From: Okamejei kenojei
Lineage: Eukaryota
Direction: 5' to 3'
Assembly: GCA_035221665.1 (NCBI GenBank)
Contig: CM069137.1
Span: forward strand, 25,420,001 to 25,484,000
DNA length: 64,000 nucleotides
Part shown: positions 1-64,000 of the stretch, piece by piece
Position numbering within the stretch: the first letter of the stretch is position 1
Layout of the letters: each line of letters begins with the position of its first letter
The notes under the pieces: generated by a model
The model's database searches: none
What the model saw: only the letters and a program-made list of their open reading frames with translations
Told to the model about the DNA's origin: nothing
Translations under genes and position numbers: made by a program

Positions 1-238
1 AGACTCTCCGCTTTCCATTTGGCGACATCTCCGACTCCGCTAAACCTTGATAACTTTTACTATATACTACCGATCAGAATGAAACTATATACTACCGATC
101 AGAATGAATGCACTCACAGCATGGGAGAACATTGAGTGAGCTGACGAAAATCGTAGGGCTATCGCGTAATGTTTTTTCGCAAATAGTAAAACCAAGCAAA
201 CCGGGAGAACACAAGAGCAGAGTTTTAGTTATGTATAG
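1..238. repeat. CpG-richer repeat fragment cut by window start, containing a 25-bp tandem duplication (59-83, 84-108)
   Basis: actatatactaccgatcagaatgaa occurs twice in tandem; CpG density is above the flanks. Family not identified. Confidence 0.4.
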
Positions 239-244
239 ATGTTT

Positions 245-560
245 AAAGAGTCATAGAATGTGAAAACATGCCCATCAACCCAACTTACACACACCGACCA
301 ACATGTTCCCTCAACACTAGTCCCACCTGCCTGTGTTTGGCCCATATCTCGCCAAACCTGTCCTATCCATGTAATTGTCTAATTATTTCTTAAACGTTGT
401 AATAGTCCCTGCCTCAAATACCTCCTCTGACAGCTCGTTCCATACACCCATCACCCTTTGCGTGAAGAAGTTACACTTCAGATTCCTATTAAATATTTCC
501 CCCTTCACCTTCAACCTATGTCCTCTCTGGTTCTCTATTCCCCTACTTTGGGCAAGAGAC
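245..560 (-). mobile_element. CR1 LINE 3' fragment
   Basis: ORF 383..580(-) RGHRLKV...NFFTQRVMGVWNEL is the CR1 ORF2 C-terminus, followed by 3' UTR. Confidence 0.85.
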
Positions 561-1361
561 CTTGATGTTATACTTAGCACTATTTTTTATCCAGCCTGAT
601 TTTCAAATGCATTATTGATCTGTTTATTTGGATACCTCTGGTTAGACATATCCCCAACAAAACAGTATAGCTGGTGTCAAAATTGTGGATAAACGTTGAA
701 TATATTTTCATGTAATAATATTCACTGTTAAAGGGGAGGCAATTGAAAATAACTAAATCATGAGTTTGCATTTATATCAGTTTTATAATAATCTGGAAAG
801 TACAGTTGTGCTTTCTGATGGACATGCAGTGCAAGGTTTGGGAGTTACAGATCTTCATTTTTCATGTTGTTCAATATTTTCTAGGAAGCTCTGCCTTGGT
901 TGTTGCACTGTAGCTGTTACAGCAAATTACTTGAGGCAGGAAAGCAATAGAATCAGTAGAAGTGAAGACAAAAATGTGCATCTACAAACAAGAAGTGAAG
1001 TTAAGATTGAAACTGATAGTTTGAAGATTAAGCTAGGCCATTTGTTTAATTCCTTATTGGCAGAATTAGACAGGTTCATACATCTGAGCTCTGACATATT
1101 GAGTCTCACAGTTGTCACAGAAGCTGAGATATGCCCTCTTTCCTGTCCCTTTTGTAAGTGCTGAATGTTGCTGAGGTCCATTTGATTTTTGATTGTGCTT
1201 ATTAGAGAGAAGTGTGAAGTTTTTTCATCATGTTCATATTAGTTCAGACAATTTCAAATCTATGTGGATTCCGTGCAACACTCAAATGAACAGAGTTCGT
1301 GGTATTAATGACTACTGTGAGAATCAATGTTACTTCATATTTGGAACTGTAATCTTCACTT

Positions 1362-1615
1362 AGAAAGGAGATGAGAAGGAATTTATTTAGTCAGATGGTA
1401 GTGAATCTGTGGAATTCATTGCCACAGATGGCTGTGGCGGCCGTCAATAGATATTTTTATGGTGGAGATTGACAAATTCTTGATTAGTGAGGGGGTTATT
1501 GGGGGGAAGGCAGGAGATTGGGGTTGAGAGGGAAATCTAGATCAGATATGATTGAATGGCAGAGTAGATTTGATGCCGAATGGCCGTATTCTGCTCCTAG
1601 ATCTTATGAACATGA
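1362..1615 (+). mobile_element. CR1 LINE 3' fragment
   Basis: gtgaatctgtggaattcattgccacag and a 3' UTR homologous to 60700-60950. Confidence 0.8.
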
Positions 1616-1777
1616 TTGATTGAAAGATTCAGCATGGAAACACGCCCATCGGCCCACCAACTCTACATCAATCATCCATTACCCATTCACACTAATTCTA
1701 TATTATCCTACTTTTGGATCCATGACCTGCACATCAGAGGCTCCGTCAGTTTCCTTCCTATGCCACCCCTCTTTCGG

Positions 1778-1985
1778 AGGCACAGTGGTGCAGCAGGAGA
1801 GTTGCTGCCTTACTACGCCAGAGACCCAGGTTTCATTCTGACTATGGGTGCATGCTGTATGGAATTTGTAAGTTCTCTCTGGGTGCTCCAGTTTCCTCTC
1901 ACATTTCAAAGATGTTTGGGTTTGTAAACTAATTGTCTTCTGTAAACTGTCCCTAGTGAAGGGTAGAACTGGTGTACGGGTGACG
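1778..1985 (+). mobile_element. tRNA-derived V-SINE (HE1-like)
   Basis: A-box-like ggcacagtggtgcagc, B-box-like ggtttcattct, and V-domain ...gggtgctccagtttcctctcaca. Confidence 0.75.
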
Positions 1986-2084
1986 TACTTAAGTCAAATC
2001 TTTCCCCTTTCACCTTAATTATGTGGCCTCTCATTCTTGATTTCCATACTCTGGGTAAGATACTCTTTGCATTGTTCTTAAGTT

Positions 2085-2800
2085 TTAGGAGCAGAATTAG
2101 CCAATTCGCCCATCAAGCCTACACTGCCATTCAATCATGGCTAATCATTTTTCCCTCTCAACCCCATTCAAATTTCAATGAGATCCCCGCTTATATCCTT
2201 CTAAATTCCAGTGATTACAGGCCCAGAGCCATCGTACACTAATCTAATCATCCCTGGGATCATTCTTGTAAACATCCTCTGGATCCTCTCCAATGTCAGC
2301 ACATCCTTCCTCATATATGGGGCACATAACTGCTCACAAAACTCCAAATGCAGTCTGACCAGTGCCTTTATAAACCCTCAGCATTACATCCCTGCTCTTA
2401 CATTCTCGTCCTTTCGAAATTCTCGTAGCATTTGCCTTCCTTACTACGAATTCAACCCACAAATAGCTTTTTGGGAATCCTGCCCCTGCACTCACAAGTC
2501 CTTTTGCACCTCTGATTTCTGAATTCTCTCCCCATTTAGAAAATAGTCCACACCTTTATTTCTACTACCAAAATGTGCAGTCCGCACTCTTTGCTATGCC
2601 GTGTTACATCTGCCACTTCTTTGCCCACTATCCTCTATTCTATTTTTCTGCACTACCTGCCCCTCCAACTATCTTTGAATCATCTGCAAACTTGGCCACA
2701 AACTCATCAATTTAATCATCCAAATCATTAACATACAACGTGAAAAGTAGCAGGCGCAATATCGATCTCTGCAGAATATCTATAGTCCCTGGCAGCTAAC
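2085..2800 (-). mobile_element. CR1 LINE fragment, internally deleted
   Basis: Reverse-complement similarity to the RT/3' region of the 57450-60953 copy (e.g. catctgcaaacttgg = KFADD). Confidence 0.75.
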
Positions 2801-2814
2801 CAGAAAAAAAGCCT

Positions 2815-3830
2815 TGTCTATTTATCCTATCTATTCCCCTCATGATCTTATATACGTCTATAAGATAGATCACCCCTCATCCTCCTGTGCTCCAAGGAAT
2901 ACAGTCCTAGCATGCCCAACCTCTCACTGTAGCTTAGGCCCTCAAGTTCTGACAGCATCCTCGTAAATGTTCTCTGCATTATTTCCAGCTATATACTTCC
3001 TATAGCTGGATGAGCAAAACCGAACACAATACTCCAAATGCTGCCAACACTTGTAAAATTGTAACATACCGTCCCATCTTCTGTACTCAATACCCTGACT
3101 GATGAAGACCAATGTACTGAAAGACTTCTTGACTACCCCATCTACCTGAGATGCCACTATCAAGGAAATATTTACATGCACTCCTGGATCTCTCTGCTCC
3201 ACATACTGCCCAGGGTCCTGACATTTATGCCCCGTCCCACTTAGGAAACCTGAACGGAAACCTCTGGAGACTTTGCGCCCCACCCAAGGTTTCCGTCCGG
3301 TTCCCGGAGGTTTTTGTCAGTCTCCCTAATGGTCGAAAGTGGTTTCCACTTCTTCTATGAACTGGCGATTATTTCAAAAAATTCAAAACTGGCCAAGACT
3401 AAAAATAGGTTGCCGTTTGAAAAATCGGTAATTTTTTAGTCGAAGCCAGTTGCGATGCTAGTTGAAGTTCTTTTTTTCTTTAAGACCTTTTTTTTCACCC
3501 AGTTTTATTCCACCAGGGAGGTCTTACCTTCCACTACCTGCAACCTCTTTCAACTAGCATCGCAACCGGCTTCGACTAAAAAATTACCGAGTTTTAAAAC
3601 GGCAACCTATTTTTAGTTGTGGCTGGTTTTGAATATTTTGAAATTATCGCCAGAACTTAGAAGAAGCGGAAACCACTTTCGACCATTAGAGAGACTGACA
3701 AAAACCTCCAGGAACCTCTGGGAACCGCACGGAAACCTTGGGTGGGGTGCAAAGTCTCCAGAGGTTTCCGTTCAGGTTTCCTAAGTGGGACAGGGACATT
3801 ACTGTAAAGGTCCTGCACTGGTTTGACCTC
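2815..3830 (-). mobile_element. CR1 LINE fragment interrupted by a MITE
   Basis: ORF 2942..3283(-) QRDPGVHV...GIEYR...HLEYCV. Host sequence resumes after the TTA duplication at 3799-3801. Confidence 0.8.
3228..3798. mobile_element. PIF/Harbinger-type MITE, long foldback
   Basis: Ends tgccccgtcccactta / taagtgggacagggaca; about 240-bp inverted arms (3228-3467 vs 3549-3798); TTA duplicated at 3225-3227 and 3799-3801. Confidence 0.85.
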
Positions 3831-4879
3831 GCACTGTTCATGTTTTGGTTCATTAAAAGTAAATGTGAGCAAGCAAATGGCAGGAAAGGTGAGTACGGGG
3901 AGAGGACTTGTTCTCAAACAATCAGGCCCATTGTACAATTTAACAGGGAAAGTTTAATTGTATGACTGTTCATGCTAAATTTAATCTTACATTGACTTGT
4001 TAGATAACAATTCCATTCCATGGCAACTTGAGGAGCACAAAGATATTCAAAATAAAATACAGACTTCAAAGGATTTTAATATTTGAGAGTTGCAATCATT
4101 TAATTGCCTGTAGTGATAATGCAGAAAATTAACTCTCTTCAAACACTCTGTAACGCATAGGACCTGATAAACTTCTCTCTTAACTTCAGTTGAAATGAAA
4201 ATTAGGCAATGTGTCTGAAGAAAAAAAAGCACATCTTTCCACTTTAGACCACTGCAAAAGCTACATTTCAATTGTACTGTTTAAAATATGCAATCTGTGA
4301 GTTCTTCAATGGATTCATATGACAGGCGCTTTCTCAAACAGTTTAAGGATGTTATCTTTCCCACTTGCCTATTTCCTTTAGATCCATCAACCCCATCCAA
4401 AACATTCCTATGCAAGGAAGAAATGCTTTTGAAAAATTACTTTCTCAGATTAGATGAATTTATGTTGGGCTAATTAGTAAAGTCATGGACTGCAACCTTT
4501 CTTATAACACATGAAATGAATTGTTAACGTCACAAACTAAATTATCCATGTTTTTAATGCCGTGAATTGATTTGTGCACAATCATGCTCGAAATGATGCC
4601 CTCCAGAATAAATAGATACCTTGGTCAGCTTTTCTACCTGTTTCATCATAGATTCGGAATTGTGCAGTACAAAAACAATCCTTTTCGCCCACCACATTCA
4701 TTAACACTAATGCGGTTTGCCTGCATTAGGTCCACGTCCCTCTATGCCTTCCGTCTTTAAGTGCCAGTCTCAATGCCTCTTAAACATGATCATTGTAAAA
4801 AACTCCACAACCTCCTCTGGCAGGTATCAACCACTCTGTTGTAAAAAAATACACCCGCTCAACATAACATAGAACTAAT

Positions 4880-5311
4880 TAGTAGGCCCCCCTAAGTCAT
4901 GACTGACCATGGGTGATGCATCCTGGTCGGATGCAAGCCTGGGCGATGTCATATGGAAGACAGGCTGTTGCCCATGCAGCACATCCCCCCTCTCCACGTC
5001 GCTGATCGATCCAAAGGAACAGCAGGGCCGTTACAGTTTGGCACCAGTGCCATCGCAGGAGCTGCCTGAGCGAGGTTGTAGACAACGACGAACTGCCTTA
5101 GGGGCTCCGGCTCCGGATATTCTTGAGGTTTACTCCTGGAGTCTTTTCCATGACTGGATATGGCCACAAGGCAGTGGAGGTTTTAAATCAGAGTTTTCAT
5201 TCTCCTAGATGGACTGCCTTCCCAGGCTGACGAGCCCCACCTGCCCGGGACTCGTGGGGGTGGGAGCGTCCACCTTCCTGTGCAGGTCTATAGCACCTGC
5301 CAACTGCCCAA
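4880..5311 (-). mobile_element. Short non-autonomous RTE-related retroposon
   Basis: 11-bp TSD atagaactaat (4869-4879, 5312-5322); GC-rich body; minus-strand motif CTAGGAGAATGAAAACTCTGATTTAAAACC resembles RTE 5' UTR motifs (recalled). Confidence 0.65.
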
Positions 5312-6887
5312 ATAGAACTAATAATCACTAATTAATTAAAGAAAATGTGCCAGGATAGGCTGAACATTCTTAATATAAACAGCCAGACAAAATATATGAC
5401 TTAAATCTGAATTATGGCCAGAGTGGAGTTGATACTCAATTGCATGCACATCCTGTGTGAATTATTTTCAAAACCTCAGTCACTTTGATGGTTTAAAATA
5501 TTGAGCAACTATCTGAAATTTTAAAATAAAATCGAACACAGTTTAATTGTTCAAGAGTTACATTCTACAATGTTTTAAATTTGTGACAAGTATGCATTTT
5601 AAAAGATTTCCCATGCAAAGTTTTCCTCAAACATTTGCAAGTGTCGATAGACATATATATATTTTTTAATTGGTTACAGATACCAAATGACATAAGGAGT
5701 TTGCAATATATTTTTGTCCCTTGAGAGTTATTTAAGCACTATGCTGGACGTATATGGATCAGAAACACAATTCTGAATTCAAATTGTGTATGAGTTGAAG
5801 CATTATTCAGTTATGGTCTTTTGTTTGGTTTCTGTCCAGGATCAAGATGTAAGCTTGTTTTTGGTATTTGAAGAGACATGTATTGATCAATTGAGTGGTC
5901 CTTTGTGACTTTGGTAAAATTAAGTTTAATGTTGTTGTCTTTTACAGAGGAGACCAGCAAGTGTGATACAGGCCTGTTGGGAAAAGATTTTGTGCTTGGC
6001 GGGGACTGTAGTTAATGAGTGCACCCTGACTCCAGCCAGTAACTGAGACAAAGTATAATGTGGGATGGAAGTGTTCTACTGTGTTGTTTGTCTCAGCTTA
6101 ACAGGACCAGCAATCGATTGGAATAAGGACTCCAGCTCTTGCATCGGGCTCCTTTGGTAATGCAATCAATCACCCCAACCATTTAAATTTTAATTCCCCT
6201 TGAGGCCCTTAAACAATGCTATACACAAGCATTCCTTTTACTCAGCAATGCCAAATGGCAAGGAAAAAGCTAAACTCTCTTGTAGTTTGAGATTCTTGTT
6301 GCTTAATAACTCAGGACATTGTTGATGGGGTAAACATTGTATTGACTATTTCCCATATTTGAAAGACATCACAAGATGTTTACACAAACCAACAGTTTTA
6401 TAGATGTCCATAGGATCTAGTCCTACCTCTGAAATTTACTCTGAAATTTACTTGAATTAATTGACGGACAATGGTTTGAGCATTCCCAGGAGAAATATTT
6501 TAGTATATTGAGACTGCATATTCTGGAATCTGGAAACAATTGCTGGAAACAATTGAAAATTTGTTGTTGGGATAGTCAAAATCCATGATCTTTACAACTT
6601 TTCGTAATATAAAGTGGAGCTGTTCTGTTTAAATCAGTGTGTTTGAACATTTAAGAAGTAAAATTAATGAAAGAAAGTAAATCAGCCCAGCTTTTCAACA
6701 AAGTGCGTAAATTAAGTCAAGTTAAGGAAAGGAAACAGCTATAGAATATTGCAGATAACTCCTGAATTTGAGGAGTTGTGCCAGAATATCTCATCCTAAA
6801 GAGGTTATTCAACTTCTGCAAAGTGAACCAGGGTGTTCTAATTGGAAGTAATGTGATAAAACCTCCAGAACCCAATTGGAAGTAATG

Positions 6888-7018
6888 NNNNNNNNNNNNN
6901 NNNNNNNNNNNNNNNNNNNNNNNNNNNNNNNNNNNNNNNNNNNNNNNNNNNNNNNNNNNNNNNNNNNNNNNNNNNNNNNNNNNNNNNNNNNNNNNNNNNN
7001 NNNNNNNNNNNNNNNNNN
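6888..7018. other. Assembly gap (131 N)
   Basis: Run of N; preceded by a repeated aattggaagtaatg (6840-6853, 6874-6887). Confidence 0.99.
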
Positions 7019-9399
7019 CATCTCTGAAACTGAATTAAGATGCAAGAGCTAACTTAACTATGAGCTCAACAATAAACAGTGGAGGCTGGCAACACACACT
7101 CTTCCATGGTTTCTAGTTAGTTATGCATTTTCCAAAATATAATTTTATATTCTTTACATTTAATTTATATGATTATTTTTGTGGATATCTTTCTAAAGGT
7201 TAAACTTCTGAGATCACAGATTTTCAGCATATCAGCAAAAGCAGTTACAATTTTTAGCTATGTTTATTTGAAACTCTGTATGTGATAGACCTTAGAAATT
7301 GATTAATTATAATGTTACAATACACTGAAAGATGTTAAATGGGACAGATATTTGCCACTGACTTCAATGGAATAAATTTCAGAACTGGAGTTCCTGTTTG
7401 CATTGTACGTGTTACTACAGCAATACTAATGCACAGAATAAAGTTGAAAATCTACTCTGGTTTATTTATCCATTCATAGGCTATCATTCAGCTGACTGAT
7501 TTGATAATATTATCAAATGAGTGGACAGAATATATTTAATTTATAATGAAAACAAATATAGAAAGTCTATTCAGTTGGATTTTCATTGTGTTTCTTACTT
7601 AGGTCTCATTAAGACTTTTTCAAACAATTCAAATGCAGAATAATAGCTGATGTTAATATTTTTGTTCTTTGTTGTGCTAGTGATATTATCACGAAGACTG
7701 CCTCACTGAAGTCACTGCACCAAATAATATGAATGTCTAAAATCAGTGTATACAAATTTATAGCACTAATATTATTCCCTCTTTTTGCTTTATTTGCAAT
7801 AGTGACCGTGACTCTGGCATTGCTGATAAAGTTGCTGTGCAGTATATAAAAAGACGACCATGGTAAAGGTCATTGGCACTTTCTTGATTTGCCGATCATA
7901 TAGGAATTCTGAACTTTAATTGGGCATGTATGGTTCTGCTAAATATGTTTTTAAATATTTCATTGTGGTCTCATCCTGGTTCTTTTGTTATAATCCATTC
8001 TGCACAATAATGACAAATATTATTTCTTCTAACCGTGACTGTTTTCTTGATAAATCCAAAATTTCAGTATTTGCTTTAGAATAATAAATTCAACACAGGG
8101 TGGATACATTGGGATCATGATGTTCCACATCTAATCTACCATGAGAGCACTGTTCTAAACCCTGTACAAACATTAGCAGCTGCTATAGTTCCATGTTTCA
8201 CATCCTCCTCTTTCCTCCACACCAAACCTGTGAATCTTCACCTCCAGCCCTGCACCAACATACAACCTGGCCAAGTATGACAGCTACTAATAGACAAGCT
8301 GATATCTTTGGCCTTTTAAACGAGCCTCAATAGTACCAATCGTTATCTACAGGCCACATTTGGATCACGTTGCGTACCAGCTGTGATGTCGGGCCAGGTT
8401 GCAAGTCGGTGCAGTGCTGAAGATGAAGAATCACAGGCTTATTAACCATTTCACGCCAGAAAGTATCATAATGTGAATTCCTCCCTCAAAATTCCTACTA
8501 TGTTAAAAATGTGTTCGGGCGTGACCAAAATTATGTCTTTCCAGAGAGCAGAAAAATCTAAACATCCATTCTGATGCTTAGAATTGAAAATGACTCAAAT
8601 ATTTTCAAGGAACATAGCCATATAATGTATTCAGTAAATCCATTTTAGATTTAGATTATGCAAATATGATCAATTAATTATTAGCATATGATGAAATTCA
8701 AATGAAAATAATGGTCAGCTCTGTTGGCCTAGCTTGTTCCACACCCCTCAATGTCAGGCTTTCATTAAAAATCTTAGTTTGTTTTGGTGTATGCAATATT
8801 GTCAACAATGATAATTTTTGCAGGTCTGTTGTAATTCAGCGGACAAGCAATACACATGAGGACATATTAATTGTCTTACAGGGTGCACCTCTTGGTTATA
8901 TTTTACTCATGTTTAAAGATTTGGAGGGGTAAAAGGCAACAGATCTGTTTTGTGAAGAAGAGTTACTGATTTTTGGTTACTTCTGTATTTTTTAAATTAA
9001 ATCACAACCATTGTAATGTTTTTTTTTTTAATTTCCACTCTTTTCACCACTTCATGTTCTTTTGGTCATTATTGCTCATATCAAACAAGTAAGCAATTAC
9101 ATTTGAGTCCCTCTAAATAGTTAGGCACATTAGAATGCTTGATAAATCTCTTCTCACTGAGTGGGAAGAAGCTATACTTCATACTGCCTGAATATCTCAA
9201 TGAGTATCTTTTCAAATATTTCCAACTGAACTGTTCATTAGCTGCAAGTTTCAGCATGGGTCAGTTTCTGTCATTTAGTAGAACCATATATGGAGCATGG
9301 AAACAGACCTTTGGGCCAGCATTTCTGTGCTGACCATCATGCATTAATTTGCCCAAATCCTAAATATATCCCATTTTATTTTCACCCTCATTCTCTTCA

Positions 9400-9620
9400 G
9401 CTCCAAACAGATTCTACCAAGCACCTTGTTCATTAGTGTCAATTTACAGAAGCCAATTCATTCACCAATGCATACATCTTTTTGAGGTTGGTGGAAACAG
9501 GAGCATCTGCAGGAATTCAACATTGTCGCACAAGAATGTGTACAGTTCACACGGACAGCACCAGAGGTCAGGATTGAACCCTGGAAACTGGAGCTGTGGG
9601 GCAGCAACTCTACTGGCAGT
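9400..9620 (-). mobile_element. Degenerate V-SINE
   Basis: ggtcaggattgaaccct...ggcagcaactctac is the reverse complement of the SINE head. Confidence 0.6.
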
Positions 9621-11244
9621 TCTATTGGCAAATATGAAAGTTGCCTGCTCTCAGAAGCATAATCTTAATTTGAGAGTTTTGTAAATCTTACATAAAGAAG
9701 GTTCATACTGGGAAGCCAATTCTGGGCTGATTGAGTACAATAAGCACAGTGCAGATGGATGGAGACTCAAGAGACAGCAGATGTTGGAATCTTGGGTAAA
9801 GAACAAAGTGCAGAAGGAACTTTACAGGTGGTGGAAAATGGACAGACATTGCTTTGAATCAGGATCCTTTCCCAAACTGTTAGATTTTTTTTTGAGGGGG
9901 GCTGGTGCTGTATTATAATCATCCCTTATGTATCCTTTCTACTCTGATTCCACACCATGCACTGCCAACTATTCAGGTGGGATAATCTAAATGCCTTGCA
10001 TATAACTCACTGACACTTGCAGGACAAGGTTATATATAACTGTTAACCTGGCACTTGTGTACCTCTAACCCTCATGCTGAAAGCAGTGCTTGGTCATCAC
10101 TGGACTTGTACAAGATATTAGTAAATGAGCTTCCAGGTGGTGTTAAAACTGATGCAAGTAATTATCACACTATGATTTAGAAAGTGGGAAATAGACAAAC
10201 TGGTATTTAATGGTTTTCTTCCCTTCTTGTCCCACAACATGTTCAATCCCTTTAATTTTCCCCCATGAAGGAGACATTGATATATGTTAATTGAGGAGCT
10301 GTATCTGACTTAAAAACTTTGAAAATTATTTGATATTCCATTTTACTTGATGTATTTTTGCTTCTGGAGTTCTGTCCTGTGTTTACATTCTGCTCTGACC
10401 TTGACTACAAATCAACCTCGTCTTACTCCATTATTAGGTTTCTTTGTTTATTGAGATTTGCAAACATGTACTGTGGCAGTAGAGTAAAGCACTTTAAATC
10501 TGTTGACTGACTGTTGTACTCGATGATAATCTCAGTGCATTCACTTCACTGGCTTCCTTTAAAGGTGGCAAAATCCCATGAAGAGATGGCATAATTCCCT
10601 GTCTAACAAGCTCAGAGACTTAAGGACTATTACTGCTACACATGCCAAAGTTAATAACCATTCAATAAGCATCCTAACATTTCATTGCATACCCAGTGAG
10701 TGAGGACATTATAAGTACAATGTTTAAAGATTAACAGATTCTTATTCTAATATTCCATTAATCCAAATATTGATTTATATTGCACAAATTGCATTCAAGT
10801 CAGTGTTCCAAATTCCTAAAAACTGTTGCCCAAATATTTGTGTCAAAGTTTTGCACAGAAAAGATCATCAATCACTTTCCTACATTAAACTCAGATTTTA
10901 TTTCTGATTATTAAGTTAAGGAATTTGAACTGTTGGATGAGTTTAAAAAAAAATCAATGAGGAGTGAATGCAATATCCAGTAAGTTAATCAACGCAGATG
11001 GTGGCATTGACTGTTCATTGGAACCAATCAAAATGTTTATCTGAGCAAGTTGCCTGAGCACTTCAAATCCAATTCTGAATACCATGCTCTTTCCTAGTTT
11101 TGTGTAGGGAAAAGCACTCAGTTCAGCAGTGACACCTACACTAAAGTGTCTGTGGAGATGATGATGATGATCTGCACCACCCTCAGCTATGTCATTGGTC
11201 GTTGTTGCATATTCTAATCATTATCCAGCGGATTTCATTGTCTT

Positions 11245-11494
11245 TACTTTAGACTTTAGAATTTAGAGAAACAGTGCGGCAACAGTACCCTACACATTAG
11301 GGACAATTTACAATTTTACCGAAGCCAATTAACCTTATGTCTTTGGAGTGTGTGACGAACCTGGTACACCAGGAGAAAAACCACGTGGTCACAAAGAGAA
11401 CATACAAACTCTGTACAGTACAGCACCCATAGCCAGGATCAAACCCGGGTCTTTGATGTCGTAAGGCAGCACTCTACCACTGCACCGCTGTGCC
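11245..11494 (-). mobile_element. V-SINE (HE1-like)
   Basis: caggatcaaacccgggtc...gtaaggcagcactctaccactgcaccgctgtgcc head and (cttta)n-like tail. Confidence 0.85.
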
Positions 11495-11913
11495 AAGTCT
11501 ATTATTATGTACACCAGTAAAGTGAGATACAGGTATAATGAAACTCTTGCTTGCAGCAGCATCACAGGCACGCAGTCTCAAACAAACATGCAAAAACATA
11601 AGGGTACACAAAAGGCTGGAGAAACTCAGCGGGTGCAGCAGCGAAGGAGATAGGACATAAATTGTCCACAAATTAAATATACAAATATTAAAAGGCCTGT
11701 TAGAACAGAATTTGGCTAAATCATTTAGTTTATTTAATACTAATAATAAACCAATAGAAATGCCAAAAATATTACATGTAAAGTTCTGCAAAAAAGCAAA
11801 AAGAAAGATGATTTCAGAAAATAATATGTTAGTGCAAAACACAATTGGAAAAAAGAGCAGTCCACGGCAGTGCATGAGGTCGTTCAACCCCAGGTGGGAA
11901 AATCCACAGAACT

Positions 11914-12177
11914 GAGATGAAGAAAAACCTTTTCACCCAGAGAGTTGTGAATCTGTGGAATTCTCAGTCGCAGAAGGCAGTGGAGGCCAATTCACTAAAT
12001 GTTTTCAAGAGAGAGTTAGATTTAGCTCTTAGGGCTAATGGAATCAATAGATATGGGAAAAAAGCACGGAACAGGGTACTGATTATGGATGATCAGCCAT
12101 GATCATGTTGAATGGCGGTGCTGGCTCGAAGGGCTGAATGGCATGCTCCTGCACCTATTGTCTATGTCTATGTTTCT
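11914..12177 (+). mobile_element. CR1 LINE 3' fragment
   Basis: ORF MKKNLFTQRVVNLWNS...; tail tctatgtctatgtttct. Confidence 0.9.
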
Positions 12178-12589
12178 AAAACTTACCCACCATGGTATAT
12201 GTTGCCAAATAGTTGCATGAAATTCCCACACATTCAGGTACCCTTCTAAACTGCCAAACAAATCCCAATTGTTCGTACATTTTAAAACTCAACTTCTTAA
12301 ATAAATAGTCAGTACCCATAATTGATCATAATTGAAATTAAGTTCTAAATTTGTCAAATTAACGACCTAGCAAAATGCTTTGGTTTTTTAATTCACAGCT
12401 TTGTTTCTATTACTGTGTGAGAGATTTAACGGGCCTACACTTGGTTTTGATATCATGGTCATCAATGTAGATTGAAGCAAGGCCTTCAAGTAACTAATCT
12501 TGCAAGAGTCCACTGGTTCAATGCCAACATTCTGTGCTTGCAGACACTTTCAGCCAAGTCATGTTCTACCCTTTTGTTTTGCAAGATTG

Positions 12590-12955
12590 ATTCCAGGGAT
12601 TGGCAGTTGTAATAGGAAAATAGATGAGGCAGCTAAGACTGAGCTTTCTAGATCCAGGGATGACAGTCTCAGAAATGCTGGGCAGCTTTTCAGGATTGTG
12701 ATGCAAGCAAATCCATTCACTCAACGGTTAGTGAATCTTAAAAATTCTCTATCCAAGAATGTTGCGAAGTCTCATCACTGACTATAGTCCAGACAGGTAT
12801 TGAAGGATTTTGGAAATTTTGGAATCAAGGTATATGGGGTTAATACAGGATAATGTCGCTGAGATACAGTAGAAGATGAGCCATGATCTCACTGAATGGC
12901 AGAGCAACTGCAAGAAGTCTAATGGCCCACTCCTGCTATTGGTTCTTATGTACGT
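12590..12955 (+). mobile_element. Old CR1 3' fragment
   Basis: FTQRLVNLKNSL motif and degenerate 3' UTR. Confidence 0.6.
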
Positions 12956-14466
12956 TCTTACCACTTAAATATGTTTGAAAAAGTTCAATGGGAACAAATG
13001 GGAGTATTTTTGTATAAATTATTTTCAATAAACCGAGTAGAATCATTGAAACAATTATACATTAACGGTTGTACATATTGAATCACATCAGAAAAGCTAC
13101 GCAAGTATTTTCTTAAAGTGAGCTGTTTGTGAAAATAATTGAAAAGTAATAACTAATAAAATAGCATATAGACAAAAAACACTGAAATTAGAAATGGGTG
13201 GTTGAGATTATTTTGAGCTCATATATCCTCATCTATTTGTAACTCATAATCAACTATAAGAACCCAGATACATTTTTGCTGGGAAATACAGTTGGTTGTT
13301 CCCAATTAGAAGATCATATCTATCAATCTTTCTCTGTCTGCACATAATAACTCAGGATGGCTTCATTAATTTTTTATTACATATCCAGATCAGTTTGTTT
13401 CCTCCCATGCATTCTCCCCCTGAATTTTGCCTCTGAATAAAAGCACCAACATGCACAACTTTTCTTTTGTTATGCTAAGACTGGAGTCCAGAAATTATTG
13501 TTTGTCATTTTAATATGTATACACAGGCCCTGATTTATGGGGTTTGTTTCTTATTTTAATAGAGGCATTTTCCTCAGTTTTACTAATAGGTTTTGTGCAT
13601 TTTAATCTTTTGTGAAAAATAAATCTTACAGAATTTATTCTCTCCAGTTTTCCAGCAGTTTCGTTACACAACTGATGTGTTATCTTGCACAAAACATCTG
13701 CAATTTGAGGACATTTTTTTTTACAAAGTACAAATTGATTTATTGTCAGATTATGGCTAACATCAGCTGGAGTGTGTAAAAGTGTGTTGAAATCTGAACT
13801 GAGAGGGTAGCTATTTGTACAGGGAGTTAACCATCAATGACTTATGTGCTGTTAAAGAATCATTTATCCAGTGGAAGTTAAATTTTAGAGCATGAGACAA
13901 TGCCTCAACACTACCCACATGACCAAACCTTCATTTGCACCACAAATCTATATCTTAAGTTGAAAAACCTAATCAAATTGAAAATAATTGTCCCTGCCAC
14001 AGCATATATTTGTGTAATACATGTTTTGAAAATAATAGATACTATGTTAATTAGCATTTCAGTAAAAAGACAAAAAGGATTGAGTAGAACTGGATTTGAC
14101 ATTTATAAGTACGGAGGAGACTTTACAATCCTTGCAACATATACTTTTTTAGGGTGGTTTAAGACTCCATGATGCCAGCAACAACATTACTCACAGTTAT
14201 GTCATAGATTTAAGAAGACCATGGTTTTCTTACAATACTGAATACCACAGGCAATGGAATCCCAAATTCCAATCAATGATTGCCTCATTATTTCAGTATA
14301 GACCCTTTAAATCAACATAGAGCCATGGAATTGTACCACATGGAAACAGGCTCTTTGCCCACTGCATTAATATCGACAATCAGGATTGTCTGTGCAGACA
14401 GCCTGCATCAATTCCATATACTTCTAAGCCCTGTTCTTTCAATCAGGCACGCAAATCGCTTTCAAA

Positions 14467-14672
14467 ACATAGCAACATAAAAACATAGAAAATAGGTGCA
14501 GGAGTAGGCCATTCAGCCCTTTGGGTCTGCACCGCCATTCAATATGATTATGGCTGATCATCCAAATCAGTATCCCGTACCTGCCTTCTCTCCATACCCC
14601 CTGATCCCCTTAGCCACAAGGGTCACATCTAACTCCCTCTTACATATAGCCAATGAACTGGCCTCAACTACC
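14467..14672 (-). mobile_element. CR1 3' UTR fragment
   Basis: Near-identical reverse complement of 60755-60953, with an aacatag tail. Confidence 0.9.
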
Positions 14673-15310
14673 TTGAGGGGGATGCTGTTTAGGGGGGGGG
14701 GGGGGGGGGAGATCGGAGGAAACCTTTTTTCAGTCACTTACCTCAACGGAGATGCGATTTTTCTCTGTGTCGCACCTCCTCCCCCCCTTTGCGGCCAACA
14801 ACGTGGAGTGGTGTGGCCTTTCCTGGCGACCGGCCCAGAGCTTCAAGCCGCAGGTGCGGTGCGGACTTACCATCGTGGGATATTTACCGAGGATCGCCAG
14901 TGTTGGAGCTCCGACCGCGGGGCCTGTGGACTTTAACACCGTCAAGCAGCGGTCTCCAGTAAGAAGAGGCCGCCTACGGAGCTCCATGCCGCGGACTGTT
15001 CCGATCCGTCCCGATGCCGGAGTTTCGATCATCCCGATGAGAGGGCTTGAAAAGCAGACCGTCGGCAACGGCCCCGTTCAAAGGTCCCAACCGCGAGTGA
15101 CCAAAGGAGGAAGATGACTGCACTTTATTGCCTTCCATCACAGTGAGGAATGTTGATTCCATTGTGGTGGATGTTTATGTTAAACTTTATTTTAAGTGCT
15201 ATGTGTATTTTTGCTGTTTACTTAGTATGGCTGTATGGTAACTCAAATTTCACTGTGCCTTAATTGGTACATGTGACAATTAAATTGAATCTTGACTCTT
15301 GATCTTGAAT
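14673..15310 (+). repeat. Unclassified CpG-rich interspersed repeat with LINE-like 3' tail
   Basis: Poly-G, CpG-rich body, ending cactgtgccttaattggtacatgtgacaattaaa-(tcttga)n. Confidence 0.55.
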
Positions 15311-15621
15311 TGTACACGCCAACCCACTATTTATTAAATCCAGTATTCCTGTGTACCCACTACACATGGTTGCTAGCTTTCTGTGTTTAATGTATAGGAC
15401 CCCTAAATCCCCTTGCCATGCAGATTTCTTCAATTTTACTTCATTCAAATAGTAATCGGTTTTATCATTCTTTCTTCCAAACTAAACACCATATTTTTCC
15501 ACAAATACTCCATTTGTAAAGTTTTGTGCATTCACTTAGCCCATTAATTCTATTTGTAAGTTGCCTATATCCAACTCACAACGTTCCTATCTTCTACATT
15601 TAAGTATCATCCACAAATCTG

Positions 15622-15925
15622 GTTTAGTTTAGTTTAGAGATACAGCGCGGAAACAGACCTTTTGGCCCACCAGGTCCACGTCGACCAGCGATCCCCGCAC
15701 CCTAACACTATCCTACACACACTAGGAACAATTTACAATTATACCAAGCCAAAGAGCCTACAAACCTCTATGCCTTTGGTGCGTGGGAGGAAACTGGAGA
15801 AAACCCAAGCAAGTCATGGGGAGAATGTACAAACTCTGTACCAACAAACACCTGCAGTCAGGATCGAACCCGGGTCTCTGGCGTTGTAAGGCAGCATCTC
15901 TTCCACTGTGACATCGTGCCACCCT
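15622..15925 (-). mobile_element. V-SINE (HE1-like) inserted in an old CR1 fragment
   Basis: (gttta)n tail and caggatcgaacccgggtctctggcgttgtaaggcagc head; flanks are decayed CR1 RT. Confidence 0.85.
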
Positions 15926-16398
15926 TACATTCACATTCTTCTGCTAAATCATTAATATATGATTCCAGCACTGATCCCTGTAGTGGTTCATTAGTTACAG
16001 GTAATTAACCTGAAAATAATCTCATTATTTTTACCTGGTGCTAGATAGACAATCCTTTATGTACATCATCCAACACAATGACTGCAAATAACAATGTAAC
16101 CTTATTGATAAGTCTGAAAACTCAAGTATATTTCATCTACTGGTTCTCATCTATCCACTTTGACTGATACTTTGGCAAAACTGTAATAAATTTTGTTGGC
16201 AACAGCCAGCTGTGCTTTGATGCAGGACTTGTCAAGTAATTGCATGGGAAGGAATTCAATGGGAAATCTTCCTGACCTCCTGGGCTTCTCAAGAATCCAC
16301 TCTAACTTGGGAACTATGAGGTTTGTTTGATACCGATGCTGGGATTTATTACTGCTGAGGTTGCTTTGTTAATGTAAGTTATTATAAGTCACCACAAC

Positions 16399-16680
16399 TT
16401 AGAGTTGCTGCCTTACAGCGCTTGCAGCACCAGAGACTCGGGTTCGATCCCGACTATTGATGCTGTTAGTACAGAATTTGTACATTCTCCCTGTGCCCGT
16501 GTGGGTTATCTCCGAGATCTTCAGTTTCCCCCCACATTCCAAAGATGTACAGGTTTGTAGGTTAATTGGTTTAGTATAAATGTATAAATTGTCCCTTGTG
16601 TTTGTAGGATGGAGTTAATGTGCAAGAGCCTGTCTCCGGAATGAATCTCTAAACTAAACTAAACTGAACTAAACTAAACT
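16399..16680 (+). mobile_element. V-SINE (HE1-like), 5' clipped
   Basis: agagttgctgccttacagcg...ggttcgatccc B box, V domain, (aaact)n tail. Confidence 0.85.
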
Positions 16681-17504
16681 GACCCTAAGATGACATATGG
16701 ATGTAATGTATAAAAAGAGATTGAATAACAGTATAACTTTATGTACATCAATTGAAGGAAAAGTTTAAACCAGCTTTATTCTGCCATTAACTCTTTAGGA
16801 GCATAGAGTTTATGTAGAAAATACAATTTTTTGTTTATTTTTGCTGTTCCTTTAAAAAATATACAAAAAAATGACTCGTTTATTTTAATAAAGTTTACAA
16901 AGGTTATTTTTTTCAATGTTTTCAATGATTTGCTATGAATCAGCTCCATGTTTTGATTACATAAGTGCATTGTGGGTTGGTTAATATTTTGAATTTTACT
17001 ACAATTTCTAACAAATTTTGTTGGCAATAGCCAGCTGTGCTCTGATGCTGGACTTCTTAAATAATTGTGCTTAAATAAAGGGAAGGAATTCTATGGGAAA
17101 TTGTCCTGCTTAAACCGTCTTTTGACAAGGGGTCTCCAACCAGAAATGTTGAAACTGTTTGTCTTCCAACAGATACAACCTGACTTGCTTAGCACTTCCA
17201 GCATTTCTTACTTTTGCTTTAGACCCAGCATAGGTAGAGAAATTCATTTAAATGGTGGATCAATAGCTATGTGAGAGGAAATGAATTAATTATATAAGTA
17301 ATTTATATATTTTTTCAATATTGGTTTAATTTAAATGTCCCCTCTGCTTTTGTGTTTTTTCCAAAGCACAGAACCTTTTTTTAACTGATCAAATTATGTT
17401 AACACATTAGTTTAATCAATTTTTAATGAAGGAATTATATTTAACATAACCTGAACCTTTGTTCTATTTTAAAAAAAAGGTTCAGTTTTAACTGGGAGGT
17501 TGAG

Positions 17505-17840
17505 CAGAGTATATAAAATTATGAGTCATAGATAGGGTAGTCAGTCAAAACTTTTTCCCAGTGTGGAAATTACAAAGAGATCACATGTCAAAGGGCATAG
17601 CTTTAAGGTGAGAGGGGCGACATTTAAAGGAGGTGTACAGGGGAAGTCTTTTTCTTCAGAGAGTGGTGGGTGCCTGGAATGTGCTACCCGGAGAGGTGGT
17701 GGAGGCAGTTTTAGATAGCCATGTGAATATGCTAAAAAGGGAGGGATATGGATGAGATGTACCAGCAGAGATTAATTTAACTTGGCATCATGTTCAGCGC
17801 AGACATTGTGGGCCAAAGGGCCTGTTCCTGTGCTGTAATA
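17505..17840 (+). mobile_element. CR1 3' fragment
   Basis: gggcatagctttaaggtgag...agagtggtgggtgcctggaat...gggcctgttcctgtgctgt. Confidence 0.75.
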
Positions 17841-20800
17841 TTTAATATTTTAATAATGTTTCTGGATTAATCATATATTCCATATTGAACAGGTTTATTT
17901 TAATGTTTCATGATATCAAAGATGTTCCCAAATATTAAAACTCTCATTGCTCATTCAGTCATCAAAGTATTTCAGTAAGTTTTATGATGGGAAGTCCCTG
18001 TATAACACTGTGCATCATGATGGGAAAGCCCTCAATGACCATAGCAGATCTAGGTTTGTCTTGAAAGGTCCTGGTGGAGGATACACTCAAGGTAAGCATT
18101 GGAAGTGTGGGAACATTTGCGCTCCCAGGAAATTCCTACATTAAAAATTGATTAAACTAATGTGTTGCCGTAATTTGATCAGTTAATAATTGACACCATA
18201 CTCAATAATATTTAATCTTGGCAGTAGCTCCGTGAAAATGCAGTCAATTGATTAAAGTTAAAGGCAATTTTCTCACTATTAGGTTAAGCCTTTAAAGGAT
18301 GTACTGTTACAGGTTAGAGTGACTGTTTATTTAAGCTATCAAAAAAAATCAGTGCCGGCACTTTACAGCTGCTCATTGTTAGAAAAGTCCAAATAACTGG
18401 GAATGAACAGTTGCAGCTGTGTGCCGATATTATCCTGGGATAATTCACACGTAGATTGATGCCATTTTATAAAATGATCATAGACTTTATTGCATTTTGC
18501 TTTGCAATACCAAAAGGAGTATTTTTATCATTTCAAAAACAAATATATATCTTGGGAACATTTTAGCACCAGTCGATATTCAAAATGTAAACTACACATC
18601 ATAGATGTGATGCGTTCATCGTTTTATCATCCTTCCAAAGTGATTTCAGGAAAGGAAACAGACTTACATGATGGAATGTGGGAAATTATTGTGAAACCAT
18701 GTCCAACCCACTTAAACCTGGGCTGTAATTCCTTGGCAAGACTTGAATGCTGAACTTTGCATTTCAGCTCAAGCTTTTGCTTAAATGATCGTACTTAAGT
18801 CTTTTCCATCTATCAGTGGATCATTGGTAAGTCACACAGGACAAGGAGAGGAAACCTTTCAGTCACACACTTGCAAATGTGTTCAAATCACAAGAGATAG
18901 ATTTTCTGTGAAAAATAAACAATTCTGTGCAGCAATGAGGGAAGTTTTCCCACATGATGGCACTTCCTGTCATCTGTGCACCATGAGTCAAAGTCTATTT
19001 TTAGCAATAGTAGTTCTGCTTCCAGTTACCACAGTGAGTATTTCACTGCCAAAAACAATCCAAATTTAACAATTTTATTGCAAGAATATTCATCCCAGTT
19101 GCGTTGATCAAAAGGAGTGGAACTAAGAGAAGCCGGAATTGAGTTGATTTTTTTAAAACTTTGTTTTTGTAGTGAAACATACTTCTTTGATTGGGGTTTT
19201 GATCACCTGTTCCAATATGTCCTTATGTGTCAGGTTTGAAGTGAAATTTGAAAGCAGTGGCCAAGATGGGCAAGAAACCACTCTAATTTTGGAACTATGA
19301 GGCTTGTTTGATATTGATGCTGGGATCTTTTACTGCTAAGGTTGCCTAAATAATGGAAGCTATTATAAGGGACTGCAACTAACCCTAAGATGGAATACGG
19401 GAGTAATGTACAAAGTTGATTGAATAGTGGTATAACTTAGTTCAGACTAAAGGAAAAGTTTAAATCAGCAATATTGTTAGTAACTCTATGTCTTTAGTGG
19501 TAGTGTTTATGTAGAAAATAACATTTATGTCAATTGTTTCTTTTCCTTTGAAAAATATACACAAAATGATTTTCAACTCTCGATTATCCTATTGAATATT
19601 GCAAAGGTTATTTTTTCCACTATTTTCAATGATTTGCATCTATCAATCTATGAGATAGCTTCATGTTTTGATTACATAAGTGTGGTATGGATTGGTTAAT
19701 CTCTTGAATCTTACTACAATCTATCTTATAACAGCCATTATTCTGAGCAACAGTTATTCTTGCTCAACAGAGCAATTCTGAATGCTTGCATGAACATTGG
19801 TTGATCTTGAAAGAGCCATATGCATTCTTAAAGTGAAAAGCACACATCTCCCTTCTTCATTAGGACACTATAATGTATTTAATATTGTTTATCCCAGTTA
19901 GAAAATTAGCTGCCAATTTAATCGGACAGTCGGTCCATATTTCATATATAGCAAAATTGAGTAAAATTTCCTTTGGTTCATTAACTGGGAAAGCTGGATC
20001 TGTGCAAATGTAGGTAGGTAAGAATGTTTAGTGGAGATGTTTGCCATTAGTGGCCTTAGTGTGGTGGCATGTGTCCTACTTGTTTAAAATATTTCTAATA
20101 TTCCATCATTAAATTCCTGTCATGAACCCTATTTTTTTTTAATTTGGTAGTTGGTAATAATTCACCAGTGTCAGAATAAAGCAAAGTGGTCCCACAATGA
20201 CAACTATGAAAACATTCTGTCACATTAACTTAATGTGGTTAAAGATATTCTTAAAGAGATATTAGTGAAGTTTCAATCACTTGAGCACTGTAACACTATG
20301 GACCATTCTAACCATCCTGCTGCCTGTAATTTTCATCAGAAATCGAGGTGAAACTTCCAGTTTATTTTTAAGCTTATTTTAACTTGGCCTTCTAAATATG
20401 TGGGAAAAAAAACAGTGAGAACCGTCCATGAATATGTAGACTGAGCTTCCAATTGCATGATTGGGTCCCCACAGTCATTTGAATTAGTAGTCTGATGCTT
20501 AGCTATCAGATTAAGCTAACTGGGTAAAGAGCTATGGCTGGAAGCTGCCCAAACAAGTTAGTGCCTTCCTGGAAGATCTTATTTCCTCTGTTTGAGGCTC
20601 CATTCTCCTTTTGTCCCTTTTGAATCCTACACCTCTCTCTTCCTCACTCTCATTAACTTATCAATGCTTCTCGGCTTGTTACTTTGGTCCTCTCTGGCAC
20701 TTCCCACAGCATGAACCTTTGCTCATGCCCTTTGGCCACTTGCCACATCTTATTGTTTTTGCTGGGTAATTGACTGGAAGTATGCAGATGGAGTTTTTAG

Positions 20801-21092
20801 GAGTGAACCTGATTTTCTGGGCATTTCTGTTCCTGATCGTCCAATTTTCAACCCCAAATTTAAATTGGGGCTTTAAAATGTCAATTTGATAAAAGAAAAT
20901 TGTTTCATTAAGGTAAATCTGAAACCCATAAAGTCACCTGAAAGTATTTTTGTTGATAAATAAATGATCAGTATTATTAAACAATGTAAATGTAGCGAAG
21001 AATATATCATATTGTATCATAAAAATCACAAACAGGTGATGTGTCACTTATTTTCTTTGTAATCTAAATGTATGCAGTTAACCTTAATACAA

Positions 21093-23190
21093 ACATAGAA
21101 AGATAGAAAATAGGTACAGGAGGAGGCCATTTAGCACTTCAAGTCTGCACCGCCATTTATTGTGATCGTGGCTGATCGTCCACAATCAGTAAAGGGCCTG
21201 TCCCACTGTACGAAGTAATTCAAGAGCTCTCCCGAGTTTAAAAAAAAGAAACTCGTGGTAAGTACGTAGAATGTACGTAGCGGCTAAATCGGAGGTCGTG
21301 GATGTCTCGTAGCGGCTCGTAATGCTAACGGCAGGTAGTCGGGAAACGCGGAAACTCGTGAAGTTTTTTCAGCACTGTGAAAAATGTCCACAAGAGCCCC
21401 GAGTACCTACGAACAGCTATTACCGTAATTCGCCGAGTTCGAATCAGGGGAAACTCGGGAGAACTCTTGAATTACCTTGTACAGTGGGACAGGCCCTTAA
21501 CCCGTGCCTGCCTTCTCCCCATATCCCTTGATTCCACTAGCCCCTAGAGCTCTATCTAACTCTCTTCTAAATTCATCCAGTGAATTGGCCTCTACTGCCT
21601 TCTGTGGCAGAGAATTCCATAATTTCACAACTCTCTGGGTGAAAAAGTATTTTCTCATCTCAGTTTTAAATGGCCTCCCCTTTATTCTTAGACCTGGCTC
21701 TGGACTCCCCCAACATTGGATTGTTCCTGCATCTAGCTTGTCCGATCCTTTTATTATTTTGTATGTTTCTATAAGATCCCCTCTCATCCAGTGAATACAA
21801 GCCCAGTCTTTCCAACCTTTCCTCATATGACTGACTTGCCATCCCGGGGATTAACCTTGTGAACCTATTGCCTCAATAGCAAGGATGTCCTTCCACAAAG
21901 TAAGGGGACCAAAACTGCACACAATACTCCAGTTGTGGTCTCACCAGGGCCATGTATAACTGCAGAAGGACCTCTTTACTCCTATATTCAAATCCTCTCA
22001 TTATGAAGGCCAACATGCCATTAGCTTTCTTCACTGCCTGCTGTACCTGCATGTTTACTTTCAGTGACTGGTGTACAAGGACACCCAGGTCTCATTGCAT
22101 TTTCCTTTTTCCTAATCTGACACCATTGAGATAATAATCAGCCTCCTTGATCTTGCCGCCAAAGTGGATAACCTCATATTTATCTACATTATATTGCATC
22201 TGCCCACTCACTCAACCTGCCCAAATCACCCTACAACCTCCTAGCATCCTCTACGCAGTTCACACTGCCACCCAGCTTTGTGTCATCTGCAAATTTGATG
22301 GTGCTACTTTTAATCCCACATTATTATATATTGTAAATAGTTGCAGCCCCAGCACCGAGCCTTGCAACACTCCACTCACCACTACCTGCCATTCGGACAG
22401 GGACCCGTTTATTCCTGCTCTTTGTTTCCTGTCTGCCAACCAATCTCTCTCCATGTCAACACCCTACCCCCAATTACATGTGTTCTAATTTTGCCCACTA
22501 ATCCCCCCTGTGAGACCTTATCAAAGGCTTTCTGAAAGTCCAGATACAGTACATCCACTGGCTCTCCTTCATCCATTTTACTTGTCACTTCCTCAAAAAA
22601 TTCCAGACGATTAGTCATGCTGGACTTCTCCTTCATAAATCCATGCTGACTTGGACCAATTCTTTTACTGCTATCCAAATGCACCATTATTACATCTTTA
22701 ATAATTGACTGCAGCATTTTCTCCACCACCGATGTCAGGCTAACTGGTCTATAATTTCCCGTTTTCTCTCTCGCTCCTTTGTTGAAAAGTGGGATAGCAT
22801 TAGCTACCCTCCAATCTACAGGAAATGATCCAGAATCAATAGAACATTGGAAGATAATCACCAATGCGTTCACGGTTTCTGGAGCCACCTCCTTGAGTAC
22901 CCTGGTATGCAGACCATCAGGCCCTGGGGATTTATCAGTCTTCAGTCCCATCAGTCTATCGAATACTATTACTCACCTAATCCTAATTTATTTCAGTTCC
23001 TCTCTCTCCCTAGATCCTCTGTCCTCTAGTACACCTGGGAGATTGTTTGTGTCTTCCTTAGTGAATTCAGAACCGAAGTACCTGTTCAACTCTTTGCCAT
23101 TTCCTTGTTCCACATAATAATCTCACCTGTTTCTGCCTTCAAGGGACCCACATTTGTCTTTACTAATCTTTTTCTCTTAACACACCTAAA
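21093..23190 (-). mobile_element. 5'-truncated CR1 LINE (RT region plus 3' UTR), decayed
   Basis: ORFs 22409..22951, 22260..22454 and 21497..21826 (KSPGPDG, NYRPVSLTS, QHGF, LDFQKAFDKV, QGSVLG). Confidence 0.95.
21193..21497. mobile_element. PIF/Harbinger-type MITE (305 bp)
   Basis: 47-bp TIRs agggcctgtcccactgtac... with 3 mismatches; TAA duplicated at 21190-21192 and 21498-21500; sits in a CR1 3' UTR. Confidence 0.9.
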
Positions 23191-23245
23191 GAATCTTTTT
23201 CTCTTAACGTACCTAAATAATATTTTTCTCTTAATGTACCTAAAT
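23165..23245. repeat. 27-bp unit x3 at CR1 5' junction
   Basis: aatctttttctcttaac(a/g)(c/t)acctaaa(g/t) repeated three times. Confidence 0.85.
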
Positions 23246-26200
23246 ATACTTAATAGTAGAAAATAAGTGATTCTGAAAAGTTTGCCAGCAATTCTTGGGA
23301 AAATAAAACAGGTTAATGGACAGGATATTATGCAATATGAAATTTGGAACTGCTCCTATGAATTTCACTTCAGATAACCATAACAAAAACATACTTATAT
23401 GCAGATAAAATGTTGAAAACAACTCCATGGACAGCTTGACTGTCTTCAGCTGATTAACAACATGTTGTGCAGGTCACTGATATATAGAGATACCTATTGT
23501 AACTTGTGCGCCAGAGATGGAAATTATATAATGTATGTAAATGTACATTGAGCTCCAGGGCATCAACTATCCTTTAATCTATTCCAGTTTTTCAACTCTG
23601 CCGATCCATTTGAGGGAACATGCTCTATATGAAAAATAGGATTTACTTTTTTCAGCATTCTAACTCTGTTTGTTCAATACAAAAGCATAAAATGTGCAAA
23701 ATGAATCAGAGGACAATAATCAGATTCATCTGGCTAATAGGCAATTGTGAAACTCAAATCATCAGTGACAAAAAAAAATGTGATTGTTATAACAAATAAA
23801 CATTTCCAAAGCCACAGGAAAAGAAGTCAGGACCCAAAGGTATAATTAATAATCATTTTAGTGGTTTCTTAACTGTTTGGAACATGAATCAGTGGGAGAA
23901 GAATCAAAGAGAAAGTTATATGATGAAAAGTGTTTGTTACAAAGGTCAGATCTCTGCCTGGCAAACTCTGTGAAAAAGCCTGGGAAAATACTGATCACAC
24001 ATACAGCCAACATATTTAAAGCCAATAACCTCCCCATTTCTTTAAACACACATCTACAAGTACCACTGGATACTGTCAAACAGAGACAGCAAAAGCACAA
24101 CAGCTGCTGGGCAAATGTAACTGGAAGATAATACTTGTCTATGACAAAATAATGGTGAACACAATTGAGTTTCCTGCCAAGGGCTAGATTAAAGATGGGT
24201 GACTTTCTGATCCCGGATGTGGCTTATTGGCATCAATCTCAAACATGAACTCCTTTGCATATCCTTACTATTGAAGATCCAATTCTCTTCAAAAGGAGGC
24301 ATCTAGAATAATTGGCAGAACATTTACAGTTCCCTGAAAAGTTGTCCTAATTTCTGAGGCACAAGAAAAATGTTTGCTGATATGCAAACTACCACGACAG
24401 TTTTAGTTGCTAACATACTCTGCAAGTGGAATGCATTTCCCTTGATTGCCAGCTTTAAGTTCAACATTTTTTAAGTAAAAAAAACTGAACAAACTAACGT
24501 TGATGATTCAATTTTTAATGTAAATTTAGGATAAAGATAAATATTAATTACTTTATTTACTGATACAAAAGCATTTGTGTTTTCCGGTATTTTTCCCATT
24601 TTCAGCTGGGTGGTCAATATTTAACTCACTGAGTATAGAAGTGTAAAATATATTACTGAAGTTGGGCAGTGATAATGTGATTTGTGGACTTGGTGAATGA
24701 GATACCAGAGGAATTGTCATCCTAAAATAAATAGGCAGACCTCCCCACGTATTACATTGTAAATTCCACTGTATTTTACTTGAAATATAATTGCACATTC
24801 AAATGGTGTTAATATGCTGTCACAGGCATAGTCTCAGGTTAAAGGGTTAACTATTTAGGACTGAGAAGAGAACACTTTCTTTGCATGGAGGGTTGTAAAT
24901 CTTCATTGAATGTATTAAAGGCTGAGACTGATTGTGATGTTGGACGTCAGTGGATGTGCTGCTCAGGCAGGGAAGTTGATGAGACAGAATCAGCCTGCTT
25001 GAAAGGTGTACAGCTTACCTCTAGTTTCACGTCATATGATCTTCAATTCTTACACTGCCTGTACATGGCCTGAATAAAGACCAGTGACCTGCTCATCTGT
25101 TTTTGATTACGGAGCAAAAAACCTCAATAGCTATAGTTAAATGTAGATTAATGTACTAGTGTGGCAAGTTGTATTCATATTTGGATCCAGATTTGAATGA
25201 GATGAAGATTCCTATAACATCTGGACAGGTGATGTCTGCTTCTGATTGTTTCTTTTTTCATTTCAAGCATATCTTCTAGAAAAGAAATTACTCTTTCTAA
25301 TCCAAAATATTATGTACCGCATTTGAAACTTTTTTTTGTTGTTCCCTAAGAAATTCTTACGTCATAGTTTACAATTGAATCAATCGATCAGGGGTACGAG
25401 CCATGTTCTGACCTGCAAGCATGCTACCCTTCAATAGATCGGGTATGAAATGCAAAGTATGTACCTGCAGCAAGACTTATTCAACTCAACATTGAAGGCT
25501 GTACTGCAAAGGCAATTTTGTGGTCCTCACATTAAAAAATTGTTGGTTGCAACAAGGAACTTTCAAATGAATTTTTGAATTAGATTGCGAAGTGAAAGAA
25601 ATTAACTGTCTTTTGTTCTCTGATCACCTGTGATTTTGCCCTTTACAAGCCTTGCAAATCCACAAAGAAGTAGTAATGGTTCCATCAAATCAGGATTCAT
25701 TCACAAGCCTGTAGATATGTTGATGCTCAAACTAATGGTGGAGCAAAACCCATTCATATCTTCTCAAAATTCTGATAAACTCTGAATGTTCCAATTCCAA
25801 ACACTTCAACATGCAAATGGTGCCCACATTAAACATTATTCCTTGACATAAGCATGAGAAAAAAAAACTATTTTGTAGAATCACAGGAAAGAGACAAGGA
25901 TAAGATAAAGATTATACAATGAAAATGGTGCTCAGCAATCAAACTGTAATCTATGTGATCTTTATCTTATAAAATAAGAATGGCTCAAAGCAAACTTTAA
26001 CAACATGCAGGAGAGTTGCAGCTAGGATTGATCTCCTCTACACGTGGGAGCAGACTCCTTTGAGTTGCTGCCAGGAAGAGTTATGCTTAAAATCATCTCA
26101 AGTTAGAGATCTGTATGCGTGATTAATATTTAAGCAGATGGGGTGAATGCTTGTACAGATGGAAACAAGCTCCTCCAAGTGATAGTTGAAGTGAGCTGTG

Positions 26201-27599
26201 CTCCGAGTTAGTTTGAAAGGAGTGCAGGTGATGATGTTGCAATTAAAGTTCAAATTGAAAGCTGTTTAAAGCCACTGGAATGCAAAATATCATATTAATG
26301 CATGGTATTTTGTTCATTTTACATTTCATTATCTTTGATAGTTTCTTGGTGTTTTTACTACTTGCAGTGTTTATACTTGTTTCATTTGCAATATTTATTC
26401 ATACAAACTCTTTTTTTTAAAGAGTTATGGTTTTTACTGTTCTGTAAGCCTTGACTAGTTTTTACTCAACCCTGAATGAGTTTAGACCTAACTCAGATAT
26501 CTCTGTATTGGAAGGTAACAGATCAGTTATTACATAAAAATGTGTTATTGCTGCTGGATTACAAAGTTTATTTGAGTTCTGAATTGGTTTAAGTGTGAAA
26601 TGTGCCTTAAGGGAAATACAAATTATATCTTCCCTATTTACAGGCAAGTGGATTGCTCCCAACCTAATGTTAGATTAATAATATTTACAATTGTGTGCAA
26701 TTGATTACAATTCAGAGATATCCAACTCCAGTCTTGTTATGTTGTTATTTCCCCAATATGAAATTGAATGGTTGAAATGAAATAAGGCTGCCACAGTTGC
26801 CAATTCAATCCTGCATTGCTACATTTCAGCAAAAAACTAAAGAATGGACCCAAGAAAACAATTTTGTTTCTGATACAGAACAGGTGTTTCAATTAATTCA
26901 TCGTATCTGCTCAGTGGTTATCACCTCTGATTCACTATGTCATGGGGTCAAGTCCCACTTCAGAGTATTAAGGACAGACATGAAAGGTGATATTCCATTA
27001 CAGAACCTTTGGATGGCTCTTTAAAATGCATGGTACAACCTCAATCTTGAGAAGTAAAATAGAGGAATTACCATTGATGGCCTGGTAAAAATTTATATAT
27101 TTTACAAATGTATTAAAATAGACTCTTTGGTTATTAGCATTTTATTATTTGTAGGAGTTTGCTGTGTACAAATCAGACAGGAAAGTCGACTTAAAGTTAC
27201 AAAAACACTTAACGGGCCATAAAGTGATAAAAATGAGTGGTGCTGATCTGAATGGGACGGGAAAGGATCAATAAATATGCAAACTTTTCTTTTTGTAATG
27301 AATAGTTTGGTAATTGTGCAATCTGTTCTTTGACATGAACCTCTATTTACACCAATTATATGTGTTTTATTATTTTTGGTATGCTTGGTATTTGTGTTGA
27401 TATCAGTGATGTTTCAATGATATAACTTCTCCCAACTTCTGCACCATTTTGATCAGCCTTCAAATGATAAAAGCAGAGAGGGACAGGGGGTTAAATGCTG
27501 TTCCCTCACAGGGGAGTGACAATTAGGGGACCAGGAAAAGGACAAGTCATTTGTAGGTGAGATACTCAGCTGAGAAACTTGCACATCTTCAAATCGGCC

Positions 27600-27845
27600 T
27601 GTGTGGGAAGGAACTGCAGATTCTGGTTTAAATCGAAGATTGACACAAAAAAACAGTAGTAACTCAGTGGGACAGGCAGCATCTTTGGAGAGAAGGTGTA
27701 GGTGCTTTCGGGCCGAGACCCTTCTTCAGTGGTAACGAAGAAACTGCAGATGCTGGAGAATCGAGGGTTACACAAAAAGCTGATAGATGCTGCTGCACCC
27801 GCTGAGTTTCTCCAGCTTTTTGTGTAACCCCCCCCCTTCTTCAGT
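27600..27845. mobile_element. Penelope-like pLTR fragments (nested/inverted)
   Basis: aactgcagatgctgg...aactcag...ggcagcatct...tttcgggccgagacccttcttcag; 18-bp inverted repeat gggttacacaaaaagctg / cagctttttgtgtaaccc. Confidence 0.7.
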
Positions 27846-29059
27846 GGACTGTGTTTGTTTAGCCCCTAAAGTAGTGTAAATCTGAGAAAATAAGGATCAG
27901 GCAGGATAGTGGACTCAAGGTGTAGCAATAGCTTTGACCTCATGGAAGAGTAGAGCATACTCAAGGGGTTACTTTTGCATTAATTCCTTGTCTAATATTA
28001 TTATATTTGTGTGTCGTCCAGTTCAGCTGAAGACTACATTCAAAATGTTAAGGTTCCCTCTTTTCAAGTGCTGCTGGTTCACTGTACGTTTATATTATGC
28101 AGATTGAATTAGATGATATAAGCCAAACTATTTTTCCTTTCTCTATTTTACATGTAAAGCAAATGAAATACAAACAGTGGCCAATGAAGTCATGCAATTC
28201 AATTAGTGTGCGATTTATTGCATTTATTATTTAACAATAATTAATCTGAAACATTTGTACTTTACTGGAATAAAAGCAAATTAAGGTAGAAATGAGTGCT
28301 GTTGACCATTTAGAATGTAGCTGAGCCAGCGATCTGTGTTAAAGTGTGCAATTACCATTAATTGTTTCTACTTATATATAACATTCATTTTCATGTGGCA
28401 AACTAAGCTAACTTATACAATTATTTTTTTGAATTGTAGCTTTATTTATTAATGTACAGTTAATTAAAATTAGATCTAGAAAGTCCCAGAAAATTATGAT
28501 CTAATGTACATTCCATGTAAAGTGGTAATTGATGGTAATATTGCCATGATATTAATAAAACAGCATCAGTTCCCCAGTGCTTTTCTGGAATTATGGACTC
28601 CAACTTGGAAGATACCTGACTACTAGATAACTACATATCTTGCCCAATTACTTCACCAATGACACCCTTAATCATTGCACACACTCAGAAAGGCTTACCA
28701 AATAAATGTTAGGAATGTGATTCCTTCTAGATACTTGAACTCACAATGAAGAAGAATCAACCAATTAAAATTTAAAAAATGCTTTGAAAATTCCCACATT
28801 TGATTCAAATGTGGAACCTATGGTTGAACGTTCAACCATAAATGCAGGTTTTGAGAATATAATGTAAGAACTTAAGAAATAAAAAGAGGAGATGGTACCT
28901 GTCAGTAAAGTATTTTACCACTGTGCCAAATTGCTCTACCTTAATATTCATAAATCTATTGCTTTTTCCACAGCACATCGTCCCGATACTGTGAAAAACG
29001 TTCTTTTCTTGCTATCCAGTCAAATCATACTCAGTACAAACAAGTAAAACAGGTAATGC

Positions 29060-29525
29060 AAAGAAAACAATTCCCAATTGCACCGTCAGCGATGCAACCA
29101 CGAGCCGGATTGAAAACACACACACACACACGCCTTGTCTGCAATTCACACCCACGATGAAGACCAAGGTAAAAGACGGCTGCACAGTGTACGGTAAGTA
29201 ATTTAGAGAGCACGGGGGGGGGGGGGGGGGGGAGAAGGGGGGGAAACACCTTTAAGAAGCCAGACAACTTTTAATAAAGTTTAGCGGGCATTTAATTTAC
29301 CGGTCGATTTTCCTTGGTCCTGAAAACGCCAATGAGCCAATTAAAATGCCCGACCAGTGAAGGAGATTGCCTACGGCTGCCTATAACTCCATAGCGATTC
29401 ACTCCACTGCAGTAAGAGTTGAAAAGAACCATGTCGACCAATTTTTACTCACGGAAAATTTTTCAACATGCTGAAAAATTTTCCTCGACCAAACTTAGGC
29501 CACGAGTATGTGGGAACTTACCTCA
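29060..29525 (+). mobile_element. Internal fragment of the Harbinger-type MITE family
   Basis: Shares ggtaaaagacggctg...gtacggtaagt, ccaatgagccaat and ggagattgcctacggctgcc with 63030-63280 and 63480-63800; TIRs not seen. Confidence 0.7.
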
Positions 29526-29646
29526 AAGTCATTTTTTTGCTTTTATAACTAAAGCAGAATGTTACTCTCTGCTGGACTAAAAGATTGCCATACCTAGGCC
29601 ACATAACATGGAAACAGGCTGTTCAGCTCACCATGTTCATGCTGAT

Positions 29647-30235
29647 GTAATGCTGAGGCTCTATAAGGCGCTGGTCAGGCGCATTTAGAATATTGTGAGC
29701 AATTTTGGGCACCATATCTCAGGAAGGACGTGCTGGCTCTGGAGAGGGTCCAGGGGAGGTTTACAAGAATGATCCCAGGAATGAGTAGATTAACAATTTT
29801 ATTGGTGTTTGACGCCACTCAGCCTCTATTCGCTGGAGTTTAGAAGAATGAGGAGGGGACCTCATTGAAACGTACAGAATAGTGAAAGGCTTGGAAAAGT
29901 GGATGTGGAGAAGATGTTTCCATTAGTGGGAGAGTCTAGGTCTAGAGGTCATAGCCTCAGAATTAAAGGATGTTCTTTTAGAAAGGAGATGAGGAGGAAT
30001 TTCTTTCTTTAGTCAGAGGGCGGTGAATCTGTGGAATTCTTTGCCACAGAAGGCAATGGAGGCAAAGTCAGTGGATATATTTAAGGCAGAGATAGATAGA
30101 TTCTTGATTGGTGCAGGTGTCAGAGGTTATGAGGAAGGCAGGAGAATGGGGTTAGGAGGGAGAGATAGATCAGCCATAATTGAATGGCATAGACTTGATG
30201 GGCCAAATGGCCTAATTCTGCTCCTATCGCATGAT
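29647..30235 (+). mobile_element. CR1 LINE 3' fragment
   Basis: LYKALVR..LEYC region through NLWNSLPQK and 3' UTR. Confidence 0.9.
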
Positions 30236-30498
30236 TATTACCTATTTATCCAAATCACATTTACCAGCATTGACTCTTAACGTTCTACATCTGGGAAATT
30301 CATGTTCTCATTTAGTTACTTCTTAAATGTTGCTACTGTCAGTACCTCCACGATCCCTCGGGCAATTTGTTCCACATTCTAGTCACCCTCCATTTGATAA
30401 AAATCTTCCTCATTTTCCCACCAAAGTCTCCTCTCTAAACTAATGCTCTCTAATTATATACACCTTAAGACATCAGTAAACACACATCCCTGCTGCTC

Positions 30499-30639
30499 TC
30501 TTCTTCTTCTTGCGTATGGCGTGCACAGCCCAAGTTGTAGGCCAACTTGTTCTATTTGATCTTATTTCATTGTGCACGCCAGGTTGATTGCATTCGTTGA
30601 AACAGGGTGAACCACGTGAAGGTTGCAATCTCCCATCCC
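30499..30639 (-). mobile_element. 141-bp non-autonomous retroposon with 5' HDV-like ribozyme and (GAA)n tail (possibly Ingi/Vingi-related)
   Basis: 10-bp TSD cctgctgctc (30489-30498, 30640-30649); minus-strand 3' end ...CCATACGCAAGAAGAAGAAGA. Confidence 0.85.
30586..30639 (-). ncRNA. HDV/CPEB3-like self-cleaving ribozyme motif
   Basis: GGGAUGG(P1) GA GAUUGCA(P2) ACC(P3) UUCACGU(L3) GGU(P3') UCACCCU(P1') GU UUCAA CGAA UGCAAUC(P2'). P2 7/7, P3 3/3, P1 6/7 with G1-U wobble. Confidence 0.8.
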
Positions 30640-31249
30640 CCTGCTGCTCGCAAACCATTAGTTTGCAAAGTCAATACTCCCTAATGCTGGAATTAGCTTA
30701 TATTGTCCCCAACAATACAGCAATCTTTCCCAACACTAATATTTTCTGGGATTCTTAGAACAGTGAATTGAGATCCTGGAATATGTCCTGTGAGCTGAGT
30801 TCCACTTTGTCTGGTAAATAACCTGCAATCTGGCCTACTTCACCTATCCTAAATTACTCTTACGTTTCATGCCAATACCTTCAGAACGTGAGACCATATT
30901 CTTCCCACCAATCTCAGGGACTGTCCCTAAAGTAATGAGTCAGATTCCTGGTAAGAACTCTAGGCAAAACACCCACATGCTTATTAATCTTTTAAACTAC
31001 TCTAAATAGACATCACAGGGGATGTGTTTGCATAAGAAGGAGGCAATGGAATGATTTTCTGGCATTGTTGTTGGAACCACTGGGCAATTTACCAGTATGC
31101 TGAAAACTTAGCTTTCAATGCGCCTGTGATTAATGTATAACTAATCTGTTGGCTGTATGTGTCACCGGTCTATTGCTGGTATCATGTAAAATATCTACTG
31201 GTGAGTGTACAGGATAAAGGGAAGTGCAATGTAGATTAAGATGTCATTG

Positions 31250-31770
31250 AATATTAGAGGACAGAAGCAGGCTTGTCAGTCTAGAGTGTCTGTGCTGGTT
31301 ATCAAGTACCTTTCTATAATAATCCCATTTTCCAGCACTTTATTTGCTGCCTTCTATGTCATGATATTTCAAGTGCTCTTCTAAATACTCCTTAACTTTG
31401 TGAGAGTAGCTGCCTCCATCATCCCCTGAGGCATTATGGTCTGGATTTCAGCTACTGTCTGGTTAAAAATAATCTACTTGAAGACTATTCTAAATATCTT
31501 CGCCCTTGCCTTAAAATAATACTTTCTGCTAACTGACACCTCTGGTAAAGCGAAAAGTCTCTCACTATCTACCCTATCCATACCCCTCATCATTTTAAAA
31601 ACCTCCTCGTGCCACCTCAACTTTCTCTCTAAGGAAAACACAGACAGCCAGTTTCTCCTCAAGAGGTGAAACGTTCCCTCCTAGATCATATCTTGGTGAC
31701 TCTCCTCTGGGCCCTCTCTAGTGTAATCATATCATTCCTATTGTGTGGTGACCAAAACTGCAGCCAATAC
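31250..31770 (-). mobile_element. Old CR1 3' fragment
   Basis: ORF 31474..31662(-) FSLE...EVFKMMRGMDRVD. Confidence 0.7.
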
Positions 31771-33730
31771 TAGCGATTTATCTAGTGATGATTAAACAGT
31801 GGCACAACTTTGCTCCGCCAACTTCCTTTTCTGTTAAGGTTATTTATCTCTGGACATTTTCATGGGAATTATTCAATTCACCTATTTTTCCTATTATGAT
31901 CGCACTGTTTTGCCAGACAAAGTCGGACACTAAAATGCCTCCCACCCCCCCCCCCCTCCCCCCCCAACCCCCGTGCTGCTTTCCTTCTCTTTGACCATCT
32001 TCTCACCCAGATTCGCTGCTACAGCCATATGTCTTTCCTCAGCACTCTCCCACAATGACATCTTGTCCCACGTGGCTTCCAGCTCCATTTCCAAGGTTCC
32101 CAGTTTGGGGCTACCTGTACTCCATCCATCATTTCCCACAGCAGTTGTATGCCATTTGTGTCCTATACTCTATTTCTCTACCATGTACCTTTCCTTCTGG
32201 CCCTTTCTTAGTCGCCCTCTAGAATGCTAGATTGTTTCAGTTATGACCTTTGTTTGGAAGGAATATCGTTGTAGGTACATAAGGTGAACTTTTTGCAACC
32301 AGAAATTTGCAGAACTCTTAAACTCCAGTTCACTGACCTTCTCCATAACACATAAGGAAGTTAATAAAGTGTTAAGTTTAATTTTGATCTTTCTAAGAGG
32401 ACCATTACTTAATATTGGTTCCAGAAAATTTAGGTGATTTATACCTGCATAAAGTAACCAGATGATTCAAGAGCCACACCACAATTTTATTTATCTGAAC
32501 TTTTAACTCATGGAAGAAGTAACTAAAATAAATAGGCATTTTAATTTCTTCAAATGATCAATGCAATTTTAATTCGATGATTTTCAGCATTGCGTGTAGT
32601 AGTTAATCCCAGAGCTAAATATCGCTGATTCTTTTTATAAAACCATAACAATATATTGGTTTATCATTGGAAAGATTATTTTCCTGAATATCAGCAATCT
32701 GTTACAAAGATTGGCAGGCCTTACACATGCCTCAGTTGAAAATTTCTCATCTTTCTATTCAAGTCTCTTCATGACTTCACCTTTGTATATCTCTATAAGC
32801 TTTTACACTCCTCTGAGAATTCCTGGGTTAAATTTTAGTCTCATCTGCATCTTCATCCCATTTGCCTCATCATAGTCTGCCATGCTTTCACATATTCAGA
32901 CCTTCAACACTAAAATTCATCTAAATTCTCTACTTTTGCTCTTCTCTGAAGATATATTTTTGAATAAGCTTCGGTGCAAGTATATTAATGTCCCTTTCAA
33001 GGGTTCGGTGTTTTCTTTTGACTAGTGAAATTCTAGTGAAATGCCTTGCCGTGCTTTGTTATAATTAAAGGTGGTGTTTGAACTGAGAACTTATTCTTAA
33101 ACTGTGCCCCCTGGTTCAGGTACATCTAAACACAAACTGATATAAATTAAGGATTTTTTAAAATGTTACAAAATTAAGTTAAAGGCAAATTCATGTTAAT
33201 ATTCATCTTTTTGTGGGGAGGAGGAGAGAGGGCTGTTACACTGCCATGATTGGAAGTAGTCATTGAAGCAAAGGTGCATGTTGAATTCTCTCCAAAATCA
33301 ATTTGTCAGATGTTATAGATAATTCAAATTCAAAGAATCCTCGCTTTAAAACAAAGTTCAGCACTTAAAAACTTGGCAAGAAACTCAGTATCAAATTGTA
33401 GAAATGAGTGTGTTTTGGTTCCTTGTGTGATAATACTGAAGACAATGTAAAAGGTTTTGCTTTTCCTTGGCTGTTTCTGACTGATTCCATGCATCATTGT
33501 AACTATCACCTCTTCTGTTTACTCAAATTAAAAACTAAATGAGTTACGTTATTTCTCGACTTGTGCAGAGCAATGACACAGATGGTTGGGAGAAAAAAAA
33601 ATCGAAAGGTACATTTAAATGCTCAAGGATTCATTTGTGTGTACAAACATGCAATACTTCCAGACTTTTAGAGAAATTAATGTTTGTGTTGATCATTTTC
33701 AGAAACAGGCTAGTATAATTTGCAACTAAT

Positions 33731-34979
33731 AAACCATATAACCATATAACCATATAACAATTACAGCACGGAGACAGGCCCTCTCGGCCCTTCCAGTCCG
33801 TGCCGACCATTTGTTTTCCCCTAGTCCCATCTACCTGCACTCAGACCATACCCCTCCATTCCCTTCACGTCCATATACCTATCCACTTTACTTTTAAATG
33901 TTAAAATCGATCCTGCCTCCACCACCTCTGCTGGAAGCTCATTCCACACAGCCACCACCCTCTGAGTAAAGAAGTTCCCCCTCACGTTACCCCTAAACTT
34001 CTGTCCCTTAATTATCATGTCATGCCCTCTTGTTTGAATCTTCCCTACCCTCAATGGGAAAAGCTTATCCACGTCAACTCTGTCTATCCCTTTCATCATT
34101 TTAAAGACCTCAATCAAGTCACCCCTTAACCTTCTGCGTCCAGAGAATAAAGACCTAACTTGTTCAACCTTTCTCTGTAACATAGTTGCTGGAACCCTGG
34201 CAACATTCTAGTAAATCTCCTCTGTACTCTCTCTATTTTGTTGACATCCTTCCTATAACTAGGCGACCAAAATTGTACACCATACTCCAGAATTGGTCTT
34301 ACCAATGCCTTGTACAATTTTAACATTACTTCCCTACTCCTATATTCAATGCTCTGATTTATAAAGGCCAGCACACCAAAGGCTTTCTTTACCACCCTAT
34401 CTACATGCGATTCCACCTTCAGGGTTACTATGCACAGTTATTCCTTAGATCCCTCTGTTCCACAGCATTCCTCAATTCCCTACCATTTACCATGTACGTC
34501 CTATTTTGATTTGTCCTGCCAAGATGTAGCACTTCACACTTATCAGCATTAAACTCCATCTGCCATCTTTCAGCCCACTTTTCCAAATGGCCCAAATCTC
34601 TCTGTAGACTTTGAGAATCTACTTCATTATCCACAATACCACCTATCTTAGTATCATCTGCATACTTACTTATCCAATTTTCCACCCCATCATCCAGATC
34701 ATTGATGTACATGACAAACAACAGTGGACCCAACACAGATCCCTGAGGCACCCCACTGGTCACCGGCTTCCAACCTGACAAACAGCCATCCACCATTACT
34801 CTCTGACATCTCCCATTCAGCCACTGTTGAATCCATCTTGCTACTCCGCCATTAACACCCAAAGATTGAACCTTCTGAACCAACCTTCCATGGGGAACCT
34901 TGTCAAAGGCCTTACTGAAATCCATATAGACAACATCCACTGCTTTACCCTCATCAATTTCCCTAGTTACCGCTTCAAA
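33731..34979 (-). mobile_element. 5'-truncated CR1 LINE, second subfamily (HER1-like)
   Basis: ORFs [41 protein letters not shown]; (atatggtt)n tail. Confidence 0.95.
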
Positions 34980-35187
34980 AAAATACCAATAAAAAAATGG
35001 TTACCAATTTTTCATGTTGAAATTTACCAATATAAATACTGTGACATGACAACTACCTTTTGCTTACATCCTCCACAATAAAGCCTCGCTTAAGAAAAAG
35101 TTTGTTTTTGTGAATTTTAACTCCAAATAATATCTTTCCAATAAAAGATATTAAGGAAGTATTTGGAAATATCTATAGTACACGGTG

Positions 35188-35500
35188 GATGGCACAGTGG
35201 CACAGCTGTAGAGTTTCCGCCTTACAGTTCCAGAAACTTGGGTTTAATCCTGACTACAAGTGCCGCTGTACAAAGTTTGTACATTCTCCCTGTGACCACA
35301 TGGGTTTCCTCCGGGTGCTCTGGTTTCCTCTCACAATCAAAAGATGGGTAGGTTTGTAGGCTTCTGTAAATTGCCCCTAGTGTGTAGGATGAAAAACTGG
35401 GATAAGATGAAACAAGTGTACCAGTGATCATTGGTTGGTGTGGACTTGGTGGGCTGAAGGGCTTGTTTCCAGCCTGTATCTCTAATCCAAACCAAACTAC
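35188..35500 (+). mobile_element. V-SINE (HE1-like)
   Basis: ggcacagtggcacagc head, gggtttcctccgggtgctctggtttcctctcaca V domain, CR1-like tail. Confidence 0.85.
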
Positions 35501-36264
35501 ACTATTTGTAGTTGGAAACCAGATATATCTCTACAGTTGTTTTTAAACTTACCCAGATAATTTTTGTATCTTCTTTAATGCCTTCCCAAAGCAATACGTA
35601 TGTATTGATATAAGAAAATAAAGTAATTTGCCTCAATTTTGAAAGTGTTTTCCCATTACAATTAGGAGAATTAGGAGAATTTCAGCTAGCAGCAAATTTT
35701 TCCAGTAATAAATATTTTCCTGTGGAAGCATCACAGTTAAGAACAAATGGTCTCTACATTCTGGTGCTGTAAAGATAGTTTTCAGTCATCAGATGGATGA
35801 TAAAGAATGTCTATATCCTCCAAATGTATCAAAAACATGCATTCATAACTTATGATTCATGTTCAAGTTTATCCAAACATGTTGGGAATACGAGGCTGCT
35901 GTGACATTCTCATTGTAATTCCACGAATCAAGTGCAAGGAACTGAAAATGAAGCATTTGTAATCCCATACAGAAATGAGCCTTTTGAATTCTGACCCAAA
36001 AATGTTTTGATAAATTCCCCACTGAGTTTTTGAAAGCCCGGATAGATATAGTTCCAAAAAGTCACAATGGTGAAAAGGCCCCATACACCATGAAGAACTT
36101 GAGATATTAAAGCATTTCCAGTCCTTACGGTGGCAAATACTCTCCCTGTATCACAAAGGATCCTAGCTAACAAGCAGTGTTTCTTCCAAAAAGTTAGTAA
36201 AGACCACAGTACCAAAGTGCAAATTGAAGCAGTAAACAATCTGATTTACTGAACAATAATAATA

Positions 36265-36880
36265 AGTACCGAAAAATTCTACAAATACTCAGATCAGGCT
36301 ACTTCTGTGGGAAGAGAAACTGAGTTAACGTTTCAGGTTGAAGACCATTTTCAGAACTTGGAAAGAGACAAAATGAGCTTGTTAAGCTGCAGAGAGAGAG
36401 TGAGCGTGTGGTGCGACTCTGACAGGGTAAAACCAGATAATGTGTGAACAAGCATGTCTGGTCAGTGAGTAAATGGGTGCCATTAGAGAGTGAGAACATG
36501 CATAAAGGGACATGGAGAAAAGAATGTAGGAGTTGCAAAATTCCGAGCAAGAAGTTATGCTGAGCAGATGAGGCCAGGCATGACCTCCACTCAAAAAAAA
36601 GAGGAGGTAAAAAATATACAAGCCATGCCAAAATCACAGATAGACAACAGATACTAACAAAAGCTGGTCACCTTAATCAGTAGAATTCAACATTATTCCA
36701 GAAGTCTGTAATATGCCAAAACAGAAGATGAGGTTCTGTTCCTCAAGCTGGAATTAGGCCTCACTGTAATAGTACAGGAGGTCATAGATCAATAGGTCAG
36801 AGTAGAAATGGGAAGCAGAATGAAAAAGGCAGGCAACAGGAAGCTCTGGGTCGCTCCTGACGATTGAACACAGGTAGTGT
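36265..36880 (-). mobile_element. Decayed Penelope-like element 3' fragment
   Basis: gaagatgaggttctgttcctcaagc (reverse complement encodes LEEQNLIF) and a degenerate pLTR at 36280-36356. Confidence 0.6.
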
Positions 36881-39484
36881 GTAAAACAGTCACCTAATAT
36901 TCTCGGGAATTTCTTTCATCCTACGTGCAAAAAGCCATTTTGTGGCTCCTTGCGGACCTTCTAATTACCCATGTGAGTTCTTTACTCTTTTTTATGTTCG
37001 TCAGTTGAATGGTAGATTTATTTTAATCTAGTTCATTTTTTTAACCTCAGTTCCTCTCCATTATAAAGTAATGTCGGAAGATTTCTAGATCAAGGTAAAG
37101 TACACAATTGCAAGCTATTGTTATTGTGTTTGTTAATGACCCATGTTTATTTCTGGAGCAGAGAACTGTAGTTGAGCAAAGCATCCACCTGGTATCGCAT
37201 CATATGCAATTTTCTGTGTATAATAAAATAAAAGCTTTGTACATTTCACAGCTTTCCCAGTATCAAAAGGAAATAATCTATGAACTGACCGGTCTTCAAA
37301 TTCTCAGGACATATTAAAGAGCTTCACAGCCAAGGAATTATTATTATTGAAGTGTAGTCGTTCTTGTTATGAAGGTAAATGCAGCAAAAAGGTCCTTTAA
37401 AGATCAAATGAATTGAGTGACAAGTTAATCTGCTTTTGGTCAGGAATATTGGATATTAGGAGAACTCCCTGGTTTTGATTTGTCGATGGCATGGGATCTC
37501 TTTCATCCTTGCAGTCTTGGTTTAATATCTCATTTGAAGGATATTACCATTGACAATGGGGCACAATGGGCCAATTTTAATTAGTGCCAGGATTCCTGGT
37601 GCCACCAGAATTTGCTGGATCAGCTGAGACTGTGCAGCCGTTAGTTAGACTCGTGGTTAAAATAGTATACGCCTTTGATGAAGCCATCAGAAAACAACTC
37701 GGTGATTTAAAATTAACTTAACTTCTTTCCATTTGTGATCTTAACTTTTTCTCCACCTTCACTGTTATTACCAAATTTCAAAAGATTTCACATTGGTCCC
37801 TGTGTTGGTCTGCAATTTGTTTTGAAATCATAGTTTGTCTGACCCAGAAATTAGGAATATGAACATGTTAGTCAAATTGATTCTGAGAAACTAAATGGTA
37901 TTACCCACAAGTGTTATCTTTCACTCAGTTTTGACGTGCCACTTATTATATGGCATAAAGTAGAGGCAAGTATGTGTCCACTGACCTGTCAGTGGGGAAC
38001 TCCATAATTTGTGATATTTTCTTGCTGATACAGATATAGTTGTGACCATTGTAAAGCTAATTAGTTTGGAGTCTATTTGTAATTGAGATCATAAAAAAAA
38101 CATGAGGATATGAGGCAAGGCTGGGCCATACAACTCTTAAAGGCTTGTTTGATCATTCTGTGTTACGGATGATCCTACAACTCGTTAATTTTCCCAACTA
38201 AACCCCATGTCTTCTGGTCCCTTGGTGTCCAGATAGATCTCCAGTTTAAATGTATTCAACAGATTAAAATTCTGGAGTACATTTTTTTTTTGGAACTCTA
38301 TACACCAGAAGGCCACAAGTAAATTTCAACAATTTACTTGCATTCTTTTGTGGTAAACAATTAAAAAAAAAAAAAAAATCCAAAGAAATGTCCAAAGTTA
38401 ATTACAGGCAGTTTTACAAAACTGAGATTGGGCCCGGGGTTGTCCATAGTTGAAACAGATTTATTTGAGGCTCTGTATATGCTGGCTAATTTAAGATGAA
38501 AAATGGGCCTAAAGGAGTTTCTGACCTTTATTTTTTATGACCTCAATAAATAATTAGTAAGGGAATCATTTGGCACAATCTTAAACTTGCATGTAAGGTT
38601 TTCTCACAACACCATCTACAGGTGTAAGTCAAGCAGAATCTTATGCCACCTGCAGACTGTAGTATATTATAATCCAAGTAGATAATACACCAGCCTAAGT
38701 ACAGCACAGATTTCCCTGAATGGTGATTCACAAAAAATTATAATGCTATAAACACTTTATAGCTGTTTATTTTAATTGTGTACAATAATAAATCTTCCGC
38801 ATCCAGGCTTTGCTATGCATGTCACATAATGCGAATCTCTGAATCACCTTAGAAAATTATTATGTACATGTTGGGTAAATAACATTTTACTTCTGCCACA
38901 TGAATTGACTCAGAATTGGCTCTGAGTAGTTCCTCCAAGCAATTATATTCACGGTGTCCTCTGCTGACATAAACTGATAGTGATGAAGTACAGTTGCCCG
39001 ATTAAACCAAAGGCAACTTATTGTTAGTTAAAACTGAATGAAAGATTTTAAAGTTATAATTATTGATAAGTTAGGTTTCACAGGCAGATGAGGAAACGGA
39101 GAGTGCCAGAAAATTGTATCGCCTGCCTCCCAATCATCCAGCAACTCAAGGAGATTAGTGAGCTAAAGTGCTTGTCTAACATTTTAATGATTCCTGTTCT
39201 TCGTCTATTGTGGACAAATGTTTATACCTTATATAAACTGTCATCATATCGTTGCTAACTCCCCTTCACTTTGGCAAAGGTCCTGATTCCCAATGCAGGG
39301 AAAAGCCTTTAAGTGTCTTTAGAGTAGATTGTAGAGAAGTAAAACAAAGCTTCTCGTAATAATATTTCCCGTGTCATAAGTTATCTCAGGAAAAGTTTGC
39401 TTCCAGGAAAGACTTATTTGATAGTGTCATCAGTAATCAATTCTAATGAAAGTGGCAAAGAAGAATTAATAAACAGATGCCTAC

Positions 39485-39583
39485 CTCTTTTCTCCACGGC
39501 CTCAATGCAAAGTTTCACAAATTTTGGAACAGTGCCTCCCTCGCGTTTGCACAGTGTAGCCAGGTGGCAGCCAAATACTCGAT
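39485..39583 (-). CDS. ARHGAP15: Internal coding exon of a RhoGAP gene (start of RhoGAP domain), most likely ARHGAP15 (ARHGAP9/12/15/27 family)
   Basis: Minus strand reads TTATATTATTTCATAG|ATCGAGTATTTGGC...GAGAAAAGAG|GTAGGC: canonical AG/GT, 99 bp, phase 1-1. Translation (D)RVFGCHLATLCKREGGTVPKFVKLCIEAVEKR(G) matches the FG-x-L...VP-x-FV-x-x-CI-x-x-VE-x-x-G RhoGAP start. The CIEAVEKRG ending resembles ARHGAP15; the TVPKFVKLC middle resembles ARHGAP12. Flanking exons not found in the window. Confidence 0.8.
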
Positions 39584-40164
39584 CTATGAAATAATATAAA
39601 CACATAGCTTGAATCAATCGTAAGACAATAGCTTTGGTAATAATGCTAGATCTTTTTTCTGCTTCTCAAGGTAAGTTATCTTTTTCTAGTATTAGCTTTA
39701 TAATCATCTCTCCAAATCAGCAGAAATGTTACCACTGAATTGATGGATATTAATAAATATATGAAAATGCAAAGCAATTACTGCTAGCGTACTGAGCAAT
39801 TTAACTAAATAGTAGCTGGATCCATAAAACTATTATAAAGCTAGTTACAGTCCTTTTTTTCTGTTTTTGATTCTATCATATATTACTGCCCATATGATTA
39901 TGGAAGTTGTTACATAGATATTGCAGTAAGACACATTGACAGTGGAAAAAAACAGTACACGAAGATAATGTTGTTTCAAAATAAAATGTCAGTGCTTAAA
40001 TGCTTGTATATGATGCAACATTTAGCATGAAGTAATTTTGAATTATTTTTGATTAAAAACATAAAACAAGAATTCTATTCTTATCAGATATCAAAGATTT
40101 ATAGCAATGGCATCAAGCAATAGAATAACTAATGAATAAAAAAAAACATATCTGATGGTCTTGT

Positions 40165-40530
40165 GATAGACCCTTCTTCAGACTGAGAGTCAGGGGAGAG
40201 GGAGAATTGAGGTATGAAAAGGTTCAGAACAAATCAGAGCCAGAACCGATGACCAAAGGAATGTGAGGCCACAATGGTCCATTGTTGGGTGTGGAAGTGG
40301 TTATAACGAAGGGATATATGGATGCAAGCATTGGAACTAGCAAGCTGATGAGATTGGGGGAAGGGCGGAGATTGAGGGAATGTAAGGGTAACATGGTCAG
40401 AGATATCAATATTCATACCACTGGGGTGTGAGCTGGGAATGGGAGTTAAAATATTGGCAACTGGGAGATTGTGTAATCTAAGGCGGACTGAGCGTAGGTA
40501 TTCAGCAAAATGATCGCACAATCTGCGCAT
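40165..40530 (-). mobile_element. Penelope-like element fragment (GIY-YIG C-terminal part plus pLTR)
   Basis: ORF RRLCDHFAEYLRSVR...LPVAN...GMNIDIS; gacccttcttcagact. Confidence 0.75.
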
Positions 40531-40875
40531 ATGATTGCTTGAAGTTTACCAAGTCTGGAGGAGTTAAAGCTGCGACAATGGGCTGAATGCATCTCTGAGA
40601 TGTAGAGATATTAAAATAAATAAAGTAGCCAATACTTCAGATGGAATTACTTGTATTATCATTGTTGTGAAGTACATCATTAATAATAATTTGTTTTAAC
40701 TGCAGATGCTGGAAATATGAAATAAAACAAAAAGTGCGGGAAATACTTAGTGGGTCAGGCAGCATCGATGGAAGGAGCACTGGAGTTCAAGTTGAAGACA
40801 CCAATGAAGTGTCTCCAACCAGAAAGGTTAACTTTGTCTCTTTTTCTACAGATGCTGCCTGACCTGTTGTATGCT

Positions 40876-41755
40876 TCAAGTCAAGTCAAGTTTATTTGTC
40901 ACATACGCATACAAGATGTGCAGTGAAATAAAAAGTGGCAATGCTTGCGGATTGTGCAAAAAAAACCCCTACAAAACAGATTGGAACAGAATCAGTAATT
41001 ACATATTGGTGGGAGGGAAAAAAAAAGAAAAAAACAGCAATTTTATAAAGACACCACACAACAGTAAATTGGTACAGTAAGTTAGTCTGTGGTGAGATAG
41101 GAGTTTACAGTCCTAATGGCCTCTGGGAAGAAACTCCTTCTCATCCTCTCTGTTTTCACAGCATGACAACAGAGGCGTTTGCCTGACCGAAGCAGCTGGA
41201 ACAGTCTGTTGCTGGGGTGGAAGGGGTCCCCCATGATCTTGTTGGCTCTGGATTTGCACCTTCTGATGTATAGTTCCTGCAGAGGGGCGAGTGAAGTTCC
41301 CATAGTGCTTTCGGCTGAACACACTACTCTCTGCAGAGCCTTCTTGTCCTGGGCAGAGCAGTTCCCAAACCAAATTGTGATGTTTCCGGACAAGATGCTT
41401 TCCATAGCCACTGAGTAGAAGCACTGGAGGATCCTCGAAGACACTCTGAATTTCCTCAATTGCCTGAGGTGGTAAAGGCGCTGCCTTGCCTTACTCAGCA
41501 GTGCAGCAGCGTGTGATGTGGACTCCCAGGTATTTAAAGCAGTTCACCCTGTCTATAGTATCCCCATTTATCTTCAATGGTGTGTACATCCTCGGATGTT
41601 GTGCCCTCCTAAAGTTCACGATCAGCTCCTTAGCTTTTTTGACATTCAAGAGGGGGCTGCTGTCCTGACACCAGAGTGCCAGATCAGCCACCTCCTCTCG
41701 ATAGGCCTTCTCATTGTTATCGGAGATCAGGCCCACCACCACAGTGTCATCAGCA
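40876..41755 (-). mobile_element. Rex1/Babar-type LINE 3' fragment
   Basis: ORFs VVGLISDNNEKAYREEV...FKYLGVHI and ESILSGNITIWFGN...LQRVV; (gactt)n tail at 40876-40890. Confidence 0.85.
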
Positions 41756-42928
41756 TGTACTGTTCATCATTGTACAGCATGTTCATCATTTTATTTTGTA
41801 TGTATTCATGGTAATCTCCAATTCCAGGTTTACTTTGACACCTTGCAAATTCAATATCATCCAAAATCTGCTGCTCACATCTAACATACCAAGGTCAATT
41901 TGCTGTTTCTCATGTGCTTGTTGACTGACTCTGGCTCCTGTTTAAGCGCGTCTTTATTTTATTCTAGTTTTGGCCTTGGTTTATTATTGTCACGTGCCAA
42001 AATACAATGAAAACCTTGTTTTCCAGATTATTGGGACAGATCATACCTATACACGAGTGCAATCATACTACAAATGAGTACAACAGGTAATTCAAAAAAG
42101 AAAATAAACAGAATGCAGAATATAGTGTTTCTGCGACAAAGTGAACATTAAAAAAGTGCAAGAGCCTAACAAACTAGATAGGAGGATTGGGAATACATCT
42201 TTAGCATATGAGAGGCCCGTTCAAGAATCAGATAACAGCAGGGAAGAAACAGTTCTTGAATATGGCTGTTGCACCCCACACAGAGTTCCTTCCATTTCAT
42301 CCCATCAATATTCCTTTCCATTCCATTGCTCCAAATGACGTATGCAGTTTCCATTCAAAATAATTCATACTGTTGTTCTCGAGTCATTCTTTGATTGTGT
42401 CCTCCACATTCAAAACATTCTCTCAGTAATTGAGCACCACCTGAATTCCTAACTAGATTAGTAATTATCCTATATTTTTGATCAGGCATATTGAATTCAC
42501 CCGCTAATTGGAAACATCTTCTCTACAACTATCCTATTGGGCGCACTTCATGATTTTAAAGATAGATTTTTTTGTCACAATATTATAATTAATTACAATA
42601 AGCAAATTTTAATGTACCTAAATATATTTTGTATACCTTGCTTGTTTCAGGTTAAGAATTTAATGGTTTGCTGTGTAAAGTTTCAAGCAATTTATCTATC
42701 TATCAATAAATGGATTTAAATATGGATATTCATATGTTACAGATGTTAATGAGTTCATTTTTCTTGCTTACAGTGAGGCGTGGGAGCTAATCTGGAATAG
42801 TATGTCTGAGTTCTGAACTAGCAAACGCCAATAACAAAAATACTGCAGATGCTGGAAAACTGAAATAAACGAAAACCAGAAACCAGAGCTGTTTCTGATG
42901 AAATAATTCTCCTTGTCCTTCTGTATTT

Positions 42929-43021
42929 AATAGGCATGATATTAATTATATTAATTTCGAAGTTTGGTAAAGAAAAATAGGCATGATATTAATTATATTA
43001 ATTTCAAACTTTGGTAAAGAA
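42929..43021. repeat. 47-bp tandem duplication
   Basis: aataggcatgatattaattatattaatttc(g/a)aa(g/c)tttggtaaagaa twice. Confidence 0.9.
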
Positions 43022-44904
43022 TATTCTGCATATCAAGGCAAGACCCCACATTATTTTGGAATCAGCGCTGTACCCTTTCCAATGAACTTCAGTTTATCAT
43101 CCTCTGAGCAAAATAAGATGGTTGGTTTAAACATAACAACTGCATCTCACCTTTCAGCAAGAGTGATCAATGGTGTTAAGGTGTAATTGGAGCCGGAAGT
43201 TAGATCTTTTGTTGTTTGTTAACAACAAATTTGGAAAGGAAGAACTCTAGAACTTTAAGGTGCACTTGGATATAGATTTTGCAAGCATTTTTTGATGAAA
43301 TCTGTGTTGTGTATGAGATAAAGATTAAAATCTACAACACTTCTGACTTAACTTTTTTCAGCAGTTCTGCATATCAAGGCAAGACCCCACATTATTTTGA
43401 AATCAACGCTGTAACCTTTCCAATGAACTTCAGCATTGGAGAAAGGCAAAGGCTAGGCAAAAGATTTATATTGCTACAAATTTCTCCTGGTTTCAAAGAG
43501 ACCCAATATATCCAGCATGCTGAAGCTTGAAATATTTTAATTTTCAAAATAGTGGATATAAAATCTTGCTGAGGATTCAAAGAGAGATTTCACTTGTAAT
43601 ATTTTCTGTGGATAGCTAGCAACACAGTTATGAAATCCAATTTCAAGTTTGAGGATCTGATAACTTTGGCACTAACCAAGTGCCTGTGTCTCCCTTAATC
43701 CCAGCTAACAAAGGAGTCAGCAATCAGAACCATTATGTGCAGCCGCTATAGTAGACAGGTGTCTAGGGCAGAATTTTGTGTTCGCTACACTCAGTTGGTC
43801 TGATTCTTGCTTTAAAGCAGAAAATAGCACTCACATTTTGCATCTTATTTTGAGTGTTAGTTGTAATTGCAGAGAGAAAGGATTGATAGGTACGAGGCAT
43901 GTGGATCGCACACTGTGTCATTTTTAGAGTTCACGGAGTTTCTTTAGAACATGCCAAACATTTTTGTGCCCAGGGAGCAGCTAGTCATATGTCACAACTT
44001 TCAATAGGGCAACAAAGTTTTAAAACAACAAAATGTCTTCATGGCCATTCAATGCAGGAATAGTCTACAAGATATTGTGCAGTTCTTGAAACAAAATGAT
44101 GCTCCATTTAGAATACTGTACTGCAGTTCCTTAACACGTTCCTAATCAGTTTCCTTGACTTGCAAAAATGGGCTAGTGGAGATCGCAAAATCACAAGTCA
44201 ATTTTTTTTAACTTAAGTTACCATTAAATTCCCCAAATTAAATGTCTGCAAAATGTACATTGAAATAAATAAATGTTTATATTTGAATTGAATGATTTGG
44301 CTCCCTCCTTTGGACAATTTTGTTACAGATGAATTAGTGCTGCGTGTGACAAACTCAGCTTTTACATTAATCTGAAGATTCTTTTTTTAAATTTCTTATG
44401 CAAGACATCAGGTTAATATTAAATAAAAATTGTCCCAGGGACACAGTTAACTGAAGATCAAGTTTTTCCAGGTTGTAGCAAGATACAACTTGTGGCTACA
44501 TCCAAATGATTACATTGTTGCCAATAGGACATATCAAACAACATTTTATTCTGCTAAGGTAACAACTAACCATTTAAAAACTGAAAAGTGAGCACTGCAG
44601 AATAACTCCACTACTCACGAGAAGGAGGACGTTTATCCTCCAAATATTTGCGTTCTTGAAAAATGCATTTCTTCTCCTATTTCTCTGCATTGACAGTTAC
44701 ATCTTCACTGACAAGCATGCTCCTTTCACATACTCTATGTTCAGGATTTTTGAGGAGCTGGAGAGTTCATTGTTCTTCTGCCTGCCCAGCTGCAGTGATT
44801 TCTAGGCATTTATCAACAATGAGCTCCAAACAGTGTTGAATTGAACTTATGCTTAAAGTCTCATGTAACCCCTGTGGTGTTATTTTTTCCTATTTTGCCC
44901 ATGG

Positions 44905-45340
44905 ATCAGGTTTATTATTGTCATGTTTACCAAGGTACAATGAAAAGCTTTGTTTTGCATTCAATCTAACCAAATCAGATAATACTTTCCAAAAACCCAA
45001 TCAAGCCAAACTTGAGTACAATAGATAGTGTCAAGAGAAAGATACAGAGTGCAGAATGTACAGTAGTTCTCAGCATTGTGGCACAACAGTTCCAGAGACA
45101 AAATCAAATTACTGCAATGAGGTAGAGAGGAATTAGACTGTACCCAAGCTTATAGAAGAACCATTTAGAAGCAGGATAACAGAGGAAAATAAGCTATTTC
45201 CGAGTCTGGTGTTGCCTGCTTTCATGTTACTATCTTCTGCCCGAAGGGAGCAGGAAGTAGAAGGAATGAAATGGGTAGGAAAGGTCTTTGATTATGTTGC
45301 TGGCTTTCCAAGGGAGTGTGAAGTGTAGACGGAGTCACAT
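44905..45340 (-). mobile_element. Old LINE 3' fragment (Rex1/L2-like), related to 41975-42275
   Basis: Both copies share gtttattattgtca(c/t)gt...atgaaaa.ct..gatAACAG.gg.aa.aa blocks. Confidence 0.5.
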
Positions 45341-48217
45341 CTTTGTAGCTAAATTTTCAAAGGTAAAAGTAGACCTTTTTACTTGCTCTTGAATAAGTCC
45401 AGTTTATTAGATTATTTTGATTACGGATCTCAGGATCAGATATAAAGAAGAGTGAGCAACTTAAAACAAAAATCCTGTGATTTTTCTGGGAATAATTATA
45501 TTTTATGTTTCTTTTTTATTTTTATATACTAATTGGTGGTTTCCTTTGATTTGCTTTAAAATAAATTTCTAAAATTTTGAACCCTAGTATTAATAAGAAT
45601 CCAGCAGTGTGACATTCTATGTTATGATACTCCGTCTTATTGTATGAGATGTCAGGCAGCCCCAATACATCGATTCACTCAAGTAGACAGATACCTACCT
45701 TCAAGCATTATGAACCATAACTAATAGTTTCCGCTTTTGCAGTAGTGAGTTAAACCACTTCACAACAGAGCCACTGCTACAATTAGTTTCACTAATGCCA
45801 AGTAATGTAGCTTTAACAGAAAAATGATTTTGTCAGCAATAATCTTGGTGCCATCAATCCCAATGTCAAGGCAGTTCTTTTTCCATTCATTGCGTTTACT
45901 TTATACCCACGGAAAATTAGAAACTATATTAAGACATAATATAATATTTGGTTACTGATGCTCAGAACATTCTGTCTTAATGAAAATTTCATATTCTACG
46001 AACAAAATTAAAGAGAACCTCCATTAAGCAGTATTTGAGTTGAATCAAGATTTGAATGAGTGGGAGATGAACATGATGCTCTATTGAATGTGAATCAAGA
46101 TCATAATAAATATGTTAAGTGAGGAAGTTCTACCTTTTATGGAATTTTAAGGACCACTCTAATTGAGCAATAATAAATTTGATAATGGTATAGCATACTG
46201 TAATGGTCATGATACGTTTTAGCAAGCCATGGTTATTTTGGCAGGATGTGAAGCTGATACCACAAAATGACCTTGATTAGCTAAAATTAATCATTGTTCC
46301 ACATTTCATCTACTGCTTTAATGATCTGAAAGTGCAAGGAAAAGTATTTCAAAATTATATGTCTATTCTGTTCCGATGTCCTTTAACTTTCCTTTTGAAC
46401 AATATGTTTACAACAGCTTTCATATATAGGGGTTTAAGTAAAATGCCCTGCCTTCAAAAAATGTAATAACTTCTTCACAAAAAATATTTATTTGCCAAAT
46501 ATGCTGAAAGATGTATCTCTGAGTTATCAAGCAATCATCTAATTTTATTTTCACTCCACTAAGGAGAAAATTCATTAGATTTATTTTCTTAAATACAATC
46601 TATCCTTCATTTTTAAAAGGTGTTACAACCAATTAATTTCTTGCTGTTGTCCCACTTTATTAGAAAATACTGAGAAATTACATATGAGGATAACATTAAG
46701 TTTAATATCAGATACCAGTGAATATCAATAATGTAAGCGTAGCTTCACTTTGAGAGTTGAATTTTCAGTAGACTGGTTAATTTTCTGCGAGTGTTTTAGG
46801 TAATTGTATAGCTTAATGAAAGTTCTAAACTGGCGTATTTTACTTGACTAAACCAACTTCTCATAACTTATTTAAAGAATGTCACACCCAATGGGCACTT
46901 CAACAGCTAACTTTTACATATGTGGACTCGCACATAGTATATGAAATAAAGGACGAGTTAATTTGGTGGCATTTTAATCAGTATCAATATTGGGAAAAAT
47001 GCAATTGCTATTTAAAAAAAAGTATTTGGAGAATTTCAATAATTGTGTTTGACGGGTCATTTCAATAATTGTGTTTCATCACTACACCCATTGCCACCCA
47101 TGTGAGCAAATGAGACCAGCTTGGATGGGGCATCTTGGTCAGCAAAAATTAGCTGGACCTTAGGCCCTGTAGACATGCTGTATGACTTCATGACTATGAC
47201 TCCTTCAAAACCTCCAAGCAGTACTTTATTTTGGACACATGCTGTATTTCCCTATCCCACTCTCCAGACAATTACATTTCATATTTCCCTTTATTCCTCA
47301 GCAAATCAGTGCCTTCCTGTGAACATAGATATGTTTTAGCAATATTCTTGCATACTTTAAAGAAGTGAATTGTAAATATTTTGCCATCAATTTATGCAGA
47401 ATAATATCTGGACTGTGAAAATATTACATAAGAATATTTTGAACTGTATGAACCAGACGTGGGGGATCTTAAGAAAATATTTTACATACTATTGTGCGAG
47501 GGTAATTTGCCAGGCTATCAGTGTTATTTAACATTTTGATAATAATTAATATTATTATAAAAAAATATAGCAAGCAGTTCATTGAAATAATATTGGCTTA
47601 TGGAATTTGCTTGAACTTGTATTGATATCCCAGATCATAACTGCTTATAGTTTGCCATACAGTTAGAAGAGGACAGGGCAAAAACAACATCACAGACTGA
47701 GACATGTAGATATGCCCAAGTAGGTTTGTTACAAAATGGAGGATAGTCACATTGTATGTTAATGACTAGGTATTATGGGACTTGAACACATTCCATTACT
47801 GTGGTCTCAGTGACAGAACTGATTACATGGGCCTCTGTTTATCAGTATTGAGACAGTTCAAGGTGGGTACAAAAGGTCACTAAATACCAGACACATTGTT
47901 CTAGCTTTGAGATAGTGAGCAGAATGTCTGGTAAGCATCATGGGATGACACAGAGCTGTCTCCTGAATGGTTAAACTGTCTCTTGTCTCTAATTAGAGAC
48001 CTGGTTGGGTATGCATATATTGTGTATAATCAATTATTTATATTGTCTGTAGCCAGCAGATGAACTAGAATATATATCTTTAAAATAAAAATATGCATAT
48101 TTCCTTTATTCCGTGGAAAATTTGTCTGAAATATTAATATGCGCAGGGAATTTTCCCCACTCATGATAAACAATAAACCTTTAATGGTATCATCAAATAG
48201 TTCAATGATATTGCTGT

Positions 48218-50300
48218 TGTTTAGTTTAGATATACAGTGTGGGAACAGGCACTTGATCCCACCAAGTCTGCCCTGACCAATGGTCTTCTGCACACTAGTT
48301 CTATCCTAAACACTAGGGACAATTTCCAGAAGCCAATTAACGTACAAAACCACCATCTTTGGAGTGTGGAGGAAACCGGAGTACCCGGAAAAGACCTATA
48401 CGGTCACAGGGAAAAAGTACAAACACGATGCAGACAACACCCATAGTAATAGACAATAGGTGAAGGAGTAGGCCATTTGGCGCTTCGAGCCAGCACCGCC
48501 ATTCAATGTGATCATGGCTGATCATCCCCAATCAGTACCCCATTCCTGCCTTCTCCCCATATCCCCTGACTCTGCTATTTTTAAGGGCCCTATCTAGCTC
48601 TCTCTTGAAAGCATCCAGATAACCTGCCACCACTGCCCTCTGAGGCAGAGAATTCCACAGACTCACCACTCTCTGTGGGAAAAAAGTGTTTCCTCATCTC
48701 CGTTCTAAATGGCTTACTCCTTATTCTTAAACTGTGGCCCCTGGTTCTGGACTCCTCCAACATCGGGAACATGTTTCCTGCCTCTAGCGTGTCCAAGCCC
48801 TTAACAACCTTATATGTTTCAATGAGATCCCTTCCCATTCTTCTAAACTGCAGAGTGTACATGATGAGCTGCTCCATTCTCTCAGCATATGACAGTCCCG
48901 CCATCCCGGGAATTAACCTTGTAAACCTACGCTGCACTCCCTCAATAGCAAGAATGTCCTTCCTCAAATTAGGGGAAAAAAACTGCACACAATACTCCAG
49001 GTGTGTTCTCACTAGGGCTCTGTACAACTGCAGAAGGACCTCTTTGCTCCTATATTCGATTCCTCTTGTTATAAAGGGCAACATGACATTTGCTTTCTTC
49101 ACTGCCGGCTGTACCTGCATGCTTACTTTCATAGACTGATGTACAAGGACCCCCAGATCCCGTTGTACTTCCCCTTTTGCCAACTTGACGCCATTTAGAT
49201 AGTAATCTGTCTTCCTGTTTTTGCTACCGAAGTGGATAACCTCACATTTATCCGCATTAAATCTAATCTGCCATGCATTTGCCCACTCCCCCAACCTGTC
49301 CAAGTCACCCAGCATTCTCCTCACAGTTCACGCTGCCACCCAGCTTTGTGTCATCTGCAAATTTGCTGATGTTACTTTGAATCCCTTCATCCAAATCATT
49401 GAAGTATATTGTAAATAGCTGTGGTCCCAGCACCGAGCCTTGCGGTACCCCACTAGTCACTGCCTGCCATTCTGAAAGGGACCCGTTAATCCCTACTCTT
49501 TGTTTCCTGTCTGCCAACCACTTCTCTATCCATGTCAGCACTCTACCGCCAATACCATGTGCCCTAATGTTGCCCACTAATCTCCTATGTGGAACCTTAT
49601 CAAATGCTTCCTGAAAGTCCAGGTACACTACATCCACTGGCTCTCCCATGTCCATTTTCCTAGTTACATCTTCAAAAAATTCTAGAAGATTAGTCAAGCA
49701 TGATTTCCCCTTCGTAAATCCATGCTGCCTTGGACTGATCCTGTTACTGCTATCCAAATGTGCGGCTATCTCATCTTTTATAATTGACTCCAGCATCTTC
49801 CCCACCACCGATGTCAGGATAACTGGTCTATAATTCCCCGTTTTCTCTCTCCCGCCTTTCTTAAAAAGCGGGATAACATTAGCTACCGTCCAATCCACAG
49901 GAACTGATCATGAGTATATAGAACATTGGAAAATTATCAGCAATGCATCCACGATTTCTTGAGTCACTTCCTTAAGTACCCTGGGATGCAGACTATCATG
50001 CCCTGGGGGTTTATTAGCCTTCAGTCCCATCAGTCTATCCAACAGCATTTCATGCCCAATGTGGATTTCCTTCAGTTCCTCTGTCACCCCAGATCCTCTG
50101 GCCACTACTATATCAGGAAGATTGTTTGTGTCCTCCTTAGTGAAGATGACCCAAAGTACCCGTTCAACTCATCTGTCATTTCCTTGTTCCCCATAATAAA
50201 TTCACCTTTTTCGCTCTTCAAGGGGCCAACTAGTCAAGGTTGAACCAGGGTCTCAAGCATTGTAAGACAGCAATTTTTTCTCTGCATCATTGTGCCACCA
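48218..50300 (-). mobile_element. V-SINE split by a CR1 insertion (SINE parts 48218-48447 and 50231-50300)
   Basis: ...acaacacccatagt | CR1 | tagtcaaggttgaaccagggtctc... rejoins into a contiguous SINE. Confidence 0.85.
48448..50230 (-). mobile_element. 5'-truncated CR1 LINE (RT), frameshifted
   Basis: ORFs 49908..50105, 49305..49898 and 48590..49324 with [23 protein letters not shown]; 4-bp tagt duplication. Confidence 0.95.
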
Positions 50301-50789
50301 CTGTGATAGCAAATACATTAAAATAAGGCATTTTAAATATGGCCTGAGCATTGCAAGTTAACATTTGCTTCTAAATGATTGTTATCATATGATATCTATC
50401 TCATTTCATATTCATATTTTAAAATGATTTCCCAATCTCTTGATCAGGGGACAATTATGTTGAATTAGAAGATAGAACTGGGACAGGAGAAAAACAAAAT
50501 TACGCACTGATACTTAAATCATTATACAGCTAAATTGTTCAGCTCACAACTTAATGATTGAATTTACTACACCAATGTTATTAAGTGTTTTCGACCACAT
50601 GCAGAATTAGTGCCAATTGTAATTGGCGGAATTAGTACCAAGGTTCGGGATCACACTGCTCTTTGACTGCATATGATTATTTATAATATCTCCAGTACAA
50701 TAGCAACAAAAACAGCGATCATGTAAATATAGGTTTATAAAACCTGCAAAAGTTTTGTGGACTATCCCACTTCTGCATCTCTTAATTAC

Positions 50790-50945
50790 CAAAAAAAAAA
50801 CCCACTGTGCTGGAATCAGACTGAAAAAGGGTCCCGACCTGAAATATCGCCTATCCATGCTCATTAGGGATGCCGCCTGATGTGCTGCGTTACTCTAGCA
50901 TTTTGTGTCGTTTTTTTGTAAACCAGCATCTGTAGTTCCTTGTTT
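50790..50945 (+). mobile_element. Penelope-like pLTR with degenerate hammerhead motif
   Basis: ctgaaaaagggtcccgacctgaaatatc...gatgccgcctg...ccagcatctgtagttcc. Confidence 0.65.
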
Positions 50946-52308
50946 CTATCTCTTAATCACCTAGTTTAACTGGTAAGTTTCAATCAATGCTATGACTTAG
51001 TAAATTACCCCACCTTTCCAGTTGAAGGAGATACGGCACTGGGATGAACACATTTAAAGGATGTATTCACAGTGAATATGTGAATAATGTGAATCATTCA
51101 TACGTAAATCATAGTTGTTTTGCTATTTCTTCTCATACATCCATCAAATTTTCCACTGTGGTTTACACTGCACAGTTTTACAGCTGGACCAAAGTTTAAA
51201 AAATGTTGAATCCTTCAGATAGTTTTTCTTTCTTAAGCCAACACAAATCACATAATATGGGGGAAAGGTTCCTCTTCTGTTTTTGAAGGGTGGTGCCACT
51301 TTGAGAGATATTGAAGCTCTGAAAGGCATTGCATAAATGCTAGTCATTTTCAAACAGCATGCAGGCAAGCCTTCATTGGCTCCATACGTGGGATGGCCCA
51401 TTCATAAGCTTATTCATATCCAGTCTCACTAGCATCAAACAGTTCTGTCACAAATGATCAAACTCATTCCATTTATTAAAGAGTCCTTTTTGTGTCAGTC
51501 ACAACCAAGTTTTTTTTATTACATTCACAAGATTATGACTTCTTTTCAACTGTGGCCAAGCTGCTCACAGTCTCAAAAACAAGCATATTTCTGTTAAGAT
51601 TTTTTTTGTGCAACTGGAAATGCATCTAAATTAATGTGACTTTGAGTGTTGCACGATCCATTCCTGTCATCATATCCTTGATGTGCTTCCAAATTGTTAT
51701 TGAGTTTAAATTCATGATGTAAATTCAGAGTGATTTCCGGTTCTTTTTATTCTGCTTTGAGTATTTGTGCACAGAACTGCACATTTTATACGAGTAATTA
51801 TTGCTTCGAGCACCTACTGCTTTTCTGAGGTATTTTCATCTGGGAAGATCCCCTTGAGGAGAGTTACATGATGGTCAAGGTCATTGAAATACACACACAT
51901 GTAAGGCAGCCCAATGAAATCACATTTGATAAGCATGAACATTTTCCAGCCAAATATGAAAGATAATTATTACTGTTGACTTGGTAACACAGATGTTGGG
52001 TATACTCTAGAATTTTTCCTTGCAAGAAAATATGTCAAATAGTTATTTCAGCATTAAAAACATTATCCCAAATAAAATCAAGAAAAGCATTTAACACATT
52101 CAATCGTGAGTTATACTTCGGAGTCACGTGAGTGACTACGTGAATAGAAGCCCGTACAGCCGTTGGTGCGTCTTGACGTCAGACGCTGGTGCAGTCGGGC
52201 GGGGGGAGCAGCAGCGCTCCTCCGAGCGGTAAGTTTAAACCGCGGGTTACATGGAAAGCTGGAGAATTCAGCGGGTGCAGCGGCATCTAAGGAGCGAAGG
52301 AGATGGGC

Positions 52309-52336
52309 GACGTTTCGGGTCGAGACCCTTCTTCAG
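52309..52336 (-). ncRNA. Minimal type I hammerhead ribozyme motif in a Penelope-type pLTR piece (52254-52360)
   Basis: CUGAAGA-A-GGG UCUCGA CCC-GAAA-CG-UC: conserved boxes present, 3-bp helix II, loopless palindromic helix III. Confidence 0.65.
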
Positions 52337-52753
52337 ACTTCACCCTCCATTCTCCAGCAGTTTTCGTTAACAAGTTGAAAACGAGGTAAGGTTTGTTGAA
52401 ATACTTTACCACAGGTCTTTTTCTGCAACGGTTGGGAGTTTTTGTAGATAAGTTGCAGAAAGGGAAGAAGGTGTCGGCGAGGCGCTCCGGGGGTAGAAAG
52501 GTAAAGTGGCAGGAGAGTGTTGAGGATGGAGGCCCGTCTGGTACACCTGGTCCGGTGCTGGCTACACAGCCAGTGGTTGCGGACCCACTGCCGGGGGGCA
52601 GTGGAGGCTTGTCAGTAGGGTGGAAGGCCACTGGCAAGTCTCTGTGGCCCGTAAATGAGTCGGGCCTGGAGGTTATACCCTCCATAGGAGAGTCCGTTTG
52701 CTCACGGCTCTCCCACGTCGAGATGCTATTACAAAAGAATGCTCGACAGGGAC

Positions 52754-53072
52754 CAGCTCCGTGGGGGAGGAGTGGTGCCCAAGCCAGGCTGATGGAGAGC
52801 TTGTGCTAGCAGCACCTGTTTCAGGGCTGCAGAACTATCCTGCCTGTGAGGAGGATGTTCCAGCTCCGTGAGGAGGAGTGATGCCCAAGCCAGGCTGATG
52901 GAGAGCTTGTGCTAGCAGCACCTGTTTCAGGGCTGCAGAACTATCCTGCCTGTGAGGAGGATGTTCCAGCTCCGTGAGGAGGAGTGATGCCCAAGCCAGG
53001 CTGATGGAGAGCTTGTGCTAGCAGCACCTGTTTCAGGGCTGCAGAACTATCCTGCCTGTGAGGAGGATGTTC
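52754..53072 (+). repeat. 106/107-bp tandem triplication in DIRS gag region
   Basis: Units 52754-52860, 52861-52966 and 52967-53072; units 2 and 3 look identical. Confidence 0.95.
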
Positions 53073-53839
53073 TATCAGGGCAGTTTGCTGACACTGTTTC
53101 TATGCTGGGGGAGAGCAAGGTGTTCGATTGGAGGTAATTCCGAACATTGCTGGGAAGTTTGCTGAGTGTAGAGAGGCAGGAAAGGCGATTGATGTAGAAT
53201 TGGCCGAAGCCATTCAGTATATGCTCTCCCACCAGTTACAGGAGCTAGCTATGGATGAAGTAGCAAAAAACTATAAAGCTCCTGTTAATTGTGATCTCCT
53301 GAAGGTACCGGTGGTTAATCACCAAATTTGCATAGATGGGTTTGCCTGCTAGGGCCCAGGAGATGAAGTTTTAAAAAAGTGCTTAAACTGTTGTAAGCAG
53401 GTATTACAGCTGTGGTGAAAGTTATTGATACAAATGATATGGTTGAAGCACACCAGGATGAACTGGGACTCCTTTGTAATGCATTTTGAAATTAATAATG
53501 TCGGGAGGGCCGCTATTAGGCCAGTGCTAACCGAATTTGGCGAGTTGTGCAAACCGACCAGTGTACCACCACGAAATCTGTTGTTTGGTGGTAACCTTGC
53601 AAAAAGGGTCAAAGACTGTTATGAGGTTGTTATAACCATGGCCCTCATTAAGCCAGCTGGAAGCAAGGCAAAAAATGTTCTCTACAAGAAGTCGAGGACA
53701 ACAAGGCCGCAAGGAAAGATGCTGGTAAGGAATATAACATTTGACAGACGATGAATTAACTGATGTTCCTGTTCAAATTGGGGAAGGTTAAAATTGTTCT
53801 CAAACAATGGCAGCAGTTGACATCAGATTTGTTCATACT

Positions 53840-55090
53840 TAGTGTATTGAAGGCAGTCGTTACATCAGAAGGGGTAATTGAGCCTTCTGTCTATCAAAGT
53901 CAACAATTTCTGTCAAGTATATTTCCCAGATCTAAAAAGACTGGGGGATGTAGAATTATTCTGGATTTATCGAATTTGAACAAATTTGTTTGTTATAGGC
54001 ATTTCAAAATGGAGAACTTTACCACGTGCAAACATCTAGTGTCCAAAGGGTATTAAATGGCAACCATTGATTTAAAGAATGCGTATTACGCAGTGTCTAT
54101 TCATGGTGATGATAGAAGATATTTGAAATTTATTTGGATGACTGAGCTGTGGCAATTCAGGACATTGCCGAATGGATTAACTTCAGCTCCTAGATTATTT
54201 ACTAAATTGGTAAAACCTGTGTTAGCATTGCTTAGAGCTCAGGGGCATGTGGTAATGGCCTATTTAGATGATTTCAGGTTGTTGGAAAGACTCATGCTGA
54301 AACTCAATCATCAGTTTCAGTTGTTAAAATCACTTTTGAACAAATGGGATTTGTTATTCACCCAGGTAAATCTAAATTATCACCAGTCCAAATTATTGAT
54401 TATCTGGGATTTACCATTAATTCCAATCACATGTTGGTAACTTTGCCCAGGGATAAATTGAATCAGTTAATTGAGGACTGTGCTAATCTCGTTGGAGAAC
54501 AACGGCCTTTGATTAGACAAGTAGCCAGTTTTATTGGGAAGTTGTTGCAGCCTTTCCAGCTGTGCAGTATTGTCCTCTGCATTATCAACAATTACAACCA
54601 TCAAAGGAACAGGCACTGAGAATACAAAGGGGCTATTTTTGATAGGCCTATGCAGTTGTCAGCTGGGGCGATTGCTGACATACAATGGTGGATAGTACAT
54701 GTTTCAAAAAATTTAAGGAAGGTTTCGTGGAATCACCGTCACTGATATTACAGACTGATGTGAGTGCACTGGGTTGGGGTGCAACAGATATGTCTTCTAG
54801 TTGTGGAGGCAGATGGAATGTGCATGAGACATCGCTTCCTCAATTAAGAGGGATTGATTATTTAGAGTTGTTGGGCACCTGGTATGGGCTCAAAACTTAT
54901 TGTTCTACAAGGAGGGATCTGCATGTGCAGCTCAGATTCACAACACCACAGCAGTGGCATATGTAAACCACATGGGTGGAGTTAAGTCACAGTCTTGTGA
55001 TAGACTGGCTAACCAGATTTGGAGCTGGTGTATTGACCAAAATATCTGGCTTTCAGCACTTTATTTGCCAGGAAGAGGTCACATCAGTTA
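53840..55090 (+). pseudogene. DIRS reverse transcriptase / RNase H (disrupted)
   Basis: KKTGGCRIILDL, HFKME, IDLKNAY, LPNGLTSAPRLFTK, YLDD, YLGF, TDVS..GWG, LELL, NTTAVAYVNHMGG across frames with stops. Confidence 0.9.
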
Positions 55091-55490
55091 ATGACAACAT
55101 TGAATGGATGTTAAATCAGGATGTGTTTAACCAAATGATTGATCAGTATGCATTGCCAGATATTGACTTGTTTGCATCTCGATTAAATCATCAGTTACCT
55201 AGATATGTTTCATGGTAACCAGATTCTGGGGCAGTAGCAGTGGATGCATTTTCGCTGCATTGGGGGAGGAATGTTTGTGTATGTATTTCCTTCATTCTGT
55301 CTCATCAGCAGATGTTTGCAAAAGATCAAGGAGGACACCGCTTCAGGGGTATTGGTAGTGCCAAATTGGCCTACACGAGCATGGTTTCCCGTTGTATTAC
55401 AAATGGCTAGGGAGCCTTACATGCTTATGCCCAAGAATAAAAATCTACTGGTAAATCCAGTCACTGGGGATCAACATCCTTTATAGGATC
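55091..55490 (+). pseudogene. DIRS DAM-like methyltransferase domain (disrupted)
   Basis: IDLFASRLNHQLPRYVSW, DAF, YVFPSF, LVVPNW motifs typical of the DIRS MT domain. Confidence 0.85.
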
Positions 55491-55529
55491 GTATTGATCT
55501 GTTAATTTGCAGATTTTAAGGAGGCCATA

Positions 55530-56330
55530 CCTGGGGAGAGGACTGTCTCATCGGACGGTGGATGTTCTCACGTCGGCCTGCAGGGATAGTACACAGCAGC
55601 AATATATCACCTATATAAGGAAGTGGGAGCAATTCTGCCTACAGCAGGATATTGTATATCACACGGCAGGGATCACGGATGTATTGGAGTTTGTCAACTC
55701 TTTATTTTGACCAAAAAATTAAGTTACAGTGCAATTAATTCAGCCAGAAGTGCTCTGTCTTCTTATTTACCTATGAATGCAGAATTGCATACAGTAGGGA
55801 CACATCCGTTAGTTCACGATTCATGAAGGGAGTTTTCAATTCTAATCCTCCTAAACTCAGGTATGCCGGTATTTGCAATGTGAGTGAGGTTTTTATGCTT
55901 CTTCGCCAGTGGGCTCCGGTTACAAGCCTATCTATAGCCAAATTAACTATGAAGGTGGTCATGCTTCTGGTGTTGGTTTCAGCCCAACGTGTACAAACAT
56001 TGCAAAAGCTACGGCTAGATAGAATTCATGTGTCGGCTGATGCCATTATATTTTATGTCTATGATTTGCTTAAACATAATAAAAGAGGCATGACAGGATG
56101 TAAGATTGTGTTTTCAGCATACCCCGCAGATGATCGCTTCTGTATAGTCTCACATTTATCTCGTTACATTGAGATTACTAAACCTCTGAGAGGAATAGAG
56201 TTGGCTTTGTTTATTAGTCACAAAAAACCACACAGTAAGGTGTCGGTGCAAACTATTTCAAGGTCCTCGCGGCCACAGGATGGTTCAGTGAGCTAATTTC
56301 AGAGGGTTTGTCACAAGCCGATTTCAAGGC
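55530..56330 (+). pseudogene. DIRS tyrosine recombinase (disrupted)
   Basis: STQQQY..YIRKW, LSYSAINSARSALS, LVSAQRVQTL, LFISHKKPH..VS..TISR; the HxxR segment is absent. Confidence 0.85.
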
Positions 56331-57464
56331 TCGGGGTGTTTGCTGATTCTGGTGTCAGTACTGTTACACTTTTCCCCTGAGTTAGAGGGGTTTGTTATGA
56401 TTTGTTAGTACATAACCTGTTATTCCATTTAACAAATGTATTACTGATGCATGATTGATTGTTAACGACTTTTGAGTCAATCCAGGCAGTGTGAACGTCG
56501 GATTTGAGTCTGCGGCGTGAATTCACAGTGCTTTGAAGTCTTCACGTAGTCACTCACGTGACTCCGAAGTAAAATAGTAAGATTAAACGAGAACTTACCA
56601 GTTTGAAGTTTGATCTTTATTTTATGAGGAGTCGAGTTGAGGGACTACGTGCCCTCCGCTCCCACCCTCATAGATCTCATCTGGTAGTTCTAGTTTTATC
56701 ATCTTACCGTTATACTTCGGTCATTGTTAGCTGTGAATTCATTCCGCTGCTTTGAAGATTGACGCACCAACGGCTGTACGGGCTTCTATTCACGTAGTCC
56801 CTCAACTCGACTCCTCATAAAATAAAGATCAAACTTCAAACTGGTAAGTTCTCGTTTAATCTTGAGTTAATTCTAGATGTTTCTAATGCGTTTCTTGAGA
56901 GAAAAAAAAAGAATATTCATCTTTTTAAGTAACTTTCATGAAAGGACGTTAACATTTGAATAGAACTGTGAACAGTTAACTTTAATTATGACCATAACCT
57001 CAAAAAATGATAGCATTTCAACATTATATTTCATTGTTAGTAATATAATACATTAACCAAGATGGAGACTGGGCCAGAGGCATACATGTGAGTGATTTCT
57101 TTTATAATTAACCCCTTTGCAAACAGAAAGGGACAGTTCTGAACTTAATTGCTGAGCCCTTAGGAAAGATGTTTAGCTTTCAAATGCATTCATTTAAGAG
57201 TTATATTTTATGCAAGTGTACTTTAATTTGGGCAACCATAATTTGTTTTGCTACTTTTTTGGGAGTACTTCGACAAGTGTACATTTCCAGATCAATTTAG
57301 AATAGCTCACTTTCCCTGTTTAACTATCAGAAATAATTAAAATAAGCTGCATCCTGATCACTTTGTTTCAGTGAGAACATTGTTGGTTGAATCCAAGGTC
57401 AAGAAATCCAACATTTCCCCAAAGCGTAGGATAATAATCTAAATCAGCACATGAGGGGGGAAAA

Positions 57465-57983
57465 AAGAGGGGAAGGGCAATAGTAATAGGGGATTCAATT
57501 GTCAGGGGAATAGATAGGCGTTTCTGCGGCCGCAAACGAGACTCCAGGATGGTATGTTGCCTCCCTGGTGCAAAGGTCAGGGATGTCACTGAACGGCTGC
57601 AGAACATTCTGGAGGGGGAGGGTGAACAGCCAGTTGTCGTGGTGCATGTTGGCACCAACGATATAGGTAAAAAAAGGGATGAGGTCCTACAAGGTGAATT
57701 TAGGGAGCTAGGAGATAAACTTAAAAGTAGGACCTCAAAGGTAGTAATCTCCGGATTACTACCAGTACCACGGGCCAGTCAGAGTAGAAATAGGAGGATA
57801 ATGCAAATGAATACGTGGCTTGAAAAGTGGTGCAAGGGGGAGGGATTCAAATTTTTAGGGCACTGGGACCAGTTCTGGGGGAGATGGGACCGGTACAAAC
57901 AGGACGGTTTGCACCTGGAATGGAATGGAACCAATGTTCTTGGGGGAGTGTTTGCTAGTGCTGTCGGGGAGGATTTAAACTAA
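57465..57983 (+). CDS. CR1 ORF1 C-terminal SGNH/GDSL esterase domain (5'-truncated)
   Basis: IVIGDSIVR (upstream of the listed Met), CLPGA, HVGTND, DGLHL catalytic blocks in one open frame. Confidence 0.9.
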   Translation, partial: KRGRAIVIGDSIVRGIDRRFCGRKRDSRMVCCLPGAKVRDVTERLQNILEGEGEQPVVVVHVGTNDIGKKRDEVLQGEFRELGDKLKSRTSKVVISGLLPVPRASQSRNRRIMQMNTWLEKWCKGEGFKFLGHWDQFWGRWDRYKQDGLHLEWNGTNVLGGVFASAVGEDLN

Positions 57984-58133
57984 TGTGGCAGGGGGATGGG
58001 TACAAGAGCAGAGAGGCAGGAGGGTGTAAAATGAGGGTAGAAGCATTAGGTAGCAAGGTGAAAATCAAAAAGGGCCACTTTTCAGCAAAATTGTATAAGG
58101 GGTAAGTGCGTTGTAAAGACAAGCCTGAAGGCT

Positions 58134-60857
58134 TTGTGTCTCAATGCAAGGAGTATTCGTAATAAGGTGGACGAGTTGAACGTGCAGATAGATATTAATG
58201 ATTATGATATAGTTGGGATCACGGAGACATGGCTCCAGGGTGACGTAGGCTGGGAGCTGAACATCCAGGGATATTCAATATTCAGGAGGGATAGAGAGAA
58301 AGGAAAAGGAGGTGGGGTAGCGTTGCTGGTTAGAGAGGAGATTAACGCAATGGAAAGGAAGGACATTAGCTTGGAGGATGTGGAATCGGTATGGGTAGAG
58401 CTACAAAACACTAAGGGGCAGAAAACGCTGGTGGGTGTTGTGTACAGGCCACCTAACAGTAGCAGAGAAGTTGGGGATGGTATCAAACAGGAAATTAGAA
58501 ATGCGTGCGACAAAGGCAAAACAGTTATAATGGGTGACTTCAATCTACATATAGATTGGGTTAATCAAATTGGCAGGGGTGCTGAGGAAGAGGATTTTTT
58601 GGAATGTATGCGGGATAGTTATCTAAATCAACATGTAGAGGAACCAACGAGAGAGCAGGCTATTTTAGACTGGGTTTTGAGTAATGAGGAAGGGGTAATT
58701 AGCCGTCTTGTTGTACGTGCCCCCTTGGGCAAGAGTGACCATAATATGGTTGAGTTCTTCATTAGGATGGAGAGTGACATTGTTAATTCAGAAACAATGG
58801 TTCTGAACTTAAAGAAAGGTAACTTTGAGGGTATGAGACGTGAATTGGCCAAGATTGACTGGCAATTAATTCTAAAAGGGTTGACGGTGGATATAGAATG
58901 GAAGACATTTAAAGACTGCATGGATGAACTACAAAAATTGTTCATCCCAGTTTGGCAAAAAAAAAATCGGGGAAGGTAGTGCATCCGTGGATAACAAGGG
59001 AAATCAGGGATAGTATCAAAGCAAAGGATGATGCGTACAAAGTAGCCAGAAAAAGCAGCATACCAGAGGACTGGGAGAAATTCAGAGACCAGCAGAGGAG
59101 GACAAAGGGCTTAATTAGGAAAGGAAAAATAGATTATGAAAGAAAACTGGCAGGGAACATAAAAACTGACTGCAAAAGTTTTTATAGATATGTGAAGAGA
59201 AAGAGGTTAGTTAAAACAAATGTAGGTCCCTTGCAGTCAGAAACAGGTGAGTTGATCATGGGGAACAAGGATATAGCAGGGGACTGTGGGTCAAAGGAGG
59301 AATTGAGTGAAATCCAGGTCAGTCGGGAAGTGGTGTTGGGTAAATTGAATAGATTAAAGGCCGATAAATCCCCAGGGCCAGATAGGCTGCATCCCAGAGT
59401 ACTTAAGGAAGTAGCTCAGGAAATAGTGGATGCATTAGTGATAATCTTTCAAAACTCTTTAGATTCTGGAGTAGTTCCTGAGGATTGGCGGGTAGCAAAT
59501 GTAACCCCTCTTTTTAAGAAGGGAGGGAGAGAGAAAACGGGGAATTACAGACCAGTTAGTCTAACATCGGTAGTGGGGAAACTGCTAGAGTCAGTTATTA
59601 AAGATGGGATAGCAGCACATTTGGAAAGTGGTGAAATCATTGGACAAAGTCAGCATGGATTTACAAAAGGTAAATCATGTCTGACGAATCTTGTGGAATT
59701 TTTCGAGGATGTAACTAGTAGCGTGGATAAGGGAGAACCAGTGGATGTGGTATATCTGGACTTCCAGAAGGCTTTCGACAAGGTCCCACATAAGAGATTA
59801 GTATACAAACTTAAAGCATACGGTATTAGGGGTTCAGTATTGATGTGGATAGAGAACTGGCTGGCAAACAGGAAGCAAAGAGTAGGAGTAAACGGGTCCT
59901 TTTCACAATGGCAGGCAGTAACTAGTGGGGTACCGCAGGGCTCAGTGCTGGGACCCCAGCTATTTACAATATATATGAATGATCTGGATGAGGGAATTGA
60001 AGGCAATATCTCCAAGTTTGCGGATGACACTAAGCTGGGGGGCAGTGTTCGCTGTGAGGAGGATGCTAGGAGACTGCAAGGTGACTTGGATAGGCTGGGT
60101 GAGTGGGCAAATGTTTGGCAGATGCAGTATAATGTGGATAAATGTGAGGTTATCCACTTTGGTGGCAAAAACAGGAAAGCAGACTATTATTTAAATGGTG
60201 GCCGATTAGGAAAAGGGGAGATGCAGCGAGACCTGGGTGTCATGGTACACCAGTCATTGAAAGTAGGCATGCAGGTGCAGCAGGCAGTGAAAAAAGCGAA
60301 TGGTATGTTAGCTTTCATAGCAAAAGGATTTGAGTACAGGAGCAGGGAGGTTCTACTTCAGTTGTACAGGGTCTTGGTGAGACCACACCTGGAGTATTGC
60401 GTACAGTTTTGGTCTCCAAATCTGAGGAAGGACATTATTGCCATAGAGGGAGTGCAGAGAAGGTTCACCAGACTGATTCCTGGGATGTCAGGACTGTCTT
60501 ATGAAGAAAGACTGGATAGACTCGGTTTATACTCTCTGGAATTTAGGAGATTGAGAGGGGATCTTATAGAAACGTACAAAATTCTTAAGGGGTTGGGCAG
60601 GCTAGATGCAGGAAGATTGTTCCCGATGTTGGGGAAGTCCAGGACAAGGGGGTCACAGCATAAGGATAAGGGGGAAATCCTTTAAGACCGAGATGAGAAA
60701 GACTTTTTTCACACAGAGAGTGGTGAGTCTCTGGAACTCTCTGCCACAGAGGGTAGTTGAGGCCAGTTCATTGGCTATATTTAAGAGTGAGTTGGATGTG
60801 GCCCTTGTGGCTAAGGGGATCAGAGGGTATGGAGAGAAGGCAGGTACGGGATACTGA
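58134..60857 (+). pseudogene. CR1 ORF2 (APE endonuclease plus RT) with frameshifts at about 58960 (A-run) and about 60650 (G-run)
   Basis: LNARS, ITETW, YRPP, GDFN, SDH; KSPGPD, QHGF, GVPQGS, FADD. Confidence 0.95.
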
Positions 60858-61387
60858 GTTGGATGATCAGCCATGATCATATTGAATGGCGGTGCAGGCT
60901 CGAAGGGCTGAATGGCCTACTCCTGCACCTAATTTCTATGTTTCTATGTTTCTAAACTGCTTCCTCAATTCAATCCTAAAAAGATGCTGCACTGTTGAAT
61001 ATACTATGCTGATTAATGCCACTAAATTTCTGCACCAACTCATCTTCCATGCCACAATTCTTAGCCACATTACTCTCCAACATAAGGGCACAGATGGTAA
61101 CAAGCAAGTTGCTCAAGCAGGTAAGAAGGTAAAAAGGTTAGCAAGCACAAGGGGCCATTTGGCCTATTTTGTCCGCATCAGCTGTCCACTGGAGAAACTC
61201 TGGTTCCATCCATTGGATCCTTCTGCATGGTCTTGCACATGTTTTCCCAACGCATTTACCCATTTCATATCCCTATCGAAGCCCTAAGTGGAACGTATCT
61301 CCACTAAATCTATGTCAGCGAAATCCACAGTCCACTGCTTGGTAAAAACAGTTTATCACTATCAATTCCATCTAGTACCCCAGAGAC

Positions 61388-61575
61388 ACAGAAGACTTGG
61401 AGATGCTGGAATCTTGCATTAAAAAAAAAAACACAATGCTGGAGGAACAATGTGTCTGTGGAGGGACCTGCAGGATCTGTGGGTAAGACTGAAGTAGGAT
61501 CCTAACCTGAAGCATGATCTGTCCATTTCCTTCCACAGATGCTGCCTGGCCTGCAGAGTTCCTCCAGCATTTTTT
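61388..61575. mobile_element. Collapsed inverted Penelope-type pLTR
   Basis: aatgctggaggaac ... gttcctccagcatt inverted pair with a degenerate hammerhead motif between. Confidence 0.6.
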
Positions 61576-61601
61576 TTTCCCATTCAGACCCCTCATCATT
61601 T

Positions 61602-62256
61602 TATGTAGGAAGGAACTGCAGATGGTGGTTTAAACCAAAGATAGACACAAAATGCTGGAGTAACTCAACAGGACAGGCAGCATCTCTGGAGAGAAGGAGT
61701 GGATGATGTTTCATGTTGAGTTCCTTCTTCAGACAATTCAGGGAAAGGGAACAAGAGGTATAGACAGTGATGTAGAGAGATATAAAACAAGTGAATGAAA
61801 GATATGCAAAAAGTTAACAATGATTAAAGGAAACAGGCCATTGTAGCTGTTTGCTTGGTGAGAACGGGAACCTGGTGCGACTTGGGTGGAGAAGGGATGG
61901 AGCAAGAGGGAGTACAGGGATTACTTGAAGTTTGAGAAATGAATAATCATACCAATGGGTTGTAAGCTGCGCAAGCAAAATATGAGATACTGTTCCTCCA
62001 ATTTGCGATTAGCCGCACTCTGACAATGGAGGAGGCCTAGGACAGAAAGGTCGGTGTGGAAATGGGAATGGGAATTAAAGCGTGTGGCAACCGAGAGATC
62101 AGGTAGGTCACTACTGCCCCTCATTGTCTATATCTCTTGTTTCCCTTTCCCCTGACTAGTCTGAAGAAGGGTCTCGATCCGAAACATCACTCACTCCTTC
62201 TCTCCAGAGATGCTGCCTGTACCGCTGAGTTATTCCAGCATTTTGTGTCTACCTTC
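61602..62256 (-). mobile_element. Penelope-like element 3' end with inverted pLTR
   Basis: ORF 61921..62124(-) SVATRFNSHSH..DLSVLGLLHC...RKLEEQYLIF...LQPIGM; about 130-bp inverted repeats 61642-61770 vs 62121-62251; hammerhead motifs at 61705-61732(-) and 62161-62188(+). Confidence 0.85.
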
Positions 62257-62299
62257 ATCATTTTATATATTTTATCAAATCCAAACACTCTAAGCCTAT

Positions 62300-62845
62300 A
62301 GAATGTACCTTTGTAATTGTAGTCTCTTATCCCACGAATGATTCATGCCTTCATTTCCTTCATATAATGTGGCAACTTGAATTGAACACATTACAACAGT
62401 TGCAGCCAGATTCGTGTTTTGCAAAAGTCCAACATGTCTTCTCTGCTATTATATTTCATGCCACTCTCAATAAAGTGCATCAGTTTGGATAACTTACCAA
62501 TCACTTTCTCAAACTGTCCAAGCTCTTTTAAATAATTGTGATCACATAATGCACTCTGCACCAGCATTCCTTGATATTGCTTTGGCGTTTCAGATAACCT
62601 TGTTTTATAACTCCTTATCAAAATTATTGTGGGAGTCTATGTGCACCACATTGACTACATTACTCCCATCAACCTTACTCCCATTAACCTTAGAAAAAAC
62701 ATTGAAATTTATTATACTCAATTTGTCTTTAATATGTCTTAATTAGTCAATTTTCTTCTAGATGTCCATTAAATCTGACCAAGGTTTCTAAAAGGTCGCC
62801 TGCCACCGAAGTTAAATTGACGGACCTGTAGTTACTGGTCATTCT
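62300..62845 (-). mobile_element. Old CR1 RT fragment
   Basis: NYRSVNLTSVAG motif; heavily decayed. Confidence 0.6.
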
Positions 62846-62847
62846 TA

Positions 62848-64000
62848 TGCGCCTGTCCCACTTAGGTGATTTTTCAGCAGATTGCCGGCGACTGTCAAGT
62901 TGCTGGCAGTCGCTTGAAAAACCAGCAACAGGAACAGCGACTGTCAGAGTGGAATACACACACACACAAACACATCGCTTCCTTCACCAGCCTGTTATGC
63001 AGGCGGGGGACAGGGCAAGCGGGGGGTGTGCTGTCTAAAAAATTAATGCGGTGCAAAGCCAAGGTGAAACAGACAGGTGAACAGGAAGGTTGGCGTGGTA
63101 AAAAGACGGCTAAAGCACAGTGTACGATAAGTCCTTTAAAAGAGGGAGGGAGAAGGGGGGGAGCAAGGGGATAAGCGGGGAGAAGGAGTGGTGACAACTT
63201 TTAAGAAGCGAGAGATACACGGCTGTGAAGCTCGGCGGACATTCAACATTACAGTCAGTTATCCTTGGTTCTGAAAACTACTGCTTAAGGGCCTGTTCCA
63301 CTTAGGCGACCTAATCTGCGAGTCCAGAAGAGTGCCTTCGACCTTCAAGCTCGAGGGCACTCGCCTGGAAAGCCTGTTGAAACCACGAGCTGGATTGACC
63401 GAACCATGAGCTGCATCTACAGACCGCACACACAAACACATTGCGAAGGTGGGGGCCATGGAGTGCGGAGTAGCGCTGTCTGCACGATGAAGATGAAGGT
63501 AAACGGCTGCCACAGAGTACGGTAAGTCCTTTAGAGTGCGCGGGGGGGGGGGGGGTTGGGGAGAGAAGCGGAGAGAAGGGGAGAGAAGGGGTAGAGAAGG
63601 GGGAGAGAAGGGGGAAGAAGGGGAGAGAAGGAGAGGAGAAGGGGAGAGAAGGGGGAGGGAGAAGGAGTGGAAACAGTTTTAAGAAGTATAATAAAGGTAG
63701 CGGACATTTTACCTACTGGTGGGTCTTCTAGGTCGTGAAACTCCAATGAGCCAATCAAAATGGCCGGTCAGCAAAGGAGATTGCCTACGGCTGCCTGCAA
63801 GTAAATAGCGACCCCACTCCACTGCCCTTCGACCTCCTTTGACCATCTACAACTAGCATAACAACCAGCTACGACTAGACCTGCGACTAAAAATTTGTCG
63901 ATTTTTCAAACGGCGACCTATTTTTAGTCGAGGCTGATTTTAAGCATGATGAAAAAAAAGCAGCAACCTAGATGAAGCCTCGACCATGCGGAAACCACTT
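62848..64000 (+). mobile_element. Nested Harbinger-type MITEs running off the window end
   Basis: TTA+tgcgcctgtcccactta at 62848 and TTA+agggcctgttccactta at 63288; 63850-64000 resembles the right arm of the 3228-3798 element. Confidence 0.75.
63541..63670 (+). repeat. Polypurine (GGGGAGAGAA-like) low-complexity tract
   Basis: G-run followed by repeated ggggagagaa units. Confidence 0.9.

Follow-up and report, generated by a model that had tools for sequence, protein, structure and literature searches.

An abundant LINE-end retroposon family of Okamejei kenojei with a predicted minimal HDV-type ribozyme at its 5' end

The closest described relatives of the element analysed here are NARTc, RIME, NARTco and SIDER1 of trypanosomatids, which are short two-ended derivatives of APE-type LINEs of the Ingi/Vingi group (L1Tc/Ingi) that begin with an HDV-like ribozyme (Pr77), the NARTco and SIDER ribozymes being reported to cleave in vitro (PMC4035085). 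The R2 SIDEs of Drosophila also join a 5' HDV-like ribozyme, active in vitro, to a LINE 3' end, are not transcribed by Pol III and are modelled as being cleaved from a co-transcript (PMC3414825). Vingi LINEs and the internal-deletion derivatives of Vingi-1_EE provide a third comparison, with a single ORF that codes for an endonuclease together with a reverse transcriptase (RT) without RNase H, and with bipartite derivatives (PMC5786205, PMC13708176); ancient traces of Vingi are reported from the human genome (PMC5753468, PMC9004415). In regards to the ribozyme, HDV-like examples are known from some LINEs and SINEs of diverse animals (reviewed in PMC6765202), with lamprey and lancelet examples listed (PMC8256844), and minimal P4-less HDV-like and theta ribozymes lack the P4 domain and have the catalytic cytosine as the first base of J4/2 (PMC10879173). 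Finally, the mammalian CPEB3 ribozyme (RF00622) is an intronic, conserved host-gene sequence of the same topology (PMC8233481).

The element reported here shares features with each of these systems and represents a new clade and a new host for an architecture known from trypanosomes and flies. It differs from NARTc, RIME and SIDER1 in that its partner LINE lacks RNase H, its host is an animal with a 2.76-Gb genome, its ribozyme is a predicted one that is almost without P4, and it is present in at least 15,000 copies. Whereas R2 SIDEs are rare, specific for a 28S rDNA site and of RLE type (PMC3414825), this element is dispersed, abundant and APE-type. In contrast to Vingi-1_EE and other Vingi as described, heads of its clade carry HDV-type folds, both in its own genome and in metagenome contigs. 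While nearly 99% of the theta and minimal ribozyme matches of one study are from phage, often beside tRNAs (PMC10879173), the minimal fold here belongs to an animal retrotransposon and its derivative. Neither this family nor a derivation of CPEB3 from Vingi is described in the literature examined, although Vingi heads or this element may already be recorded in Repbase, Dfam or earlier original papers on HDV-like ribozymes and Vingi.

The copy at this locus spans 141 bases on the minus strand, from 30499 to 30639 of the window, by which we mean the whole 64,000-nucleotide stretch of contig CM069137.1 that was analysed. Re-reading of the sequence reproduced the letters, strand and coordinates of the initial annotation, together with the 10-bp direct repeat it had described: identical copies occupy 30640-30649 on the element's 5' side and 30489-30498 on its 3' side, and the repeat can be read one base further, into G1. 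Element positions 1-54 (30586-30639, minus strand) constitute the predicted minimal HDV-like ribozyme. As read from pairing on the minus strand, P1 joins 30639-30633 with 30610-30604, P2 joins 30630-30624 with 30592-30586, and P3 joins 30623-30621 with 30613-30611; L3 lies at 30620-30614, J1/4 at 30603-30602, the vestigial P4 at 30601-30597 and J4/2 at 30596-30593. P2 is perfect, as had been claimed (seven of seven Watson-Crick pairs), and all three P3 pairs are also Watson-Crick. The earlier description of P1 was right about the G1-U36 wobble and the A4-C33 mismatch but overlooked an additional G7-U30 wobble. P4 is indeed nearly absent, being reduced to a single U-A pair that closes a four-base loop, and P1.1 would presumably be a single C22-G37 pair, as in CPEB3. 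The candidate catalytic cytosine, C44, is found at 30596 on the minus strand, where it had been placed.

Other repeats are present in the window as well. Just left of the element, 30150-30230 is the 3' terminus of a different repeat, which has a very high copy number and is plentiful in both DNA and RNA runs. From translations we take 57438-60685 to be a CR1-type LINE that is nearly complete; at 54057-56296, paired fragments resembling an RT and a tyrosine recombinase appear by eye to be DIRS-type, and 41082-41543 is presumably a Rex1/Babar-like fragment.

The element is a member of a multi-copy family, as the initial annotation had supposed. A 28-base head pattern matched 15,004 times in the O. 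kenojei genome at no more than one mismatch, and a 24-base tail pattern had 2,882 exact matches, with no matches for either reversed-pattern control; the family size of at least 15,004 copies that we use is taken from the head-pattern count. Searching this genome with the element itself returned 2,101 candidates, with the 40 scored ones being 93-100% identical. Copies for an analysis of 5' ends were the first 70 tail matches on one contig (C1), chosen by tail alone to avoid a bias towards full-length copies. Starts at position 1-2 were observed in 56 of these 70 copies (G1 itself in 49), starts at positions 3-10 in six and later starts in eight, which is the pile-up of 5' ends at G1 that had been anticipated. 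Upstream columns -10 to -2 are unrelated among copies. Position -1 is T in 28 of the 49 copies that begin at G1, a preference that a model of pure cutting at G1 accounts for only via untemplated addition or target preference. A duplication of at least 8 bp that ends within -4 to +3 of the start was seen in 48 of the 56 copies (a hand count without a shuffle control, one case being doubtful), so the family has amplified independently with target-site duplications. Three near-identical miniatures (L080, L081 and L151) that are spaced about 2.2 kb apart within a tandem array were also observed on contig C3 at about 26.55 Mb.

Overall, the family looks old and inactive. The mean divergence of its copies from the family majority is 7.1%, and three other organisms have contigs that lead from the flanking sequence of the window locus into the element, indicating that this insertion predates their split. 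No joint that skips the element was found among 15 of 72 joints in other organisms' contigs, the site being occupied in three. All stems and core letters are intact in only 13 of the 56 copies with a complete head. The frequent head variants are at position 8 (J1/2), position 32 (U-G to U-A), position 42 (loop) and position 45 (second base of J4/2, with T in 14 and A in 14 copies). Of these, the two common variants outside a CpG context (positions 8 and 45) affect unpaired bases, and G32A leaves its pair intact. C44 is kept in 48 of the 56 copies. Within the C44-G45 CpG, C-to-T is found in three copies and G-to-A in 14 (binomial p = 0.013, tested once and post hoc); at positions 62-63, a CpG outside the head, the changes are symmetric, nine and seven. 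This rarity of C44T relative to G45A suggests that source copies needed C44.

The initial annotation had also suggested looking for an autonomous LINE sharing both ends of the element, and such a LINE is present in the same genome, with its first ~77 and last ~40 bases in common with the element. The lead to this partner came from contigs belonging to two other organisms, in which a recurring alternative sequence lies upstream of element position 100 and can be read as an ORF end. A pattern derived from this ORF end has 481 matches in the O. kenojei genome that are LINE tails, and the 30 tail copies that were fetched are 5'-truncated and share their last ~40 bases and an (AAG)n tail with the element. 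Walking upstream led to LINE copies that start with the same head, with element positions 1-77 aligning to L297 at 93.5% and positions 1-82 aligning to L294, and the near-full-length copy L265 carries both ends, namely positions 8-77 of the head and, about 3.5 kb further on, the tail. Using the LINE 5' UTR as query yielded 40 scored matches; several of the 30 that were fetched start at G1, and they have nothing in common upstream. Exclusion-pattern searches for a LINE diverging after the head, the hairpin or P2 returned only damaged miniatures, the junctions lying elsewhere. Every partner copy that was examined is broken. A different candidate, a young LINE that has two ORFs, encodes RNase H and also carries an (AAG)n tail, was rejected as the partner since it shares only the tail and a chance 14-mer with the element. 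This LINE lies on the minus strand of L121 at 2362-6189 (contig C2). Its 1,276-aa frame for endonuclease, RT and RNase H is intact, it has a 3' hairpin besides the tail, and its copies are up to 99.8% identical; it is possibly still active, and we take it to be Nimb-like. A full miniature with its own duplication was additionally found inside a copy of the partner LINE (L261:2105-2237, minus strand).

Fragments of the partner LINE have matches to PF14529 (endonuclease) and PF00078 (RT), and its ORF ends, by eye, in a CCHC-type finger. An intact relative of 1,019 amino acids (P0001), which is 70% identical over the query and along which the fragments on L265 tile, contains the same endonuclease and RT domains. 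RNase H (PF00075) was not detected on P0001 at E values up to 0.1 or on C-terminal fragments of the partner, whereas the Nimb-like control did give PF00075. The partner thus has the single-ORF build, with an APE endonuclease and an RT and without RNase H, that is described for Vingi as 'single-ORF ... lacks an RNase H domain' (PMC13708176). Accordingly, we assign the partner to Vingi by anatomy, the RT tree having been built from sequences that carry no Vingi or Ingi name.

The miniature consists of LINE positions 1 to ~77, a junction of ~20 bases, the last codons of the LINE ORF, a short 3' UTR and the tail. In the window copy the remainder of the part derived from the LINE 5' UTR extends to position ~77-82 (30560-30585), based on the blastn alignments to L297 and L294. 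The junction segment (30541-30559), which is absent from the LINE ends, can be read as a local duplication and an inverted copy of the tail start, both short, an origin that we offer as likely from the letters. It is followed by the LINE 3' end (30512-30540), with the last ORF codons, the site of the stop codon (changed here) and the short 3' UTR common to the 481 LINE tails, and by the (AAG)n tail (30499-30511), all on the minus strand. A long stem is predicted to link the 5'-derived and 3'-derived halves (positions ~59-70 with 112-123; 30517-30581, minus strand), and the whole-element fold has a z of -2.27; pairing between the 5' UTR and 3' UTR of the LINE itself is not better than that of shuffles (116/1,000). 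Judged by its sequence, the element is a bipartite internal-deletion derivative of a LINE and not a Pol III SINE. Thus, the initial proposal of a SINE-like family mobilised by an Ingi/Vingi-like LINE holds in that a partner of Vingi build exists, but the family is not a SINE: it has two LINE ends, shared 5' and 3' with the same LINE, and belongs to a known kind, the SIDEs.

We then asked how well the head fits an HDV-type fold. The family majority and the LINE head both have the nested double-pseudoknot order, with a P1 of 7 bp, P2, a P3 of 3 bp and L3, and P1 plus P3 is the minimum-energy fold for majority-like and LINE heads. Searches against Rfam gave weak matches below cut-off on near-majority copies: heads of this type reach 17.5 bits against RF02682 over positions 1-54 (E 0.2), and RF02682 is the only Rfam match of the partner LINE head. 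No Rfam ribozyme match was obtained on the window copy, on 2 kb around it or on the whole window. P1 plus P3 in the window copy (-7.1 kcal/mol) is 5.3 kcal/mol weaker than in a majority-like copy (-12.4 kcal/mol) and is not its minimum-energy fold. Its A4-C33 mismatch is atypical, as G4, which pairs, is present in 54 of the 56 tail-selected full-length copies, and its base at -1 is G. The absence of an Rfam match, the weaker and non-minimal fold and the G at -1 indicate that the window copy is probably a damaged family member, and it would be a poor cutter.

Relatives of the partner provide more substantial evidence for the fold. Among 80 metagenome loci that encode related proteins, 28 include the ORF start and 22 have at least 110 bases upstream of it. 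These were searched with a descriptor of our own, an HDV-type fold pattern that requires the J4/2 cytosine and that finds the LINE head and misses the window copy. In the 450 bases or fewer that precede the ORF at each locus, 9,731 bases altogether, the descriptor identified eight folds, starting 171-284 bases before the endonuclease, as compared to none in 256,153 other sense bases and none in 265,884 reverse bases. Three of the eight represent one locus, leaving six distinct folds of which one is weak; folds were found in 8 of the 22 loci, and 14 had none. The equivalent of C44 is the first base of J4/2 in all relatives found, as the descriptor demands. Pairing was also scored in 12 heads that we chose from five families in the O. 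kenojei genome and five metagenome loci. Paired cells make up 97.4% of the total, and two-sided changes occur in 14 of the 17 pairs, a result reached by 0 of 500 shuffles and contrasting with 43-53% paired in slid alignments, in a set that leans towards structure because five rows come from the pairing-demanding descriptor and the element family's two rows are misaligned with no P2 cells. The covariation of P1, P2 and P3 that the initial annotation had proposed to look for is therefore observed across homologues, with rows that were pre-selected, and the fold is conserved while its stems change. Since the stems covary across relatives that differ in primary sequence, an RNA structure fits better than a DNA motif, and the head is a probable minimal, P4-less HDV-like ribozyme according to these fold models.

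Taken together, our preferred reading, to which we give a probability of roughly 0.8, is that the element is a LINE-end retroposon whose first 54 bases form a predicted minimal HDV-type ribozyme that cuts at G1, after which the LINE protein copies the RNA. A host or upstream transcript would run through an element copy, the head would fold and cleave before G1 with C44 as the catalyst, and the folded 5' end may shield the uncapped RNA. The LINE protein would then bind the 3' end and (AAG)n tail, nick the target and reverse-transcribe to G1, a step that may often add 0-4 extra bases and that would leave a duplication of about 8-14 bp.

The strongest competitor to this reading, and still an unlikely one, is that the head serves chiefly as an internal Pol II promoter from which transcription begins at G1, like Pr77 in L1Tc and NARTc, with the ribozyme fold being secondary and cleavage not setting the 5' end. 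The Pr77 hallmark of the sister clade occupies the same position and is both promoter and ribozyme (PMC4035085), so that the promoterless state put forward in the initial annotation is a supposition. Precise initiation of transcription would likewise cause 5' ends to accumulate at G1. The partner LINE bears on this point through copies in which the head is inverted against the downstream LINE segment, which by our reading of the sequences is the case for 15 of 30 LINE 5' copies in a sample that was enriched by being picked by 5' end. The inversion joint lies within 13 bases of G1 in 11 of these 15 copies and exactly at G1 in one (L401), and none includes upstream flank, indicating that the template RNA ended at about G1. 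Such an end fits cleavage and a precise transcription start alike. The inversions resemble twin priming, a mechanism known mainly from L1. They are very common, occurring in 15 of 30 partner copies (L383-L412) and in 11 of 30 loci with the sister heads described below (L413-L442), and our search of the literature on Ingi found no report of them.

The RNA evidence is also compatible with a promoter. In one poly(A) run of another organism, with 900 reads on a near-majority copy, strand unknown and copies old, there was no pile-up of read starts or ends; 312 reads cross G1 into varied flanks and 257 cross the 3' end. The C44T share in RNA reads (57/530) is like that of other CpG sites and is consequently uninformative on cleavage, and the flanks of the window locus have no read depth in this run. 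The run lends no support to cleavage in vivo and is a weak test, given poly(A) selection and old copies. Three observations nevertheless argue against a promoter as the main function of the head: its stems covary across relatives despite differing primary sequence, the end of the element coincides with the predicted scissile position both here and in the metagenome element L341, whose duplication stops a single base short of G1, and C44 changes less often than its CpG partner.

We regard as quite improbable a second alternative, in which the P4-less head has lost its ability to cut and persists as a structured 5' module, either shielding the RNA or serving as a recognition site for the LINE protein when reverse transcription ends. 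The reduction of P4 to one pair, the low Rfam scores, the reads that cross G1 freely and a report that the HDV fold gives R2 templates cap-like protection (PMC13708176) would all be accommodated by it. However, HDV-like ribozymes without P4 have been described, and their theta relatives cleave and lose activity upon a C-to-U change (PMC10879173). Moreover, the autonomous partner has the same minimal head, and a second family in the genome is also without P4 and has kept the cytosine. Finally, it is highly improbable that the element is simply a Pol III SINE of tRNA origin whose decayed head looks like a ribozyme by coincidence, because the A-box-like and B-box-like pair present, at 3 and 2 mismatches, is matched in looseness in 1,152 of 2,000 shuffles, no tRNA gene was found, in agreement with the initial statement that tRNA A and B boxes are missing, and the head being the 5' end of a protein-coding LINE already contradicts this origin.

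A likeness to the mammalian CPEB3 ribozyme had also been noted at this locus. It holds for the letters of L3 and J4/2, which equal the Rfam CPEB3 consensus, as does the GU after P1, but the P1, P2 and P3 sequences differ and P4 is missing, and a near-majority head scores 13.7 bits against RF00622 (E 0.26; cut-off 35), making this head only a distant cousin of CPEB3. The link to CPEB3 rests instead on sister families and not on the window copy. Specifically, the metagenome element L341 scores 55.6 bits against RF00622, with 34 of its first 36 ribozyme positions equal to the consensus by our count. L341 has the same build, measures 3.2 kb and comes with a 14-bp duplication, and another copy is 90% identical to it. 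In the O. kenojei genome, 30 of 59 scored RF00622 candidates pass the cut-off of 35, the best at 66.8 bits, and the same search of 14 control genomes gave none. The 30 passing heads fall into four families, and a related ORF adjoins 14 of them, three in line downstream and eleven inverted upstream. For example, 44 of the first 46 positions of L414 equal the CPEB3 consensus, including the start of P4, and L419 has a compensated change in P2. An RT tree in which L430 was the sole sister family with a long enough fragment, five shorter fragments being left out, places L341 and L430 in a subclade (100/99) apart from the partner of the element; the subclade also holds L314, with a head unlike CPEB3.

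Stem letters vary freely across this clade, and near identity in P1, P2, P3 and P4 is thus hard to explain by convergence. The CPEB3 ribozyme, published as restricted to mammals, is likely, on this comparison of sequences, to be of retrotransposon origin, with the sister heads indicating where it came from. We infer the direction from LINE to CPEB3 from the heads being widespread in the clade and CPEB3 being a single mammalian locus. More broadly, we find it reasonably probable that HDV-type ribozymes, ranging from 54-base P4-less to full-size forms, are the general 5' end of Vingi and its miniatures, and that CPEB3 is a domesticated Vingi 5' end with relatives surviving in this genome and in one other eukaryote. 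One of the four sister families is a second P4-less miniature with a ribozyme head (L434-L437, L439 and L441). It measures ~165-170 bases and possesses stems and duplications of its own as well as an (AAG)n tail. The G1 position is occupied by T in all six copies, and, as in the present family, a long stem is predicted to bring the 5'-derived and 3'-derived halves of its body together.

These results extend 5' ribozymes, as a prediction, to Vingi, a clade that is now used for gene insertion (PMC13708176), and the natural 140-base template shows the minimum that a Vingi protein needs. The P4-less HDV-type fold, so far reported mostly from phage (PMC10879173), is now found in thousands of copies in an animal genome. 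The match of sister heads to CPEB3 in arbitrary stem letters makes the origin of CPEB3 testable, and if the Vingi origin is true, these heads would supply the missing non-mammalian outgroups of CPEB3. If the preferred reading is true, more than 15,000 dispersed self-cutting motifs would be present in this genome from one family alone.
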